DNA of 64,000 bases from a virus. Its lineage: Duplodnaviria; Caudoviricetes. Of this stretch, positions 1 to 64,000 are shown piece by piece. Numbering within the stretch: position 1 is the first letter of the stretch; each line of letters opens with the position of its first letter. A program made the position numbers and the translations under genes. Location: positions 1 through 64,000 of the IMG/VR virus record IMGVR_UViG_3300028634_000502; one strand, given 5' to 3'. The notes beneath the pieces were generated by a model. It did not search any database and was not told the DNA's origin. It worked only from the letters and a program-made list of their open reading frames with translations.

Positions 1-417
1 TCACTCCACCTCGCTTTCTATCAGGCCGTACATATATTCAGCTTGTACAAAAGGATCATCAAAAAACTTCGTCTGCCTGCTCATTTTAAATCTTGTTTGT
101 GGAGTGGGAGGTAATGGCTCTCTATATTCCTTTATTCTTCCAAGAGCCAGTGCCCGTCTCCGTATTTCATTGTTTGCCTTATTAAAAACTTCGCTATCAA
201 CAATGGAAGGGTAATAATCATCCCCAACATAACGCTCATTTTGTAGCATTCTCTTTGCTGAAGCGTGGTACAATTTAAGTCCTGCTTTTTCGGCAGCCAC
301 TGTAAGAGCCAACCCAGAGTTATAACCTTCAAAGAGTTCTTTTACTTGACCTGCTGCCGTTTCATCTATTACTGCCTTACCGCCTTCGATGCGGTAACCA
401 TATGGTGTATGTGTCAT
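1..417 (-). CDS. Small recombinase-domain accessory protein of the triple serine-recombinase cassette
   Basis: MTHTPYGYRIEGGKAVIDE; homologous to 56671..57090; ATG overlaps upstream stop (TAATG). Confidence 0.8.
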   Translation of the reverse strand: MTHTPYGYRIEGGKAVIDETAAGQVKELFEGYNSGLALTVAAEKAGLKLYHASAKRMLQNERYVGDDYYPSIVDSEVFNKANNEIRRRALALGRIKEYREPLPPTPQTRFKMSRQTKFFDDPFVQAEYMYGLIESEVE

Positions 418-1979
418 TAAACCACCAGCCTTTCTTTTAAGGAAAGACCGCATTTCATTTTAAATACAATCTCCTCCCTGGAATTTACAACTATCTCATC
501 TACAAAATCCTCAAAAACATTGTCGTTAAATTTCAATGTCATTCTGTTTCTGCTACAGAACCTTATGAGCCTTTGGGTTTCATCTATCTTTGATGCATTA
601 TCGCTTACCGCATAAGATATATGTTTTTTCTCTGTGGCAAGTCGAGCAAACTCACTTAATAATTCCGTATTCTGCTTTGTAAACAGTCCCGGATTTAAAA
701 GTCCCTTTGACATAAGTTCCATAAGTACATTACGCTGATTCTCATTTTTCTCAATGCGTTCCTCAATTTCAGTTATCTTCTTTAGATAAGCTTTCTCATC
801 AATATTTCTCAACCCTTGCATAAAGGGTTTGAGTAGCATATCGCAAGAAAAAACCAGCTTGTTTAGCATAGTTACAAATGCAGCCTTAATATCCTCATCC
901 TTGATAAACTTCATTGAGCATTTGACTGTGTGATCTATGTGCTTTGTACAGCACCAGGCAATGTACTCATTCTTTCCAGAATAATGAATACGTCTTTTGA
1001 AATTGGAACCGCACTCTCCGCAGGTTATTCTGCCGGAGAATATATACCGATTTTGGTATTTGCCTTCCTTCTTAAGAACACCCTTTTCCAGGCCACGCTG
1101 TTCCATAACATGTTGTGCCTTGTCAAAATCCTCATGGCTAATAATAGCCTCATGGTGGTTTTCAAGAAGGTATTGATTTTCTTCACCGTAGTTTATGTGA
1201 CGGTTAAAATTGCTGTCAGTATAGGTCTTTTGAAAGATAACATCGCCAGTATATTTTTCGTTCTTCAGAACACCTTGAACCGTCGATGGATGCCATATCG
1301 TTCCTCGCTTGGATGGAATGCCTCGCTCATTTAATTCCTTTGCTATGAGGAATGCACCTTTACCGTTAATGCACTCATTAAAAATGGTGCGGACAATTTC
1401 TGCCTCCTCAGGCACAACCTCCATCTTGCCATCAGCATTTATGTAACCGTATGGAGGGTAGGAAATTATAAAAGTGCCGTTTATAAAGCGTTTTTGAATA
1501 GCCCATTTACTGTTTTGTGAAATGGAAACAGACTCGCTTTCGGCAAGACCGCTTAGTATGGAGAGCATTAACTCACTTTCCATAGAACCTGTATTAATGT
1601 TTTCTTTCTCGAATTGAATGAACACACCAACCTCAATCAGTCTTCTTACCATTTCCAAGCAGTCGGTTGTATTTCTTGCAAAACGGCTGATTGACTTTGT
1701 AAGAATAAAATCAATCTTGCCTTGCTCAGCATCTGCGATCATATCCAAAAGACCGGTTCTGTTATCTTTCTTAGTACCGCTCAAGCCTTCATCATAATAA
1801 AGACCTGCAAAATCCCATTCTGGGTTCAATTTAATGCAACTTTCGTAATGCTCTTTCTGAGCCTTTAAACTTACCAGCTGTTCATCACTGTCAGTAGAAA
1901 CTCTGGCATACGCAGCAACACGAAGTTTTCTCTTTGAAGTGGCTGCAATATTATCAACTTTAAATATCTTTTTCATCAT
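417..1979 (-). CDS. Large serine recombinase
   Basis: RVAAYARVST catalytic motif, KSISRFARN, zinc ribbon CGECG. Confidence 0.95.
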   Translation of the reverse strand: MMKKIFKVDNIAATSKRKLRVAAYARVSTDSDEQLVSLKAQKEHYESCIKLNPEWDFAGLYYDEGLSGTKKDNRTGLLDMIADAEQGKIDFILTKSISRFARNTTDCLEMVRRLIEVGVFIQFEKENINTGSMESELMLSILSGLAESESVSISQNSKWAIQKRFINGTFIISYPPYGYINADGKMEVVPEEAEIVRTIFNECINGKGAFLIAKELNERGIPSKRGTIWHPSTVQGVLKNEKYTGDVIFQKTYTDSNFNRHINYGEENQYLLENHHEAIISHEDFDKAQHVMEQRGLEKGVLKKEGKYQNRYIFSGRITCGECGSNFKRRIHYSGKNEYIAWCCTKHIDHTVKCSMKFIKDEDIKAAFVTMLNKLVFSCDMLLKPFMQGLRNIDEKAYLKKITEIEERIEKNENQRNVLMELMSKGLLNPGLFTKQNTELLSEFARLATEKKHISYAVSDNASKIDETQRLIRFCSRNRMTLKFNDNVFEDFVDEIVVNSREEIVFKMKCGLSLKERLVV

Positions 1980-2001
1980 CTCACCTCGCTTTCGGTATAT
2001 G

Positions 2002-2033
2002 ACATATTCGCTCTAAAAGCCAGTAATAGCAAG
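2002..2033 (-). promoter_or_regulatory. Repeated promoter/operator motif B (CTTG..TA-N12-AGAGYGA) upstream of recombinase
   Basis: Same motif and spacing at 24606, 25764 and 58681. Confidence 0.6.
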
Positions 2034-2037
2034 TGTT

Positions 2038-2253
2038 TTAGGACATTATCTTTGCTAAAACAGGTGAGAATTTTTTGCGATTCAACTCTGTAATTTTGTC
2101 GAATTCATCCAGTGAAATTAAACCCGCAGATAAAAGCTGTTTGAGTAGTTTTTGAGCCATATAATAATCAGCCTCCTTCTGCATTTGGCTGTTAGTCATC
2201 TTTATTGCTTCACCATGTATTTGGCTGTTGTCTGTGACTTGAAAAACATTCAT
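2038..2253 (-). CDS. SHOCT-like small protein preceding recombinases (possible directionality factor)
   Basis: LLSAGLISLDEFDKITELNRKKFSP; RBS AGGAGG before ATG 2253; homologue at 58717..58932. Confidence 0.75.
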   Translation of the reverse strand: MNVFQVTDNSQIHGEAIKMTNSQMQKEADYYMAQKLLKQLLSAGLISLDEFDKITELNRKKFSPVLAKIMS

Positions 2254-2267
2254 AGAAAAACACCTCC

Positions 2268-2300
2268 TACCTGGTAGCCACGGCGGGAGGTGAAATCTGA
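2268..2300 (-). promoter_or_regulatory. Motif A copy 1 (TCAGATTT-N12-TGGCTACCAGGTA), putative phage-sigma promoter
   Basis: Exact bipartite repeat also at 6561-6593 and 37870-37902, each just upstream of an RBS. Confidence 0.7.
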
Positions 2301-2308
2301 TGTTTTCA

Positions 2309-4249
2309 CTAATCTTTTTTGTAAAAATCGCATTCATAACCATCGGCATTAAGGAGCAGCCCCTTTGCCCAGGGAGGAACTCTACCCATCTGCTCACACA
2401 CTGCGTCAAGTGACATTCGAGGGTCTGCCTCAATGATTACTTCATCATGCACATGAGCCACTATGTTGCAGGTTCGGAGTGTTTTCATGGCATATATCAA
2501 GATATCACGGGAGATTGCTTGAACAATATTCTCTACAAATTTGGGTCCATAACTTTCAATTCTTTCCCATTTCTTTGTTCCACCTACACCTTCATAAGTC
2601 ACAGACTCACCACCGAAGATATTTTCACCGATACGAGGTTTTACATAGGCAAGTTGTCTGCCGGAAGGAAGAACTATGAATAACATTCCGCTCATGCAAT
2701 GAAACTCAATATTATTAGTTTTCTGTGACTTATTTTCCTTGATGCATTTCTTAACAACAGAGTCAACATCCCACCAGAACTTTACGATGTTTGGATTGGA
2801 TGCTCTCCAGGCATTTACAAGGGGTTTCAATTCTTCCTCTGCAAGTCCCATCTCCAATGCACCCATAGCCTTTAATGCACCGACTGATCCGCCATATCCA
2901 AGTGCTAATTCTGCTATTTTTCCTTTTTGCCTTAGATGTCCGTTCACACCATGCTTTTCAACAGGAACTTTAAACATCTGAGATGCAGATGCACAATAAA
3001 TATCACCACCGCTTGCGAATACTTCGGTTCGCCATTCTTCACCTGCAAGCCATGAAAGCACACGAGCCTCAATTGCAGAAAAGTCTGCAACAATAAACTT
3101 ATTGCCGTCCTTTGGCACAAAGGCTGTGCGGATAAGCTGTGAGAGGGTGTCCGGTATATCTTCATAGAGCATTTCAAGCGTTTCATAATCACCGCTTTTT
3201 ACTATGCCTCGTGCCTCTTTTAAATCCGGCATATGGTTTTGCGGCAGGTTCTGTAATTGCACAAGCCTTCCTGCAAAGCGGCCGGTTCTGTTTGCACCGT
3301 AAAATTGGAACATACCTCTGGCACGAGAATCCGCACAAACAGCATTTTCCATTGCCGTATATTTCTTAACGGACGATTTTGCAAGTTGCTGACGGAGCTT
3401 AAGAACTTCAGCCAAATGCTCCGGTGCATCCTTCAATAGCTCCGCCACAACTTTTTTGCCAAGCGTGTCTGTTTCTAGGCCGTTTTCAGAAAGCCAGCCT
3501 TTCATCTGTTGTACCGAGTTGGGATTATCAAGTTCTGTCATTTGCTGTATTGCTGACATCAGTTTTTCGTGAGAAACATCATCCACAGCAATAGCCTGTT
3601 TTACAAAACCCATATCAACTTTTATGCCACGATCATTGATTTCCTGGTCGAGATGGTATTCATCCCATATGTCTTCCGGAACAGGAAACTTTATAAGCCT
3701 TTGCTGTATTTGAATTTCCGTTTCAACATCACGCTTATTGTAATCCTTAAACATCTGCCATTTCTCCTCATCATCGCTTGGCAGATTACGAGTTCTGCCA
3801 CCGTTTGATTTGGTGGGAGTACACGGAACACAAAAGTATCTTATAAGGTCTTTACCTTCGGTCAGCTTTTGTTTTTCAAGGCCGAGAACGGCACCCACAC
3901 CTTCCAAGGAAAGGGGAAGTCCCATATATGCCGACCATACCATTGAACATTTCCATGATGAAGGATTTAAATAATATCCAAAGGGATAGCCAAGATAACG
4001 TGATAGGCAGACACGCTCAAACTGAGCATTGAATGCCCATTTGGTTATATTTTCATCGGTTAAGGCATCGAGTATCTTCTTCGGTATCTTTTCTCCACTC
4101 ACAAGGTCAACCACCATAACCTCTCCGCCATCGACAGAATATCCAAACAGTAATATTTCAAAGTCATCTGCCTCTACATAACGGTAAACTCCGCTCTTTT
4201 GCAAATTGACAGATGAGTATGTTTCAATATCGATTTCCAAGTTCTTCAT
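2309..4249 (-). CDS. Phage family A DNA polymerase
   Basis: DIET exonuclease motif, DFSAIEARV motif A, RQKGKIAELALGYGG motif B, HVHDE motif C. Confidence 0.93.
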   Translation of the reverse strand: MKNLEIDIETYSSVNLQKSGVYRYVEADDFEILLFGYSVDGGEVMVVDLVSGEKIPKKILDALTDENITKWAFNAQFERVCLSRYLGYPFGYYLNPSSWKCSMVWSAYMGLPLSLEGVGAVLGLEKQKLTEGKDLIRYFCVPCTPTKSNGGRTRNLPSDDEEKWQMFKDYNKRDVETEIQIQQRLIKFPVPEDIWDEYHLDQEINDRGIKVDMGFVKQAIAVDDVSHEKLMSAIQQMTELDNPNSVQQMKGWLSENGLETDTLGKKVVAELLKDAPEHLAEVLKLRQQLAKSSVKKYTAMENAVCADSRARGMFQFYGANRTGRFAGRLVQLQNLPQNHMPDLKEARGIVKSGDYETLEMLYEDIPDTLSQLIRTAFVPKDGNKFIVADFSAIEARVLSWLAGEEWRTEVFASGGDIYCASASQMFKVPVEKHGVNGHLRQKGKIAELALGYGGSVGALKAMGALEMGLAEEELKPLVNAWRASNPNIVKFWWDVDSVVKKCIKENKSQKTNNIEFHCMSGMLFIVLPSGRQLAYVKPRIGENIFGGESVTYEGVGGTKKWERIESYGPKFVENIVQAISRDILIYAMKTLRTCNIVAHVHDEVIIEADPRMSLDAVCEQMGRVPPWAKGLLLNADGYECDFYKKD

Positions 4250-4273
4250 AACATGCCTCCATTCCTAAAAGAA

Positions 4274-4306
4274 AAAGGGTGGCAGAGGGAGTACCTCCAC
4301 CACCTT
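4274..4306 (-). terminator. Probable intrinsic terminator/attenuator between SSB and polymerase genes
   Basis: Imperfect GC-rich inverted repeat followed by U-tract on minus strand. Confidence 0.45.
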
Positions 4307-4321
4307 AAGTTACCGTTTCTA

Positions 4322-4873
4322 TTAGGCAAGGAAGTCATCATCTACAAGAGTAGTAAAATCATCTGCTGCAGAGGTCTTGCCACCGAGAGGTTCGCCGTCC
4401 TTAATTTTTTGAATATTTCCAAGACCACAAGCTACACCTTTATTGCCGTTGGAGTTGAAAGCATAGAAGTTAAGAGAAACTCTTCCATAACAACCGCTGT
4501 ACACTTCACTGCGATCCAAAATAGGTTTAACTCTTTTGTCTACAATCTGCGGAGCAGTTACGCTATTGGCATTGATAAAATAATGCCCTTTGTATGCCTC
4601 ATCATCACGCTCTACATCTCCATCACGGAGAGGGAGTTTAATGGTAGCCTTATTCGGTTTCTTACCACCAAACTTTGCAATACCTTCTTCAATAGCTGCA
4701 TCGATGGCTGCATTTACTGCATCGAGAGTTTCCTTATCATCCTTTGGAATGAGAACGGAAACGCTGTACTTTTCAGCACCGCCGTTGATAGATACCGGCT
4801 CCCATCCATGGAAGTAAGAGAGCCTTGTGTTTACACCTGTGATAACCTTAGTTTTATTAATGTTATTTGCCAT
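4322..4873 (-). CDS. DUF2815 family ssDNA-binding protein
   Basis: VYSGCYGRVSLNFYAFNSNGNKGVACGLGNIQ; acidic C-terminus DDDFLA. Confidence 0.88.
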   Translation of the reverse strand: MANNINKTKVITGVNTRLSYFHGWEPVSINGGAEKYSVSVLIPKDDKETLDAVNAAIDAAIEEGIAKFGGKKPNKATIKLPLRDGDVERDDEAYKGHYFINANSVTAPQIVDKRVKPILDRSEVYSGCYGRVSLNFYAFNSNGNKGVACGLGNIQKIKDGEPLGGKTSAADDFTTLVDDDFLA

Positions 4874-4878
4874 AATAT

Positions 4879-6015
4879 TTAATCCTCCATAATTTCGTTA
4901 AATTCGTTTTTTGCATCTGCAACGTTCATAGCCGGTCTTTTATCCGAGTTGGGAACAAGAGTCGGCTTGCCCGGTGGTTTATAAATGAGGTCACCGAGAA
5001 TTTCTTCAAATTTGGTTTTACCCATCAGTTTCTGCATCTCTGTCATAGGGATGAGGCTCTTACGGTAAATGTCCTTAAATCCGCTTGCCACGGCTTTTTC
5101 TGCGATGGCATCTTCATCTTTGTATTTGCGAATGGAGCGACCTTCCACAACTTTAAAACCGTTCCACTCTTTGCCGTGATTCACAGCGGCATCTATGGCA
5201 TAGGCTGTTATCTCATTTGCCCATTTGGTAAGGTCGGGGAGAATGAACAAAATCTCTTCTATCTCGTTATCAGTAAGTAACGGTGGCATCTTAAACTCTG
5301 CCTGTGCGAGTTTTAATTTTTCTTCGGCTCTTGCACGGCATCTGACTGCAGCTTTGCAGAAAGTACACCATTCACCCGGTATATATTCACCCTCGCCGTT
5401 ATAGGCTTTTACTGCCTTTGGCTTAAGTTCCTCTTCTGCCCAACATTCAAGCTCCTCTACCGGTATAGTCCATGTGCTGACATTTTCTCTTCTTGGCTGG
5501 AAAATCGTCATTGACACTTCGTTGATATCATAAAGGCTTTCATAGATTTCAAGAGCACCCAAGGCATAAAGTTTCATCTGAGGATTGTCCACTGCATCTA
5601 CAAGCACACCCATGCCATATTTGAAATCTATGATGTGAAGTCTTTCATCTGAGATGATTAAACAATCTCCGGTGCCAAAGCCGTCTGGCACATAGCAGGA
5701 AAAATCAAGGCGCTTTTCGATAAGGACGATTGGATCATTGCAGGACTTCCTTGCAAGTTCCACCTGTTCCATAACGAAATCAACATAAGCATCCGTGCAT
5801 TCTTCCATCTCATCTGAGTCATAGTCTGATATAGGACGCTTACTCCTTATATGGAGTGCCTTTTTCAGTTTGTGCTCTGAGAGTGCATGTGCCGCTGATC
5901 CTTCGTCTGCTGCAGCACCGCTTGTATCTTCAAACTCAAGTTCAAGCCTTGCTGATGGTAAGCAATGAAGCCACCTGTGTGAAGATGATGCAGATAATAT
6001 TGCGTGATTACCCAT
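4879..6015 (-). CDS. DUF2800 PD-(D/E)XK (Cas4-like) nuclease
   Basis: HAILSASSSHRWLHC, GTGDC, IIDFKYG, CTFC..C. Confidence 0.88.
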   Translation of the reverse strand: MGNHAILSASSSHRWLHCLPSARLELEFEDTSGAAADEGSAAHALSEHKLKKALHIRSKRPISDYDSDEMEECTDAYVDFVMEQVELARKSCNDPIVLIEKRLDFSCYVPDGFGTGDCLIISDERLHIIDFKYGMGVLVDAVDNPQMKLYALGALEIYESLYDINEVSMTIFQPRRENVSTWTIPVEELECWAEEELKPKAVKAYNGEGEYIPGEWCTFCKAAVRCRARAEEKLKLAQAEFKMPPLLTDNEIEEILFILPDLTKWANEITAYAIDAAVNHGKEWNGFKVVEGRSIRKYKDEDAIAEKAVASGFKDIYRKSLIPMTEMQKLMGKTKFEEILGDLIYKPPGKPTLVPNSDKRPAMNVADAKNEFNEIMED

Positions 6016-6325
6016 TGCCAAGAACCTCCGCATCTTTCAACATGTCTTCATAGTAAGCCTTGTCAACGGCACTTAACTTGTCGGCACCATACTTTTGAAT
6101 GATTCCTCGCACTTCGGCGGTAAATCCAAGCTGGCTCTTTTCGGCAAGCACCATACGCACTTTTTCAAGTGGGATATCCGGCTCTTTTGCTGTTTCTGTC
6201 TTTGTGGCAGGCACTTCTTTGGGAGCAGAATCACTTTCTGTCATTGCATTACAAACCGCCTGTATGCTGTCTGCAAGACTTCGCATATCATTTGCCACAT
6301 CAAGCAGTAACTTTACTTTGCTCAA
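6008..6325 (-). CDS. Conserved phage replication-module protein
   Basis: LEKVRMVLAEKS..IIQKYGADKLS; TTG start with RBS. Confidence 0.7.
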   Translation of the reverse strand: MSKVKLLLDVANDMRSLADSIQAVCNAMTESDSAPKEVPATKTETAKEPDIPLEKVRMVLAEKSQLGFTAEVRGIIQKYGADKLSAVDKAYYEDMLKDAEVLGNG

Positions 6326-6518
6326 GGTCATTTCCTCCTTTCGTAGTCTCACAGATGGAGAGTTCCTCAACACTGTCTCCTGGAATCAGAATGGTTACAC
6401 GCTGTTTATCTCCAAGGAGGAAACGTAGGATGCGCTCCCTTATGGTGACATTATGACAAGTAACGATTCCGCCTGTCTGTGGCTCTTTTGAAACACTGAT
6501 TTTAAGGTTGTGTTTCAT
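6300..6518 (-). CDS. Conserved phage hypothetical protein
   Basis: IRERILRFLLGDKQRVTILIPGDSV; first gene after motif A copy 2. Confidence 0.7.
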   Translation of the reverse strand: MKHNLKISVSKEPQTGGIVTCHNVTIRERILRFLLGDKQRVTILIPGDSVEELSICETTKGGNDLEQSKVTA

Positions 6519-6560
6519 GTCCTTCACCTCTTTCTGAAGGCGTTTTAATTTGTTGCCCTC

Positions 6561-6593
6561 TACCTGGTAGCCATGGGAGGAAAGGAAATCTGA
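6561..6593 (-). promoter_or_regulatory. Motif A copy 2
   Basis: TACCTGGTAGCCA-N12-AAATCTGA on + strand. Confidence 0.7.
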
Positions 6594-6599
6594 CGGTTT

Positions 6600-6646
6600 A
6601 AAAAAAAAAATAATGCCCTCGGAAGTTTTTTGACCTCCAAGGGCAT
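6600..6646 (-). terminator. Intrinsic terminator after endolysin
   Basis: ATGCCCT..AGGGCAT hairpin followed by long U-tract on minus strand. Confidence 0.75.
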
Positions 6647-6651
6647 CTTGC

Positions 6652-7560
6652 TTAATTAGGAATTTTCAATTTCTGTCCGGTATAGATGATATTAGTTGTA
6701 AGACCATTGAGTGTCTTAATCTCCCTATATCTTTCACTATTACCAATTTGCTCTTTCGCAATTTTCCAAAGGGAATCGCCTTTAACTACGGTGTATACGT
6801 GATAAGACGGTGCAGCTTTTCCTGAGTATATTAATTTTCCATCATCATTAAAAACATTATATCCAGGGTTTGCATCCACACATTTCTTGGCATTTTCAAA
6901 ATCGTGAAAAGCTCCCTTCTGAGAATTTGGTTCTTGCCATTCTTTTCTTACCCTATACCAGAACGTTGCTTGATTAAGTGTATTTTTCTCATCATTAGTG
7001 CAGCTAATTGCTGCTTTAACATCATTACGAAATGTATCCATACTTTTGCCATGCTTCGGAAACCAGTGCATGACATCGCTGTGGTTGGAGGCAATGCCCT
7101 GCTTATAACCTTCACTATGGCATATGATATCTTTTTCAGTCAGACCATACCCCCTACAAAGAAATACACATAGCTCCACTGCCTCTTTATAAACGGCAGA
7201 AAAATACGAGGCATCGGATAAACCGTCCTCGCAAATCTCAAAGCCTATATGGGTATTGTTTGCACTGCCTCCTGCATGCCACCCTCTATGATTCCACGGC
7301 AGGGTCTGGTATGTTGCGATTGTTCCATCTGCCAGCTTACCGATGAAGGCATGAACACATACTTGCCTACCGTCCGGTTTCTCTTGATTCCAATGGTTGT
7401 TATATTGGTTCTTCCCTAATAGTCCGTCATCGGGTCCAACATATCTTTTCAGCCATGGATTGTTTGCTCCGGTGGAGTGAACCATAATTCCTTTTGGTGT
7501 AATTGTTTTGCCTGCTTTAAAGCAAGCATTATTTGTGAGGATGAGTTTTTTCAAATTCAT
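6652..7560 (-). CDS. Endolysin: Amidase_2 plus C-terminal LysM
   Basis: IMVHSTG, WHAGG, GFEICED, HSEG; YTVVKGDSLWKIA..GQKLKIP LysM. Confidence 0.92.
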   Translation of the reverse strand: MNLKKLILTNNACFKAGKTITPKGIMVHSTGANNPWLKRYVGPDDGLLGKNQYNNHWNQEKPDGRQVCVHAFIGKLADGTIATYQTLPWNHRGWHAGGSANNTHIGFEICEDGLSDASYFSAVYKEAVELCVFLCRGYGLTEKDIICHSEGYKQGIASNHSDVMHWFPKHGKSMDTFRNDVKAAISCTNDEKNTLNQATFWYRVRKEWQEPNSQKGAFHDFENAKKCVDANPGYNVFNDDGKLIYSGKAAPSYHVYTVVKGDSLWKIAKEQIGNSERYREIKTLNGLTTNIIYTGQKLKIPN

Positions 7561-7979
7561 TTATTGTCATCCTCCTTCTCTGCACGATCATGCAGTTGCT
7601 CCAGCACAGCTTTCAGTTTAGCAGGTATTGGCAGTCCAAGATGTGCGGTATTTTCCAAAAAAGATATCCCTTCGTTGGATAAATAGAAAAATATAACTGC
7701 TGTTCGAAGTACACTGCCTGTGCCAATAAGATTGATATCAACAATGTGCCCTATGGCAACCATTACAAAAATCAGCACCTTTTTAAAGATGCCCTTAAAG
7801 CCAATTTTGCTCGATAATTTTTTGTCTACGATTGCGCACATAACGCCGGTGACGTAGTCAATAACTACGAATGTCAGCAATGCGTAAAGCAGACCATCTA
7901 AACCTCCAAGAAACCAACCTACAACACCACCAAAAGCCGATAGTGCAAGCTGAATCCCATTCCAAATATCCTTCATCAT
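7557..7979 (-). CDS. Phage holin (holin_4 family)
   Basis: IDYVTGV..LSSKIGFKG..FYLSNEGISFLEN..GLPIP. Confidence 0.92.
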   Translation of the reverse strand: MMKDIWNGIQLALSAFGGVVGWFLGGLDGLLYALLTFVVIDYVTGVMCAIVDKKLSSKIGFKGIFKKVLIFVMVAIGHIVDINLIGTGSVLRTAVIFFYLSNEGISFLENTAHLGLPIPAKLKAVLEQLHDRAEKEDDNK

Positions 7980-8063
7980 TTTTCCCCTCCTGTCATTTAA
8001 ATTGCAGAAAAAGACGCCTACCAAAACCGGCAAGCGTCCATAAAAATATTGAGTTAAAAACCT

Positions 8064-8465
8064 TTATCCACTTTCCCAGGAGTAGATAACTGATCCACCG
8101 CTGACATTCGCTTTAAGCGAATAAGAACCGTCTACGGTAGGGGAAGCCGGAACTCTCTCTCCTAAAACCCTGCCTTGATTGGCAGATAGACATTTATCCG
8201 TTCTTGTGGATGTCAGATTGTCATAAATTGCAGTAGCATCAATGGCATCTTGAGAACTCGTAATATATTCGTTGTGCGGGGCTGCAAATTCCTCCGGTCC
8301 ATGGGCAACAGTTGTCCGGTACAGCCTTCCATAAAATTTAAATGCCTCATTCAATTGATAGGTTTTATCAGGGTCATAGTCGTCTACCACGAAGCTTCCT
8401 TTCCCTTGCGATAAGGCATATAAAGCATAATTAAATGCCATAGTCATATCCCTCCTTAAAGCCAT
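8064..8465 (-). CDS. Tail-associated hypothetical protein
   Basis: IYDNLTSTRTDKCLSANQGRVL tail-fibre-type repeat; start may be ~8447. Confidence 0.6.
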   Translation of the reverse strand: MALRRDMTMAFNYALYALSQGKGSFVVDDYDPDKTYQLNEAFKFYGRLYRTTVAHGPEEFAAPHNEYITSSQDAIDATAIYDNLTSTRTDKCLSANQGRVLGERVPASPTVDGSYSLKANVSGGSVIYSWESG

Positions 8466-8647
8466 GCCGTGTTTTCTTCATCAAAGAACTTCACTTTCTG
8501 GGTATCCATCTCAAAGAAAGTGGAGCCATTTGTGATCTTAAGTCCTTGTATAACATCGGTAGGTTTATCGTCTGTGCTTAAGCCTACCAAAGATAGAGTA
8601 TAGTTTACGCCTGAGTTACTGTAGGCAGTATCCGTAATAGTAACCAT
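8456..8647 (-). CDS. Small phage hypothetical protein
   Basis: GLSTDDKPT..NGSTFFEMDT; RBS present. Confidence 0.65.
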   Translation of the reverse strand: MVTITDTAYSNSGVNYTLSLVGLSTDDKPTDVIQGLKITNGSTFFEMDTQKVKFFDEENTAWL

Positions 8648-8690
8648 AATTTCACCTTTCCTCTCTGGCTATCACATGCCATCTAATTTT

Positions 8691-11519
8691 TTATGCTTTC
8701 CACGTAGCATCTAAGCTTTCATAATCAGGGAAAGCTGAACTGAACGTATTGCTATTCTCCTCCGGTGCAGGAATTCCATTAATAATGCTCTCTGCTGTAC
8801 GATCCTGCGGTTCTGTTACGCCACTGAAGGTGTATTTAAAACCAAGTTCAGAGACAATTTGAAGCGGTGGGAAGGAAAACACGTCATTGACCGCAAGATT
8901 TAGGCAACCGAGAAACATCGATGCAAGCAGGGAATGCCCAGGAGCAATTATCCTCTGTGGTGCCTGGAATACGGCATTCATAGTCAGAGCTGCACATTCC
9001 GTAAACATATAGCTGCAGAAGAAGTCCCCAACCGTGGTCAATGATTGTGGCAACTGAAACTTTGCTCCCATTTGCAACCTTTGGCAGGATGAAAACATAG
9101 CCATAGCAAAGAAGTTCCCGGTAGCAATTATGCCTTCCCAGCCAACAAACGAGGTGTCGTGCATATCAGTTAAGAAACGGCAGTTATAAAATGTGTTAGT
9201 CCATTCAAATTCGGGGGCTGTATTTCTTTCAAGTTGCTCTACCGTTCGGGTCATCTTTGGTGTAATATCCATGTCAATACCTACCAGCAAATATTTGTTG
9301 CCATAGGTATCGTGGGGAGCATCACTGTATTCGGAATGACCAAAAGCCAGCGCCCAAGCATAAGTGCTGCTGTTTGGACGAATGGTTATGGTATGAGCTC
9401 CCGCAGAAAAAGCATGACTGGGCGGAGTTGCTAAGGCAGATGAGGAGGATGTGCCTGAGAACAAGCCGCTCTCGCCATCACCCCAGTCAATACGCCAGTC
9501 ATACTCTCTGTCGGATTGCCCGCCACCAGATATGGGAACATAGTAAGTAAAGGGCACATCGGAATAAACATAGAGAACAATGCGGTTATTTCGGTCACTG
9601 GCTGGATAAGACGGCATCTTATGGATATAGCTCTGCCTTTTTGTAATAATCGGAAACAGGCAATCCGGGTTGTTAATCAGCAGGTACAGCCAGGCACTTG
9701 ACACTACGCTTGGCCAGACATGAAATTCCCATGGTAGGCTCGCATAGGTCTCAGTTGTATAAATCACGCCACCCGGAGAATTGACACAGTTCTGCAAATC
9801 AATTGTTGCATCTAAAAAACGAGTAGCTTCTTCTGTCATTCCCAGAGCGAGGCAAAGATCGACATAACCGAGGGTTCCTTCTGTCCAGACCAGTTCGGGT
9901 GCGCCATCATAACCACCACCTCTATTGCTGTAGGGCTTGAAGCCTTCGGTTACTCCATCAAGTGAATAGGCTTGATTGTAGTGGTCTTTATCCGTGCTTT
10001 GCACGATGGCCTTTCCAGTTACCAGATACTCGTCATAAGTGGTTTGTTGGCAGTCCGGCGGCACGATGGCAGGACTTAGAACAGAAAGGGCTGTCTTACC
10101 TGCCCAAGAGGTACAGTCTAGCGCCCATGCAGCGTCTACACCATCCGAGCCGCAGCCTTGATAAAATCTTCGGTTCTCTTTGTCATACAAAGTAAGAATT
10201 AACTGCTCCTTGATTAAGTTAGCAGTCTTTGTAAATTTGCTTTCACCTGTAACCAATGCAAGTCCATGAAGAGCCTGCAAAGCGCTGCATTGATGTTCCG
10301 TGGAGCACCAGGCAATTTCCGTAGGGTCATAGGAGTAATCCGCCATATTGTATGAGCCATAGCCACCTGTGAGAAGACCGTATCGTTTATCATCTTTATT
10401 AGTAACCTGCCTGGTTAACAGCCAATTTCCGGCTTTCACGAGCATATCGATATAAGAACGGTCGCCGGATATGAGCGTATAGTAGCACATACCCCAGACT
10501 GTCCATCCAATGGCACCCGTTCGGATGTAACCCTCGAAAAGTTGGCCGATATAAATGTCATAGCTGAAATTGAAGCTGCCGTCTAAACCCTGCTCATGCA
10601 CCATGCGATCCATAATTTCTTTGCAGAGTGTATAATCACCACTCACAGTAAAAACGAGAAGGGCAAGACCCACATCATATGCCCAGCAACGGGAATTAAG
10701 CATATAGCCGTAAGTTCCAAGGGAAACGCTGCCATCCTTATCATACTGCGGGTCGTCTGACGGGATGAAGAAGGAAGCGGGCAACCGACCATAAGAACTA
10801 TTAGTAATCGCTCCGGCAATTCCAACCACCACATAAGCAAATGCACCGTTTTCCCAAACACGTTTGATTACTTTGGCTATTTTTTTACCTGAGTAAACCC
10901 TTTGCGTATAGAAAACGTGTCTGCCGCCACCCATATCCCAGATATCCATTTCATCTGACAAATATTCGGTATCCACAAAGCTGAATAATCTGACCTTGAA
11001 ATTAACAAAACGGGAATAGGGATAATCAACAGTTTCACCGTTTTTCACAAGACGAAATTCCTTGAAGCCACGCCCGACAGGGATATCCTCCCAGTAGGAG
11101 TAGGTGTATTCTTCACCCGTTTCCGGATCGGTTTCCGTAACCGTTATATATTTTTCAGAACGCCAGGTCCCATTTGCTCTTAGAGGACAAGACATAACAA
11201 AATAGGGAATATCCGTGATGGCATAGACATCGACCGTATAACCGGTTGGATCAGGCAAGTCAAACCAGATACCCGACACAACACCTACATAGTCGGGTCC
11301 ATAATAAGCATCGACATTGATGTGCTTCGGGAAGATTTTTTCATCCTCGTTGGGAAGTCCTTTGACACTACCCCATAGAAGGTTATTAGCGTATTCTTCC
11401 GAGTAGTTCTCAGCAAACTCGATAGTATAAAGCCACTTTGAAACGTCCATCTGTGATTTAATGAACGCCAATGCCTTTGTGCTTGCTTCCTCGTATTTCT
11501 CACCAGTAAAAATACCCAT
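8691..11519 (-). CDS. 942-aa tail-tip protein with glycosidase-like helical region, PKD-like segment and C-terminal repeats
   Basis: Position after tail spike gene; WAYD, STEH, WTEGT motifs; IDWGDG; repeats FQLPQ..VGDFFCSYMF..C. Confidence 0.6.
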   Translation of the reverse strand: MGIFTGEKYEEASTKALAFIKSQMDVSKWLYTIEFAENYSEEYANNLLWGSVKGLPNEDEKIFPKHINVDAYYGPDYVGVVSGIWFDLPDPTGYTVDVYAITDIPYFVMSCPLRANGTWRSEKYITVTETDPETGEEYTYSYWEDIPVGRGFKEFRLVKNGETVDYPYSRFVNFKVRLFSFVDTEYLSDEMDIWDMGGGRHVFYTQRVYSGKKIAKVIKRVWENGAFAYVVVGIAGAITNSSYGRLPASFFIPSDDPQYDKDGSVSLGTYGYMLNSRCWAYDVGLALLVFTVSGDYTLCKEIMDRMVHEQGLDGSFNFSYDIYIGQLFEGYIRTGAIGWTVWGMCYYTLISGDRSYIDMLVKAGNWLLTRQVTNKDDKRYGLLTGGYGSYNMADYSYDPTEIAWCSTEHQCSALQALHGLALVTGESKFTKTANLIKEQLILTLYDKENRRFYQGCGSDGVDAAWALDCTSWAGKTALSVLSPAIVPPDCQQTTYDEYLVTGKAIVQSTDKDHYNQAYSLDGVTEGFKPYSNRGGGYDGAPELVWTEGTLGYVDLCLALGMTEEATRFLDATIDLQNCVNSPGGVIYTTETYASLPWEFHVWPSVVSSAWLYLLINNPDCLFPIITKRQSYIHKMPSYPASDRNNRIVLYVYSDVPFTYYVPISGGGQSDREYDWRIDWGDGESGLFSGTSSSSALATPPSHAFSAGAHTITIRPNSSTYAWALAFGHSEYSDAPHDTYGNKYLLVGIDMDITPKMTRTVEQLERNTAPEFEWTNTFYNCRFLTDMHDTSFVGWEGIIATGNFFAMAMFSSCQRLQMGAKFQLPQSLTTVGDFFCSYMFTECAALTMNAVFQAPQRIIAPGHSLLASMFLGCLNLAVNDVFSFPPLQIVSELGFKYTFSGVTEPQDRTAESIINGIPAPEENSNTFSSAFPDYESLDATWKA

Positions 11520-11535
11520 CCGTTTACCTCCTTCC

Positions 11536-12612
11536 CTATATTGTTTCTGTGTCTGGTAAAGTGCAGTAGAATACCAGCGAGGTTACAACAGACGAGTTGC
11601 TTGCTGTTACCTCTGCACCAACATATTTTCCATCAGACATAATGAACTCCATGAATGCTGAGCCACCATCAGAAGAAAGAAAGCAGGTTGGTTTATCCAC
11701 ATAAGCGATTCTGAAGTAAAGGGAACCGCTACCTGTAATGTCTCCGAATTCTGCGGTGTACTTAGCCGTCATCTGCTCCAGGGACTCCATACGATTAGAC
11801 ATATCATTTAGGTTATTTTCAATACTATATAACTGATCAGAAACGCTCGGCAAGTATGTTCCGACTTCAATTGTAATCTCCCTGCGGTTAAAGGGATTAT
11901 AGGACATAGCAATAATGCGTGTCCGCACATCTAATCTAAAAGGAATAAAGACAATATGAACATTATCTCCAGTACCAAAGTCCAGCTTCTTATATAGTTT
12001 CAGATTATAGGTGGCGGTGTCTGCCCGCAAATCATAGGTAACACTTACATCGGAGACAGCCTTGCCGCCCATTACCTCAAGATACTCGCCTGAGCCTCTA
12101 CGAGAACGGATATTGATGGTATTTCCAGTATATTCTATCTCACCTCCAAGGACAGCAACATACTGCATAAGGGCTGCTCTGCGGCTGCACTTCTGGTTGA
12201 TTTTTAAGGCAATGGACCCGTTAAAGTCTAAAGTGCCTGCCGAAAGATTTGTCCCGTCCAATAACTGCTGCAAGCCTGCCAAAGGCTCTCCTGTAAAGTC
12301 AAAAGAGGTGAGGTTGTATATTTCATCGTTTAGTTCATATGATTTATGTTCGCAGGTCGCCGAGCAGATTTTAAGGTTACTGGAGAAGGATTTAGCGACA
12401 CGAACAATATTAAAGGCATATTCATGCAAACCGGCTGTCAATAATACCGAATTACCGATTTCTATGTTCCCGGACATCTCAGCAAGAACAGAAAAATCAA
12501 AGGTACACTCTCCATCCAAAGCATCTCGCAGGGTTGCTGATAGAACCTTGGTTATGCTCTCTACAAGGTTTCCGGCTGAATCATATATATATATAACTGT
12601 ACTTTCTGCCAT
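11536..12612 (-). CDS. Phage tail spike/endopeptidase-like (Tal-type) protein
   Basis: LDGECTFDF..CEHKSYEL; follows tape measure. Confidence 0.75.
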   Translation of the reverse strand: MAESTVIYIYDSAGNLVESITKVLSATLRDALDGECTFDFSVLAEMSGNIEIGNSVLLTAGLHEYAFNIVRVAKSFSSNLKICSATCEHKSYELNDEIYNLTSFDFTGEPLAGLQQLLDGTNLSAGTLDFNGSIALKINQKCSRRAALMQYVAVLGGEIEYTGNTINIRSRRGSGEYLEVMGGKAVSDVSVTYDLRADTATYNLKLYKKLDFGTGDNVHIVFIPFRLDVRTRIIAMSYNPFNRREITIEVGTYLPSVSDQLYSIENNLNDMSNRMESLEQMTAKYTAEFGDITGSGSLYFRIAYVDKPTCFLSSDGGSAFMEFIMSDGKYVGAEVTASNSSVVTSLVFYCTLPDTETI

Positions 12613-12624
12613 TTAGAAACCCTC

Positions 12625-14805
12625 CTATAGGTTGACACCGAGATTTCGGACGGTTACGGTGTTCTGACTCCACTGTAGCTGCGAGATGACTCTTGCCAGC
12701 ATGATTCCATCCACCGTCAAAGGTATTGTCACATTGATTGGCTGCAAGGTAGCGGTAGTAGGAGCTTCAGCTCCGGTCACTGTGCTTTGCATCTGCATAT
12801 CAAAATCAGTAGGGATAGCGCTTTGCATATCTTTTCCGACCTGTCCCATTGCCTTTTCAAAGCCGACACCAATACCAGCACCCATGTTTCCGCCTAATTC
12901 AGCAAAAAGAGTAGAGGGTGAGTGGATACCAAAAAAGTCTTTGATTCTGTCCACCACTCCACCGAAAAAACCGGATATTTTATCCCACAACCATGTACCG
13001 GCATCGGATATACCCTGCCAGAGTCCTTTGATTAGATTAGATCCCATCTGAACCATTTGGCTTATATAACCGGTAAAGCCTTGTATCAGAGCCGCGATAA
13101 TCTGAGGTATGGCTTTTACAATCTCAACAATAATAGTCGGCAGGTTGGCAATCAGTGATATTAAAAGCTTCACGCCTGCCTCAATAATCTGAGGAATTGC
13201 CCCAATAATAAAATTTACAATGCCGGTAATAATGGCAGGTAAGGCTGCAATCAACTGAGGGAGTGCTTCAAGGAGACCCTCAGCAAGACCAAGAATAAGT
13301 TGCAATGCAGCCTCTAACAACATAGGCAAGTTCTCAATCAATCCTTGAACAATGGTTGTAATCGCACTCACTGCGGCGGGAATAAGCTGTGGTAAGGATG
13401 AGCTTATGCCCTGTACAAGAGCGGTCACTAACTGAACCGCTGCATCAATGAGCAAAGGGAGGTTCTCAATCAGTGCACCTACAATCGTCATAATGGCATT
13501 TACTGTTGCAGGAATCAACTCCGGCAGCAATGTCATAATTGTATTCAGCACTTGAGTAAACAAATTTGTTACGGTTTCAAGCAGCAAAGGGAGCAGATCT
13601 CCAATTGCACCTAAGATCGCTCCCGTTGCGGCTGGCAAGGCGGTTACTATATTTTCTAGGACGGGTACAATGTTTGTTACCACCGCTTGAAATGCATCGA
13701 CAAGGTTTTGTGTCAAGTTGGTCATATCAGCATTGGCATTACCAAGTCCTGCTGTAAAGGATCCAACTGCAGCTTTCAAAAGTCCAATGGAACCCGAAAT
13801 GGTCTGTGTCGATTCTTTGGCAAAGTTCCCTGCATATTGCTGGGTGTTCTCAAAGAACATCTGCATGGCAACTTCTGCTTTTTCCGCTTGTGTAGCGCTT
13901 GCCCAGGTAAAATCTAAACCCTTAGCCAGAGCATAAGCTTCAATATTTGTAGCATTCATGGCAACGCCCAGGTTATCCATCATGGTGAAATTGCCCTTTG
14001 CAGCACCTGTGACAGCTTCCATAGCCATAGACATATCAATACCCATGACAGATGCCATATCTGCTGCTCTCTGCATTGCCTTTTCAGTTAGTTCGAGAGA
14101 CTTCTGTTGTTCGATGCCGGAGCCTTGGAACAAGGCGCCCATCTTGTTGGCTGTGGCCAGATAATCACTCTGAGACACACCAAGGTTTTTATAGGCTTCT
14201 TCACCGGTCTTTTGGATTGAGGTCGCATATTTGCCAAACACGGCTTCAGAACCGCCCAGGTTTTGCTCCAGTTCACCGAATTGTTCAACTACCTCTTTGC
14301 CCAGCTTGAAGGCGGCAGCACCGGCGGCAACGGCTGCGGTACCCATTGCTGCAGCGACACCCTTTAGGGTACTACCCAACTTATCAAATTTCCCACCGGA
14401 CTTTTCTGCATCATCCCCGGCTTCCTTCAGTTCATCTCCGAGATTGTTCGCACTATCTGCCGATTGTTCCAATTCCCGCTCCATACCATTCAGTTCTGCT
14501 TTGGCATTGTTAAGTTGGATTGCCCAGCTTTGAGTACGTCTATCATTCTCGCCGAAAGTATCGGAAGCATTCTTAAGGGCCGCTTCGAGAGTAGATATTT
14601 TCTCTTTCTGTGCATCAATAGACTTGTTTAAAACTTCGTTACGGGCAGTTATCGCTTGAACGCTTCTATCATTTTTATCAAACTCCGAGGAGACGAGCCT
14701 CATTTCGCTACCCAGCACCTTAAAGGATTGATTGATGTCACGAAGGGCATTCTTAAATTCCTTTTCACCCTCGATTCCTATTTTTAAGCCAAAGTTATCT
14801 GCCAT
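12625..14805 (-). CDS. Tail tape measure protein
   Basis: MADNFGLKIGIEGEKEFK; LP repeats; FFGIHSPS. Confidence 0.9.
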   Translation of the reverse strand: MADNFGLKIGIEGEKEFKNALRDINQSFKVLGSEMRLVSSEFDKNDRSVQAITARNEVLNKSIDAQKEKISTLEAALKNASDTFGENDRRTQSWAIQLNNAKAELNGMERELEQSADSANNLGDELKEAGDDAEKSGGKFDKLGSTLKGVAAAMGTAAVAAGAAAFKLGKEVVEQFGELEQNLGGSEAVFGKYATSIQKTGEEAYKNLGVSQSDYLATANKMGALFQGSGIEQQKSLELTEKAMQRAADMASVMGIDMSMAMEAVTGAAKGNFTMMDNLGVAMNATNIEAYALAKGLDFTWASATQAEKAEVAMQMFFENTQQYAGNFAKESTQTISGSIGLLKAAVGSFTAGLGNANADMTNLTQNLVDAFQAVVTNIVPVLENIVTALPAATGAILGAIGDLLPLLLETVTNLFTQVLNTIMTLLPELIPATVNAIMTIVGALIENLPLLIDAAVQLVTALVQGISSSLPQLIPAAVSAITTIVQGLIENLPMLLEAALQLILGLAEGLLEALPQLIAALPAIITGIVNFIIGAIPQIIEAGVKLLISLIANLPTIIVEIVKAIPQIIAALIQGFTGYISQMVQMGSNLIKGLWQGISDAGTWLWDKISGFFGGVVDRIKDFFGIHSPSTLFAELGGNMGAGIGVGFEKAMGQVGKDMQSAIPTDFDMQMQSTVTGAEAPTTATLQPINVTIPLTVDGIMLARVISQLQWSQNTVTVRNLGVNL

Positions 14806-14831
14806 GCATACCGCCTCCTTTCCTCATGAAA

Positions 14832-15403
14832 TCAAATTCCATAAGGGATGATGTCATCGATGTACAATTCCCGTTTCGGTTTTTCGATACCGAGAAATTG
14901 CTTGTGACACTCCCATAAATCCATTAATAAACCAATTGGTGTAAGCCAGGTTTCTTCTTCCGTTCGATTGAGATGCACTGTCCCGTAATAAATAAGCCGA
15001 GTAAAGATTTCTTCATCTTTTACTCGGCCTGCACGTTTTTTGACTCTTCTTCCGATACGATATTTCGTTTGGTTCCCTTAAACATAGCCTCTGTCAAAGC
15101 TTCCTTGTATGAAGCTAGTTCCAGTGGGGAAGTGAGCAGCTCTACCGCTTCCTGGGTAAGCAAAGTCTTCTGGTCCTCTGGGTGCTTAAGATTGTGTACT
15201 AAGAGACTCTGGTTTGCCATAAGCGTTATAAGCCAGACGATTTCATCCAGTGCCATTTCAAAGTTCTCAGATTTTAACAGCTTTTCTCCCAGATTTTCAA
15301 GCCCACCATATCGACCGGCTATTTCTTTTGTCGCCTTGGTGGTTAGAATAAGTTCATAATCCTGCCCACTAATACTAATCTTTGCACTTCTCTCGTTATC
15401 CAT
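14832..15403 (-). CDS. Tail assembly chaperone G (15020..15403) with -1 frameshift GT extension to 14832
   Basis: A AAA AAC slippery site 15035-15041; -1 frame open to TGA at 14832 (DEEIFTRLIYYG..PYGI). Confidence 0.85.
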
Positions 15404-15417
15404 ATCCCATATCCTCC

Positions 15418-16284
15418 TTATTCGCTTACTGTGACAGCTGCGACATTAGAAGTCACAGAGTTAGTGCCGACGGAAACCACACAGTAGTAATAATAGGTAC
15501 CTGCTGAATCAGTAGTTGATGTTGTGTAGCTTGCCAAATTCGCTCCGGAAATTGGTGTACCACCCACATTGCTACTGGTTGAGTTTGAGTACCATTGATA
15601 AGAAAGTGTTCCGCTTGATGCTGTGGCGGTTACCGACAATTCTGCTCCTGTCCCCACTGTCGCAGAGGCATTTTGTGGTTGTGCAGTAATGCTGATATTA
15701 ACCGCTGCAAAGGTAGGTTCATATACTTGGGTATACCAGCCGGTAATAATCGCCGTTGTAACACCCGCATCACCTTCGTTAGCTTCGGCCTTCCAGGGAT
15801 GTCTGCCCTGACCGTCCAGCTTATTGCGCCTCAGTACTGTTCCTTCAATAGTAGGTGTTGAAAAAGTAATGCTATCTCCTTTGGTAGCGAGATTGGTGGC
15901 GGGAATACCAAATTTCACACGGTATAACCAGAAGTATCGGTATTTTCCGTTTGCCTTCTTTGCTCTGAAGCCAACAGCGACAGGATCTCCACCATCCTCA
16001 CCGGCAGAGATTAAGACATTGTTGTCGTCAATCGTTGCACCGGTTAAATCCCCGGCAGCAGTAACGCCAATATCGTCAATCCCCAAAGCCAGTGTTCCGC
16101 TTTGGAATTCTTTTATAATCTCAGCGGCTCCATCATCAGCATAAAGCGTTGCCTCTGCAAGCTCGACAGAAAGCTCGGCACTGATTGCTTTAGCCATTGA
16201 AATTGGCGTGCCGTAAGTTTCATCGCCGTTTGCATTTTCGGTTATTTTTGCATAGTAGAGTTTATCTAAACCGATTGTAGCCAT
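15418..16284 (-). CDS. Major tail protein (phi13 family) with C-terminal Ig-like domain
   Basis: MATIGLDKLYYAKITE, LYADDG; ITAQPQ..LSYQWY..YYYCVV. Confidence 0.9.
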   Translation of the reverse strand: MATIGLDKLYYAKITENANGDETYGTPISMAKAISAELSVELAEATLYADDGAAEIIKEFQSGTLALGIDDIGVTAAGDLTGATIDDNNVLISAGEDGGDPVAVGFRAKKANGKYRYFWLYRVKFGIPATNLATKGDSITFSTPTIEGTVLRRNKLDGQGRHPWKAEANEGDAGVTTAIITGWYTQVYEPTFAAVNISITAQPQNASATVGTGAELSVTATASSGTLSYQWYSNSTSSNVGGTPISGANLASYTTSTTDSAGTYYYYCVVSVGTNSVTSNVAAVTVSE

Positions 16285-16287
16285 AAT

Positions 16288-16638
16288 CTATTCCTCCGTT
16301 TCTAATTGAAATTCATAGGGTTTTGCCACATCAATGGCATAGTGGTGAAAACCGGTATCATCCTCATGTCCGATATACCGGCGGTCAGTTATAGTAAAAT
16401 CCGCACCCAAGAGAATGCGGACAAGTTTATTTTTTATCGCTGTATAATTTCCTTTTGCAAATAAGGATAGCCTGGCTTCCTGTATTTCATATTCTGGCTC
16501 ATTATCCCCGTGAAGTTCAAAGATATCTGTAAGCGGAGTAATGACAAGATATAAGTCAGGAGCAACACCGGAAAACACACCTGTCTCAATAGGTAGAAGA
16601 GGAGGAAGGAGGGTATTAAGTTCTTCTAAAAGGTTCAT
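16288..16638 (-). CDS. Tail completion/terminator protein
   Basis: Position; GHEDDTGFHHYAIDV. Confidence 0.75.
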   Translation of the reverse strand: MNLLEELNTLLPPLLPIETGVFSGVAPDLYLVITPLTDIFELHGDNEPEYEIQEARLSLFAKGNYTAIKNKLVRILLGADFTITDRRYIGHEDDTGFHHYAIDVAKPYEFQLETEE

Positions 16639-17066
16639 ATGTTTTTCACCTCGTTCTCTAACTTTTGCTTCATGGCTTCAATGCAGGCTTTTTTGGTGGA
16701 TGCTTTTGCCGATTTTAAGAATGGTTTAGGCGGCTGACCGCTTTTGCCGTACTCAAGAACAGATGCAATCATGGCATTGCTTTTGCCATCGGGACGTGGC
16801 TCAGAAAAACCGACTTTAACATTGAAGTTTCCATCCCTATCCTGTTTGACAGAGGACACACCGAGTGCAGAAATAAGTTCACCAGTAGAACGGCTCTCTT
16901 CCTTTGTTCCGCTACCAATAACCCCTTGCAGATTACTTTTTACTTTTGCCTCCACAACTTCACCACCGGCTTCCAGTACCCGCGGTAAGATTTCATCTGT
17001 CTTTTCACCGAGACGGGATATTTTCAGTAGAAACTCCTCCGGCATTTTCATAACAGCTTTAGCCAC
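16635..17066 (-). CDS. HK97 gp10 family protein
   Basis: LEYGKSGQPPKPFL. Confidence 0.85.
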   Translation of the reverse strand: MAKAVMKMPEEFLLKISRLGEKTDEILPRVLEAGGEVVEAKVKSNLQGVIGSGTKEESRSTGELISALGVSSVKQDRDGNFNVKVGFSEPRPDGKSNAMIASVLEYGKSGQPPKPFLKSAKASTKKACIEAMKQKLENEVKNI

Positions 17067-17391
17067 TAGCCTTCACCTCCTTAGCAAGCACTTCAATATA
17101 CATCCCGCGGCCTTTTATGTCTTCAACTGAGGTGATTTCAAAACGTCCGTCATCACAGACAATGACCATTGCAGTTGTTACTGTAATACCGGGAAGGCAT
17201 CGAAAACGGAAAAGGTCGGTGGCCTCAGAAAATGTGGCTCTATTTGCCCATTTCTCATTGCCATGCCGACCTTCTCTGTATGCTCTAACCGAAGCCAGTA
17301 TGTTGTCAGTTTCTATCGAAAACCCTTCACTGTCCTTTATATTTACTTTCTCAATGATGTCAATAAAGGTGTTTATTTTACCAAAGCTCAT
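17059..17391 (-). CDS. Head-tail adaptor (head closure) protein
   Basis: MSFGKIN..FEITSVEDIKGR. Confidence 0.85.
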   Translation of the reverse strand: MSFGKINTFIDIIEKVNIKDSEGFSIETDNILASVRAYREGRHGNEKWANRATFSEATDLFRFRCLPGITVTTAMVIVCDDGRFEITSVEDIKGRGMYIEVLAKEVKASG

Positions 17392-17394
17392 GCT

Positions 17395-17703
17395 CTACAC
17401 CTTCCAATCCCGGTCAAGCCGAAGAAGTAGGTTGACTGTGTTCCACACTTGCTGACCCGCTTGCACATTATCCGAGAAGAAACCGCCTGTGCTGCCATCC
17501 CTTGATTCATAGAAATGGGATGAGAGCATAATGACGGCCTGCTCGGTAGTAGGCGGCATCTGGTTATCAGTATAGAAATCCTCTGGCAGATGTTGATAGC
17601 TCTCAGCATACTTTATGGAAGCAGTGGTGTACATCTGCAAGAGTTCATCATCAGCACTGTGTTCGAGGATTAGGTTTGCTTTGACTTTTTCAAGTAGTGT
17701 CAT
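17395..17703 (-). CDS. Head-tail connector (gp6-like)
   Basis: LLEKVKANL..QAVIMLSSHFYESR. Confidence 0.88.
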   Translation of the reverse strand: MTLLEKVKANLILEHSADDELLQMYTTASIKYAESYQHLPEDFYTDNQMPPTTEQAVIMLSSHFYESRDGSTGGFFSDNVQAGQQVWNTVNLLLRLDRDWKV

Positions 17704-17721
17704 ACCACCACCGCCCTTTCA

Positions 17722-18084
17722 TTAAGGTGTATCTGCTGTCATAATGCCTGCCGCTTTTAGTTTAGTAAGCAAAGCATTAAAATCGGCGAGAAGTCCTGGT
17801 ACATCTGTGGCTGTGCTATCTCCTTGATTTTCAGCAATAGGAATTTCTGGCACAACCGGATATGTTGGTACATATAGGATTCCATCAGCTCCAATTTTGG
17901 CAGGCACAGTATCCGTTTCTGCTTTAGTAGCCGCTTTAACTCCTCCAAGTGCAGTTTCAGTAGCAGCAGATATCTCAGGGGAAGGAAGCCCCGTCACCGA
18001 GGCTCCCTGTTTAATCTCCAAAGTACCGCCAATGACGGTTTTATCTCCGCCCTGTTCGGTATAATTTTTTGTGTTGTAACTCAT
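17722..18084 (-). CDS. Head fibre/decoration protein
   Basis: ATETALGGVK; DFNALLTKLKAAGIM. Confidence 0.75.
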   Translation of the reverse strand: MSYNTKNYTEQGGDKTVIGGTLEIKQGASVTGLPSPEISAATETALGGVKAATKAETDTVPAKIGADGILYVPTYPVVPEIPIAENQGDSTATDVPGLLADFNALLTKLKAAGIMTADTP

Positions 18085-18096
18085 AATACACCTCCG

Positions 18097-19305
18097 TTAA
18101 GCTTTCTGCTGAAGAACCTTAATTGCTTCCGGCAGAATCAGTTTTCCGTCTACACGCTGAGTAGCCACAAAGCCTACCTGACCGGTAGCCGCATAAAGTT
18201 CATTAAGTCTCTTAAACACACGGCCTTGACGGTCGGCTACCCAGTAATAACTGAAATCGCCGAATGCTATGGTCTTTGCTCCGGCTGCAATAGCAGGCAC
18301 ATAGGAAGATGTGTATAATGGACGATTAAGAATAGTATCCGGAGTCCCTGCCTGTAAAGATGGCTGCCATAAATACTGGCCTTGACCATCCTTCAGCTTA
18401 CGAATTGCCTTTACTGTAGCATCATTCATAACAAAAGCAGCTCTATTTCTATAAGGTGCCTTTAGTGAATAGAATAGGTCAAGCACTTCATCAATAGTGA
18501 TAGCAGTTGCACCTGCTGAAGTTACACCAAGTTGTGCTCCTCCTGTAGCTGCCAGGATACCAGTTGGTTTACCAGAGCCATCTCCAATGAAGAAGGCTTC
18601 CTCTTCTTTGTTGCCTATACGTCTTGCAAATTCCGTAGAAATATATGGTTCTAGTCTAAATACACTATCGTTTAAAAGTTCCTCAGAAACCTTGATCATC
18701 GTACCCAGCTTATAGGCTCCAATGGATACTTGACCGAAGCTATCATCACTTTCAAGGATTGCGCCTTCCTCATCAATCCATGAGGCTGTGCCCTTTGATG
18801 CTACCACCGGGATTTTTCTATCTCCGGAAGCTGTGGTAATGACATTTGCCAGTTGACGGAAGATGTTCTCTTCCTTTAAAGCTTCAACAAGAGTTCTCTC
18901 AAACTCATCAGGAACTAAATAACCACCTTCGGAATCTGTACCAACTTGTAGAGCATTTTTTACTGTGGGATCAAGACCCTCACCGGCACGTGTACGCATG
19001 GCATTCCAGAATGCTTTTCTGTATTCATCGGATGCTCTTCCAGTTTTACCTTCCAGTTTGGAAGTAGCAGGTTTTCCTGTCAGCGGATTAGCTGTAGGAG
19101 CATTAAGTTCCGCATCCAGTATGGCTTGTTTTTCTAAGCGGTCAATTTCCTTGCCGAGAGCAATTACATCGGCTTCCATTTTGTTATAGGTGGCTTCGTC
19201 CTCAGCAGAAATCAAACCATCTGTGCCACGCTTGGTATCTAAGAACGCTTTGGTAGCGTCCCATGTTTTGGCGCGTTTTTCGCGCAGTTCTAAAATCTTG
19301 TTCAT
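18097..19305 (-). CDS. HK97-fold major capsid protein
   Basis: GGYLVPDEF, VSEELLNDS, FGDFSYY. Confidence 0.95.
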   Translation of the reverse strand: MNKILELREKRAKTWDATKAFLDTKRGTDGLISAEDEATYNKMEADVIALGKEIDRLEKQAILDAELNAPTANPLTGKPATSKLEGKTGRASDEYRKAFWNAMRTRAGEGLDPTVKNALQVGTDSEGGYLVPDEFERTLVEALKEENIFRQLANVITTASGDRKIPVVASKGTASWIDEEGAILESDDSFGQVSIGAYKLGTMIKVSEELLNDSVFRLEPYISTEFARRIGNKEEEAFFIGDGSGKPTGILAATGGAQLGVTSAGATAITIDEVLDLFYSLKAPYRNRAAFVMNDATVKAIRKLKDGQGQYLWQPSLQAGTPDTILNRPLYTSSYVPAIAAGAKTIAFGDFSYYWVADRQGRVFKRLNELYAATGQVGFVATQRVDGKLILPEAIKVLQQKA

Positions 19306-19320
19306 AATCTTTTCCTCCTA

Positions 19321-20019
19321 TTAATGAATGATGTTGTTGAGCCGCTTTTCCAGTGAATCAGCGGGTGTACCTTTTTTAGCAGGTGCTTTCTTGGGACATA
19401 CTTTATCAAGCAGTGAATTTGTGACTGCTCTACGGCTAAAGGCATAGGTGAAATCATCTTGTTTGATGTGCTTTTTCTCATCTTCCAAAATTTCATCTGC
19501 GAAGCCGAGTTCAATTGCCTTATTGGCATTCAGCCAGGTTTCTGCATCCATGAGGTGAGAAAGCTTGGCTCTTGATAAGCCTGTTTTGATTTCATAGGCA
19601 TTGATAATGCTTTCCTTTACCTCTGAAAGCATATCTATAGCTTTTTGCATTTCCTCACTGTCACCGATGGCTACGGTCAAGGGGTTATGCACCATCATGA
19701 GTGCAGTAGGTGCCATAAACACAGTTGTTCCTGCCATAGCGATTACAGAAGCAGCAGACGCTGCGATGCCATCTATCTTGATGGTCACTTTGCCTTTATA
19801 GTCCATGAGCATGGTGTAAATCTGGCTGGCTGCGATGCAATCACCACCTGGTGAGTTCATCCAAATAACAATGTCACCCTCGCCGGCAAGCAAATCTGCT
19901 TTAAAAGCCTTAGGGGTGACATCATCATCAAACCATGATTCCTCGGCAATCACGCCGTCGAGGTAGAGCGTTCGGGTATCGGATTTTTCATCCTTGCCCC
20001 AGTTCCAGAATTTCTTCAT
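19321..20019 (-). CDS. ClpP-type prohead protease
   Basis: NSPGGD, GIAASAASVIAMAG, MMVHNP, ETWL. Confidence 0.93.
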   Translation of the reverse strand: MKKFWNWGKDEKSDTRTLYLDGVIAEESWFDDDVTPKAFKADLLAGEGDIVIWMNSPGGDCIAASQIYTMLMDYKGKVTIKIDGIAASAASVIAMAGTTVFMAPTALMMVHNPLTVAIGDSEEMQKAIDMLSEVKESIINAYEIKTGLSRAKLSHLMDAETWLNANKAIELGFADEILEDEKKHIKQDDFTYAFSRRAVTNSLLDKVCPKKAPAKKGTPADSLEKRLNNIIH

Positions 20020-21281
20020 TGGGTTTCCTCTCTTTCTGTAGTATTTGCGAACGCACCAGCGTCCTGTAATTTGGTCATTGCTCCATTAATGAGATACAGA
20101 TCACCTCCAAGTTCCTCTGGAATTCGGTCAAGGTTCTCAAGTTCTCGTATGTCGTTGGCGCTCATCCAGCCATTTTGTCGCGCGGTTGCGTAGCCGCTCA
20201 TACGGCTTGCATAATCACCTCGAAGCAGACCATCTACATTAAATTTGATAAAAACAGTAGGCTTTTCACTTTCCATGAGCAGAGAGCGGCACATATTTTG
20301 TTCCCAGCGCACTACCCAAGGGTCAAGCGTGTATTTCACAAACTCCAGGGACTGCTGCTCTATGTTGGAAAAAGATGATTTCTCCAGGTCGGCAAGCATA
20401 TGAGGCGGTATTCTAAAAATACGAGCGATTTCATTGATTTGAAATTTCCGTGTTTCAAGAAACTGTGCTTGCTCGGGAGGTATACCTATTTGCTGATATT
20501 TCATGCCTTCTTCCAGCACAGCCACCCTGTGAGAGTTAGTTGAACCTTGATAGGCAGCGTTCCAACTGTCTTTTACCTTTTGTGGATCTTTAATTGTGCC
20601 AGGGTGTTCCAGTACACCGCCAGGTGCTGCTCCATTAGCGAAGAACTTCGCTCCATATTCTTCCGTAGCAATCGCCAATCCAATGGCGTTTTTAGCCATA
20701 GCAATCGGTGAATAACCCACTAATCCATCAAACCCCAAGCCGGGGATATGCAACACATCGGATGGATCTAGATAAACCAGGCTGTCATTCCCAAGAGTGG
20801 GTGCGTCCTCTACACTTCGCTGGTATAAATAAAAAAGCCGTCCGTTTTTGTCACGGTCGACCGTCATTTTGTTTGGCATAAGGGGATAGAGAGCAATAAC
20901 CTCACCACGTGCGTTCCTTATGATCTGTGCGTAAGCATTACCCCATAATAAAAGATGACTCATCAGCGTTTCTCGGAACGTGAAGGAAGTCATCTCAGGG
21001 TTTGGCTCATCGTGGAGCAGTTTATATAACGGGTGTTTTAAATATTTCTCTTTTCCACCGCTATCGTTGTATTTATATAAATGTAGCGGAAGTCCGGCTA
21101 ATGTTTCAGCCAGTATCCTCACGCATGAATAGACCGCCGTCATCTGCATTGCCGTATGCTCATTGACAGGTTTTCCGGCAGTGGTTCCTCCGAAAAAGAA
21201 ACTGTAATGACCGCCGCCCAAACTATCTTTAGGCTTATCACGAGCCTTAAATATTCCTTGTAAGATTCCCATTGACATCAC
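20016..21281 (-). CDS. HK97-family portal protein
   Basis: AVYSCVRILAETLAGLP, LLWGNAY, EIARIFRIPP. Confidence 0.95.
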   Translation of the reverse strand: MMSMGILQGIFKARDKPKDSLGGGHYSFFFGGTTAGKPVNEHTAMQMTAVYSCVRILAETLAGLPLHLYKYNDSGGKEKYLKHPLYKLLHDEPNPEMTSFTFRETLMSHLLLWGNAYAQIIRNARGEVIALYPLMPNKMTVDRDKNGRLFYLYQRSVEDAPTLGNDSLVYLDPSDVLHIPGLGFDGLVGYSPIAMAKNAIGLAIATEEYGAKFFANGAAPGGVLEHPGTIKDPQKVKDSWNAAYQGSTNSHRVAVLEEGMKYQQIGIPPEQAQFLETRKFQINEIARIFRIPPHMLADLEKSSFSNIEQQSLEFVKYTLDPWVVRWEQNMCRSLLMESEKPTVFIKFNVDGLLRGDYASRMSGYATARQNGWMSANDIRELENLDRIPEELGGDLYLINGAMTKLQDAGAFANTTEREETQ

Positions 21282-21290
21282 TCTCCTTTA

Positions 21291-22892
21291 TTAAAAAATA
21301 AGCAAACCACGTTCATCATAAACAGAAGAACCTGTATCTCCGCCACAACGAATAGCACGGTCGAGTGCCATAATGGTAGCGACTGCACCGTCTATTTTCT
21401 CAGTCGATTTTTCCTTATCGGCCTTGATATTTCCGGCAGGGTCGGTTCTGATAAATATGTTATCCATCATCCACCGAAGGACCGGATGTCCGCCATGAGC
21501 GATTTTCTGTTCCAATGTCAGTTTCATGAGTTCTTTGGTCGGTGGAGACATATCTTTAAAGCCTTGACCGAACGGAACAACCGTAAAGCCGAGGTTTTCA
21601 AGATTCTGCGTCATTTGCACTGCACCCCAGCGGTCAAAGGCAATCTCGCGGATGTTATATTTTGATCCAAGTTCTTCAATGAAGGTTTCAATGAATCCGT
21701 AATGTACTACATTGCCTTCTGTAGTTTTAAGAAATCCTTGCTTCTTCCATATATCGTAATTAACATGATCCCGCCGGACGCGCAAATCAATATTGTCCTC
21801 CGGTATCCAGAAGAATGGAAGAACAACATATTTATCATCTTCATCCAATGGAGGAAAGACCAAAACAAAAGCTGTGATATCTGTACTGCTAGAGAGGTCA
21901 AGTCCTCCGTAGCAGATTCGTCCTCGAAGTGATTCGGGATCAACAGCGAATGCACAGGCATCCCATTTTTCCATAGGCATCCAGCGTACTGCCTGTTTGA
22001 CCCACTGGTTAAGTCGAAGCTGCCTAAAACTGTTCTCTTCAGCAGGATTCTGTCTTGCTGATTCAAAGGCTGCCTTTACTTTATCCATACTTACTGTAAT
22101 GCCCAGCGATGGATTTGCTTTCTTCCACACCTTTGGGTCAGTCCAGTCATCCTCTATAGCAGCACCGTATATAACTGGATAGAAAGTGGGGTCTTTCTTT
22201 CTGCCATTTATGATATCCAGGGCCTTCTGGTGTACTTCCCAACAGATGCTGTTCTGATTGTCACCTGCAGTGGTTATAAGAAAATACAGCGGCTGCGTCC
22301 TGGCATCACCGCTGCCTTTGGTCATAACATCAAAGAGTTTTCTATTCGGTTGAGTATGAAGTTCGTCAAATACCACACCATGGGTGTTGAAACCATGTTT
22401 GTTGCTAACGTCGGCTGACAGCACTTGATAAATACTGCCTGTTGGTTGATAAATGAGCCGTTTCGTGGAATCGAGGATTTTCACTCGTTTTGCTAAAGCC
22501 GGACTCATCCTCACCATATCTGCTGCAACATTAAAAACGATGGATGCCTGGTTGCGGTCGGCGGCACAACCATAAACCTCGGCACGTTCCTCGTTATCTC
22601 CGCATGTGAGCAACAGGGCAACTGCCGCCGCAAGCTCACTTTTTCCCATCTTTTTAGGTATTTCTACATAAGCAGTATTGAACTGCCGATAGCCGTTCGG
22701 CTTTAAAATTCCAAATACATCACGGATAATCCGCTCTTGCCAGTCTATTAGTTCAAAAGGCTTACCCGCCCATGTCCCTTTGGTATGAGAGAGAGCCTCG
22801 ATAAAGGCTACGGCATAATCAGCGGTGGACTTATCGTAGACAGAATCAGCAGCCTTAAACAGTGTTGGTGTGTATTTCTTGAGTTTTCGTAT
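21291..22892 (-). CDS. Terminase large subunit (probable ATA start at 22892)
   Basis: IPKKMGKS Walker A, FDELH, GGLDLS, KIDG; AAGGAGG 8 nt before in-frame ATA. Confidence 0.92.
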   Translation of the reverse strand: MRKLKKYTPTLFKAADSVYDKSTADYAVAFIEALSHTKGTWAGKPFELIDWQERIIRDVFGILKPNGYRQFNTAYVEIPKKMGKSELAAAVALLLTCGDNEERAEVYGCAADRNQASIVFNVAADMVRMSPALAKRVKILDSTKRLIYQPTGSIYQVLSADVSNKHGFNTHGVVFDELHTQPNRKLFDVMTKGSGDARTQPLYFLITTAGDNQNSICWEVHQKALDIINGRKKDPTFYPVIYGAAIEDDWTDPKVWKKANPSLGITVSMDKVKAAFESARQNPAEENSFRQLRLNQWVKQAVRWMPMEKWDACAFAVDPESLRGRICYGGLDLSSSTDITAFVLVFPPLDEDDKYVVLPFFWIPEDNIDLRVRRDHVNYDIWKKQGFLKTTEGNVVHYGFIETFIEELGSKYNIREIAFDRWGAVQMTQNLENLGFTVVPFGQGFKDMSPPTKELMKLTLEQKIAHGGHPVLRWMMDNIFIRTDPAGNIKADKEKSTEKIDGAVATIMALDRAIRCGGDTGSSVYDERGLLIF

Positions 22893-23005
22893 ATCCGCCG
22901 CCTCCTTTTGCACATAAAAATAGACCTGCATCACGCAAGCCTTCAAATCTATCTGTACGAGAAACAGAGCCATTTTTGGCACTGTTCCTAATTGGTTTAA
23001 GCTAT

Positions 23006-23185
23006 TTAATTCTCTTCGCCAGTCAAAATGAATCGGGAATAGGCGCCAGTATTATCCGAAAGGTAAACAAGTAGTTCATTAAACCCTTCTCGCAGAGCAA
23101 TTTCCTGCACCTTCCTCACATCAAACATATTAGTTTCACCTGTATCACGTATGGCGAGTATCTGTTCCTTTATCTTCTTATCCAT
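23006..23185 (-). CDS. DUF5049-like small protein (59 aa, absent from ORF track)
   Basis: MDKKIKEQILAIRDTGETNMFD..FILTG read from sequence; RBS AGGAGG. Confidence 0.75.
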   Translation of the reverse strand: MDKKIKEQILAIRDTGETNMFDVRKVQEIALREGFNELLVYLSDNTGAYSRFILTGEEN

Positions 23186-23627
23186 TTTCGACCTCCTTTG
23201 AATTCTCTACTGACTGTTTTAGAATGCCGATATCAAAATCTGCGCTCTTGTAACCCTCTAAGATAACGCTGTAGTAATAGCAACTCGGAGTGCCAAGTGG
23301 TCTGCCATCGTTCATGATGTACACCATAGTTTCTACGTTTCTTTTTCCAAGTTTCACTTTGACTATTTCTTTTCGGTATAGGAACGGGAAACCCTCGTAG
23401 CGGTCAAGTGCCGCTTCATCAGTGGGGGTAATCTCCCACAGTAGGCATGGCACTGTCTTGCCCTTTAAAGGCTCCACGGTTGCCACAGAGCCGCCGTGTC
23501 CGCCTCGAAACAATAACTGGTAGTCCTTTAAAACAACCGGCCCAACCGGCTTAGCTGTGGGGCAACGGTGTGCCATTTGCTCAAGATTAAGATTTGAGCC
23601 ATAGGCGAGATAGAATGTTTTATTCAT
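23178..23627 (-). CDS. Gamma-glutamylcyclotransferase family protein
   Basis: YLAYGSNL..LDRYEGFP..Y. Confidence 0.9.
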   Translation of the reverse strand: MNKTFYLAYGSNLNLEQMAHRCPTAKPVGPVVLKDYQLLFRGGHGGSVATVEPLKGKTVPCLLWEITPTDEAALDRYEGFPFLYRKEIVKVKLGKRNVETMVYIMNDGRPLGTPSCYYYSVILEGYKSADFDIGILKQSVENSKEVENG

Positions 23628-23662
23628 TGTCTTTGTCCTCCTTATTTTTGCAAGGCAACCGC

Positions 23663-24562
23663 TCAGGCTGCCCGAAATCGCCAAGCTGCCGAGCCGTCCA
23701 AGTGGGTGGTTAAATGTTCACGGCAGTTTGCGAATTCCTCGCCGATAAAACCGATGCGGTTGAGGTAGGTTCGCATTGCAAACTTTTCATTCTCGGCCTG
23801 CGGTTTCTTTGCAGAGGCACACTTTTGTGTCAGTGCTTGGTTGTTCAGTGCAAGGGCGAGAACAATGTAGCTTCTAATCTTGCCTGCATGAAGTTCGCTG
23901 TTAAATCCTCTGAGTTCGACCGTGTGGTTTCCGTTGAAAAAGCTATGCAGGTTAAGAAAATGGTATCGGCTTGAATGGTAATGTCGATTGGTACTTTCGC
24001 TATAACCCTCATACCAAAGGCTCTCAATCTGTGCCAGCGTTTTTGGTTTCTTGCGGTTGATTTTTTCCACCAGAATCTCATCCATCTTTTTGCAATATCC
24101 TATTCGTGAAGGTTCTATCTGCAATGCCTTGTAGAAAAGGTCGTTCTTGCTTGCGATGATGTTTACAAAGTTTCGAATGCTCCTTGCTGTGTGGTCTGCT
24201 CCGTCCAAGTGGATGTGTATTCCGCAGGAGTTGTTGGTGAAAGCTCCTGCCTTGCGTAGCCTGCGTACCAATTCCTGCAGTGTTTCAATGTCTCCCTGGT
24301 AGGTTAGGATGGGGCTTACCAGCTCTACGCTGTATTCTCTTGTTGCTGCAACTTTCTGCCGTCCTTGTTTCTTCTGGCAAGAAATGCTTCCGTCGCTCAT
24401 AATTTTCCAAACCCGCCCGTCAGCAGTAGTAATCTTCTTGGTATCGTAATAGTCGCCTGTGTCAGTGACCGTTCCGTTTAGGTATTCGGCGGCAACCTTG
24501 GTGGCTTCGTTTCTTGTTATTCCTGTGAACTCAATTTCAATTCCAAAATTCTTATTTAGCAT
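23663..24562 (-). CDS. Amidoligase (COOH-NH2 ligase type 2)
   Basis: FGIEIE, ELVSPIL, SCGIHIH, TVELR. Confidence 0.9.
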   Translation of the reverse strand: MLNKNFGIEIEFTGITRNEATKVAAEYLNGTVTDTGDYYDTKKITTADGRVWKIMSDGSISCQKKQGRQKVAATREYSVELVSPILTYQGDIETLQELVRRLRKAGAFTNNSCGIHIHLDGADHTARSIRNFVNIIASKNDLFYKALQIEPSRIGYCKKMDEILVEKINRKKPKTLAQIESLWYEGYSESTNRHYHSSRYHFLNLHSFFNGNHTVELRGFNSELHAGKIRSYIVLALALNNQALTQKCASAKKPQAENEKFAMRTYLNRIGFIGEEFANCREHLTTHLDGSAAWRFRAA

Positions 24563-24605
24563 TGATTCTTGCTCCTTTTAAAGTGTATTTGTCCTTTCGG
24601 CATAT

Positions 24606-24638
24606 ACATATATCACTCTAAAAGGCTTATATATCAAG
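24606..24638 (-). promoter_or_regulatory. Motif B copy upstream of amidoligase
   Basis: CTTGATA-N12-AGAGTGATATATGT. Confidence 0.6.
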
Positions 24639-24709
24639 ACAATTATTCGATAAATACAGTCATTTTTTACACAATCTTACTCCGCTTTTTCAAGCGAAAA
24701 GTGTGCATA

Positions 24710-24937
24710 TTAATCTTCGATTCTCCTGCACAAATCCTCTCCGTAAACCACATTTAAAGAAGAACCATTCTCCCAGCGAACCATAATACTACCTGTGTCA
24801 TCTACTCCAGTGACAATTCCTTTCGTTCCTATAGGAGGTGCTTGAAAATCGTCCATACGAACAAGTTCTACTCGGCAGCCCGCTGGGTATTGCTTGCGGA
24901 TGCGTTCAACAGTTTCTCTTGAAGGAAAGTTATTCAT
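24710..24937 (-). CDS. DUF4314 protein
   Basis: YPAGCRVELVRMDD..GVDDTG..WENGSSL. Confidence 0.85.
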   Translation of the reverse strand: MNNFPSRETVERIRKQYPAGCRVELVRMDDFQAPPIGTKGIVTGVDDTGSIMVRWENGSSLNVVYGEDLCRRIED

Positions 24938-25733
24938 CAGTCATTACCTCCTCAGCTTTAGCCGGAGCACCATTTTTAAAGGCACTGTTTCCAGATAAGT
25001 TCTTTAGCAGGATTTTGCGTTCCGCTTTGTATTCGGAGCCTACGAAACCAAGTCGGACGAGAAAACAGCGAAAAGCGTACTTCTCATTTTCTACTTGCTT
25101 TTCGGTAGCGTTGACTCTCTGCTGCGTTTTTGCCATCTCAAAGAGTGCAGTCATAAAATGGGTGTAAGCTTTCACCTCATCCGAAGTAAGCTCTCCTTGA
25201 AACCAAGGAAAACTGATAGTTTCTTCGTTTGTTATTATAGGGATGCAATCAGCAGCTAAAGCCTTTTTTATTAAGGACGCTTTGCTTTCTACTAAACGCT
25301 TGAGGTTTTCAAGAGCCATATCTGTGAAAGACGACCTTGGCAAATCAATGGTCAACCGGTTAGTTTCGACCTCGTCACTTTGCTCAGGTTCTACATATAC
25401 GGGTAGCTCCTCATAATCGCAGTAAGGGCTGACCCTTCCGCCAAGAGCTGCTTCGTAAGGAATTTGGATATCCTCCGGCACTGGTTCTGGTTCTGGAAGT
25501 GGAGTGTCATATTCTTCTGTAATTGCTTTGAAGTCATGCAATCCTTTAAGGTCAGCAACCAAGTTGGGATTGTCCTCACCCTCGAGCATTCCATTCTTAT
25601 CGATGTGGTAGCCTCCTACTTCGTAAGCAAATGTAGGTGCACCAAGGTATATCGTCGGAGCATTTAGTTCCAGGCTGATAGCTCCTACCAGCGATTTTCG
25701 TTTTGGACCTGTAATGTTATAATTTATCTTCAT
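24930..25733 (-). CDS. Prophage 'virulence-related' protein
   Basis: YLGAPTFAYEV; NEKYAFRCFLVRLGF. Confidence 0.8.
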   Translation of the reverse strand: MKINYNITGPKRKSLVGAISLELNAPTIYLGAPTFAYEVGGYHIDKNGMLEGEDNPNLVADLKGLHDFKAITEEYDTPLPEPEPVPEDIQIPYEAALGGRVSPYCDYEELPVYVEPEQSDEVETNRLTIDLPRSSFTDMALENLKRLVESKASLIKKALAADCIPIITNEETISFPWFQGELTSDEVKAYTHFMTALFEMAKTQQRVNATEKQVENEKYAFRCFLVRLGFVGSEYKAERKILLKNLSGNSAFKNGAPAKAEEVMTDE

Positions 25734-25763
25734 TTTTCATACCGCCTTTCATTTTTCGGTACT

Positions 25764-25796
25764 ACATATATCACTCTGAACGCTGTAAATAGCAAG
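25764..25796 (-). promoter_or_regulatory. Motif B copy upstream of virulence-related gene
   Basis: CTTGCTA-N12-AGAGTGATATATGT. Confidence 0.6.
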
Positions 25797-25832
25797 TAAT
25801 TTCGAGCATTTTATGTAGAGAATAATGTTCTT

Positions 25833-27698
25833 TTATTCGGCGGTATCTTGTATGGAAAACACAATGCCCGACAAAACAAAATTTACACACGGAAGTGCCA
25901 CTCCATTGCCCCACATCTTATATTCCGCAGAATCAGAATATGGGTCTTTAAGCCACTTAGATATCTGCTTTAAGGTTTTTGGCTTAGTTGAACTTCCCGT
26001 AACCTTACGGTGAGTTTCAAATATGTTATACCAAGTGCGTAAGTCATCCATTGTTGGATTTTCTGTTGCAAGATCACTACACCACCAGTCTGGGAAACCT
26101 TGAAGCCTTGCACATTCGGTCGGAGTTAATCTTCTGACCGTGTATAGAGTGCCGTCTGTATCATTAATAAGCGGAGGGTCTTTGTAGTCAGTAGCAACCA
26201 GCGTATTTGCTAGTTCTTCTTCAGCGGCAGTAAAAAATGATGCCTTGCTTGAAGAGTAGGTAGGAGTTGCCACAGCACTTGGCCCCTGTGCATTTAGTGT
26301 CGATGATATTCCGTCTTCTGTAATCCCAAGATTTCTGGCATAATTTTGACCACAGTTGAAAGATTCTCTATCAATAGCGAAAACAACAGCGTGCTTATCT
26401 ACAGTATTTAATGTAAAACTTATATTTTCATTAACCCCATCACCCTGTGGGCCGTTCTTATCTTTTCTTCCAATCATGGAGCCTTGCAGAGCATAACTTT
26501 CTACAATAGCAATACCACCTTGATTGCAGGAAGGATTTCCTCCATTTCCATCAATGGTTCGTGAAGTATCGGCCTCATACACTCCACTGTTGGGATTAGA
26601 TGATTTCATGGCATTGCTGTCTTTAGAGCAGATACCATAAGCTTTTGGGACAAACAACGTCTGGTCATTATTGCAGGATAGTGTTGCCGATTTATTATTC
26701 TGGATAAGAGCACCTTTGCCACCACCCTCACAGCCACATCGGATTTTAAGAGTTTTAGGTGTATCACCAACCACAAAAGGCTGATTATTACCGCCTGTTC
26801 CATAAGTGGCTGATATTGTTGGTGCAACATCAATCGGCCCCGTAAAGCGAGTATCTCTTCCGTGATTATCAAATACCGCCGCATCCATAACACAAGGTGG
26901 GTGATGGGCCTCAGCTCGGAGAGTGCAAGTGACATCTTCCGTGATATCCATCCGATTACCACCTTGGTCATTTAAGATCACACTGCTTGTGCCTGTTTCT
27001 CTAATGCCGTTTTCAAAACAACCGGCAGTTCCTTGCCACGTGCGGAAGCTCTCCTTAGAATACCCAGACAAGCCTTCTGACTTAAATAGTACTTCTCCGG
27101 CACTCCCACCTGCAAAATCTGCGACAAGGAAGATGCGTTTTCTTCGTTGGGGAACTCCCCAGTATTGAGCGTCAAGTACTCGCCAGGCAATGGAGAAATC
27201 ATCTCCCATGACATTTCCTGCTTGCCTCCATTTATCAGCTTTAGGAACTGATAAGGTTTCATCTTTGATGTGACAGATGCTTTCAAGGACACATCTGAAG
27301 TCCTCTCCTTTGTTTGAGGAGAAAGCACCCGGCACGTTTTCCCAGACGATGTATCTTGGATATTTACCATCTGTTGCACACCTCATTTCTTTTACAATTC
27401 GAATGGCATCATAAAAAAGACTTGAACGCTCTCCGTCCAAGCCATCACGCTTACCCGCCACAGACATATCCTGACAAGGTGAGCCAAATGTAATTATATC
27501 AACCGGTTCTATCTTACTGCCATCAAGGCAAGAGACATCGCCGTAGTGTTTCATAAAAGGCAACCTTTTTGTTGTAACCCTTAAAAGAAACGGCTCAATT
27601 TCGGATGCCCATAACGGCTCGATGCCACAGAGCAAGCCGCCCAAGGGAAAGCCGCCACTGCCGTCAAAAAGCGAGCCGAGGGTCAGTTTATGTTTCAT
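25833..27698 (-). CDS. Phage C5 cytosine DNA methyltransferase with long variable region
   Basis: LFDGSGG, GSPCQD, ENV, QRRKR, RRLTPTECARLQGFPD, GNGV. Confidence 0.93.
   Translation of the reverse strand: MKHKLTLGSLFDGSGGFPLGGLLCGIEPLWASEIEPFLLRVTTKRLPFMKHYGDVSCLDGSKIEPVDIITFGSPCQDMSVAGKRDGLDGERSSLFYDAIRIVKEMRCATDGKYPRYIVWENVPGAFSSNKGEDFRCVLESICHIKDETLSVPKADKWRQAGNVMGDDFSIAWRVLDAQYWGVPQRRKRIFLVADFAGGSAGEVLFKSEGLSGYSKESFRTWQGTAGCFENGIRETGTSSVILNDQGGNRMDITEDVTCTLRAEAHHPPCVMDAAVFDNHGRDTRFTGPIDVAPTISATYGTGGNNQPFVVGDTPKTLKIRCGCEGGGKGALIQNNKSATLSCNNDQTLFVPKAYGICSKDSNAMKSSNPNSGVYEADTSRTIDGNGGNPSCNQGGIAIVESYALQGSMIGRKDKNGPQGDGVNENISFTLNTVDKHAVVFAIDRESFNCGQNYARNLGITEDGISSTLNAQGPSAVATPTYSSSKASFFTAAEEELANTLVATDYKDPPLINDTDGTLYTVRRLTPTECARLQGFPDWWCSDLATENPTMDDLRTWYNIFETHRKVTGSSTKPKTLKQISKWLKDPYSDSAEYKMWGNGVALPCVNFVLSGIVFSIQDTAE
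26978..27370 (-). CDS. Overprinted alternative-frame ORF resembling the M.EcoHK31I beta polypeptide
   Basis: SSLSQILQ..VPEKYYLSQKACLGILRRASARGKELP; GAGGTG 8 nt before ATG 27370. Confidence 0.7.
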   Translation of the reverse strand: MVNIQDTSSGKTCRVLSPQTKERTSDVSLKASVTSKMKPYQFLKLINGGKQEMSWEMISPLPGEYLTLNTGEFPNEENASSLSQILQVGVPEKYYLSQKACLGILRRASARGKELPVVLKTALEKQAQAV

Positions 27699-28932
27699 CA
27701 GCACCCACCTCCGGCAGATCACTATATCTGATTTCCGATCCATCTCTCAAAAGAAATACACCATCAGCACTTCCGACTTGCTCAATATATCTCTTTACTA
27801 TGACATCACAATACTTTTCATCTAGTTCGATGGTATAGCATATCCTGTCCGTTTGCTCACAGGCGATAAGAATAGAACCACTTCCGCCGAATGGATCGAG
27901 TACAATACAATTAGACAAACTGCTATTCAGAATCGGATGGGCTACCAATGCTACCGGTTTCATAGTAGGATGGTCAGCATTTTTCTTTGGCTTTTCAAAT
28001 TCCCATATAGTGGTCTGCTTTCTATCGGCATACCAGTTGTGCTTACCGGATTTCTTCCAACCGAAAAGAACCGGCTCATGCTGCCATTGATAAGGGGAGC
28101 GGCCAAGAACAAGTGACTGCTTTTTCCAAATGCAAGTACCGGAGAGATAGAAACCAGACTCTGCGAAAGCCTTTCTGAAATTTAAACCTTCAGTATCTGC
28201 ATGAAATACATAAATAGAAGCATCCTTCGCCATTGCCGCTTCGGTATTCTTAAACGCCTCAAGCAAAAAATTGTAGAATGCTTCATTTCCCATATTGTCG
28301 TTCTTAATTTTACCCGCCGAACCTTCATAGTTGACGTTGTACGGAGGGTCGGTAACAACAAGATTTGCGAGTTTCCCGTCCATCAATAGAATGAAAGTGT
28401 CAGCCTTGGTGGAATCACCACAAATGAGTCTATGCTGTCCGAGTTTCCAAACATCGCCTTGTTTAGTGATTGCAGGCTTTTGCAGTTCAGCATCCACATC
28501 AAAGTCATCATCATGAATACCATCCTTGAGCGAGTCCTTAAATAGTGCATCCAGTTCAGCAGGTTCAAATCCCGTGAGGGATACATCAAAGTCCGCTCCT
28601 TGCAGGTCAGCAATCAAAAGCATCAACTTGTCTTTATCCCAGTCACCGCTTATTTTATTGAGAGTGATATTGAGTGCCTTTTCTTTTTCCTCACTCATTT
28701 CAATAACCACACACTCAACTTCAGTGATGCCCATATCAAGTAGAACCTTCAAACGCTGATGTCCGCCAACAACATGAGATGTGGTTTTATTCCATATAAC
28801 GGGTTCAACATAACCGAATTGTTCGATGGAGCGTTTCAGCTTTTCATATTCAGGGTCACCGGGTTTTAAGTCTTTACGAGGATTATAGTCGGCTGGAATC
28901 AATAGCTCAGTTTTCAGTTTTTCTATCTGCAT
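27688..28932 (-). CDS. ParB-like domain fused to N4/N6 DNA methyltransferase
   Basis: ADYNPR..GGHQR; TDPPYN; HPTMKP; LDPFGGSG. Confidence 0.92.
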   Translation of the reverse strand: MQIEKLKTELLIPADYNPRKDLKPGDPEYEKLKRSIEQFGYVEPVIWNKTTSHVVGGHQRLKVLLDMGITEVECVVIEMSEEKEKALNITLNKISGDWDKDKLMLLIADLQGADFDVSLTGFEPAELDALFKDSLKDGIHDDDFDVDAELQKPAITKQGDVWKLGQHRLICGDSTKADTFILLMDGKLANLVVTDPPYNVNYEGSAGKIKNDNMGNEAFYNFLLEAFKNTEAAMAKDASIYVFHADTEGLNFRKAFAESGFYLSGTCIWKKQSLVLGRSPYQWQHEPVLFGWKKSGKHNWYADRKQTTIWEFEKPKKNADHPTMKPVALVAHPILNSSLSNCIVLDPFGGSGSILIACEQTDRICYTIELDEKYCDVIVKRYIEQVGSADGVFLLRDGSEIRYSDLPEVGADET

Positions 28933-30085
28933 ATAATTCAGCCGCCTTTCTCAAATTTGTGTACATATTGACATTCTCCCAGGGGAACAGACTCGAATTA
29001 AAATGTCCGTAAACCGCTGTATCGGAATAGATCGAATTTCTTAAGTGTAGTTTTTCAATGATTGCAGCAGGTCTTAGGTTAAAAACTTCCTGCACAATAT
29101 TGGCAAGCTGATCATCGGTGATTTTGCCTGTACCAAAGGAAGTCACATCAACCGCCACAGGGTTTGCCTTTCCTATGGCATAAGAAAGAGCGACCTCACA
29201 TTTTTCTGCAAGACCGCTCCAAACAATATTCTTCGCAATGTAACGTGCCATATAGACACCACTTCGGTCAACCTTGGTCGGGTCCTTGCCGCAAAGGGCA
29301 CCTCCGCCATGGGATGCAAGTCCTCCATAGGTGTCGACCATGATTTTTCTGCCGGTTAAACCTGTGTCGGCAGCGGGACCACCTTCGACAAATCTTCCGG
29401 AGGGGTTAATAAGAATTTCGGTACCATCATCAAATGGAAAATCCTCAAAGCACTGCCAAAGTACATTATTTCGGATATCCGAACTCAGTTCTTCCTGGGT
29501 TTTATCTTTATCATGCTGGATTGAAACTACAATTGTTTTTACACGTCTTGGCTTACCATCCTCATACTCTACTGTTACCTGTGCTTTACCATCTGGTAAA
29601 ATTCCTTTGATAAGTTTTCCTTTGCGACAGTCATCAATACGCTTTACGATACGATGAGAAAGCACAAGTGGGAGGGGAAGGTTCTTACTGGTTTCGTTTG
29701 TTGCATAACCGTAAACCGTACCTTGGTCCCCAGCTCCTATAGAACCATATGGGTCAGTAATACCATTTCGCACTTCAAGTGCAGTATCTATACCTGCCGC
29801 AATGTCTGAACTTTGATGATGTACGAACACAAATACTGTGAACTTCCACGGATTATATCCAACCTCTCGAAGTACATTTTTTACGATGAAACGGATATCC
29901 ACTTTACCGCTGCAGGTGATTTCGCCCGCCACGATAATTTTTCCTTTAGTAGCCATGACCTCACATGCCACGCGGGAAGCTTTATCCTTACGCAAGCAAG
30001 CATCCAGAATATTATCAGCAATGAGGTCACAAAGCTTATCCGGATGCCCAGCGCAAACACTTTCTGCTGTTTTATAAGTAATCAT
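28907..30085 (-). CDS. metK: S-adenosylmethionine synthetase
   Basis: ESVCAGHPDK, GAGDQG, GLTGRKI, KDPTKVDRS. Confidence 0.95.
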   Translation of the reverse strand: MITYKTAESVCAGHPDKLCDLIADNILDACLRKDKASRVACEVMATKGKIIVAGEITCSGKVDIRFIVKNVLREVGYNPWKFTVFVFVHHQSSDIAAGIDTALEVRNGITDPYGSIGAGDQGTVYGYATNETSKNLPLPLVLSHRIVKRIDDCRKGKLIKGILPDGKAQVTVEYEDGKPRRVKTIVVSIQHDKDKTQEELSSDIRNNVLWQCFEDFPFDDGTEILINPSGRFVEGGPAADTGLTGRKIMVDTYGGLASHGGGALCGKDPTKVDRSGVYMARYIAKNIVWSGLAEKCEVALSYAIGKANPVAVDVTSFGTGKITDDQLANIVQEVFNLRPAAIIEKLHLRNSIYSDTAVYGHFNSSLFPWENVNMYTNLRKAAELYADRKTEN

Positions 30086-30103
30086 ATTTTTCTCCTATCT
30101 TAT

Positions 30104-30655
30104 TTATTTTCCCCGCCTTGCTGTGAGCAGACGTTCCATTACATCGTCCTGCGGGTTAGCACCACTGTACTCGCCAGTGCAGTTTTCTTTGACGATCTGG
30201 AATATCTCCATCCACAACCGGTTGGTTTGATTCATGTAATTCTGACCCATTGCCACATATGGACTTTGAATGGCATTACCCGTAGTTGGGTGTTTTGCTA
30301 AAAAGCCATATTCAGTTACCGCTTCCTCGCATTGAATCCAACGAGCCACGCTCATGGCATATCGCTCCAATAACTGCGGTGATACGAGAACGGCACACCC
30401 ACGTTCATTCAGCCACTGCCATGTGTTTCTGTAGATTTCTCCTGCAACCAGTGCTTTGCCGTCTTTTTGTATAGCCTCAAGCATTTTATTAGGTTCAGGC
30501 ATTTCAAGGCCTTTAAGGTCTGCAGTATCATTAAATTCCATCACGGTCAGTTTCCTGCCTCCCGGATTGCCTTCAGCGATTTTGTCAGCCAGTGGTTTCT
30601 TTTTCGCACCTGCACCGACACGGGCGCCACCTCGATTTGTACCGTCTTTTGCCAT
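30104..30655 (-). CDS. Terminase small subunit (P27 family)
   Basis: RGGARVGAG..HPTTGNAIQSPYV. Confidence 0.85.
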   Translation of the reverse strand: MAKDGTNRGGARVGAGAKKKPLADKIAEGNPGGRKLTVMEFNDTADLKGLEMPEPNKMLEAIQKDGKALVAGEIYRNTWQWLNERGCAVLVSPQLLERYAMSVARWIQCEEAVTEYGFLAKHPTTGNAIQSPYVAMGQNYMNQTNRLWMEIFQIVKENCTGEYSGANPQDDVMERLLTARRGK

Positions 30656-30659
30656 TTAA

Positions 30660-30775
30660 TCACCTCACTTTACAGGGCCCAGGCTATTCCCTCATTTGAA
30701 ACCGCATTTTTTCACACGAAGCCCCACGCCGCTGTCCGCTTTAAAAAGTTTTAGAGATTTGACCGCCCCCACCGG
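30660..30775 (-). other. Probable cos packaging region
   Basis: GC-rich GGGGCGGTC..TCTCT..CGGCGTGGGG between HNH and terS, the usual cos position in HK97-like phages. Confidence 0.45.
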
Positions 30776-31119
30776 TCACCGCTCTCAGCAGTGATTCTTG
30801 AGTGGCAGGACTTACAAAGAGCCATGAGGTTGCTCCTTTCATTGCCTCCGCCTTTGGAGAGCGGGAGGATGTGGTGAACCTCTTCAGCTGGAGTGATCTT
30901 TCCTTGTTTCTCACACTCCTCGCAGAGAGGATGCGACTTGATGTAGCGGTCACGGATACGCTTCCAAGCACGACCATATCTCTTATTGGAAGCAGGGTCA
31001 CGTTCATATTGGTTGTAATGTTTGTCCATTGCTTTTTGATGCTCGGCGCAGTATTGCTCACGTTCAGCAAGCCGACCGCAGCCGGGGTAAGCACATGGAC
31101 GCTTAGGTTTGTATGGCAT
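30751..31119 (-). CDS. HNH endonuclease (terminase-associated)
   Basis: CEEC..EEVHHI..NLMALCKSCH. Confidence 0.9.
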   Translation of the reverse strand: MPYKPKRPCAYPGCGRLAEREQYCAEHQKAMDKHYNQYERDPASNKRYGRAWKRIRDRYIKSHPLCEECEKQGKITPAEEVHHILPLSKGGGNERSNLMALCKSCHSRITAESGDRWGRSNL

Positions 31120-31260
31120 CGTTTCACCTCGCTTTCTGGGCATAGAAAAAGCCCTGCAGGACGAACCCACAAGGCTTGGCATCAATTCTATTTTGCTGAT
31201 TATATAATAACATAAATGCAACTGTGGTATCTTGTTGCAAAGTGTTGCAAAACGTGCAAA

Positions 31261-31686
31261 CTATATTTTAATAGGATCTTCTGGAAGAGTCACATGGTTA
31301 AGAGCTGCATTATGCCACCTGTAAACCGTTGTTCTGTCTGCATTAAGTTCATCACCAATTTGCTCCCAGGTGAAGTTATGCACATACCGATACCGGAGAA
31401 CCATGCGTTCATCAGTGTCAGCAACCTCGTTAATAACACACCTTATCTGCTCTTTGAGTGCTACAAGGTTATCCACCTCGGCATTTATCTTACTTTCCAA
31501 ATCCATAATACGCTCTAAACATCTTACAAACTTGGCATCTGTATTTCTTGAGGTCTGCACCTTTTCATCCCAGCTTGGTGATGATACACTTGTTGCCATT
31601 TCTCTGAGGCACTCCATCTCTTCGATGTCAGATTGTATTCTTTTATCCAGCCTATAAGCCTGGTGTAAATATTCCTTTACTTTCAC
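31261..31686 (-). CDS. DUF1492/RinA-like late transcriptional activator
   Basis: VLRYRY..WEQIGDEL..VYRWHNAAL. Confidence 0.8.
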   Translation of the reverse strand: MKVKEYLHQAYRLDKRIQSDIEEMECLREMATSVSSPSWDEKVQTSRNTDAKFVRCLERIMDLESKINAEVDNLVALKEQIRCVINEVADTDERMVLRYRYVHNFTWEQIGDELNADRTTVYRWHNAALNHVTLPEDPIKI

Positions 31687-31907
31687 GTTCTTCTTACCTC
31701 CGATCTTAGATTTTTGATTAGGAAATTCCCATCAACAGAGGTAAGTTCTCTATACCAATCAGAATGGAAGAACCTCTCCACCTCGGATATCATGTCCTTC
31801 GCAGGATCATAGCGGGGACGTTTTTTCAGTTTTTTTAGTGCATCCCTATAATCCTTGACAGCTTGCAGAATAATGGCGTTTGCAAGTTGCTCATAAGGGT
31901 CGGTCAT
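31683..31907 (-). CDS. Conserved phage hypothetical protein
   Basis: LANAIILQAVKDY..ERFFHSDW. Confidence 0.8.
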   Translation of the reverse strand: MTDPYEQLANAIILQAVKDYRDALKKLKKRPRYDPAKDMISEVERFFHSDWYRELTSVDGNFLIKNLRSEVRRT

Positions 31908-33261
31908 CGCACCACCTCCAATTTTGCTTTTACTGCATCAATTAAAGAGGTTTGTGTTTTTTCTTTTCTTGTAAGTGCAGCCATAACATCTTCATCTATG
32001 GTATCCTTGGCAATGATGTGGTGTATCACAACCGTTTCATTTTGACCTTGCCTGTAAAGGCGGGCATTGGTTTGCTGATACAACTCCAAAGACCAGGTAA
32101 GTCCAAACCATATAAGGGTAGAACCACCGCTTTGAAGATTAAGTCCGTGTCCTGCACTTGCCGGATGAATAGCGGCTATGGGGATATCGCCGTTATTCCA
32201 ATCCTCAATATCTTTCGATGTCTTTATCTGCCTAGCAGGAAACCGCTTCTGGATACGCTCCAGGTCATGCTTATACCAGTAGGCAACAAGCACCGATTTT
32301 CCGTTAGCTCCTTCAACCAAGTCCTCTAAGGCATCCAGCTTTCTGTCATGAATAAGATGAGCCTTATTTTTATCATCATAAACAGCACCATTGGCCATCT
32401 GCAGGAGTTTGCCGGAAAGAACTGCCGCATTTACTGCATCAATTTCTTCATCACCTAAATTAGCAACCATCTCATCTCGAAAATCAGAATAAATACTCCA
32501 TTCCTTTTCATTCAGATACACAGGCACCTCATTTATGACGCATTCAGGCATTTTAAGATAATCTGCAGACTTCATGGATATCGTAATATCAGATATTTGG
32601 CTGTATATCCTATCTTCAGCACCCGGCAGCGGCTTATATGAAAAGATAATCTCAGCATTACGCTTATCCGGCACAAAGTAGGCACTTCGGTAGTGGGTTA
32701 TGTACCTTCCAAGCCTTTCACCTAAATCAAGGACACGAAACTCTGCCCATAAATCCATAAGTCCGTTACTTGAAGGTGTCCCCGTAAGGCCTACAATCCT
32801 TTTTACAGATGGCCTTACTTTCAATAGGCTTTTAAATCTCTTTGCACCGTAGGACTTAAAAGAAGATAACTCATCAACGACAACCATATCGAAGTCAAAG
32901 GGGATACCGCTCTTGTTAACAAGCCAGTCTACATTTTCACGGTTGATGATATAAAGGGTGGCTCTTTTCATTAGAGCATTGATTCTTTCTTTTTCCGTTC
33001 CTACAGCCACAGAGTAAGATAAGCCTTTGAGGTGATCCCACTTTTTTATTTCCGCAGTCCATGTTTGAGATGCAACTCTTAATGGCGCAATCACAAGAAC
33101 CTTTCTTATTTCAAATTTATCAAGGCATAGGTCAAACAATGCAGTAAGAGTGATTGCTGTCTTTCCTAACCTAAGCCCATATCAAGGAATATTGCAGTTA
33201 TTGGCTTGCTCTCGATAAAATCAATCGCATACTGCTGATAATCATGTGGTATGAACTTCAT
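31904..33261 (-). CDS. SNF2-family helicase interrupted by a 5-nt insertion in Walker A (pseudogene or recoded)
   Basis: MKFIPHDYQ..LDMGLG-TAG then GKTAIT in another frame; DELS, LTGTP, GHGLNLQ, ARLYRQGQ. Confidence 0.88.
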
Positions 33262-33545
33262 TCGGCATCACCTCCCATCTCTTTTAGCACTTCCTCTATC
33301 TGCTCTACGCCATCAATGCAGTAAACTAAAAAACCTAACGCTTCCAGTTGCCTTTTTCGTCTTACTTGTAGAGGACGCATCATTTTGCCCGGTGCTTTTA
33401 ATTCAACAAATGCAATTCTGCCCATAGGAAGTAGCACAAGGCGGTCTGGCATGCCATTAAACCCAGGACTTACAAACTTCGGGGCAATGCCTCCCATGTT
33501 TTTAACTGCTGCTATCAGTTTTTGCTCTATATATTTTTCTTGCAT
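33258..33545 (-). CDS. VRR-NUC nuclease
   Basis: GMPDRLVL..FVELKAPG..RPLQ. Confidence 0.9.
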   Translation of the reverse strand: MQEKYIEQKLIAAVKNMGGIAPKFVSPGFNGMPDRLVLLPMGRIAFVELKAPGKMMRPLQVRRKRQLEALGFLVYCIDGVEQIEEVLKEMGGDAE

Positions 33546-33564
33546 AATGTCCTCCATTTCTTAC

Positions 33565-33855
33565 TTAAGAACAACCGGCACAACTTTGAACGATTTTTCC
33601 TATACGCGCGCATATACACGCTCACGATGCTTTACTACTACTATTTTCATTATTTATATCTAAGTAGTAAAAGTCTTGTTCCTGTTATTCCCGCTAAGCC
33701 GAAGTATCGATATTTGCTACGGTTTCAAGAAAACAACTATAGGAAACAACTAAAGAACAAGGAACTACCTTTATCTTTTTCGCTCGTAACAACGTTGCTT
33801 GCCGTAAATCGGAAAATTGCTTGTTCCGTTCTTGTTCCCGGTGTACTTGTTCCAA
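33565..33855. other. Putative replication origin
   Basis: TTGTTCC/GAACAA repeats, AT-rich tract and alternating purine-pyrimidine run at end of primase gene. Confidence 0.45.
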
Positions 33856-36128
33856 TCACCAATCTTCTTCATAATGCCTGCGATGGCATAAGAGTCTGCA
33901 GGTTTCATGGCTGCCGCATCCTTGCCGAAACACTCGCACCAGATTTCCATATTGCAAACAAGGGTACGTTCTACCGTACCGACATGAGATTCTCCGCCAA
34001 ATTCACTACCGTTCAGGAAGTTTCTACGCTCATAAGCTGACATGGTATCCCAGTTTTCCGGCAAAAGGGTATCAAGATAAGTACGAACCAGTCCTTCACG
34101 CTCATCGCTTTCCATGGCATCATCCTGCTCACTGGCAGCTAAATGCACGTCATCACCTTCAAGGTAGAGTTTTTCGCCCTTCTCATAAAGCACCAGTGTT
34201 TCTGCCCATATCTGCTCAACATCATAAACAGACATCTGCCAGGCTTTCTTCTTACCGTTACCACTGATACGAACAGGCCAGAACCGTCTGTTGCCCGTAA
34301 TATCTCGAAGAAATCCACTCTCTGCATTGGTAGAACCTACAATTACACACTGGCGGGGATGGCTCTCCACATTGACGCCGTAGCTGGCACGGTACTTATC
34401 ATCACACCTTGATATAAAGGACTTCACAACTTCCACATCGGTCTTACGCATTCCGGCAAGCTCCCCAAGTTCCAGCATCCAATATCCCTGCAGTTTTTCG
34501 GGACCGGCTTTATCTTTCATATCCGTTAGGGTCAAGCTGTCGGAGAACCAGTCTCCTGCAAGTTTTGCAAAGAAGGTTGATTTACCGATTCCTTGGGGAC
34601 CGTTAAGGATAAGTACACTGTCAAACTTAGTTCCTGGATGATAAATGCGTGCTACCGCAGCAACCATCGTCTTTCTTGTAACAGCCCTTGTATAGGAATT
34701 GTCCGTTGCTCCAAAATAATCAACAAGTAAGGCTTCAACTCTGTCGATACCATCCCACTCCGGCAAGTTGTCGAGATATTCTTTTATAGGATGATAGGCT
34801 CGCTCCGCTGCCACTGCAAGAATCGCATCTTTCGTCTTAGTTGGGGAGTAGACCCCATATTTATTGGATACATAAACCTTTAAGGCAGCATTGTCCGAGT
34901 CATTCCACCCTTCTTTCATCTGGCTCCAAGGCAGGCCATTTCTTGCATCAATACCATCGCGGTGTTTGTTAAAGGCAAGTGACTGCAGTTCTGGGTCATT
35001 TCGGATTATAAGGACGATGTTGTCGAGGGTGTCCTTAATCTTGCCTTGTTTATCAAGTTCAAGTGCCGTCTGCCAAGTGTCCTCAGTAAATTCAGCCGTT
35101 GCCTGATCCATACGCTCATTGGCAAACTGAGCCTTTACTTCATCGTCCTTTATGGCAAATTCGCACATGGCAACATAGGACGGCAGCTTGCTCGGAGATG
35201 TGCTCTCCGATGCCCTGTCATCCAAATTGCCAAACTTATGAATACGAACAAGGTCAAAGGCATTAAGTAACCTTCCGCTTGCAGGATCTGTCGCGTGGTG
35301 GGAATAAGCAAACTTATCATCATAGATAATGACACCGGCACTTGAGTCGGCAGGCATATAATCGTACCTGCCTGTCATTGCTGACGGTTCATATACATCC
35401 TCCAGAAACTTATCAATCGCATCTGTTACTGAATAGGTACGGCAGAAAGTGCCGACCACACCTTCCTTGGAAAGCGGGTCAGCTTGTTCTTTTAATGAAC
35501 GTTCTATTACCTCTGATTGCCTTGAGGATACAGGCCATGTGCTTGTGTCATGCCAATCATCATATTTATTAAGAAACACTTCCGGGTCAAGGAGTGAGCC
35601 GTCTTTTTCTTCATATACAAACTCGCCATTTCTTGATGTTGATGGCCAATACATCAGTCTTTCTGGCTCATAGGTAGTGTCGTCAAAAAGGTCAATGCCT
35701 ACCTCCTTTGCTACCATACGGCTGATTGCGGCATATTCTTCCTCTCCCACATCGCGGGATAGGGGAATGATCAGCCTAAGTCTTGGTTTTTCCAGGGTAT
35801 GCTTATGTGTGGAATAAATACAGCACTTATATGGGAAGAAAGTGCAGAGTTCACCCCATATACTGCTTGTGCCATAGTCCATATCAAGGGTTAGCATGGA
35901 GCGTGACAGCACATTGCCTTTTTTTCGTCTGCCGTCTTTTAAGTGACCACCGACAAAACCGCCGACATCTTTGATTGAATCCTGCCCACCCTTTTTCATC
36001 TTTCGGTATTCTTCCACGGTTTCGGTGGTACGCTGTGTGGTCTTAACACGAGAGCAAAAATCTTCCCAGCTGATATCAGTGTTCTTCCACTTTTTATCCA
36101 TTCGGCTGTTGCCGTATGCTATCTTCAT
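33771..36128 (-). CDS. Primase-helicase (virulence-associated E family)
   Basis: LTLDMD, YSTHKH, GPQGIGKST, TGNRRFWP. Confidence 0.92.
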   Translation of the reverse strand: MKIAYGNSRMDKKWKNTDISWEDFCSRVKTTQRTTETVEEYRKMKKGGQDSIKDVGGFVGGHLKDGRRKKGNVLSRSMLTLDMDYGTSSIWGELCTFFPYKCCIYSTHKHTLEKPRLRLIIPLSRDVGEEEYAAISRMVAKEVGIDLFDDTTYEPERLMYWPSTSRNGEFVYEEKDGSLLDPEVFLNKYDDWHDTSTWPVSSRQSEVIERSLKEQADPLSKEGVVGTFCRTYSVTDAIDKFLEDVYEPSAMTGRYDYMPADSSAGVIIYDDKFAYSHHATDPASGRLLNAFDLVRIHKFGNLDDRASESTSPSKLPSYVAMCEFAIKDDEVKAQFANERMDQATAEFTEDTWQTALELDKQGKIKDTLDNIVLIIRNDPELQSLAFNKHRDGIDARNGLPWSQMKEGWNDSDNAALKVYVSNKYGVYSPTKTKDAILAVAAERAYHPIKEYLDNLPEWDGIDRVEALLVDYFGATDNSYTRAVTRKTMVAAVARIYHPGTKFDSVLILNGPQGIGKSTFFAKLAGDWFSDSLTLTDMKDKAGPEKLQGYWMLELGELAGMRKTDVEVVKSFISRCDDKYRASYGVNVESHPRQCVIVGSTNAESGFLRDITGNRRFWPVRISGNGKKKAWQMSVYDVEQIWAETLVLYEKGEKLYLEGDDVHLAASEQDDAMESDEREGLVRTYLDTLLPENWDTMSAYERRNFLNGSEFGGESHVGTVERTLVCNMEIWCECFGKDAAAMKPADSYAIAGIMKKIGDWNKYTGNKNGTSNFPIYGKQRCYERKR

Positions 36129-36556
36129 AGAGCCTCTACCTCCTCAAAATTTCTATTGAAATATCTGACCAGCTGTCTGCGTTTTCTTGCCTTTTCAATT
36201 TCAATGCTCATACCCCTCGAAATATCATCACCAAGCACCCACACCTCCTGACATTTACCCATAAGGATGATATCCATGAAAATAGCGAGGTCACGCTCTT
36301 TCTCGTTGCTGTCATCCATGAAAGGGAATAGAAGGTGTGGGGTCAGTGGGATACATCCACAATTAAAAGCAAATTCTGCAAAACGAGTGGCTTTTAATGT
36401 GTTTTCCGTAATAGCACCATTAAAAGGGGCGCATATATAAACCAAAGGACGGAAGGCGGTTTTTGATGCCGCCTTGTCCGCTCTTTCAATATTGGTAAGT
36501 GCTTGATATGGCACTAAGTCCATGTAACCTTCAGAGTTTTTTATATCAATTCCCAT
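36125..36556 (-). CDS. DUF4406-like protein
   Basis: PLVYICAPF..PHLLFP..EVWVLG..SRGM..EI. Confidence 0.8.
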   Translation of the reverse strand: MGIDIKNSEGYMDLVPYQALTNIERADKAASKTAFRPLVYICAPFNGAITENTLKATRFAEFAFNCGCIPLTPHLLFPFMDDSNEKERDLAIFMDIILMGKCQEVWVLGDDISRGMSIEIEKARKRRQLVRYFNRNFEEVEAL

Positions 36557-37400
36557 AACACACCTCCATCTCAATTTGCGGATAGAAACCGTCAGCCTTT
36601 AGCTGTTCATAGATAAAGAGTCTGCCTTTTTGCGTCCACTTTGTGTGAACCTTGGTGTGTTCAAAACCATTACCATCTTCATAAACATGGGTATTGGTTC
36701 TTGTATAACCTTTGTCTGCGTGTTTCTGATATAAAAGCCAGGTATCACTTTGCTTAAATTGAATGCCCTTGTCATGGAGATACTCATTCATGCGAATGCC
36801 GCTCCAGCCATAGTCCTTGGCAATAACAGAGATGTTTACGGCATCCTTACATTTGAGAACCACATCGTAATAGGTGGCTTTCGGTTTCATCTCAGCAATC
36901 TGCTGTTGTTGAACTGCAACTGCTGCCGTAAGGGTTTTATTTCTTTCACGTTCTTCTTTAAGAGCAGTAAATGCAGCAATAGCAAGGTCGGGATTGGCAA
37001 TTAATTCATCAGTTGCATAAATACCATGCTTGCGAATTGCAGGAAGCACCTCGCTTGTAACCCAACGCTTGAACCTGTGCAGCTTATCGATTCTAGCTTT
37101 AACCTCGATGGGGTACGCATCTGACACTCCACCATTGTTTGCCTTTTGTGGCTGCATTGTAAAAAGCAGAGAATATAGACCACTCTCATTTATGAAAATG
37201 GCCGTTTGCGTTCTTCCAAGAGAATCAATAATCTCTTCCTCTATTTTATCTTCATCATCCACACGGCTAATGCTCCTGTTATGGTTTTTATCTCCAAATA
37301 TTTGGCAGATATCTTTTCCAACAAACCAAGGTGCATCATTAATTAGCAGGCTCCTAACATCACCAAATTCTTGGCTGCTAAAAATTTGTAATTTGCTCAT
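36546..37400 (-). CDS. Phage antirepressor (Bro-N + KilAC)
   Basis: PWFVGKD, INESGLYSL, RWVTSEVLPAIRKHG, WTQKGR. Confidence 0.92.
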   Translation of the reverse strand: MSKLQIFSSQEFGDVRSLLINDAPWFVGKDICQIFGDKNHNRSISRVDDEDKIEEEIIDSLGRTQTAIFINESGLYSLLFTMQPQKANNGGVSDAYPIEVKARIDKLHRFKRWVTSEVLPAIRKHGIYATDELIANPDLAIAAFTALKEERERNKTLTAAVAVQQQQIAEMKPKATYYDVVLKCKDAVNISVIAKDYGWSGIRMNEYLHDKGIQFKQSDTWLLYQKHADKGYTRTNTHVYEDGNGFEHTKVHTKWTQKGRLFIYEQLKADGFYPQIEMEVCYGN

Positions 37401-37828
37401 TTTTCGCCTCCCGCTAATACTTGCTTCATAAAACTACACGCCATTTCCGAATCTCGCTCGATGCGTTTGGTTTCATCCAAAAGATAAATATCTTTAGGCA
37501 TTTCGTTTAGAACTTGTTGTAAGGAGATAGCAAACAATTCTGTATTTCCTCTTTGATAATCACTGAAATGTCGATGCAGTATTAGTTCATTTCCCCAGTA
37601 ATTTGTGTGTCCTTGGCTTAATGCCAAATCTCCAACAGCTGCGCTTCCATACCTTTCAGCCTGCCTCTTTAAAGCCATCAACCTACGATACGGATTCTTG
37701 GTGCTGCCGATTTTTACCGCATCACCCCACTCGAGGATGTAGAAGAAACCAATATAGTCACTGCTTCTTGACTTTTCGATCTCTTTCAAATGGCCAAACT
37801 CTGCATTTTTGTAAATTTGTAATTCCAC
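37397..37828 (-). CDS. T5orf172/GIY-YIG-like nuclease with antirepressor-like N-terminus
   Basis: FFYILE..VKIGSTKNPYRRL..ELILHRHF..ELF. Confidence 0.7.
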   Translation of the reverse strand: MELQIYKNAEFGHLKEIEKSRSSDYIGFFYILEWGDAVKIGSTKNPYRRLMALKRQAERYGSAAVGDLALSQGHTNYWGNELILHRHFSDYQRGNTELFAISLQQVLNEMPKDIYLLDETKRIERDSEMACSFMKQVLAGGEK

Positions 37829-37869
37829 TAGAATTACCTCCTTAATAATTTTTGGAGGTCTTGACCTCC

Positions 37870-37902
37870 TACCTGGTAGCCACAGGAGTTGGTCAAATCT
37901 GA
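37870..37902 (-). promoter_or_regulatory. Motif A copy 3, overlapping the sigma gene stop
   Basis: TACCTGGTAGCCA-N12-AAATCTGA. Confidence 0.7.
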
Positions 37903-38441
37903 TGGTTTTCTAAAAATTCTTTAAGTTTTTTCTCTGCACGCTTTAACTTTTGGCTGATGTTATTTTCGTCAGCATCGATAGAGCGAGCATATTCACGGAT
38001 TGGTATGCCATCAATGCGTACTGCGATGAACATATCCGCCCAATCTTTCTTTTTACCAAGTGCCTTATGTATCCATTGGCAAATATCTTCATACTCGTAG
38101 AGGCGATTACGCTCAGCCTCCTGTGAATCATCAGCGAAGGTATCCATTACATCCGTTTCATCTTCAGATTCATCATCCTTGCGATAAGGAGTCTTCGGAT
38201 CGCCAAGATGCCTATGAAACTTGCGCCAGTTGTTGTATTCCTTACTGTTCATAAGGTCTAACATTTCCTGTACAGTCTCACAACGCTTTACTTCTGCCTT
38301 CTTTTCTGGCCTTGCCTCTGCAAGACGCTGCTCATAGTCGATATCCAGCATGATGCTGTAATCATCATCCGGAATATCAATTGTGGTGTAGAACTTGTGG
38401 CCGTTTTTGATGTTTTCTTCGTACAAAACTCGAATCTTCAT
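37893..38441 (-). CDS. Sigma-70 region 4-like phage regulator
   Basis: C-terminal HTH IREYARSIDADENNISQKLKRAEKKL; start MKIRVLYE with AAAGGA RBS. Confidence 0.75.
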   Translation of the reverse strand: MKIRVLYEENIKNGHKFYTTIDIPDDDYSIMLDIDYEQRLAEARPEKKAEVKRCETVQEMLDLMNSKEYNNWRKFHRHLGDPKTPYRKDDESEDETDVMDTFADDSQEAERNRLYEYEDICQWIHKALGKKKDWADMFIAVRIDGIPIREYARSIDADENNISQKLKRAEKKLKEFLENHQI

Positions 38442-38454
38442 TAAGTATTCCTTT

Positions 38455-38636
38455 CCGTCCCGGCATTGGGCGGCGGAATACAAAAGAGCCTGCGGTGAAG
38501 ATGACCACAGACTCCGCTTGTCCTTAAAATGGGCGCACGAAATCACGGTGGGTGCATCTTCATTCCAAACACAGTCTTTATCACTGTGTTCTGAACTCTT
38601 ATGCATCCCGCCGTCCTAATGCGCATCTCGGACATT
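38455..38636 (-). ncRNA. Structured 5' leader RNA with terminator and alternative pairings
   Basis: Several stems read directly; terminator 38481-38514. Confidence 0.6.
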
Positions 38637-38891
38637 GAGATTTTATTGGTTTATAGAGAGAAAATTGATTTTTAGCGAGGAAAAATTCACATCCGCATAA
38701 AAAACTTTAGAGAATGTGTAGAAATTTACAAAATTTTCTGATATACTGGACTTGCTATAGATTTCCAATTTATTTCCTCGTAATCTCTTACTCTCTACTA
38801 TTAAACTTATAGTAGATACAGTTACCTGCAAGAGCCTTCAACGGTTACTTTAGTTGATATAGTTACTATTTTTTGAAAAGGAGGGCTATGG

Positions 38892-39767
38892 ATGACTATG
38901 AAGAATAATCCGTATCTTTGCGGTGGCACCTTTTTTGTTCTTTTATTACAAGCAAAAAGGTTAAGACGCAAAGCACGAGATAAATTTCAAGGCGGCACAG
39001 ATGGCCTTAATGATACAGATGTCATGAAGGGCCTTATTTATGTAGTCACAGGACAAGCTGTAGACCCATACAACGATTCATTTAAGAAGAACACCTCAGA
39101 ATATAAGTCCTGTAAATACAATGGCGGTACATACATTCCATTCAATGAAGTTTCCACAATTAATAGCTTTGATAATGCTGTAAAAAACAAATACTCCGAC
39201 ACCCTGGATAGAATGTCGGAGTTCGCAAACGACTATTTGATTGTTGAGAATTCAGAAAAAAGAGAATGGCTTATAAAGGCTTTGCTCGATGTCATTGAGC
39301 AAGATGTGGAAATCAAAGATGGCGATTTATTTTATATTTCCAGCAATGGTGATGCCGTTTCAAGGTCTGCACTATCCGAGATTTCAAACATTGAATTTGA
39401 ACCGTTCCTTGTAGGAGTACTACACTATATCTTATTGAACCGTAAAAACAATGCACTTGGTCGCAGCACATTTGAGTCCTGGCACACCAGGCAATCACCT
39501 CATTCAGAATGGGATTTTGTCAGTGATATTGGCTGCGGGATTACACGCCCGATAACAGTATTCCTAATGGCTGTTAAAAAAGAGGATTATGCTGATTTTG
39601 AAGAAACAAATGCAGAAGAAGCACCAGAACCGGAAGTAATAATAGAAGATGCTTCAGCTGGATCATCAACACAGAACGTAACGCAGATAGTGAATAACCC
39701 CACAATTGTAAATCAGTACGGAGAAAAGAATATTCACATAGATCGGGTAGACACTTTAAATCTTTAA
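38892..39767 (+). CDS. Hypothetical protein, divergent from sigma gene, with C-terminal N/Q-rich motif
   Basis: ORF with RBS; acidic linker then NPTIVNQYGEKNIHIDRVDTLNL. Confidence 0.85.
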   Translation: MTMKNNPYLCGGTFFVLLLQAKRLRRKARDKFQGGTDGLNDTDVMKGLIYVVTGQAVDPYNDSFKKNTSEYKSCKYNGGTYIPFNEVSTINSFDNAVKNKYSDTLDRMSEFANDYLIVENSEKREWLIKALLDVIEQDVEIKDGDLFYISSNGDAVSRSALSEISNIEFEPFLVGVLHYILLNRKNNALGRSTFESWHTRQSPHSEWDFVSDIGCGITRPITVFLMAVKKEDYADFEETNAEEAPEPEVIIEDASAGSSTQNVTQIVNNPTIVNQYGEKNIHIDRVDTLNL

Positions 39768-39782
39768 AAGGAGGTGCAATAA

Positions 39783-40424
39783 TTGAAAAATGAACTACAA
39801 CAGGCACCTTCAAGCATTGTGCCTGCTAATCCTACTACTGTTAATCAATATGGTGAGAAGAACGTCCACATAGAACACGCTGATAATATCCATCAGACAG
39901 TTAACTATAATTTAACATTCATAGATCGAAGTCCTAATGGAAGAAGAGAAAATGTCACCCAAAAGATAAATACAGACTACTACAACCTATTCGTTATAAG
40001 CGGCGAAACTTTTATGCATGATCATTTTCTTGTTCCAAAAGACCGTGCCTTAGTCAAGGGAACCATATCCGATGACTTATTTGAAAGATTGGCTGCTCTT
40101 ACACCGGAAGCTATAGAGGAAATAAAGACATTTCCTGCACTATTTGCAAGTGAAAATACGGATTATTGGGGAAAGACAGACCCTGAACAGCAAACCATAT
40201 ATGGACTTGTAAGAGAAATAAGAACCCAAGATAACGGAATCATGATTTATTACAAAGATTTAAGTTTCATACCACAACAAAAAATTAATGAGATTTCTTT
40301 CGAACTCGGAATGGGTCAATCAAGGGCCATAACTTCTTTAAATACAACCCGATGGACAATAAAGAAAATTAATCTCATTGAAGCATTAACCGATGCCGGA
40401 ATCAGCGTTCTGGCACCAACTTAA
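39783..40424 (+). CDS. Hypothetical protein with the same motif at its N-terminus
   Basis: AAGGAGG + TTG; NPTTVNQYGEKNVHIEH; globular domain YYNLFV..FPALFASE..LNTTRWTIKKINL. Confidence 0.85.
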   Translation: MKNELQQAPSSIVPANPTTVNQYGEKNVHIEHADNIHQTVNYNLTFIDRSPNGRRENVTQKINTDYYNLFVISGETFMHDHFLVPKDRALVKGTISDDLFERLAALTPEAIEEIKTFPALFASENTDYWGKTDPEQQTIYGLVREIRTQDNGIMIYYKDLSFIPQQKINEISFELGMGQSRAITSLNTTRWTIKKINLIEALTDAGISVLAPT

Positions 40425-40446
40425 TTAAAGAAAAGGAGGCGGTACA

Positions 40447-42732
40447 ATGCAACCTAAAGTACCTTCTGAAATCACACAGATTTCTCTTAATGATGCCACC
40501 TATAAAGACTGTGGTGTTTCCATTCAACCTACTCTTGTGAATTTTTTCTTTGGAAATAATGGCACGGGGAAATCTACTATAGCAAAAGCTATAAAAGCCG
40601 ATACCGGCACAACCTGGAGAACAGGAAAGTTATCTACAGATTACAACATCCACGTATACAACCAGGACTTCATTAACGCCAATTTGCAGAATTATCACAA
40701 TATGCCTGGGGTTTTTACTGTAAATGAAGTTAATATTGAAATTCAAAAACAGATTGAAGATAAAACCACAGAAAAAGAAACGGCGTCTACAGCTTTAGGT
40801 ATTGCAACTGAGGAAAAAAAGAAAAAAGAAGGAGCCAATACTGCCTTGTTTTCTATCTTCCAAGATGAATGTTGGGAGAAAACAAAAGACCTCCGTGAGA
40901 CATTTGACGGAACCCAAACAGGCAAGAAAAGAAAACAGCAGTTTGCAGAGGCTATCCTTGAGATAAAAACTCCAAAAGAACATGACCGAGCAGCTTTGAA
41001 AAGATTATATGATGCTGCTTATGCCTCCGATTCCAAAAAATATGATGAGTTTAAAACAATAGCTGATACTTCTGTTCTTGATAAGCTTGGTGGAATCGAT
41101 ATTCTTGGCAAATCTATTGTAAGTAGTGCAACTACTCCATTTGCTGAATTCATCAAGGCATTAAATGCAACTGCCTGGGTTCGTCAAGGTCATGAACAAT
41201 ACCGCGAAACTCCCGATAGTAAATGCCCATACTGTCAGCAGAAACTTCCTGAGAAGTTTGAGGATGATATAAAAGCCTGTTTTGATGCTCAGTACCAGAA
41301 TGATATTATTGCACTTAAGGATTTCTATGACACATATAAGCAAAAGGCAAATGAAATATTTGCTCCGCTACAGTCAGTTCCGCAAGACCTTTATCCTGAA
41401 ATCGAAATTATGCCGTACAATGATAAACTTGCGGCTTTAAAAGGTATCATCTCCTCAAATCTTCAGCAAATCTCGGCTAAAATTGCTGATCCTTCCATTA
41501 TTATTAGCATTGATGATACCGAACCTACACTTAAAGAACTTAATGACATAATAAATGGATTCAATAAATTAATCAGTGAAAATAACGCTGTCATTGCCGC
41601 CAAACCAAAGAAACAGGCTGAATGTAAGATAAGTGTATGGGAGTTACTAGCTTTTACTGTTAAAGACGAAGTTAATCGCTATAACACAAGCAAAACAGCA
41701 TTGGAAAAAGAAATAACTACTTTTTCAACACAGATTACTACTAACAAAAGTACTGTTCAGCGTATTACTGGTGAGATTTCAGATCTCAATAGACAAATAG
41801 TAAGTACTAAAGCAACCATTGACAGTGTGAATACTCTTTTGCGTGATTCCGGGTTTCAAGGGTTTAGTATAAGAGAAAAATTTGACACACCTAATGTATA
41901 TGAGGTTATTCGACCCAATGGAAGTATTGCTGAAAATTTGAGCGAGGGAGAACGTAATTTTATAGCCTTCCTATATTTCTATCACCTTGTTCGAGGTAGC
42001 GAAACTGCCGACGGGGGTCTTAGAGATAAAATTGTAGTCATTGACGACCCTGTTTCCAGTATGGATAGCAGCTCCCTGTTTATTGTGAGTGCTCTTGTTC
42101 GTGAAATGATAGATATTTGCCATAACAATGCTGAAGAAAGAGTGCCTATTGTACAAGGTAACTTTATAAAGCAAATTTTCATTCTGACTCACAATGCCTA
42201 TTTTCATAGGGAGATTACATACAATCAAGTAAAGCACTATCAATATGTAAACTTTTATCTCATCTGTAAAGTAGACAATAAATCATCTATTAGACTGTGC
42301 GAAAGGCAGAACCCGGACATCCCAACAGAAAAGATAAATGTTAATCCCGTTCAAAATTCTTATGCTGCATTGTGGGACGAGTATAAGGAGGTAACATCAG
42401 CCATACCATTGATGAATGTTATCCGCCGCATCCTGGAATATTACTTTTTGCAGTTATGCGGATATGATGGTGCAATACTCCGCAAACGCATCTTAATGGA
42501 TCACAAAGATAACTTCATAACTCACAAGGAAGATGGCAGCGAAGATACTACTCAATATCAAATGGCATCTGCAATGCTTTCTTATATTAGTGCAAATTCT
42601 ATTGGTATTAATGATGGAATGAACTATGTAGATGACTGCATCGATGTAGTGCAGAGCCGAGAAACATTTGAGATGATATTTACATTTATGAATCAAGAAC
42701 AGCATTACAAAATGATGATGGGCATCAAATAG
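40447..42732 (+). CDS. RloC-like AAA_13 ABC ATPase with zinc hook
   Basis: GNNGTGKS, YNQDF, CPYC, LSEGE, IDDPVSSMD, LTHN, NVIRRILEYYF. Confidence 0.88.
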   Translation: MQPKVPSEITQISLNDATYKDCGVSIQPTLVNFFFGNNGTGKSTIAKAIKADTGTTWRTGKLSTDYNIHVYNQDFINANLQNYHNMPGVFTVNEVNIEIQKQIEDKTTEKETASTALGIATEEKKKKEGANTALFSIFQDECWEKTKDLRETFDGTQTGKKRKQQFAEAILEIKTPKEHDRAALKRLYDAAYASDSKKYDEFKTIADTSVLDKLGGIDILGKSIVSSATTPFAEFIKALNATAWVRQGHEQYRETPDSKCPYCQQKLPEKFEDDIKACFDAQYQNDIIALKDFYDTYKQKANEIFAPLQSVPQDLYPEIEIMPYNDKLAALKGIISSNLQQISAKIADPSIIISIDDTEPTLKELNDIINGFNKLISENNAVIAAKPKKQAECKISVWELLAFTVKDEVNRYNTSKTALEKEITTFSTQITTNKSTVQRITGEISDLNRQIVSTKATIDSVNTLLRDSGFQGFSIREKFDTPNVYEVIRPNGSIAENLSEGERNFIAFLYFYHLVRGSETADGGLRDKIVVIDDPVSSMDSSSLFIVSALVREMIDICHNNAEERVPIVQGNFIKQIFILTHNAYFHREITYNQVKHYQYVNFYLICKVDNKSSIRLCERQNPDIPTEKINVNPVQNSYAALWDEYKEVTSAIPLMNVIRRILEYYFLQLCGYDGAILRKRILMDHKDNFITHKEDGSEDTTQYQMASAMLSYISANSIGINDGMNYVDDCIDVVQSRETFEMIFTFMNQEQHYKMMMGIK

Positions 42733-42758
42733 ATTTTCTAAAGACTGGAGGTTACAAA

Positions 42759-42962
42759 ATGCGTATCAGCTATAATAAGCTATGGAAGATGCTAATCGAC
42801 AAAAACATGAATAAGCAGGATTTAAAAGAATTAAGTGGCGTAAGTGCCGCCTCCATTGCCAAGTTAGGGAAAGGCGAAAATATCACTACCGATGTCCTTC
42901 TTAAAATTTGTGAGGCCATGGATTGTCGCCTGGAAGATATTTTAGAAACTATTGACGATTAA
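42759..42962 (+). CDS. Xre/Cro HTH regulator
   Basis: SYNKLWKMLID..IAKLGKGENIT..KIC. Confidence 0.9.
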   Translation: MRISYNKLWKMLIDKNMNKQDLKELSGVSAASIAKLGKGENITTDVLLKICEAMDCRLEDILETIDD

Positions 42963-42982
42963 ACACTAAGGGGAATATTTAA

Positions 42983-43945
42983 ATGGCAATTAAAACTTTT
43001 TTTGACTTCTGCTCCGGAATTGGGGGTGGCAGAATCGGTCTTGAGCAAAACGGGCTAGAATGTGTAGGCCACTCCGACACCAGCAGGTTAGCAGATACAA
43101 CATATCGATTAATGAACGATAACGAAGATAAAAACTATGGCAACCTTAAAAAATTATCAAAAGAGAAACTACCAGATTTTGATGTTCTTATTGCTGGGTT
43201 TCCATGTCAATCTTTTTCGGTTATAGGCAGAAAAGATGGTTTTTCAGATAATCGTGGTCAAATAATCTTTCATCTGTCTAGGATTATAAATGAAACAAAA
43301 CCGAAATGTTTCATTCTTGAAAATGTAAAAGGGCTTGTAACTCATGACAAGAAAAAAACCATCAAGGTTATTATGGACGAATTAACCGGATGCGGCTATC
43401 TTGTAGATTTTAAAGTTCTAACGAGTCTCGACTATGGCGTCCCCCAAATGAGGCAAAGGGTATATTTCGTTGGTTTTAGAAATGATTTACCGATAGATAT
43501 TACTGAATTTGAGTGGCCAGAAACTGTTCCTATGCCAGATTTAAAAAATTACTTAATTGATGAAAACTTAGCTTCTGAAGAACGATTAGAAATTCTTCAA
43601 TACTACCTCAATAATCCTACAAATCAAGGAAAGTACACAGTATCCGACATAAGTCAAATGGAAGGAAAAATCATCGATACTCGTATGAATGACCTTCGAA
43701 TTTATGATGGGAAATGCCCGACTCTGCGTGCTCAACGTGATGGGATTTTATATGTTAAAAATAAAAAAATATATCAATTAACAGGCTATGAAGCTCTTTT
43801 ACTGCAGGGATTTCCAAAAGAACATGCTGAAAGAGTTAAAGACGTTGTTTCCGACCGTCACCTTCTTATGCAAGCAGGAAATGCGATGACAGTGGATGTC
43901 ATTAGGGCGTTAGGATTCAGTATAAAGAAATTTTTAGATTGTTAA
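42983..43945 (+). CDS. C5 DNA methyltransferase resembling Helicobacter M.Hpy99III (GCGC)
   Basis: DFCSGIGGGR, GFPCQ, ENVKG, DTRMNDLRIY..PTLR, QAGNAM; similarity from memory. Confidence 0.85.
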   Translation: MAIKTFFDFCSGIGGGRIGLEQNGLECVGHSDTSRLADTTYRLMNDNEDKNYGNLKKLSKEKLPDFDVLIAGFPCQSFSVIGRKDGFSDNRGQIIFHLSRIINETKPKCFILENVKGLVTHDKKKTIKVIMDELTGCGYLVDFKVLTSLDYGVPQMRQRVYFVGFRNDLPIDITEFEWPETVPMPDLKNYLIDENLASEERLEILQYYLNNPTNQGKYTVSDISQMEGKIIDTRMNDLRIYDGKCPTLRAQRDGILYVKNKKIYQLTGYEALLLQGFPKEHAERVKDVVSDRHLLMQAGNAMTVDVIRALGFSIKKFLDC

Positions 43946-43967
43946 TAAAGGGGGGTGTTTATGACAT

Positions 43968-44522
43968 ATGAGCTATTCATATAACGATTATGTGGGAGCT
44001 TTCTCAGATTCCTTCAAAAGAGTAAAGGTCGAACAAGATTATGCTAACCGCATTTCTGAGTTTGTTAAAGAACTAATAGCAGCAAAAGCAGTAGAGGAAC
44101 ATCATCAAAGGGATAATTTAAATGAAATCAAAAGATTTACAACCGGGTATTTAGGCGAAGCTGCTCTTGAAAAACTATTAGGAATCCAAATTATTGACTG
44201 GACAATAGGATATTCAGGATTGTATCACCATCCAGATATTCCTGGCTATTCTGTAGGAATAAAAACAGTTGAACAAGGTAAGTTTCCTATTATTTTTAAA
44301 GAAAACTATTATCCACAAATTATCTGCATTCGAAGTTCGAAAATACCAAATCTTATCTTTGTTTGTGGACTTGCCACTAAAGACGTTCTTAATACATATC
44401 AGGATACGAACTTGATTTTAGATAGTAATCTGAGAGCACGAGGAACCAAAACAGGATTTTATGGTTTTCAACATTTGAAACCATTTACATCACTAAATGA
44501 TATTGAAAAATATAAAAAATAA
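43968..44522 (+). CDS. Hypothetical protein, possible PD-(D/E)XK-like nuclease
   Basis: GYLGEAA..HPDI..VGIKT between MTase and REase. Confidence 0.55.
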   Translation: MSYSYNDYVGAFSDSFKRVKVEQDYANRISEFVKELIAAKAVEEHHQRDNLNEIKRFTTGYLGEAALEKLLGIQIIDWTIGYSGLYHHPDIPGYSVGIKTVEQGKFPIIFKENYYPQIICIRSSKIPNLIFVCGLATKDVLNTYQDTNLILDSNLRARGTKTGFYGFQHLKPFTSLNDIEKYKK

Positions 44523-44540
44523 AATAGGAGGAACATATTT

Positions 44541-45326
44541 ATGGCTGTATGGGAAGATTTTGAAATAGAATGCACTGAATATTTAAATAAAACTTTTGGG
44601 AAGTACGCAAATTTCGTTCATCAAGGAGGTTCGGACTCAACAGTCCCTGACATTCTGGTAAAAACTAATAAAGGCACATCGTTTTATATCGATGCCAAAC
44701 ATTGTCCTGCCCAATGTGGCCAGTTTGTTTTATTACCAGACATTTCAACGAATACCTTCGAATATAGCAGATTAAACTCTACCCGTATCAACGTGTATGC
44801 ACAAAAGATTATGAACCATATGAACATCTATTTCGAGGATTTCAAAGAAGCAGGTACAGGCGGAAAAGAAATTGTTTTGGATGACGGCGATGACACATTT
44901 GCAAAATGGATTATCAGTACATACAAAAGTAATGGGGTAAAATATTTTATTACCAATGATTATGTAATTTTGCCGGTAGATGATTTCCAAAGGCATTTTA
45001 ACGTGTCCGCAAAATACCGTATAAAAAGAAGTGGATCAAGTAACACTGGCAGAGCACGCATTGTAGAAATAATTAACTACATTCGTTCTCATGGCTATGC
45101 AATATCGGATACTCGTACCGTTGGCGATAAGCTGTTTGTAAGATCACAAGTAGCTCTTCATAATAAACGATTTATTTATCAGGGTTATGAATATATGTTT
45201 TCATTAAGAGATAATGAATTTGAAATACGAAAACTTTCCAATACCTTTAATGCGAATGTTATTTTTTCAATTAATAAAAAACGAGCATCAGGGCTTACGC
45301 GGGAACAATTTGCTAAAGAACTTTAA
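44541..45326 (+). CDS. Type II restriction endonuclease, R.HhaI homologue (GCGC)
   Basis: WEDFE..YLNKT, SDST.PDI, QCGQFVL, YRIKRSGS, LSNTFNANVIFSI match remembered R.HhaI. Confidence 0.82.
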   Translation: MAVWEDFEIECTEYLNKTFGKYANFVHQGGSDSTVPDILVKTNKGTSFYIDAKHCPAQCGQFVLLPDISTNTFEYSRLNSTRINVYAQKIMNHMNIYFEDFKEAGTGGKEIVLDDGDDTFAKWIISTYKSNGVKYFITNDYVILPVDDFQRHFNVSAKYRIKRSGSSNTGRARIVEIINYIRSHGYAISDTRTVGDKLFVRSQVALHNKRFIYQGYEYMFSLRDNEFEIRKLSNTFNANVIFSINKKRASGLTREQFAKEL

Positions 45327-45330
45327 AAAT

Positions 45331-45368
45331 AAAAAATAGGGCAAGCCTAATATGACTTGCCCTATTTT
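45331..45368. terminator. Bidirectional intrinsic terminator
   Basis: AAAATAGGGCAAG..CTTGCCCTATTTT between convergent genes. Confidence 0.85.
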
Positions 45369-45658
45369 TAATGTTCTTCAAGAAATTGAATGTAGGTACG
45401 TAATGCATAACGATACACACTCAACGTATACTGCCCAATGGGCAAATTCACAGATCCATACTGTTTCATGGTATCATTAATACCCTTGTTTTCAAATGCT
45501 TTAAAAAGTGTCTCACATTTATCATTGCTATACTCTGCATCAAGGTCGCAATTTCCAATTTCACGCTGAATTGCTTTTAATCGTGAAACAATATCACTTT
45601 GAACTTTTTTGCTCTTATCAGATTTTGCAAGCCAATTTCTAAAGTCAACTTCGTTCAT
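45368..45658 (-). CDS. Small helical protein translationally coupled to the MTase
   Basis: TAATG overlap; FRNWL..SRLK..YRYALRTYIQFL. Confidence 0.7.
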   Translation of the reverse strand: MNEVDFRNWLAKSDKSKKVQSDIVSRLKAIQREIGNCDLDAEYSNDKCETLFKAFENKGINDTMKQYGSVNLPIGQYTLSVYRYALRTYIQFLEEH

Positions 45659-46641
45659 TACTTTTCCTCCATTGCTTTTCCAATTTGCTGTGCAATAAGT
45701 TGCAAAACATCAATTACAACGGAGTTTCCAAACTGCTTGTATGCTTGGTTCATGCTATTGCATATCTTATAGCTATCAGGATATCCCATTAATCTTGCAC
45801 ACTCTCTCGGATGCAATTTTCTTGCTTTACCATTAATTAAATACCCTCCTGTTTTAGCAAATATACCACCACCGTTTGCTGATAGAGTTATTGCAATACC
45901 TTTTGTACTGTAAATCCTTTCTCCCTGTCCGCCTTTGTTTACTATGCCAAGCCTGATAGATGTTTTGTTGCTATATTTGTCGTCTTTATTCCCATTATAA
46001 TATGTATCGGGTCTATCCACATATAAATCTTTGACTAATTCTTCATCTTCCAACAAGAAATTTTCAACATGCTTAGTAAGCTTGAATGGTTTTGGAAATT
46101 CAAACCCATTAACATTCAAGTCATTTCTAAAACAAATCATATAAATTCTTTCTCTTTTCTGCGGCACTCCGTAATCAACCGCATTTAAAACTTTTTGAGT
46201 AAAGGTATATCCCAGTTCTTCCATTGTCGCTTTAACGACTTCAAGTGTACGGCCATCATCATGTGTTGCGAAATTTTTCACATTTTCCATAAATACTATT
46301 TTTGGTTTTTTTGCTTTAACTATTCTTGAAACATCAAAAAACAGAGTTCCCCGGCTATCTTCAAACCCACGTTGCTTGCCGCTTATCGAGAATGCTTGGC
46401 ATGGGAATCCAGCACATAAAATATCATGAGATGGAATGGTATTTTCATCTACTTTGGTAATGTCACCCTCTGGCATGTCCCCAAAATTATCCTCATAAAC
46501 TTTTTGCACGTGCTCATCCCATTCATTAGAATAAACACACTTTGCTCCAAGTGACTCTAATGCAATTCTAAATCCTCCTAAGCCTGCAAAAAGATCTATA
46601 AACGTATAACCCTTTAAATATTGTTTTTCTACTTCAATCAT
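45658..46641 (-). CDS. C5 DNA methyltransferase, M.HhaI homologue (GCGC)
   Basis: 327 aa; FIDLFAGLGGF, GFPCQAFSISGKQ, KGGQGERIYS, ITLSA.GGGIFAKTGGY as in M.HhaI. Confidence 0.93.
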   Translation of the reverse strand: MIEVEKQYLKGYTFIDLFAGLGGFRIALESLGAKCVYSNEWDEHVQKVYEDNFGDMPEGDITKVDENTIPSHDILCAGFPCQAFSISGKQRGFEDSRGTLFFDVSRIVKAKKPKIVFMENVKNFATHDDGRTLEVVKATMEELGYTFTQKVLNAVDYGVPQKRERIYMICFRNDLNVNGFEFPKPFKLTKHVENFLLEDEELVKDLYVDRPDTYYNGNKDDKYSNKTSIRLGIVNKGGQGERIYSTKGIAITLSANGGGIFAKTGGYLINGKARKLHPRECARLMGYPDSYKICNSMNQAYKQFGNSVVIDVLQLIAQQIGKAMEEK

Positions 46642-46676
46642 TTCTGTATGCTCCTTTTACCCGTTGATATTAATAT

Positions 46677-46705
46677 ATTATAGCGCACTGCGCTATAAAA
46701 ATCAA
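46677..46705 (-). promoter_or_regulatory. Sigma-A promoter of the HhaI-like MTase with twin GCGC sites in the spacer
   Basis: TTGATT-17 bp-TATAAT; palindrome TTATAGCGCACTGCGCTATAA. Confidence 0.8.
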
Positions 46706-46967
46706 TAGGTGCAACAGATATTCCTCATTCTAATTTATTAAATAATCTTGTTAAATCGCTCTGATTGTTACAGTAATTTTATCAACTCGCCACCTCTTTG
46801 ACAGTAATATCGTCAACTCAGTAGACAAAAAGTAATAATATCCACACAACCTTGCTTTTTTATGGCTTTAGATATGTTCTTACAATAAAAATTCCGTGAC
46901 CTGGAACCCAATTGGAATACGAGTTCAAAATCACGGAAATCCCTTTATATCAAGCACTTTTACACTT

Positions 46968-47034
46968 TTATTTATCAACCCTTGACATCAATACAACCGT
47001 CTCAACGTGCCATGAGTAGATAAAAATGATGTCT
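46968..47034 (-). other. att-like site 1 carrying a rumA/rlmD 3'-end copy (HVETVVLMSRVDK*)
   Basis: Translation of 47009-46968; AGACATCATTT 14 nt upstream. Confidence 0.8.
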
Positions 47035-47312
47035 TGAAGACCCACTTGTTCCTTGGCGGAGGGTGATTTGTCCATACATGATCGAAATCAAACTTTCTTG
47101 AAAAATGCCTTTATTCTGCTTTTCAAACTTAACTTATATCATGCCATTTTTATGACTTGAGTCGAAAATTGCGCTATGACTTTGATTGAATCCCAATTCC
47201 CTTTTGTATATTCAGCTGCACCGCTTGAGAGATACTCCATTAGTGATATATCCGTAACATTCTTCTTAAAAAAAGATCTAATCCGCAAGTTGAATATTCA
47301 AAGAGTGTTTCG

Positions 47313-48422
47313 TTAAAACGATTTATTACCTTTGCATCCAAACCATTTGCAGGGGTTCAAATACTCTCTGTACTTGCTTACTGCTTGTTTTCCTACAATA
47401 GCGACCCCAAACCACCAAACAATTTCACCCATTATAATGAATGCAGGGATTACGGCTGCTTTAAACGCAATCGATAAAGGTGCAAGAGGAGTTAACATTG
47501 CTAATCCGTAAAATACAAAGGAAAGGATAACAAGTATCAAAGCAATTCTAGTCATCATAAGACTCGGTGTCCCAGCTTTTACAACTATGCGATCTTCTTG
47601 ATGAGTTGCATCTAGGTCACCGTATAGGTATTCTTTTAACATTTTTCCGTACTTCTTCATAGTAATAGCATCTGCCAATCTTGGCATTACTGAATTTACT
47701 TTTGCGAAGAATACTGTAATTCTTCCGCCCATAATCCCTATGTTTCTTTTCTTTTCATAAGTTTTTATTAACTCATCAGCTACATTTTCAACAGGTACGA
47801 TTTTAATCCCCATTTTTTCCCACAATCTGTGGAAGGGCCGCTCAGCTTCAGTTTCTGTTGGACTTGGACAGAAATACGTTACTCGAATTTGCTTACCCTC
47901 AAGCTCCATTTCTCTATTTATTGATTCTATAAAAGAGTACACACCAGCTCTCGTCGCTACATCAACAGAATAGTACGGAAAAGCCATTCGTCCATCAGCA
48001 AATCCACCAATATGGAGTATTGTACTTCCTTTTTTATCTTTCAAATTATTTATCAACATTTTTGTAATCAGTATTGTTCCTAAAAGGTTAATATCAATTT
48101 GCTTTTGTACGTCTTCTAAGCTATGATCTTCAAGTGATTTTCTAACATCAAAACCTGTTGCATTAATTATTAAGTCAACTTCAGATGACCACTGTCTAAT
48201 TGTTTTTGACAGTTCTTCTAGCTCAATGAAATCAGTTACATTGGAGATTGCCAAATCAACATCACCATTTAAGCTATTTTTAACGTAAATGAGCTTCTCT
48301 TCGTTTCTACCAACCAACAGTAGTTTAGCACCTTTTTCTGAAAAGGATTTAGCGAAACCTGACCCCAATCCTCCGCTTGCGCCAATTATTACAACTGATT
48401 TACCTTCTAGTTTCTTCGACAT
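47313..48422 (-). CDS. Atypical SDR oxidoreductase fused to a two-TM C-terminal domain
   Basis: GASGGLG Rossmann motif; YxxxK replaced by DVATR; hydrophobic tail. Confidence 0.8.
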   Translation of the reverse strand: MSKKLEGKSVVIIGASGGLGSGFAKSFSEKGAKLLLVGRNEEKLIYVKNSLNGDVDLAISNVTDFIELEELSKTIRQWSSEVDLIINATGFDVRKSLEDHSLEDVQKQIDINLLGTILITKMLINNLKDKKGSTILHIGGFADGRMAFPYYSVDVATRAGVYSFIESINREMELEGKQIRVTYFCPSPTETEAERPFHRLWEKMGIKIVPVENVADELIKTYEKKRNIGIMGGRITVFFAKVNSVMPRLADAITMKKYGKMLKEYLYGDLDATHQEDRIVVKAGTPSLMMTRIALILVILSFVFYGLAMLTPLAPLSIAFKAAVIPAFIIMGEIVWWFGVAIVGKQAVSKYREYLNPCKWFGCKGNKSF

Positions 48423-48464
48423 TTAATACCTCCTTAACTTCAAAATCATGTTCAATTTTAACCA

Positions 48465-48890
48465 CTAAAGATTATTCGCTAATTGCAAAAGAACTTTCTC
48501 GATTAACTTATAATTGCTTTCATCAACAATAGTACTTTTTATCAATGTCTCTATACGATCGTATAAGGCTTCATCTCCTTCAACAATCTTCTTCCCTTTA
48601 TCTGTTAAATGTAAATAATGCATTCTCTTGTCATCCACAGATTGAATTTTATTTACTAATCCCATACAGGACAACTTATTTACCATTGCAGAAATTGCAG
48701 GTTTTGTTAGATTCAATCGCTCTGCTACCTCTGAAAAATTAGGGCCATTCATATAATAAATAGTTGTTAGATAGTAATAATCCTGACTACTGAATTTTCT
48801 AACTTCTGTCTCACTGAGTTGATTATTAATATTTTTTATTGAGTGCAACCAAAGTTGGTTTGCTATAAGTGCAATCGAGTTCTTTATCAT
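48465..48890 (-). CDS. MarR family regulator
   Basis: SEVAERLNLTKPAISAMVNKL..DKR..LTDKG; start uncertain. Confidence 0.88.
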   Translation of the reverse strand: MIKNSIALIANQLWLHSIKNINNQLSETEVRKFSSQDYYYLTTIYYMNGPNFSEVAERLNLTKPAISAMVNKLSCMGLVNKIQSVDDKRMHYLHLTDKGKKIVEGDEALYDRIETLIKSTIVDESNYKLIEKVLLQLANNL

Positions 48891-49019
48891 AGAATAAATC
48901 CTCCGGATTATAGTTAAAAACATTTAATTAAATGTTTTTAACTATATTAACATCAACTGACTACTCTGTCAATCGAAATCGGCAATCCTACAATTACAAG
49001 CAATCAATCTATAAATCTG

Positions 49020-49593
49020 AGCTACTGTAGCCAGCATACTACCTTGCTATGTAAGTGTTCTTGCCATTTGGTAGATGGCATAGACATCAATATTAATACT
49101 GCTTAGATTCATTATCTTAAAATACAACTTTCAGCATAAACATGTTCCTTCGCAGCAGACCAGAGTTTATCATCAGCTGATAATAAAAATAAAACCGGCC
49201 AGATGGATCGGACTTCTATCTTAGACTGGTATCTCTTGTAGGTGACACACTGAATAAAATCTCGATCTGTGTGTTGGGCTCACCCAATCAGTTTCTAATC
49301 AAATAATCAAGGCGACTTTGAAGCCGGTGCGACTTACACTCATGAAAGCAACTTAAAATGAATCGATCATAGGATGCACATCTACCATTACTTTTCAGAC
49401 ATCCAATATCTAAATCAAATCCAAATTGCTCTGGTAAGATTGGCAAGACCTCTTCTTCTTTTTCTTGTGCATCTACCTTTCCAAATCCGTGTACCACAAT
49501 TATTTCTCTACCCCTTGGTAAGAAATATGGAACCAACATCATTAACCGCTCTAGCTCTTGAAGTTCTGAATCAATCTTAAAACACTTTGACAT
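49020..49593 (-). pseudogene. Degraded mobile-element hypothetical gene
   Basis: 101-aa ORF followed by frameshifted coding-like remnants (LFLLSADDKLW..YAIYQMAR). Confidence 0.35.
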
Positions 49594-49859
49594 CTTTTTT
49601 TCCTCTTTCTAATTCTTGAGCATAAAAATGAGGCAATGCTCATTGGTCATTTTAATAAACCCTTAAACTTTGCCTCATAATTATTCATTACTTAAATATT
49701 CATTTGTGTTATCAAAACTAATGCAAAACCATCATTTTTATCGATTTTAACCAATGTCATCTATATTTTTGCCCTTTTTTAGGGGTCAAAAAACGTCATT
49801 TTTTCGTCTGTTTTTTGCCCAAAATTCAGGCCAAAACCACTATATGTTGTGGTCAACCG

Positions 49860-49938
49860 CTACTTTTTCTCGCCCGAACCACTACGCGTCATCAGAATTA
49901 TCGCTTCTACGTGCCCCGAGTTGGCCTAAATGATGTCT
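49860..49938 (-). other. att-like site 2 carrying a rumA 3'-end copy (HVEAIILMTRSGSGEKK*)
   Basis: Same AGACATCATTT-N6-ACTC-NN-GG-CACGT layout as site 1. Confidence 0.75.
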
Positions 49939-49960
49939 ACCGCCGAAATTTCGAACCATA

Positions 49961-50050
49961 CGTTAGTGGAAACAGGTCAGCCGTTTTTTAGCGTTTTCGA
50001 GGTATGTGGAAACATATCAACGGGTTCGAGGTTTTAGGGAACATATCCAC
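49961..50050 (-). repeat. Three tandem rumA attB-arm-like repeats (VDMFPKT, PVDMFPHT, ADLFPLT)
   Basis: GATATGTTYCC..ACCTCGAA twice with 29-nt period plus a degenerate third copy. Confidence 0.65.
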
Positions 50051-50119
50051 TAATTAAAATGATGATACGTATTATGATCGAAATTAATCTGCTCAGGATA
50101 AGGAACAAGATACCCATCC

Positions 50120-50761
50120 TCAACTCCCAGCATAAATTAATTGCTCTAGCCCTTCTTCGGATGTTAACATTTCAAGATTATTAAATATCTTCTCTTCGTC
50201 CCAATTCCACCACTCTAACTTTAGCAAGAATTCAACCTTTTCATCACTAAATCGCTTCTTGATAAATTTAGCTGGATTCCCACCATATATTGTGTATGCT
50301 TCAACACTTTTTACTACAGTTGAGTTAGCAGCAATAATCGCACCATCACCAATTTTAACACCTGGCATAATGGTTACATTTTGACCTATCCATACATCAT
50401 TGCCAATCACTGTATCTCCCTTAAAAGGAAGCTGTTCTACTGTTGGCATGACTTTTTCCCAACCACCTGCAAAGATATTAAAGGGGTAGGTTGTTATGCC
50501 ATCCATTCTATGATTTGCTCCATTCATAATGAATTTTACTCCCTCTGCTATTGCACAAAATTTGCCTATGATTAGCTTATCACCAAGAAATTCATAATGA
50601 TGCTCTATATTATCATAAAATTTCTCAGGAGACTTTTTATTATCACTATAATAAGTATATTCTCCAATTTCTACATTGAGCCGTTTTGGCAAATTACTTA
50701 TATAACAAACTGTTTTTATGTTTCCATTTGGATATAGTTTTTTCTTATCTGGTCCTAGCAT
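50120..50761 (-). CDS. vat: Streptogramin A O-acetyltransferase (Vat family)
   Basis: HHYEFLGDKLIIGKFCAIA, NGANHRM, GNDVWIG, hexapeptide repeats. Confidence 0.9.
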   Translation of the reverse strand: MLGPDKKKLYPNGNIKTVCYISNLPKRLNVEIGEYTYYSDNKKSPEKFYDNIEHHYEFLGDKLIIGKFCAIAEGVKFIMNGANHRMDGITTYPFNIFAGGWEKVMPTVEQLPFKGDTVIGNDVWIGQNVTIMPGVKIGDGAIIAANSTVVKSVEAYTIYGGNPAKFIKKRFSDEKVEFLLKLEWWNWDEEKIFNNLEMLTSEEGLEQLIYAGS

Positions 50762-50809
50762 AGGATATACCTCTCTTTCATTCTTTTATATCTTTTATAA
50801 TAATTCGTT

Positions 50810-51170
50810 CTAGTAGATTAACTGCCCTATCTTATTTCCCTCCTCGGCAAACCATATAGCTCCATCCGTCCCAAGTACAAGACCATGTGGTTCTGACTCC
50901 GGTGTAGGAATTTGATATTCTATAATTTTTTCGTATAACGTAATCCTACCAGCTTTATTACTTCCCCACTCTGTAAACCAGAGATCTCCATCTTTACCTA
51001 AAGTAATTGCATGCGGTTTAGCATTTGCTGTCGATAGTGGATACTCAACAAATTTACCTGTTATAGTAATTTTTCCTATTTTGTTGCCTATTATTTCAAC
51101 AAACCACAGAGCAACATCCTGACCTGCACAAATTCCTACTGTTCCAGATGTTGCAGTAGGAATATTTATA
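50810..51170 (-). pseudogene. vgb: 5'-truncated streptogramin B lyase
   Basis: Startless frame LWFVEIIGNKIGKI..PHAIT..LWFTEWG..EPHGL..IWFA matching Vgb C-terminal blades. Confidence 0.85.
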
Positions 51171-51230
51171 TTTTATAATTATATTTTTAGATTTTTAGAA
51201 GAACATTTATGGCAAATTAGAACATTAAAA

Positions 51231-51755
51231 TTACCTCCTAACGGCAGTTTGACACGATAGCAAAGCATCCTTTTCTAGTTGCTTTACAAATGCATCCTTA
51301 CCGGCGCAGTAGCCTTCAATATCCTCCGGGAACCGATAAGCTAGCTTCATTTTTAATTCACCATACTCTAAAGCAATGTCAGGATGTGCACGCAGAAAGT
51401 CCCTTACTGCTATATGCCTATCTATATCTTTGCGATTACTTTGCTCAAAAATATGAACCTGGTGTGTCCTGTTATCGCCGCCTTTTCGGAAATATCTCCG
51501 TCCTTCAATACCAAACTCACCCATACACTCATATCCAATGGCTACAAATTCTTCGTTATGCTTATCAACCAAACTAATATTTGTCACTACAGGCATTATA
51601 TCAATGATTGGCTTAGCGGATAACCCTTTAACTGCTGTACTACCAATATGGTAAATCTCCACCAATATATCCTTCAATATGTTCCTTATCATCTGTGATT
51701 CATTTTCATACTCTACTTCCCAAAAGGGATCGTACGGAACTACTCGTATTAACAA
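51231..51755 (-). CDS. GrpB family protein
   Basis: HIGSTAVKGLSAKPIIDI, RDFLR, Y..GK; TTG start with GGAGG. Confidence 0.88.
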   Translation of the reverse strand: MLIRVVPYDPFWEVEYENESQMIRNILKDILVEIYHIGSTAVKGLSAKPIIDIMPVVTNISLVDKHNEEFVAIGYECMGEFGIEGRRYFRKGGDNRTHQVHIFEQSNRKDIDRHIAVRDFLRAHPDIALEYGELKMKLAYRFPEDIEGYCAGKDAFVKQLEKDALLSCQTAVRR

Positions 51756-51870
51756 TATTAACCCTCCAATCTCATTCTCAACGAACACTATTTAGAAAAA
51801 AGTCTTTATACTTTTTAACAATGGAGCCGCCAGCCAGAACAGACTACATTGACCGGCGACTACCTTAAAT

Positions 51871-53334
51871 TTAATGTTTCAGATTTATTTTCTTATCGCT
51901 AATTTCATAAACCACGTCAGCCACATTATCGAGTAGCCGTTTGTCATGAGTGATAAATACTATAGTTCCAGCATACTCCTTCATTAATATTTCCAAAGCC
52001 TCTAAGCTTGGTATGTCAAGGAAGTTACTCGGTTCATCCATTAGCAGGATGTTATATCTACCCATAAGCATTTTAGCCAGCAACAATTTAATAATTTCTC
52101 CGCCGCTTAAAGCAGATAAGCTTTTTCCAATATCGTTTTGTTTAAGCCCCATTGATGCTAGAACCGAACGAATTTCTGAAACATTGTATTCACAATCCTC
52201 CTGCATAAACTCCATGACTTTCTGATTACCGTTGTACTTGTAACTATTTTGTGCAAAGTAACCTATTTTTGCCTTAGGTGAAATAGAAATTCCATCTTCA
52301 TGGTTTATGATCATTTGGATTAAAGTTGTTTTTCCTGTTCCATTGGCACCAGTTAGCGCCACTTTTGCTCCTAGGGGAATTTGAAAAGATGCTTTTTCAA
52401 ACAGTATCTTATCCCCAAATATTTTAGTAATTTCCGTACCGACAATAGGATATGGATTGTAGAGTGCCAATGCATCACTTTGCCTAAAACGAATCCTGCT
52501 AATATTTTCTGGAGCTTCTACATTTCCTAAGGCCGCAATCCTATGATCCAGGGACTTAGCGGCATTATGCATCTTTTTTTCCTTACTTCCTATTGATTTT
52601 TGATGAGCTAAACGCCCTCCACCTTCAGTACCTTTTTTCTTTGAAGCACCTTTTGCCTTCTGTTCTATTTTACGAGCCTGTTTTCGCTTTTCCTCCGCAG
52701 CCCTTTCCAATCGGCCACGTTCCGCAACAAATTGTTCGTATTCTGCTGCCTGGCTCTTGCGTTCTTCCTCTTTCTGGCGAAGAAAATCAGAATAGTTTCC
52801 CCAATACTCAGTGATTTTTCCATCTTTCAGTTCCCATATTTTATCTACTACCTCATCAAGAAAATATCGGTCATGGCTAATAACTAACAGTGCACCTGTA
52901 AAATATTTTAGCTGTCCAATTAGAAAATCAATTCCTTCACGGTCTAAATGACTGGTAGGTTCATCGGCTAAAATACCATGTACTTGTGCTGATAAAGCCT
53001 GTGCTATTTTAAGTCTTGTTTCTTCACCACCGCTCATGGTCTGTATATCTAATTGCTCAACACCCAGCTTGCCTACAAGTGCAAAATCTTTTTCCTCCTG
53101 CAAACTTACTTCGTCCAACTGAGGGATATAAGCAAGTTCACCCAGACGATTCATTTTACATCCTGCTGGAGTTAATTCCCCTAAAAGCACCCTGAGTAAA
53201 GTGCTTTTCCCTGCACCATTTGCTCCTACTAAACCAATACGGTCATAATCATATACTTCTAATTCATCTATATCTAAAACATCTCGCCCTGTGAATTCCA
53301 CACGAATGTCTTTGGCTTTTAATATCAATTCCAT
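51871..53334 (-). CDS. msr(D): ABC-F ribosomal protection protein Msr(D)
   Basis: 487 aa, [14 protein letters not shown], two ABC domains. Confidence 0.95.
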
Positions 53335-53411
53335 CTTATTTCCTCCTGTCTATAATCGCATGCTTTCATTTGCTTGTACGCAGGGAAAACCCTACGATTT
53401 TAGCAGGAAGA

Positions 53412-53432
53412 TTACATGAAAATAAGATACAT
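53412..53432 (-). CDS. msrDL: msr(D) leader peptide MYLIFM
   Basis: ATG TAT CTT ATT TTC ATG TAA with GGAGG RBS. Confidence 0.85.
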   Translation of the reverse strand: MYLIFM

Positions 53433-53448
53433 AAATACCCCTCCAATA

Positions 53449-54666
53449 TTATTTTAAATCTAATTTTCTAACCTCTGTTAGCATGGGGCAAACTATAGCA
53501 ATGCCAATAATTAAAATACCTGATAGTAAAAACCAATGATTTACACCAATTCTATCAGCAAAGAATCCAGAAAGAATTAATCCAATTGGCATAGCAAATG
53601 ACATAATACTTCCGGTCAAAGAAAATACACGTCCTAAATATTCAGGCTTAATCTTCTCCTGAAAAAGAGCTGTTTGCACACCGCTATAAAATGGCACCGA
53701 AAGCCCCATTACTGCACAGCAAGCTACAAATATAACAAATCCACTTGGAGGAAGTAATCCTGAAACGGCTAAACTGGCTCCCATTATAAAGAATGAACCT
53801 GTTATTAGTAATACACGCTTTTCAAAGTTCCCCAACCTTCCTAATAGTAGACCGCCTACTAGCATTCCAGATGCAAAAGCGATTTCGGTAATGGAAATAT
53901 GCACAGGTGTTCCATTAAAGTATTCCATGCTAATTAAAGGAAATAGTGCATTAATTGGCATATACACAAACGTATATAGCGTTCCTAAGAGTAATAAGGC
54001 AAATAAGCCTTTGTTTTGTCTCAATGCGACAATTCCTTCTTTCATTTCTCTTAAGAAATTTGGTTTCAAACTTTGCACTTGATCGCCCAGCTTAGGAATA
54101 CTTACAATTGCTACCGTAATAGATGCAATCACAGCGCCCAATACATCGATAGCAATAATTGCATTTAATTTCCAAGCGGAGTATAACAATGCTGCAGCCG
54201 CCGGACTAATAATATAGCTTATTGACTGCACAGACTGACTATAACCTGCGCATTTCGTAAGCTGTTCTTCTGGTACTAAAAGTGGCGTAACCGCATTGAG
54301 GGCCGGAGAATGAAAAGCCGTTCCAATGCTACGGATAAACAATACTACCATAACCATCCATACCGGTAATTCCATATACAATGCAACAATAGCTAGCATT
54401 GCCCCAGCTGCTGCGATAATTAAATCAGCACCTATCATTATCTTTTTCCTGTCATGACGATCCACTAATACACCAATGGCAGGCCCAAAGACTGCATAGG
54501 GTAAAAAACCTACTAGTGAAGCCATAGACAAGACCATCGCAGATCCTGTTTTTTCTGTAAGATAAAAAATAATCGCCATTTGCAGTGTGGCACTAGTGAT
54601 TAAAGAAACCGCCTGCCCTGCCCATATAGTATAAAACTTAAGTTTCCAATTTATATATTTTTCCAT
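53449..54666 (-). CDS. mef(A): Macrolide efflux MFS transporter, Mef(A) family variant
   Basis: 405 aa, MEKYINWKLKFYTIWAGQAVSLITSA. Confidence 0.95.
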   Translation of the reverse strand: MEKYINWKLKFYTIWAGQAVSLITSATLQMAIIFYLTEKTGSAMVLSMASLVGFLPYAVFGPAIGVLVDRHDRKKIMIGADLIIAAAGAMLAIVALYMELPVWMVMVVLFIRSIGTAFHSPALNAVTPLLVPEEQLTKCAGYSQSVQSISYIISPAAAALLYSAWKLNAIIAIDVLGAVIASITVAIVSIPKLGDQVQSLKPNFLREMKEGIVALRQNKGLFALLLLGTLYTFVYMPINALFPLISMEYFNGTPVHISITEIAFASGMLVGGLLLGRLGNFEKRVLLITGSFFIMGASLAVSGLLPPSGFVIFVACCAVMGLSVPFYSGVQTALFQEKIKPEYLGRVFSLTGSIMSFAMPIGLILSGFFADRIGVNHWFLLSGILIIGIAIVCPMLTEVRKLDLK

Positions 54667-54933
54667 CTTTATTATCTCCTGCATATTATTTTTGCTTGAA
54701 TTTCTATTTTAAATAGTATTCTAGGCAATAAAAAATGCAGGTCAAAATCCACAATGTGGCTTTGGTCTGCATAACATACAATATAGAAACATTCTTTAAA
54801 AAGACATAGTTAAATAAAACTATAGTAAAATAGTTTAAATTTCACCTTAACTAATGAATGCTCAATATCGTATAAATAAGCACAACAAAAAAGCCTATCA
54901 TCGGGGATAGATTCTGCCTTTTTTATTGCCAGC

Positions 54934-54960
54934 TTATCTTAAACGCATTGAGGCTGTCAT
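54934..54960 (-). CDS. mefL: mef leader peptide MTASMRLR
   Basis: Matches known leader with RLR stalling motif; AGGAGG RBS. Confidence 0.9.
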   Translation of the reverse strand: MTASMRLR

Positions 54961-55000
54961 AGTTTCGGTTCCTCCTAAATCCTTATTTGTATCAGCGATT

Positions 55001-55029
55001 ATTATAACATAACGAATTGATATAATCAA
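55001..55029 (-). promoter_or_regulatory. mef-msr promoter
   Basis: TTGATT-17-TATAAT with extended -10 TG. Confidence 0.75.
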
Positions 55030-55093
55030 CATTTAAAAGTGGAAAAACCGCCAAAGGGTGTTTGGTTCCCTCTATTGGCGGCGGCTCAATATT

Positions 55094-56674
55094 CTATATC
55101 TCTTTGTCTATTTGTATTCCAATTCCGGACTTAAATTCAACTATGATGTGGTCGTCGTAAACCGTTATCTTTTCCAAGAGAGTCCTCACATAGTCTTCTT
55201 CATATTCAGTTAGCTCACAAGGCAGGTCGTTAAGGAAACGCATCAACTCATTAATTCGCTTTTTCATATCCTGTCGGGATGCCTGCTCGTTTTGAAGGGA
55301 CTGCTTCTCATCGCGCAGCCTCCTAATCTCCAGACCAAGCTCATCACCGGTATTCTTAGAATTAACTGTTGCCATTAGCTCCTGCTGCATTGACTTCATC
55401 TGTTCATCAATCGCTGCAATCTGATTTGAGGTGACTTCCCCAAGGCTACTCTCGATATTCTCTCGTAAAAGTGGTAGGATTGCTTCCTTTTCACGGAACG
55501 CTTCGTTTATAGCTTTGATAACTACCTCCTGAAGCAATTTCTCGTGAACAGTTCTTGCCGGGCAATCAGGGCCGTCTTTTTCAACCCTGCTGACACAGCG
55601 CCAAACTGTGGACTTACACCCACGATTGTTCCATTTAATTCTGCGGAAGATGTCGCCACAGTATGCGCAGAAAACTATTCCAGATAAAGCGTAACGGCCA
55701 CTATAGATTCGTTTGCGCTTTGTGGTGCCTTTGGTAAGATTTGCGCGTCTTGCGATTTCCTCCTGTACCTTTAGGAAGATATCCTTTGGAATAATTGCTT
55801 CATGGCTGTCCTCTACATAATACTTAGGAACTTGACCCTTATTAGCTTCACGCTTCTTTTCAAGAATATCCACCGTATAGGTTTTCTGGAGCAAAGCGTC
55901 TCCGATGTACTTCTCGTTTGTGAGTATCTGCTTTATATTGCTTTCATGCCATTTTGCATTACCTGCACCGTTTAGAATTCCATCTGCTTCAAGCGACCTT
56001 TTTATCTGCAAGAAGCTCTTTCCACTAAGATACTCCCTATAGATGCGCTTCACGACTTTAGCTTGCTCTGGATCAATGATGAGATGCCCCTCTTCATCTT
56101 TGGTATACCCCAAGAACCAGTTGTGGTTGACCTGAACTTTTCCTTGCTGGTATCGGAACTGCAATCCAAGACGAACGTTGGCCGACAATGACTCACTTTC
56201 CTGCTGCGCAAGAGAAGCCATAATTGTCATGAGCACTTCACCCTTAGCATCGAGCGTGTTGATATTTTCCTTTTCAAAGTAAACGCCGATATTCTTATTC
56301 TTCAGGGCTCTGGTGTAATTAAGGCAATCGACCGTATTTCTTGCAAATCGGCTGATGGACTTGGTAATAACCATATCTATCTTGCCATCATTACAGTCGT
56401 TAATCATTCGCTGGAACTCATCACGCTTCTTAATATTCATTCCAGAGATACCGTCATCGGCATATATTCCTGCAAGCACCCAATCCGGATGACTATTGAT
56501 AAATGAAGTATAATGCGCAATCTGTGTTTCGTAGCTGGTTTCCTGCTCATCACTATCAGTGGAAACTCGGCAATAAGCAGCTACTCGTGTTTTCTGGACT
56601 TTATCGGTTGTTTTCTGTGTACCGATTGTTTTCTTTGCTGGAATAACCGTAACATTGCTGGCTAAGGAAATCAT
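55094..56674 (-). CDS. Large serine recombinase
   Basis: [24 protein letters not shown]. Confidence 0.95.
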
Positions 56675-57090
56675 ACATCCACCTCACTTTCTATCAAGCT
56701 GTAGACGTATTCTGCCTGTTTAAAAGGATCATCATATTTCATTTGCACACTTGGCATTCTAAAACCTTTAGCAACCTTGTTCTCTTTGGCTGGCTTATCA
56801 TCAAATACTCTTCCAAGCTTAACCTGTCGTTTGACACGCTCGGCTTCTGCAGCTTCAAAGGTCTCATTATCAATAATCCCCGGATAATAGTCGTCTCCGA
56901 GGTAATGCTTATTTTGCATCATCTTCTTTGCACCTGTGTGGTAAAGCTTAAGTCCGGCGGCTTCTGCTGCTGGCACGTAGGCAAGGCCAGAGAGGTATGC
57001 TTTGTAGAGCTTCTTTACTTTCTCTGCTTTTTCTTCATCAATAACTGCTTTACCATTTTCAATTCTGTATCCGTATGGGACATGACTCAT
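56671..57090 (-). CDS. Small recombinase accessory protein
   Basis: [19 protein letters not shown]. Confidence 0.8.
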
Positions 57091-57094
57091 ATTC

Positions 57095-58654
57095 TCACAA
57101 CCTTTCCTTAAGGGTTAAACCGCACTTTAGTGCGAAGCCTATTTCACTTCTGTTGTAAACAGTGATGCGGTCAACATGTGCCTCAAAGGCATCTGCATCA
57201 AATTCTGTAAGTTCTGTACTATTGTTTATATACTTTAAGAGCCTGCTTACTGCTTCCGCATTCTCAAGCTCACCATTTACTGAGCGGTACAATACTTCCT
57301 TTTCATTTCTTAATTCCTCTGCTTCAGCTAAGAGCTCACTGTTCTGCTTGGCATAAAGTGCAGGCTCGATGTACTGCTTTGAAAGAAGGTTTGTAAGGAC
57401 CTGCCTTCGGTCAAAGTTCTGTTCCAAAGCCGTCTCAAGCTCGTTAATTCGAGCAAGTGCATTAGCTTGGTCAATGCTTTTAAGGCTATTAAGGAAAGGC
57501 TGTAAAAGAACCTTTTTGCTAAAAATTAGCTTGTTCATCATATTTACAAAAGCAACCTCAAAATCCATCTCTCTGATAAAAAGCTGGCCGCACTTATTCT
57601 TCTCCTTCAGGTGAGTATTGCAGGTGTAAGCATAATATTTTACCTTACAGGCAGTATGTGTTCTTCTTTTCCAAGTAGCGCTACATTCGCCGCATATTAT
57701 TTTTCCTGAGAATGGGTAACGGCTCAGGTACTTCTCATCATCCGCTACAATATTCTTTTCTTTAGCACGCTGGACAATAAGTGTCTGCGTTGCTTCGAAT
57801 TCTTCATTGCTAATTATTGCTTCATGATGATCTTTAACATAGTACTGTGGCTTTTCACCCCGATTTGAATGTCTATCAAATTGTGAATCCGTGAATGTTT
57901 TCTGAAAGAGAGCATCGCCTGTATACTTCTCATTCTTCAGGATTTCTTTAACTGTCGTGGAGCTCCATTTGCCGCCTCGCTTTGTCGGTACCTTTTTTTC
58001 TCTAAGTGCTTTTGCTATTTTATAGCTGCCTTTTCCAGAAAGGCATTCTCTAAAAATAAACCTGACAATCTCTGCTTCTTCTTCATCAATAACCATCTTG
58101 CCATTTACGTTCTTATATCCGTATGGCGGATATCCAATTTTGAAGGTGCCGTTTTGGAACCTTTTCTGAATGGCCCATGACTCATTCTCAGCAATGGAAA
58201 CTGATTCACTCTCTGCAAGGCTACTAAAAATCGTAAGCAGCAGCTCGCTCTCCATGTCACCGGTGTTGATGTTTTCCTTCTCAAAATAAATAAATACCTT
58301 AAGCTTTATAAGCTTTCTAACTGCCTCAAGGCACTCTGTTGTGTTTCTAGCAAAGCGGCTAATGGATTTAATAATGATGAAGTCAATCAATCCTTTCTCA
58401 CAATCGGAAAGCATCTTCATAAGACCATCTCGCTTTGCCATGTTTGTACCGGAGAGTCCTTCATCGTAATAAAGGCCAACGTACTTCCAATTTGGATTGC
58501 TTTTGATATACGCTTCATAGTGTCGTTTTTGAGCTTCCAAACTGACGAGCTGTTCACGACTATCTGTTGAAACACGAGCATAGGCAGCAACACGCAGTTT
58601 TTTAGGTGCCTTCTGCAGCTTCTCATTTGCTTCAATCTTTGTTATCCGTTTCAT
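57095..58654 (-). CDS. Large serine recombinase
   Basis: RVAAYARVST, CGECS. Confidence 0.95.
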   Translation of the reverse strand: MKRITKIEANEKLQKAPKKLRVAAYARVSTDSREQLVSLEAQKRHYEAYIKSNPNWKYVGLYYDEGLSGTNMAKRDGLMKMLSDCEKGLIDFIIIKSISRFARNTTECLEAVRKLIKLKVFIYFEKENINTGDMESELLLTIFSSLAESESVSIAENESWAIQKRFQNGTFKIGYPPYGYKNVNGKMVIDEEEAEIVRFIFRECLSGKGSYKIAKALREKKVPTKRGGKWSSTTVKEILKNEKYTGDALFQKTFTDSQFDRHSNRGEKPQYYVKDHHEAIISNEEFEATQTLIVQRAKEKNIVADDEKYLSRYPFSGKIICGECSATWKRRTHTACKVKYYAYTCNTHLKEKNKCGQLFIREMDFEVAFVNMMNKLIFSKKVLLQPFLNSLKSIDQANALARINELETALEQNFDRRQVLTNLLSKQYIEPALYAKQNSELLAEAEELRNEKEVLYRSVNGELENAEAVSRLLKYINNSTELTEFDADAFEAHVDRITVYNRSEIGFALKCGLTLKERL

Positions 58655-58680
58655 TGTCTCAACCTCCTTTCTCGCAGTAC

Positions 58681-58712
58681 TATACATCACTCTAAAAGCC
58701 TTATTTATCAAG
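58681..58712 (-). promoter_or_regulatory. Motif B copy upstream of element-2 recombinase
   Basis: CTTGATA-N12-AGAGTGATGTATA. Confidence 0.6.
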
Positions 58713-58716
58713 TCTT

Positions 58717-58932
58717 TTAGGACATAATCTCTGCTAAAAATGGAGAGAACGTTTCACGGTTTTTGACCATTATCTTGTCAAATTCACTCTGGCTAATAAG
58801 CCCCTTTTCTAAGAGCTTCTTTGTAAGTTTTTCTGCAACCAAATAATCGTGCTCGTTCTTAAGGGAAGCCTCTGTAGGCTTTTCCGCTACATACTTTATG
58901 GAATCAACGGCTTCTAATTTTGTTAATTTCAT
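58717..58932 (-). CDS. SHOCT-like small protein
   Basis: LLEKGLISQSEFDKIM..NRETFSP. Confidence 0.75.
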   Translation of the reverse strand: MKLTKLEAVDSIKYVAEKPTEASLKNEHDYLVAEKLTKKLLEKGLISQSEFDKIMVKNRETFSPFLAEIMS

Positions 58933-59019
58933 TTTCTCGACCTCTTTCCGAGGGAACATATCAATCAATACCCTCTAACAGTCCCAGGACAGAAATCAGC
59001 CGAATGAACGAAAAAAGCA

Positions 59020-59063
59020 AAAAAATAATGCCTACCGAAAGACGAATCTCTCGATAGGCATTA
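59020..59063 (-). terminator. Intrinsic terminator after endolysin 2
   Basis: AATGCCTA..TAGGCATT hairpin plus U-tract. Confidence 0.75.
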
Positions 59064-59072
59064 AATTAATTG

Positions 59073-59777
59073 TTATTCGCTGTATTTAATAAAGGCATCG
59101 GTGAACCCAGCTGCTTTGACCTTGCTGAGCATGGTCTCTGCATTTGTCTTAATAGAAAAGGCTCCAATCTGGACGCGGTAGTATTTCTTGGGTGCAGCCG
59201 TCTCGACCGGATCAGCAGAGGCAAGACCGGATTTTACATCGGAGCGGAAGGTATCCATCGACTTGCCATGTTTAGGAAACCAATGCATTACATCACCATG
59301 ATTGCTGGCGATGCCTTGCTTATATCCTTCGCTATGGCAAATAATATCTTTTTCAGTTAGACCAAACTCCTTACATAGATAGACACAAAGTTCAACGGCC
59401 TCCCGGTACACCTTGTTGAAATAGGTGCTGTCCGAAAGACCATCCTCGCAAATCTCAAAGCCAATATGTGTGTCGTTTGCTTTTCCTCCGGCGTGCCAGC
59501 CTCGGTGGTTCCATGGCAAAGTCTGATATGTGGCGATTGTTCCATCTGCCAGCTTACCGATGAAGGCATGAATGCATACCTGACGACCGCCGGGCTTTTC
59601 TTGATTCCAATGATTGTTGTATTGGTTCTTTCCGAGCAAGCCATCATCCGGGCCAACATAGCGCTTCAACCATGGGTTATCTGCCCCGGTAGAGTGTACC
59701 ATGATTCCTTTTGGTTTAATGGTACGGGCTGCCTTGTAGCAGGCGTTGTTGGTTAATATAAGCTTATGCAGTTTCAT
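59073..59777 (-). CDS. Endolysin: Amidase_2 plus SPOR domain
   Basis: Catalytic domain nearly identical to 6652..7560; YRVQIGAFS..NAE SPOR. Confidence 0.92.
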   Translation of the reverse strand: MKLHKLILTNNACYKAARTIKPKGIMVHSTGADNPWLKRYVGPDDGLLGKNQYNNHWNQEKPGGRQVCIHAFIGKLADGTIATYQTLPWNHRGWHAGGKANDTHIGFEICEDGLSDSTYFNKVYREAVELCVYLCKEFGLTEKDIICHSEGYKQGIASNHGDVMHWFPKHGKSMDTFRSDVKSGLASADPVETAAPKKYYRVQIGAFSIKTNAETMLSKVKAAGFTDAFIKYSE

Positions 59778-60179
59778 TTATTTATCCTCCTTGTTTAGCT
59801 GCCCTAAGACCGCTTTTAACTTTTCTGGAATAGGGAGCCCAATCCTGGCAGCATTCTCAATAATGCTGATCCCTTCATTAGACAAATAAAAGAAAATGAC
59901 GGCGGTTCGCACGACACTGCCCGTTTGAATAAGGTGGGAATCGATGATATGGGCAATGGCTACAAGTGAGAAAATCAGCACTTTTTTGAAAATTCCCCGG
60001 AAGCCCACTTCACTTGAGAGCTTTCTCTCAAGAACAGCCACCATTATGCCTGTGAGATAGTCAATCACGACAAAAGCGATCAGCGCATAGAGAAATCCGT
60101 CAAGTCCTCCCAAGAAATATCCAACAGCTCCGCCAATCGCGGCGACAATGATTTGTACTGTATTAATAATGTCCTTCAT
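59778..60179 (-). CDS. Phage holin
   Basis: IDYLTG..LSSEVGFRG..FYLSNEGISIIEN. Confidence 0.92.
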   Translation of the reverse strand: MKDIINTVQIIVAAIGGAVGYFLGGLDGFLYALIAFVVIDYLTGIMVAVLERKLSSEVGFRGIFKKVLIFSLVAIAHIIDSHLIQTGSVVRTAVIFFYLSNEGISIIENAARIGLPIPEKLKAVLGQLNKEDK

Positions 60180-60241
60180 GTATCCATCCTCCTTTGTTTC
60201 AAATAAAAATAGAGCCCTTGGGCTCATAAAAATTCTTTGAT

Positions 60242-60505
60242 TTACTTTGAGATTAGTTCTTTCTTTAGCCTTTCTATTTCAAATTCCAAGGCTTCAATTT
60301 TCTCCTCCGTTGCCAGCATGGTAGTAGGCTCCGGCTCCTTGATCCTTTCATCTACTTCAGACCATTTGTTCATCGTTTCTCCTGTTGGGATGAATACTTG
60401 TTTCGTTCTTGCGATCTCTGCGCCTCCCGCTATCAAAACAAGCTCCTTACCGGTATCTGCTTCTAATTCATAGCCATAGTCTAATTCACGTTTGACCATC
60501 GTCAC
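60242..60505 (-). CDS. Small tail-associated hypothetical protein
   Basis: ORF with RBS in tail-lysis interval. Confidence 0.65.
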   Translation of the reverse strand: MTMVKRELDYGYELEADTGKELVLIAGGAEIARTKQVFIPTGETMNKWSEVDERIKEPEPTTMLATEEKIEALEFEIERLKKELISK

Positions 60506-60511
60506 TCCTCC

Positions 60512-61756
60512 TTAACAGTATACTTCGACTTCATAGGTGACAGTCATGCCATACCCAGGAGGCCGGTCCGGCGCGTCATTGGGCAGCTTGTATGCTGCAA
60601 TGGCAATGGCAGCGCAGGGGAAATTATTTGTTCCGTTATAAACATCCATCGGGTATTCCACAAGAGCTCCAAACTCACTTCCTATAAGGGGCGAACCTCC
60701 ATACCCGTTATACCATTTATAGTTGCCCCAGTATCCCAATCTTCCTGCCAGTTCATCCGTTGACATATCAAATATAATACCGCTTTGCCCGTAGCGTGTA
60801 TCAGAAGCGGCATGAGCCAGATACTTGCCGGAGCAGCCTACCGAGGAAAAATTGGTGTAACCTCCGATATCCAAGATATCCGAAGTATTTACTGTAAAAA
60901 CCACAGGCACCGTATTACTGGCAAAGTTGCTTTTTATAATCGTGTTATAAGAAACGATGGCATAGGCGCAATTGCCATATACATAGAAATTCTCACTTCT
61001 GTTGTCATTGGAGGTGGGATAGATATTAAGCAGATTTCCAAAGGTCCCATCTGAGAATTCATACATGCTTCGATTTGCAGGAGTTGTTCCATCAAATTTT
61101 CGAACGTACAATCGCCCATTAATCTGATTGCAACCAATCTTAACATTCACCGTCCCTACAATGGAGCTTATATCAATCGTTGTCGCGATCCTGCTTTTTA
61201 GATGGCGTTTCGTCACAACGCCTGAAGCAATGGAATAGAAATTGGTTCCATCGGATGCCCCCGCCGTGGAGGGTGTTCCGTAATTATTCCAGTTCGTATT
61301 GGATTTTCTGACAAAAAAAGTCCGCCTTGGGTTATCATACTGTTCCGTTAATCCGATGGACTTGACCGGGGAAGGAACCTGCAGGGGAGTAAAGTCAAAG
61401 GCAAGCTTTGAGGATACTCCTGATGCACTTACGGACTGCAAAAAACTATAGGTAGTGTTCCAGGCACCTTTAAATGTTCCAGAACCCAAAGCACCAATTG
61501 CGCCGTATCCAACGGGGTTCCCCAAAAGATACGGAAAGCCGGCATCAATCTCTCTGGTGCTGTCCGTCATGACTAGTCTGACCGATCCGAGCATTTCCCA
61601 CCAAGCTGGATGCTGAAACCAGGCATCGGCAAACACATGGTTTTTCCCTTTGATCTGTTCTTTCACCTTGTGGTTAATGGGATCGGTATAGTTGATGCAT
61701 ACTCTACCTTCTGCTCCATAAGGTCTCAGGTTTTTTATATGGATAATTTCCTTCAT
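60512..61756 (-). CDS. Putative tail/receptor-binding protein
   Basis: Beta-rich 414-aa ORF in tail-tip position. Confidence 0.6.
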   Translation of the reverse strand: MKEIIHIKNLRPYGAEGRVCINYTDPINHKVKEQIKGKNHVFADAWFQHPAWWEMLGSVRLVMTDSTREIDAGFPYLLGNPVGYGAIGALGSGTFKGAWNTTYSFLQSVSASGVSSKLAFDFTPLQVPSPVKSIGLTEQYDNPRRTFFVRKSNTNWNNYGTPSTAGASDGTNFYSIASGVVTKRHLKSRIATTIDISSIVGTVNVKIGCNQINGRLYVRKFDGTTPANRSMYEFSDGTFGNLLNIYPTSNDNRSENFYVYGNCAYAIVSYNTIIKSNFASNTVPVVFTVNTSDILDIGGYTNFSSVGCSGKYLAHAASDTRYGQSGIIFDMSTDELAGRLGYWGNYKWYNGYGGSPLIGSEFGALVEYPMDVYNGTNNFPCAAIAIAAYKLPNDAPDRPPGYGMTVTYEVEVYC

Positions 61757-61767
61757 GAATTGTCCTC

Positions 61768-62334
61768 CTAAACACCCCAGTAGGATATGTCTGGTGTTTC
61801 ACTCGTAGTTAAGCTATCGTCGACAATGATTGCAGCCCCCTCCCTGACCGAAGTATCAAGATAATCTTGATAGTAAACGATGGGAGCTTCTAAAGTCCCT
61901 CGCCGGCTTGGGATAAGTAGGGCTGCGGTTTCATATGCATAGGCTTTCCTAATGATTGAGGCTAAGCCTGCCACATAAAACATGACTGAAAAGGCTGGGA
62001 CAAAACTCTTATTGGCAAAGACCAACAAGGATGACTTTTTATTGATTACCGTTACTCCTTTTGTCTTGTCCGAAATATTGCAGAAAACTTTATATACACT
62101 GTCGGACACCTTCTCAAAGTTTAAAAGTTCTATTCCCTCACTGTCATAAATGATTAGACTCTCCTTTAGCATTCCAACAGAAAAGGTTTCAATTGGTAGC
62201 TTAAAGTCGATGTAGAAATAGCTATAAATGCCAATATCATTCCAGATGTTTGGCCTATAGAACTGGCCGCTTCTAGTCAATCCTTTCGTTGCCATGCCGC
62301 ATATAAATCCGTTATCAAAATCAATGCTACTCAT
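61768..62334 (-). CDS. Tail-associated hypothetical protein
   Basis: ORF with AAGGAAG RBS. Confidence 0.6.
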   Translation of the reverse strand: MSSIDFDNGFICGMATKGLTRSGQFYRPNIWNDIGIYSYFYIDFKLPIETFSVGMLKESLIIYDSEGIELLNFEKVSDSVYKVFCNISDKTKGVTVINKKSSLLVFANKSFVPAFSVMFYVAGLASIIRKAYAYETAALLIPSRRGTLEAPIVYYQDYLDTSVREGAAIIVDDSLTTSETPDISYWGV

Positions 62335-62347
62335 TTCTTCACTTCCT

Positions 62348-64000
62348 TTAATGCCAGGTAACTGGGATGCTGACATTGTCATCTGTTGTCAGTGATGTTA
62401 TTTTGCCGCTTCCATCCTTGGTCCAGGTCCATGCATAGGTTATTCCTGAATATTTTGCGGAGAAGCCGGTGGAATAAAAATCAAGCTGTTCAAGGTCATA
62501 TGGTGTTATAAATACACCATCATCGCTGAGTTTGATCTGTCTTAATGTTCCATCCTGAGAATCGTAATAATTGATCTCATAACCGAAAGCCGACTTATAG
62601 ATATAAGTTTTGCCCCAGTCCGGGTGCTCCTCCGGGTAGGAGCCAAGCCCTACTATTTCTGCCGGTGTATACAGACCGTCTCGCATTTCAAAGCCAATCT
62701 GACGTTTGATGAATTCTGTGTACTTATAGATTGTGATGGGATAATTCGTAGCTTCAGTGGTTGGGTTTTTAAATGTATCGTCCTCCCAATAAAGCTGCCC
62801 GCCGTCCCTGTTATACACATACTCTGTTTCTATACCATCCGTAGTTGCGGTGATGAATTGCAGCCATTGGTCATAGATCCTGATGTAATTTACATCCGTT
62901 GTGTCCTCGGCTAGGTACTTGGCAATTTTATCGTGGGTTTGCAGTTCATCAACAGTCAGTTCTGCAATATTGGCTTTCTCCGCATAAAGGTTCGGCGTAA
63001 TAAGGGATTGCAAGGCGGTAATTGTATCAGCTGATAAATCACCATCAAAGATATACTTCGCTGCAATCGGATCGAAGTAAAGCTTATTGATCCAGTTGTC
63101 CCCACTGCCATCACCTGACTGAAGAGCAAAGGTATCCGAGTTGAATATACCCCTAGCCATGTTGTCATTTCGGATGCTTTCAAAGCCAAGTTCAGGACTG
63201 ATCCTTATCCCATGATAAAGCTTATCCTTGACCACAGTGTCCCGCTGTATCTTCGTTACCGTATCCGTGAAAAGCTCGATATGGTTTGCTATCTCAAGCG
63301 AGGTGTTGATCGACCGGATCGGATTGTAGATTCGTTTAATCACCTTATTGGCCACATCAAGTCCCATTACCTCATCAACTATCCGGATAGTATCGCCTTC
63401 TTCAATAGTTTCAAGGTTTTCAAACCCAGCAAAGCCCAGATGGCTTTTTAGCTCAATAATATCCACGGAATAACAGGTCAAGTTATTTCGCCTGTCAAAT
63501 ATCTTTTTAACCCCTGTAATGTTCTTTCCAAACCGAGCTACAAATCCTCGGTCCTGGCCGATGGTGTTTTTTAGGTTGATCTTAAAGCCGTCAAAGTCGA
63601 TTTCAGCAGGAATAGTATTAGCAAGAAGCTGCACCAGTCCCAGTTTATTTGTCTCCTCGTGTACAGCAAAGGTGATCACATCTGTCTTATCTACGACTCC
63701 CGGCAAAAGCTCAGTGCCAGATAGGATATCCGATAAAATCTGCGCCGGTGTCCCATCAAAGGTATAGTAGGGCACATCATGGCTGATCAGCCGGTAGCTT
63801 ACATGTTCGCATTCCATTTGGTAAGTTAGGATATCGGAATGCTGCTTCTCAATATATACGATATCAAAGAGGTATCCATCGGCCATCACATAGACTTCAT
63901 CCTGAAAATATTCACTTTTCAGGTCGGCTTCCAGCGCCTCAAACTTTAAGGTAAACTCCCCATTGATCTGCCGGGATATGCTGATGCTATCATTTATGAT
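62348..64000 (-). CDS. Phage tail spike/endopeptidase-like protein (5' partial)
   Basis: Frame open to window end; INGEFTLKF..CEHVSYRL. Confidence 0.78.
   Translation of the reverse strand: MINDSISISRQINGEFTLKFEALEADLKSEYFQDEVYVMADGYLFDIVYIEKQHSDILTYQMECEHVSYRLISHDVPYYTFDGTPAQILSDILSGTELLPGVVDKTDVITFAVHEETNKLGLVQLLANTIPAEIDFDGFKINLKNTIGQDRGFVARFGKNITGVKKIFDRRNNLTCYSVDIIELKSHLGFAGFENLETIEEGDTIRIVDEVMGLDVANKVIKRIYNPIRSINTSLEIANHIELFTDTVTKIQRDTVVKDKLYHGIRISPELGFESIRNDNMARGIFNSDTFALQSGDGSGDNWINKLYFDPIAAKYIFDGDLSADTITALQSLITPNLYAEKANIAELTVDELQTHDKIAKYLAEDTTDVNYIRIYDQWLQFITATTDGIETEYVYNRDGGQLYWEDDTFKNPTTEATNYPITIYKYTEFIKRQIGFEMRDGLYTPAEIVGLGSYPEEHPDWGKTYIYKSAFGYEINYYDSQDGTLRQIKLSDDGVFITPYDLEQLDFYSTGFSAKYSGITYAWTWTKDGSGKITSLTTDDNVSIPVTWH

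What the first reader, a model, noticed from the sequence alone, without database searches (positions are those of the whole stretch)
38892..40424. Adjacent genes share a 16-aa N/Q-rich motif (C-terminus of one, N-terminus of the next): candidate amyloid/homotypic signalling pair
Seen: NPTIVNQYGEKNIHID (39696-39743) ends the 291-aa protein after an acidic linker; NPTTVNQYGEKNVHIE (39828-39875) starts the 213-aa protein. 13 of 16 residues are identical, yet 9 of those 13 use different synonymous codons, pointing to selection on the peptide rather than recent DNA duplication. Established: this head-to-tail layout is the hallmark of RHIM, HET-s and BASS amyloid signalling pairs. Neither partner looks like an NLR or Bell protein. 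From memory, the 213-aa domain resembles one often fused to TIR or Abi effectors; the 291-aa gene occupies the divergent repressor position. Inference: an undescribed three-gene system (with the RloC-like ATPase) in which templated polymerisation links sensing to defence or prophage induction.
Basis: partly seen in the sequence, partly recalled or inferred. Interest (0 to 1): 0.88.

Follow-up and report, generated by a model that had tools for sequence, protein, structure and literature searches.

The report
Matched amyloid-type tags couple defence proteins
Two neighbouring prophage genes end and begin with the same short asparagine/glutamine-rich peptide, which changes in step in both genes across dozens of genomes; it most likely joins a cell-killing effector to its sensor as amyloid-signalling immune pairs do, here with new partners related to Lamassu and RloC defence.

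Summary
The tail of the 291-aa protein (A) and the head of the 213-aa protein (B) share 13 of 16 residues, and 9 of those 13 use different codons.

It is not chance. In 29 non-redundant homologous pairs the tail and head change together through at least 10 sequence classes (permutation p&lt;5e-5). In 1.84 billion proteins the motif lies only at extreme C-termini or within the first ~48 residues.

- **A** is a confident all-alpha domain of unknown fold. Elsewhere it is fused N-terminally to NACHT and NB-ARC NTPases and to an ABC-3C CTD6 domain, so it is an NLR-type effector, not a repressor.
- **B** is the head plus a PUA-like (ASCH/EVE/YTH-like) domain that is fused to TIR domains elsewhere.
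- **C**, the AAA_13 (RloC-like) ATPase, follows B in 45 of 58 informative loci.
- In true Lamassu/ABC-3C operons (L071, L075, L078) the same tail/head pair splits the effector from its CTD6 adaptor.

Best reading: a BASS-like homotypic, probably cross-beta, coupling of sensor/adaptor to effector in an abortive-infection system. Fibril formation is untested, and a static connector remains a rival.

This is a new variant of a known kind. The scan noted similar motif-coupled Lamassu operons on other DNA.

The parts
38892..39767 (+). Gene A, 291 aa: effector-type protein made of an all-alpha domain, an acidic linker and the tail motif
   Evidence: ORF. No Pfam, NCBIfam, PADLOC or PHROG hit. 113 homologues.
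38892..39578 (+). A N-terminal globular domain (residues 1-229), all-alpha. It has a conserved hydrophobic N-terminal helix (L-C-G-G-T-F-F...) followed by basic residues.
   Evidence: AF2 pLDDT is mostly above 90. No known fold was found. The same domain is fused to NACHT+SNaCT14, NB-ARC+TPR and ABC-3C CTD6.
39579..39677 (+). Acidic, disordered linker of A (residues 230-262)
   Evidence: pLDDT below 50. Length and sequence vary across homologues (alignment A2).
39678..39764 (+). Tail motif of A (residues 263-291).
   Evidence: Conserved in the A family and on at least five unrelated N-terminal domains. It co-varies with the head of the next gene.
39783..40424 (+). Gene B, 213 aa: head motif plus a PUA-like globular domain
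   Evidence: ORF. 274 homologues. No Pfam, NCBIfam, PADLOC or PHROG hit.
39816..39920 (+). Head motif of B (residues 12-46).
   Evidence: Disordered in the monomer model. It aligns column for column with the tails (A3). Profile hits lie within the first ~48 residues only.
39969..40421 (+). B globular domain (residues 63-213), beta-rich and PUA-like (ASCH/EVE/YTH-like). It is a candidate ligand or nucleic-acid sensor, or an adaptor.
   Evidence: The top 17 VIA-align hits are all PUA-like superfamily, Z 4.6-7.0 over the whole domain; Foldseek gives weak YTH, McrB-N and Lon-N hits. It is fused to TIR/SEFIR or CAP12-TIR in L063, L065, L067 and L068.
40447..42732 (+). Gene C, 761 aa: AAA_13 (RloC-like) Rad50/SMC-type ABC ATPase with a coiled coil and a CPYC hook
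   Evidence: Pfam AAA_13 2e-128. PADLOC PDC-S06 2e-213, LmuB only 2.5e-16. It starts 22 nt after B. It lies downstream of B in 45 of 58 informative loci.
42759..42962 (+). Small Xre-type HTH gene that closes the cassette (context, probably not part of the system)
   Evidence: Pfam HTH_26 1e-19. A gene of the same kind follows the Lamassu version of the cassette in L078.

Best explanation
A and B are an effector and a sensor/adaptor joined by a homotypic, BASS-like peptide tag, and they form the core of a prophage-borne abortive-infection system.

**Parts.** A carries an NLR-type all-alpha effector domain, a flexible acidic linker and a ~25-residue N/Q/H/V-rich tail. B carries the matching head and a PUA-like domain.

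**Proposed mechanism (inferred).**
1. B molecules become clustered or released. The trigger may be ligand binding by the PUA-like domain, possibly foreign or modified nucleic acid. It may also be the downstream Rad50/SMC-like ATPase C, in the way LmuB/LmuC release and oligomerise the C-terminal domain of LmuA in Lamassu.
2. The clustered heads adopt a stacked in-register beta fold.
3. This fold recruits and templates the tails of A.
4. The A effector domains are brought together. In their NACHT/NB-ARC-fused relatives they must be switched on by oligomerisation. Clustering activates them, and the infected cell is killed or arrested.

**Shown here.** The tag pair, its strictly terminal position, its pair-specific co-variation and its modularity. 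Also the effector-type contexts of A, the fold class and TIR fusions of B, and the use of the same tag pair to split LmuA-like effectors in real ABC-3C operons.

**Inferred.** The cross-beta (amyloid) nature, the trigger, the role of C and the biochemical activity of A.
For: 1. **Co-variation.** In 29 dereplicated pairs the cognate tail/head score averages 53.6 against 31.3 for non-cognate pairs (permutation p<5e-5). The cognate partner ranks 1-3 in most cases. At least 10 classes change in both partners at once, for example KIYNI in L040/L055/L066, ISGGNN in L014, IPNYGT in L047 and NSG-x-NG-x-QI in L028.
2. **Selection on the peptide.** 165 of 291 identical residues use different codons, and nucleotide identity is 58%.
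3. **Position.** All 84 clusters found in 1.84 billion proteins carry the motif at the very C-terminus or within the first ~48 residues.
4. **Modularity.** Tails sit on the A domain, on a second family (L012, L013, P0236...), on a wHTH family (P0298), on Bro-N (P0294) and on others. Heads sit on the B domain and on CTD6 proteins.
5. **Split versus fused forms.** The A domain is fused to CTD6 in P0214. In L075 and L078 the operon reads [A domain + tail][head + CTD6][MC2][AAA_23 ATPase]. There too the tail and head co-vary: YGD-x-P in L075, NNIN-x-TN in L078.
6. **A is an NLR effector domain.** It lies N-terminal to NACHT+SNaCT14 and to NB-ARC+TPR.
7. **Orthogonality.** Two systems with different tag classes lie on one contig (L003 and L007). 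This fits insulation between pairs.
8. **Composition.** Relative to the globular parts, N is 3.0x, Q 2.1x, H 2.0x and V 1.7x; L, K, R and F are depleted. BASS motifs show the same trend (Dyrka et al., 10.1101/2020.01.06.895854).
9. **Structure models.** Both tags are disordered in monomer models, and the tail shows a weak hairpin.
10. **Precedents.** Bab/Agp (BASS11) shows that amyloid signalling with a non-NLR sensor drives an Abi defence (10.1101/2024.11.07.622273). Lamassu works by liberation and oligomerisation of its effector (10.1101/2025.03.14.643221).
11. **Context.** A defence island on a virus/prophage record with R-M genes next door.
Against: - No experiment or computation here shows fibrils, templating or even direct binding.
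- The motif profile does not score BASS cluster-20 sequences above shuffled controls, except for one sequence. Membership in a described BASS family is therefore unproven.
- B is not an NLR and has no NTPase.
- Fused forms (P0214) show that a plain covalent link does the same job. A static connector would therefore suffice.
- C is absent from 13 of 58 loci, and an HTH_17 gene separates B from C in 25 of the 45 loci that have C. C may therefore belong to a separate cassette.
- The PUA-like assignment rests on Z 5-7 only.
- A has no known fold or catalytic motif, so its killing activity is unknown.
Confidence: 0.55

Rival explanations
1. Static connector. Tail and head form a constitutive, stoichiometric beta-sheet joint with no templating and no polymer. 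The joint simply tethers an exchangeable effector to the adaptor/sensor, as a non-covalent version of the fused proteins. Activation then comes only from the sensor or ATPase.
For: The same A domain is covalently fused to CTD6 in P0214. In L071, L075 and L078 the tag pair sits exactly where that peptide bond would be. Many different N-terminal domains carry the tail, which fits easy effector swapping.
Against: A heterodimeric joint does not require the two partners to stay similar in sequence, yet they do so through at least 10 classes. The N/Q-rich composition, the ~25-residue length and the disorder in monomers match amyloid signalling motifs. Fungal and bacterial NLR systems also show both fused and amyloid-split forms (Dyrka et al.).
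Confidence: 0.3
2. Common third partner. Both tags are docking or targeting peptides for the same site on another component, such as the ATPase C, a protease or the membrane. They look alike only for that reason.
For: C is the usual neighbour (45 of 58 loci). Shared docking peptides are common in multi-protein systems.
Against: Matching tags persist in 13 loci without C. They also persist in operons with a different ATPase (AAA_23) and a different head-bearing domain (CTD6). Two tag classes coexist on one contig (L003 and L007). A host-wide receptor would not give pair-specific co-variation. The only element common to all contexts is the other tag.
Confidence: 0.08
3. The motif is not functional. 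It is a relic of a local duplication or of gene conversion between adjacent genes, or a chance low-complexity match.
For: The two genes are adjacent, and N/Q-rich segments can arise by slippage.
Against: 57% of identical residues use different codons across 30 pairs. The motif is conserved down to about 30% identity of the globular domains. It co-varies between partners. It is found only at termini in 84 clusters.
Confidence: 0.01
4. A is a regulator (a divergent repressor), and the pair controls prophage induction rather than defence.
For: A is transcribed divergently from a sigma-like gene in a prophage.
Against: A has no HTH or other DNA-binding hit. Its domain sits in effector positions on NACHT, NB-ARC and CTD6 proteins. 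The neighbours are defence genes.
Confidence: 0.03

Closest known systems
Bab/Agp abortive-infection pair of E. coli ECOR25 (BASS11; Ibarlosa et al., bioRxiv 10.1101/2024.11.07.622273)
   Same: Adjacent genes in a prophage defence island. A ~20-25-residue motif sits at the C-terminus of the executioner and at the N-terminus of a non-NLR sensor. The motif is associated with several effector types. The outcome is Abi.
   Different: The motif here is a different sequence. The effector is a ~230-aa all-alpha domain of unknown fold rather than a small Bell-type domain. [quoted passage not shown] An ABC ATPase is usually attached. The hosts are Clostridia. Nothing has been tested experimentally.
Bell/NLR BASS1-10 pairs of Actinobacteria and Cyanobacteria, and fungal HET-S/NWD2 (Dyrka et al., bioRxiv 10.1101/2020.01.06.895854)
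   Same: The same tail-of-effector / head-of-receptor layout, short intergenic distance, N/Q/G/V-rich ~25-residue motif and pair-wise similarity. The effector domain is also found fused to NLR N-termini. By eye the tag resembles dataset cluster 20 (N-Y-G-R-D-Q-I-N-I-E type).
   Different: The receptor is not an NLR. Profile similarity to cluster 20 is not above shuffled controls. The lineage (unicellular Bacillota and their prophages) differs.
Lamassu / ABC-3C / DdmABC (LmuA-LmuC-LmuB; Krishnan et al. 2020 NAR, not readable here; Lamassu structure preprint 10.1101/2025.03.14.643221)
   Same: The gene order is effector, small middle gene, Rad50/SMC-like ABC ATPase. The effectors are exchangeable. 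Close relatives of A sit in true ABC-3C operons (CTD6 + MC2 + AAA_23) at the same prophage hotspot (L075, L078). Activation by effector oligomerisation is the published Lamassu mechanism.
   Different: The ATPase here is AAA_13 (PADLOC PDC-S06), not LmuB. B matches no MC family and A has no CTD. The effector is joined by a peptide tag pair instead of a covalent CTD.
RloC/PrrC anticodon nucleases (AAA_13 family)
   Same: C is a full-length AAA_13 protein with Walker motifs, a coiled coil and a CxxC hook. It is R-M linked, like Rlo genes.
   Different: Whether C keeps a nuclease site is unresolved. RloC and PrrC act alone and have no tag-coupled partner proteins.

Membership tests
Prokaryotic amyloid signalling pairs (BASS type) | The same short motif at the C-terminus of an effector and the N-terminus of the protein encoded by the adjacent gene | tested here: met
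   Profile hits lie only at termini.
Prokaryotic amyloid signalling pairs (BASS type) | Higher similarity within a pair than between pairs (co-variation) | tested here: met
   Mean score 53.6 against 31.3, permutation p<5e-5, at least 10 concordant classes. The same holds in CTD6 contexts.
Prokaryotic amyloid signalling pairs (BASS type) | About 20-30 residues, enriched in N/Q/G/V/I, poor in K/L, with beta propensity | tested here: met
   N 3.0x, Q 2.1x, V 1.7x; L 0.56x, K 0.73x; G only 1.2x. A weak hairpin appears in the AF2 model at low pLDDT.
Prokaryotic amyloid signalling pairs (BASS type) | The effector domain also occurs as the N-terminal domain of NLR/STAND proteins | tested here: met
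   The A domain is followed by NACHT+SNaCT14 (P0312 and others) or NB-ARC+TPR (P0318, P0320).
Prokaryotic amyloid signalling pairs (BASS type) | The receptor is an NLR (NB-ARC/NACHT plus repeats) | tested here: not met
   B is 213 aa, has no NTPase and carries a PUA-like domain. Bab/Agp shows that this feature is not obligatory.
Prokaryotic amyloid signalling pairs (BASS type) | Sequence membership in a described motif family (BASS1-11) | tested here: inconclusive
   Of seven cluster-20 sequences, only one scored above 200 shuffles with the A3 profile. No exact word matches were found in the BASS data sets.
Prokaryotic amyloid signalling pairs (BASS type) | Fibril formation, ThT/Congo red binding, prion-like seeding | not testable with these tools
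   Needs peptides and experiments.
Lamassu / ABC-3C | LmuB-type (AAA_23, Rad50-like) ATPase | tested here: not met
   C is AAA_13 (2e-128) and PDC-S06 (2e-213). The LmuB model gives only 2.5e-16 over part of the protein.
Lamassu / ABC-3C | Middle component of families MC1-8 | tested here: not met
   B has no Pfam hit at E<0.1 other than a spurious ACT_7. Its fold is beta-rich and PUA-like.
Lamassu / ABC-3C | Effector carrying one of CTD1-12 | tested here: not met
   A has no CTD. Relatives do: P0214 is fused to CTD6, and the tag-split forms in L071, L075 and L078 have CTD6.
RloC/PrrC (AAA_13) anticodon nucleases | AAA_13 ABC ATPase with a coiled-coil insert and a CxxC hook | tested here: met
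   Full-length Pfam match 9-712 of 713. CPYC is present in the sequence.
RloC/PrrC (AAA_13) anticodon nucleases | Intact C-terminal nuclease catalytic residues | not tested
   No RloC or PrrC reference sequence was at hand. The PADLOC PrrC model matches only the ABC part. No solved homologue was found.
PUA-like superfamily (ASCH/EVE/YTH) for the B domain | PUA-like beta-barrel fold over the whole domain | tested here: inconclusive
   The top 17 rows are all PUA-like: PH1033 Z 7.0, DrmA N-terminus 6.4, VcaM4I 6.0, Mmi1 YTH 5.9, McrB-N 5.9, THYN1 5.0. Z is below 8, and there is no sequence hit.

The most novel reading that the evidence does not exclude
SMC/Rad50-like defence systems (Lamassu/ABC-3C and an AAA_13 relative) contain a prion-like amplification step. 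Release or clustering of a head-bearing adaptor nucleates a cross-beta polymer, and that polymer converts many free effector molecules. Tag classes act as orthogonal 'addresses' that let several systems coexist in one cell. Phages answer with tail-bearing decoys, such as the Bro-N+tail protein P0294, that cap or poison the polymer.
Probability: 0.3. Interest if true: 0.9.

Novelty: new variant of a known kind. Interest (0 to 1): 0.75.

Why it matters
Amyloid signalling is established for NLR/Bell pairs and for one E. coli Abi pair.

If the tag here works the same way, three things follow:
- The principle extends to Clostridial prophages, to a new NLR-type effector domain, to a PUA-like sensor and to the large Lamassu/ABC-3C and RloC-like ATPase families.
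- It explains how 'effector-less' adaptors in such operons find their warheads.
- It supplies natural sets of orthogonal ~25-residue tags whose specificity can be tested directly by swapping.

The finding also makes two unknown domains testable: the A effector and the B PUA-like domain.

Tried and rejected
- **Complex prediction of full-length A with B**. It gave no verdict (score 0.00, controls not run). It is evidence neither for nor against binding.
- **Domain libraries for A and B.** Pfam, NCBIfam, PADLOC and PHROGs gave nothing.
- **PDB sequence searches.** A, B and C gave nothing.
- **Fold searches for A.** Foldseek against PDB and BFVD, and VIA-align wide, gave no fold match (best Z 3.0).
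- **ESM Atlas.** It gave only unnamed clusters.
- **BASS cluster 20 (probably BASS8).** I considered that the tag belongs to it because of a resemblance by eye. Profile scores were not above shuffles, so I do not file it there.
- **Survey of CTD6 proteins for heads in 400 genomes of one class.** Only two strong hits appeared, and both were fused forms, so this was uninformative.
- **Krishnan et al. 2020 (ABC-3C).** The paper is not held. I could not check whether split effectors were noted there.
- **Literature search for PDC-S06/AAA_13.** It returned noise.
- **Promoter/terminator scan.** It was not above chance. It shows only that no + strand terminator lies between A, B and C.
- **A as repressor, gene conversion, chance.** All three were rejected (see rivals).
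Full report
**Observation**

The window carries three + strand genes with short spacers:
- A at 38892-39767 (291 aa)
- B at 39783-40424 (213 aa, TTG start behind a GGAGG site)
- C at 40447-42732 (761 aa).

The 16 residues at 39696-39743 (A 269-284) and at 39828-39875 (B 16-31) are identical at 13 positions. Nine of the 13 use different codons. Over the best ungapped 22-residue alignment, 14 residues are identical and 10 are coded differently.

Seven residues follow the motif in A, so it is sub-terminal. The conserved similarity is longer than reported, about 23-27 residues in the tail and about 35 in the head (alignment A3). A profile of the motif finds only these two places in the whole 101-kb record. 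That record is a virus/prophage record.

**Is it more than chance?**

B has 274 and A has 113 detectable homologues, mostly from Clostridia and other Bacillota.
- All B homologues keep a head, and the A homologues keep an acidic linker plus a tail. The sequence of the tag differs between groups.
- I fetched 68 genomic loci holding B relatives and read the upstream gene. The tail changes whenever the head changes, and in the same way. Examples are KIYNI in both partners (L040, L055, L066), ISGGNN (L014), IPNYGT-x-NIN (L047), NSG-x-NG-x-QI (L028) and H-x-E-A-x-D-x-G-I-A (L054).
- In 29 dereplicated pairs the cognate score averages 53.6 against 31.3 for non-cognate pairs. No permutation out of 20,000 reached the observed sum. 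The pairs are related by descent, so this p-value overstates independence. At least ten distinct concordant classes is the more robust statement.
- Across 30 pairs, 165 of 291 identical residues use different codons and nucleotide identity is 58%. The likeness is therefore kept at the protein level, not by gene conversion.
- A profile search of 1.84 billion representative proteins found 84 clusters. In every one the match ends at, or within a few residues of, the C-terminus, or it lies within the first ~48 residues.

**What the proteins are**

*A.* AF2 gives a confident all-alpha domain (residues 1-229, pLDDT mostly above 90), a disordered linker and a weak terminal hairpin.
- No fold match was found, and no family model matches.
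- Context is informative. The same domain is fused to ABC-3C CTD6 in P0214. It also sits at the N-terminus of NACHT+SNaCT14 proteins (about 840-880 aa) and NB-ARC+TPR proteins (about 1200 aa).
- That is the signature of an NLR effector domain, so A is not a repressor.
- Its N-terminus holds a conserved hydrophobic helix followed by basic residues (alignment A2). This is reminiscent of HeLo/Bell executioners, but that is a lead only.

*B.* The first 38 residues are disordered in the model. Residues 41-213 are beta-rich.
- The 17 best structural matches are all PUA-like superfamily members: PH1033/ASCH Z 7.0, DrmA N-terminus 6.4, VcaM4I 6.0, YTH 5.9, McrB N-domain 5.9 and THYN1/EVE 5.0 (Foldseek agrees weakly).
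- The Z values are modest, so the fold class is probable rather than certain.
- Distant relatives of this domain are fused to TIR/SEFIR (L063, L067, L068) or CAP12-type TIR (L065). L063 and L065 sit beside an HTH+M78 peptidase gene, and none has a C-like ATPase within 5 kb.
- The domain therefore behaves as a sensor or regulatory module that can drive an effector on its own.

*C.* It is a full-length AAA_13 (RloC-like) ABC ATPase with a coiled coil and a CPYC hook. It matches PADLOC PDC-S06 (2e-213) and only weakly LmuB.

**Modularity and the Lamassu link**

Tails occur on at least five unrelated N-terminal modules:
- the A domain
- a second family (L012, L013, P0236 and others)
- a wHTH family (P0298)
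- a Bro-N antirepressor-like protein (P0294)
- others.

Heads occur on the B domain and on CTD6 proteins. In L071 the operon reads [wHTH protein + tail][head + CTD6][MC2]. In L075 and L078 it reads [A domain + extra domain + tail][head + CTD6][MC2][AAA_23 ATPase]. That is a true ABC-3C/Lamassu operon whose effector is cut in two exactly where P0214 has a peptide bond.

There too the tail and head co-vary: YGD-x-P in L075 and NNIN-x-TN in L078. L078 lies in the same prophage slot as the window's operon, with replication and antirepressor genes upstream and a small Xre gene and R-M genes downstream.

The tail's partner is therefore the head, not a particular globular domain or ATPase.

**Role of C**

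A C-like gene follows B in 45 of 58 informative loci. In 25 of these a 66-aa HTH_17 gene lies between B and C. In the 13 loci without C, A-B is followed mostly by HTH_17 and then an SNF2 helicase or a type I methylase.

In the window's subgroup B and C are 22 nt apart, with no terminator between them. I rate C as a probable but unproven functional partner (about 0.55). A-B may instead be an autonomous two-gene module that nests beside other defence cassettes.

**Mechanism**

An interface that requires both partners to stay alike is what in-register parallel cross-beta stacking demands, and it is what HET-s, RHIM and BASS pairs show. The composition (N 3x, Q 2x, V 1.7x; L and K depleted), the length and the disorder in monomers all agree with BASS motifs.

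Published precedent exists for a non-NLR sensor using such a tag in phage defence (Bab/Agp). Lamassu is also known to act by release and oligomerisation of the effector's C-terminal domain.

I therefore propose the following sequence:
1. Clustering or release of the head-bearing protein nucleates the fold.
2. The fold templates A tails.
3. The effector domains are concentrated.
4. They act, as in their NLR-fused relatives, on oligomerisation.

A polymer would add amplification that a fused protein lacks. Two systems with different tag classes on one contig (L003 and L007) fit orthogonal wiring.

The main rival is a static, stoichiometric connector, and the fused forms show that this would suffice. 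Nothing here demonstrates fibrils or binding, and the one complex prediction gave no verdict.

**Comparison and novelty**

The kind, amyloid-type tag pairs in prokaryotic immunity, is known. New here are:
- the tag family, which is not demonstrably any of BASS1-10
- the effector domain
- the PUA-like partner
- the AAA_13 and Lamassu/ABC-3C chassis
- the Clostridial prophage setting.

No paper in the library combines amyloid signalling with Lamassu. Krishnan et al. 2020 could not be read.

Earlier notes of this scan describe motif-coupled Lamassu operons on other DNA. They agree with this reading but are not independent evidence.

Noticed in passing
L069:324-722 and L070:457-855 (protein P0294): A 132-aa Bro-N (antirepressor-like) protein ends in the same tail motif. 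It sits in a phage replication module beside a DNA polymerase fragment, and no head-bearing gene follows it. It may be a phage decoy or cap for the tag polymer, or another effector.
   Followed up: partly
L007:5674-5886, L014:5589-5819 and 33 other loci: A conserved ~66-aa HTH_17 (excisionase/MerR-like) gene lies directly after B. It lies between B and the AAA_13 ATPase in 25 loci, and before an SNF2 helicase or a type I methylase in 10 loci. The window's own operon lacks it.
   Followed up: partly
L007, L018, L050, L052 (SNF2 helicase, 1081 aa); L005, L011, L066 (HsdM-like): A-B pairs with intact matching tags occur without any AAA_13 ATPase, next to other defence genes.
   Followed up: partly
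L078:1-12123 compared with window 33771-46641: The same prophage slot (replication/antirepressor genes | defence operon | small Xre gene | R-M genes) holds a tag-split Lamassu in L078 and the A-B-C operon in the window. It looks like an exchangeable-cassette hotspot.
   Followed up: partly
L063:2225-3424 and L065:3928-4998: Fusions of the B-type domain with TIR are each preceded by an Xre-HTH + Peptidase_M78 (ImmA/IrrE-like) gene. This may be a separate two-gene defence or regulatory module.
   Followed up: no
window 42345-42450 (C residues ~634-668): The C-terminal region of C has R-R-I-L-E followed by two His residues 26 and 33 positions later. Whether this equals the PrrC Arg/Glu/His nuclease triad or is degenerate was not resolved.
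   Followed up: no
window 38892-38960 (A residues 8-23): There is a nearly invariant L-C-G-G motif and a hydrophobic helix followed by basic residues at the N-terminus of the effector domain, plus an invariant Cys74. This could be a membrane-active or catalytic element.
   Followed up: no
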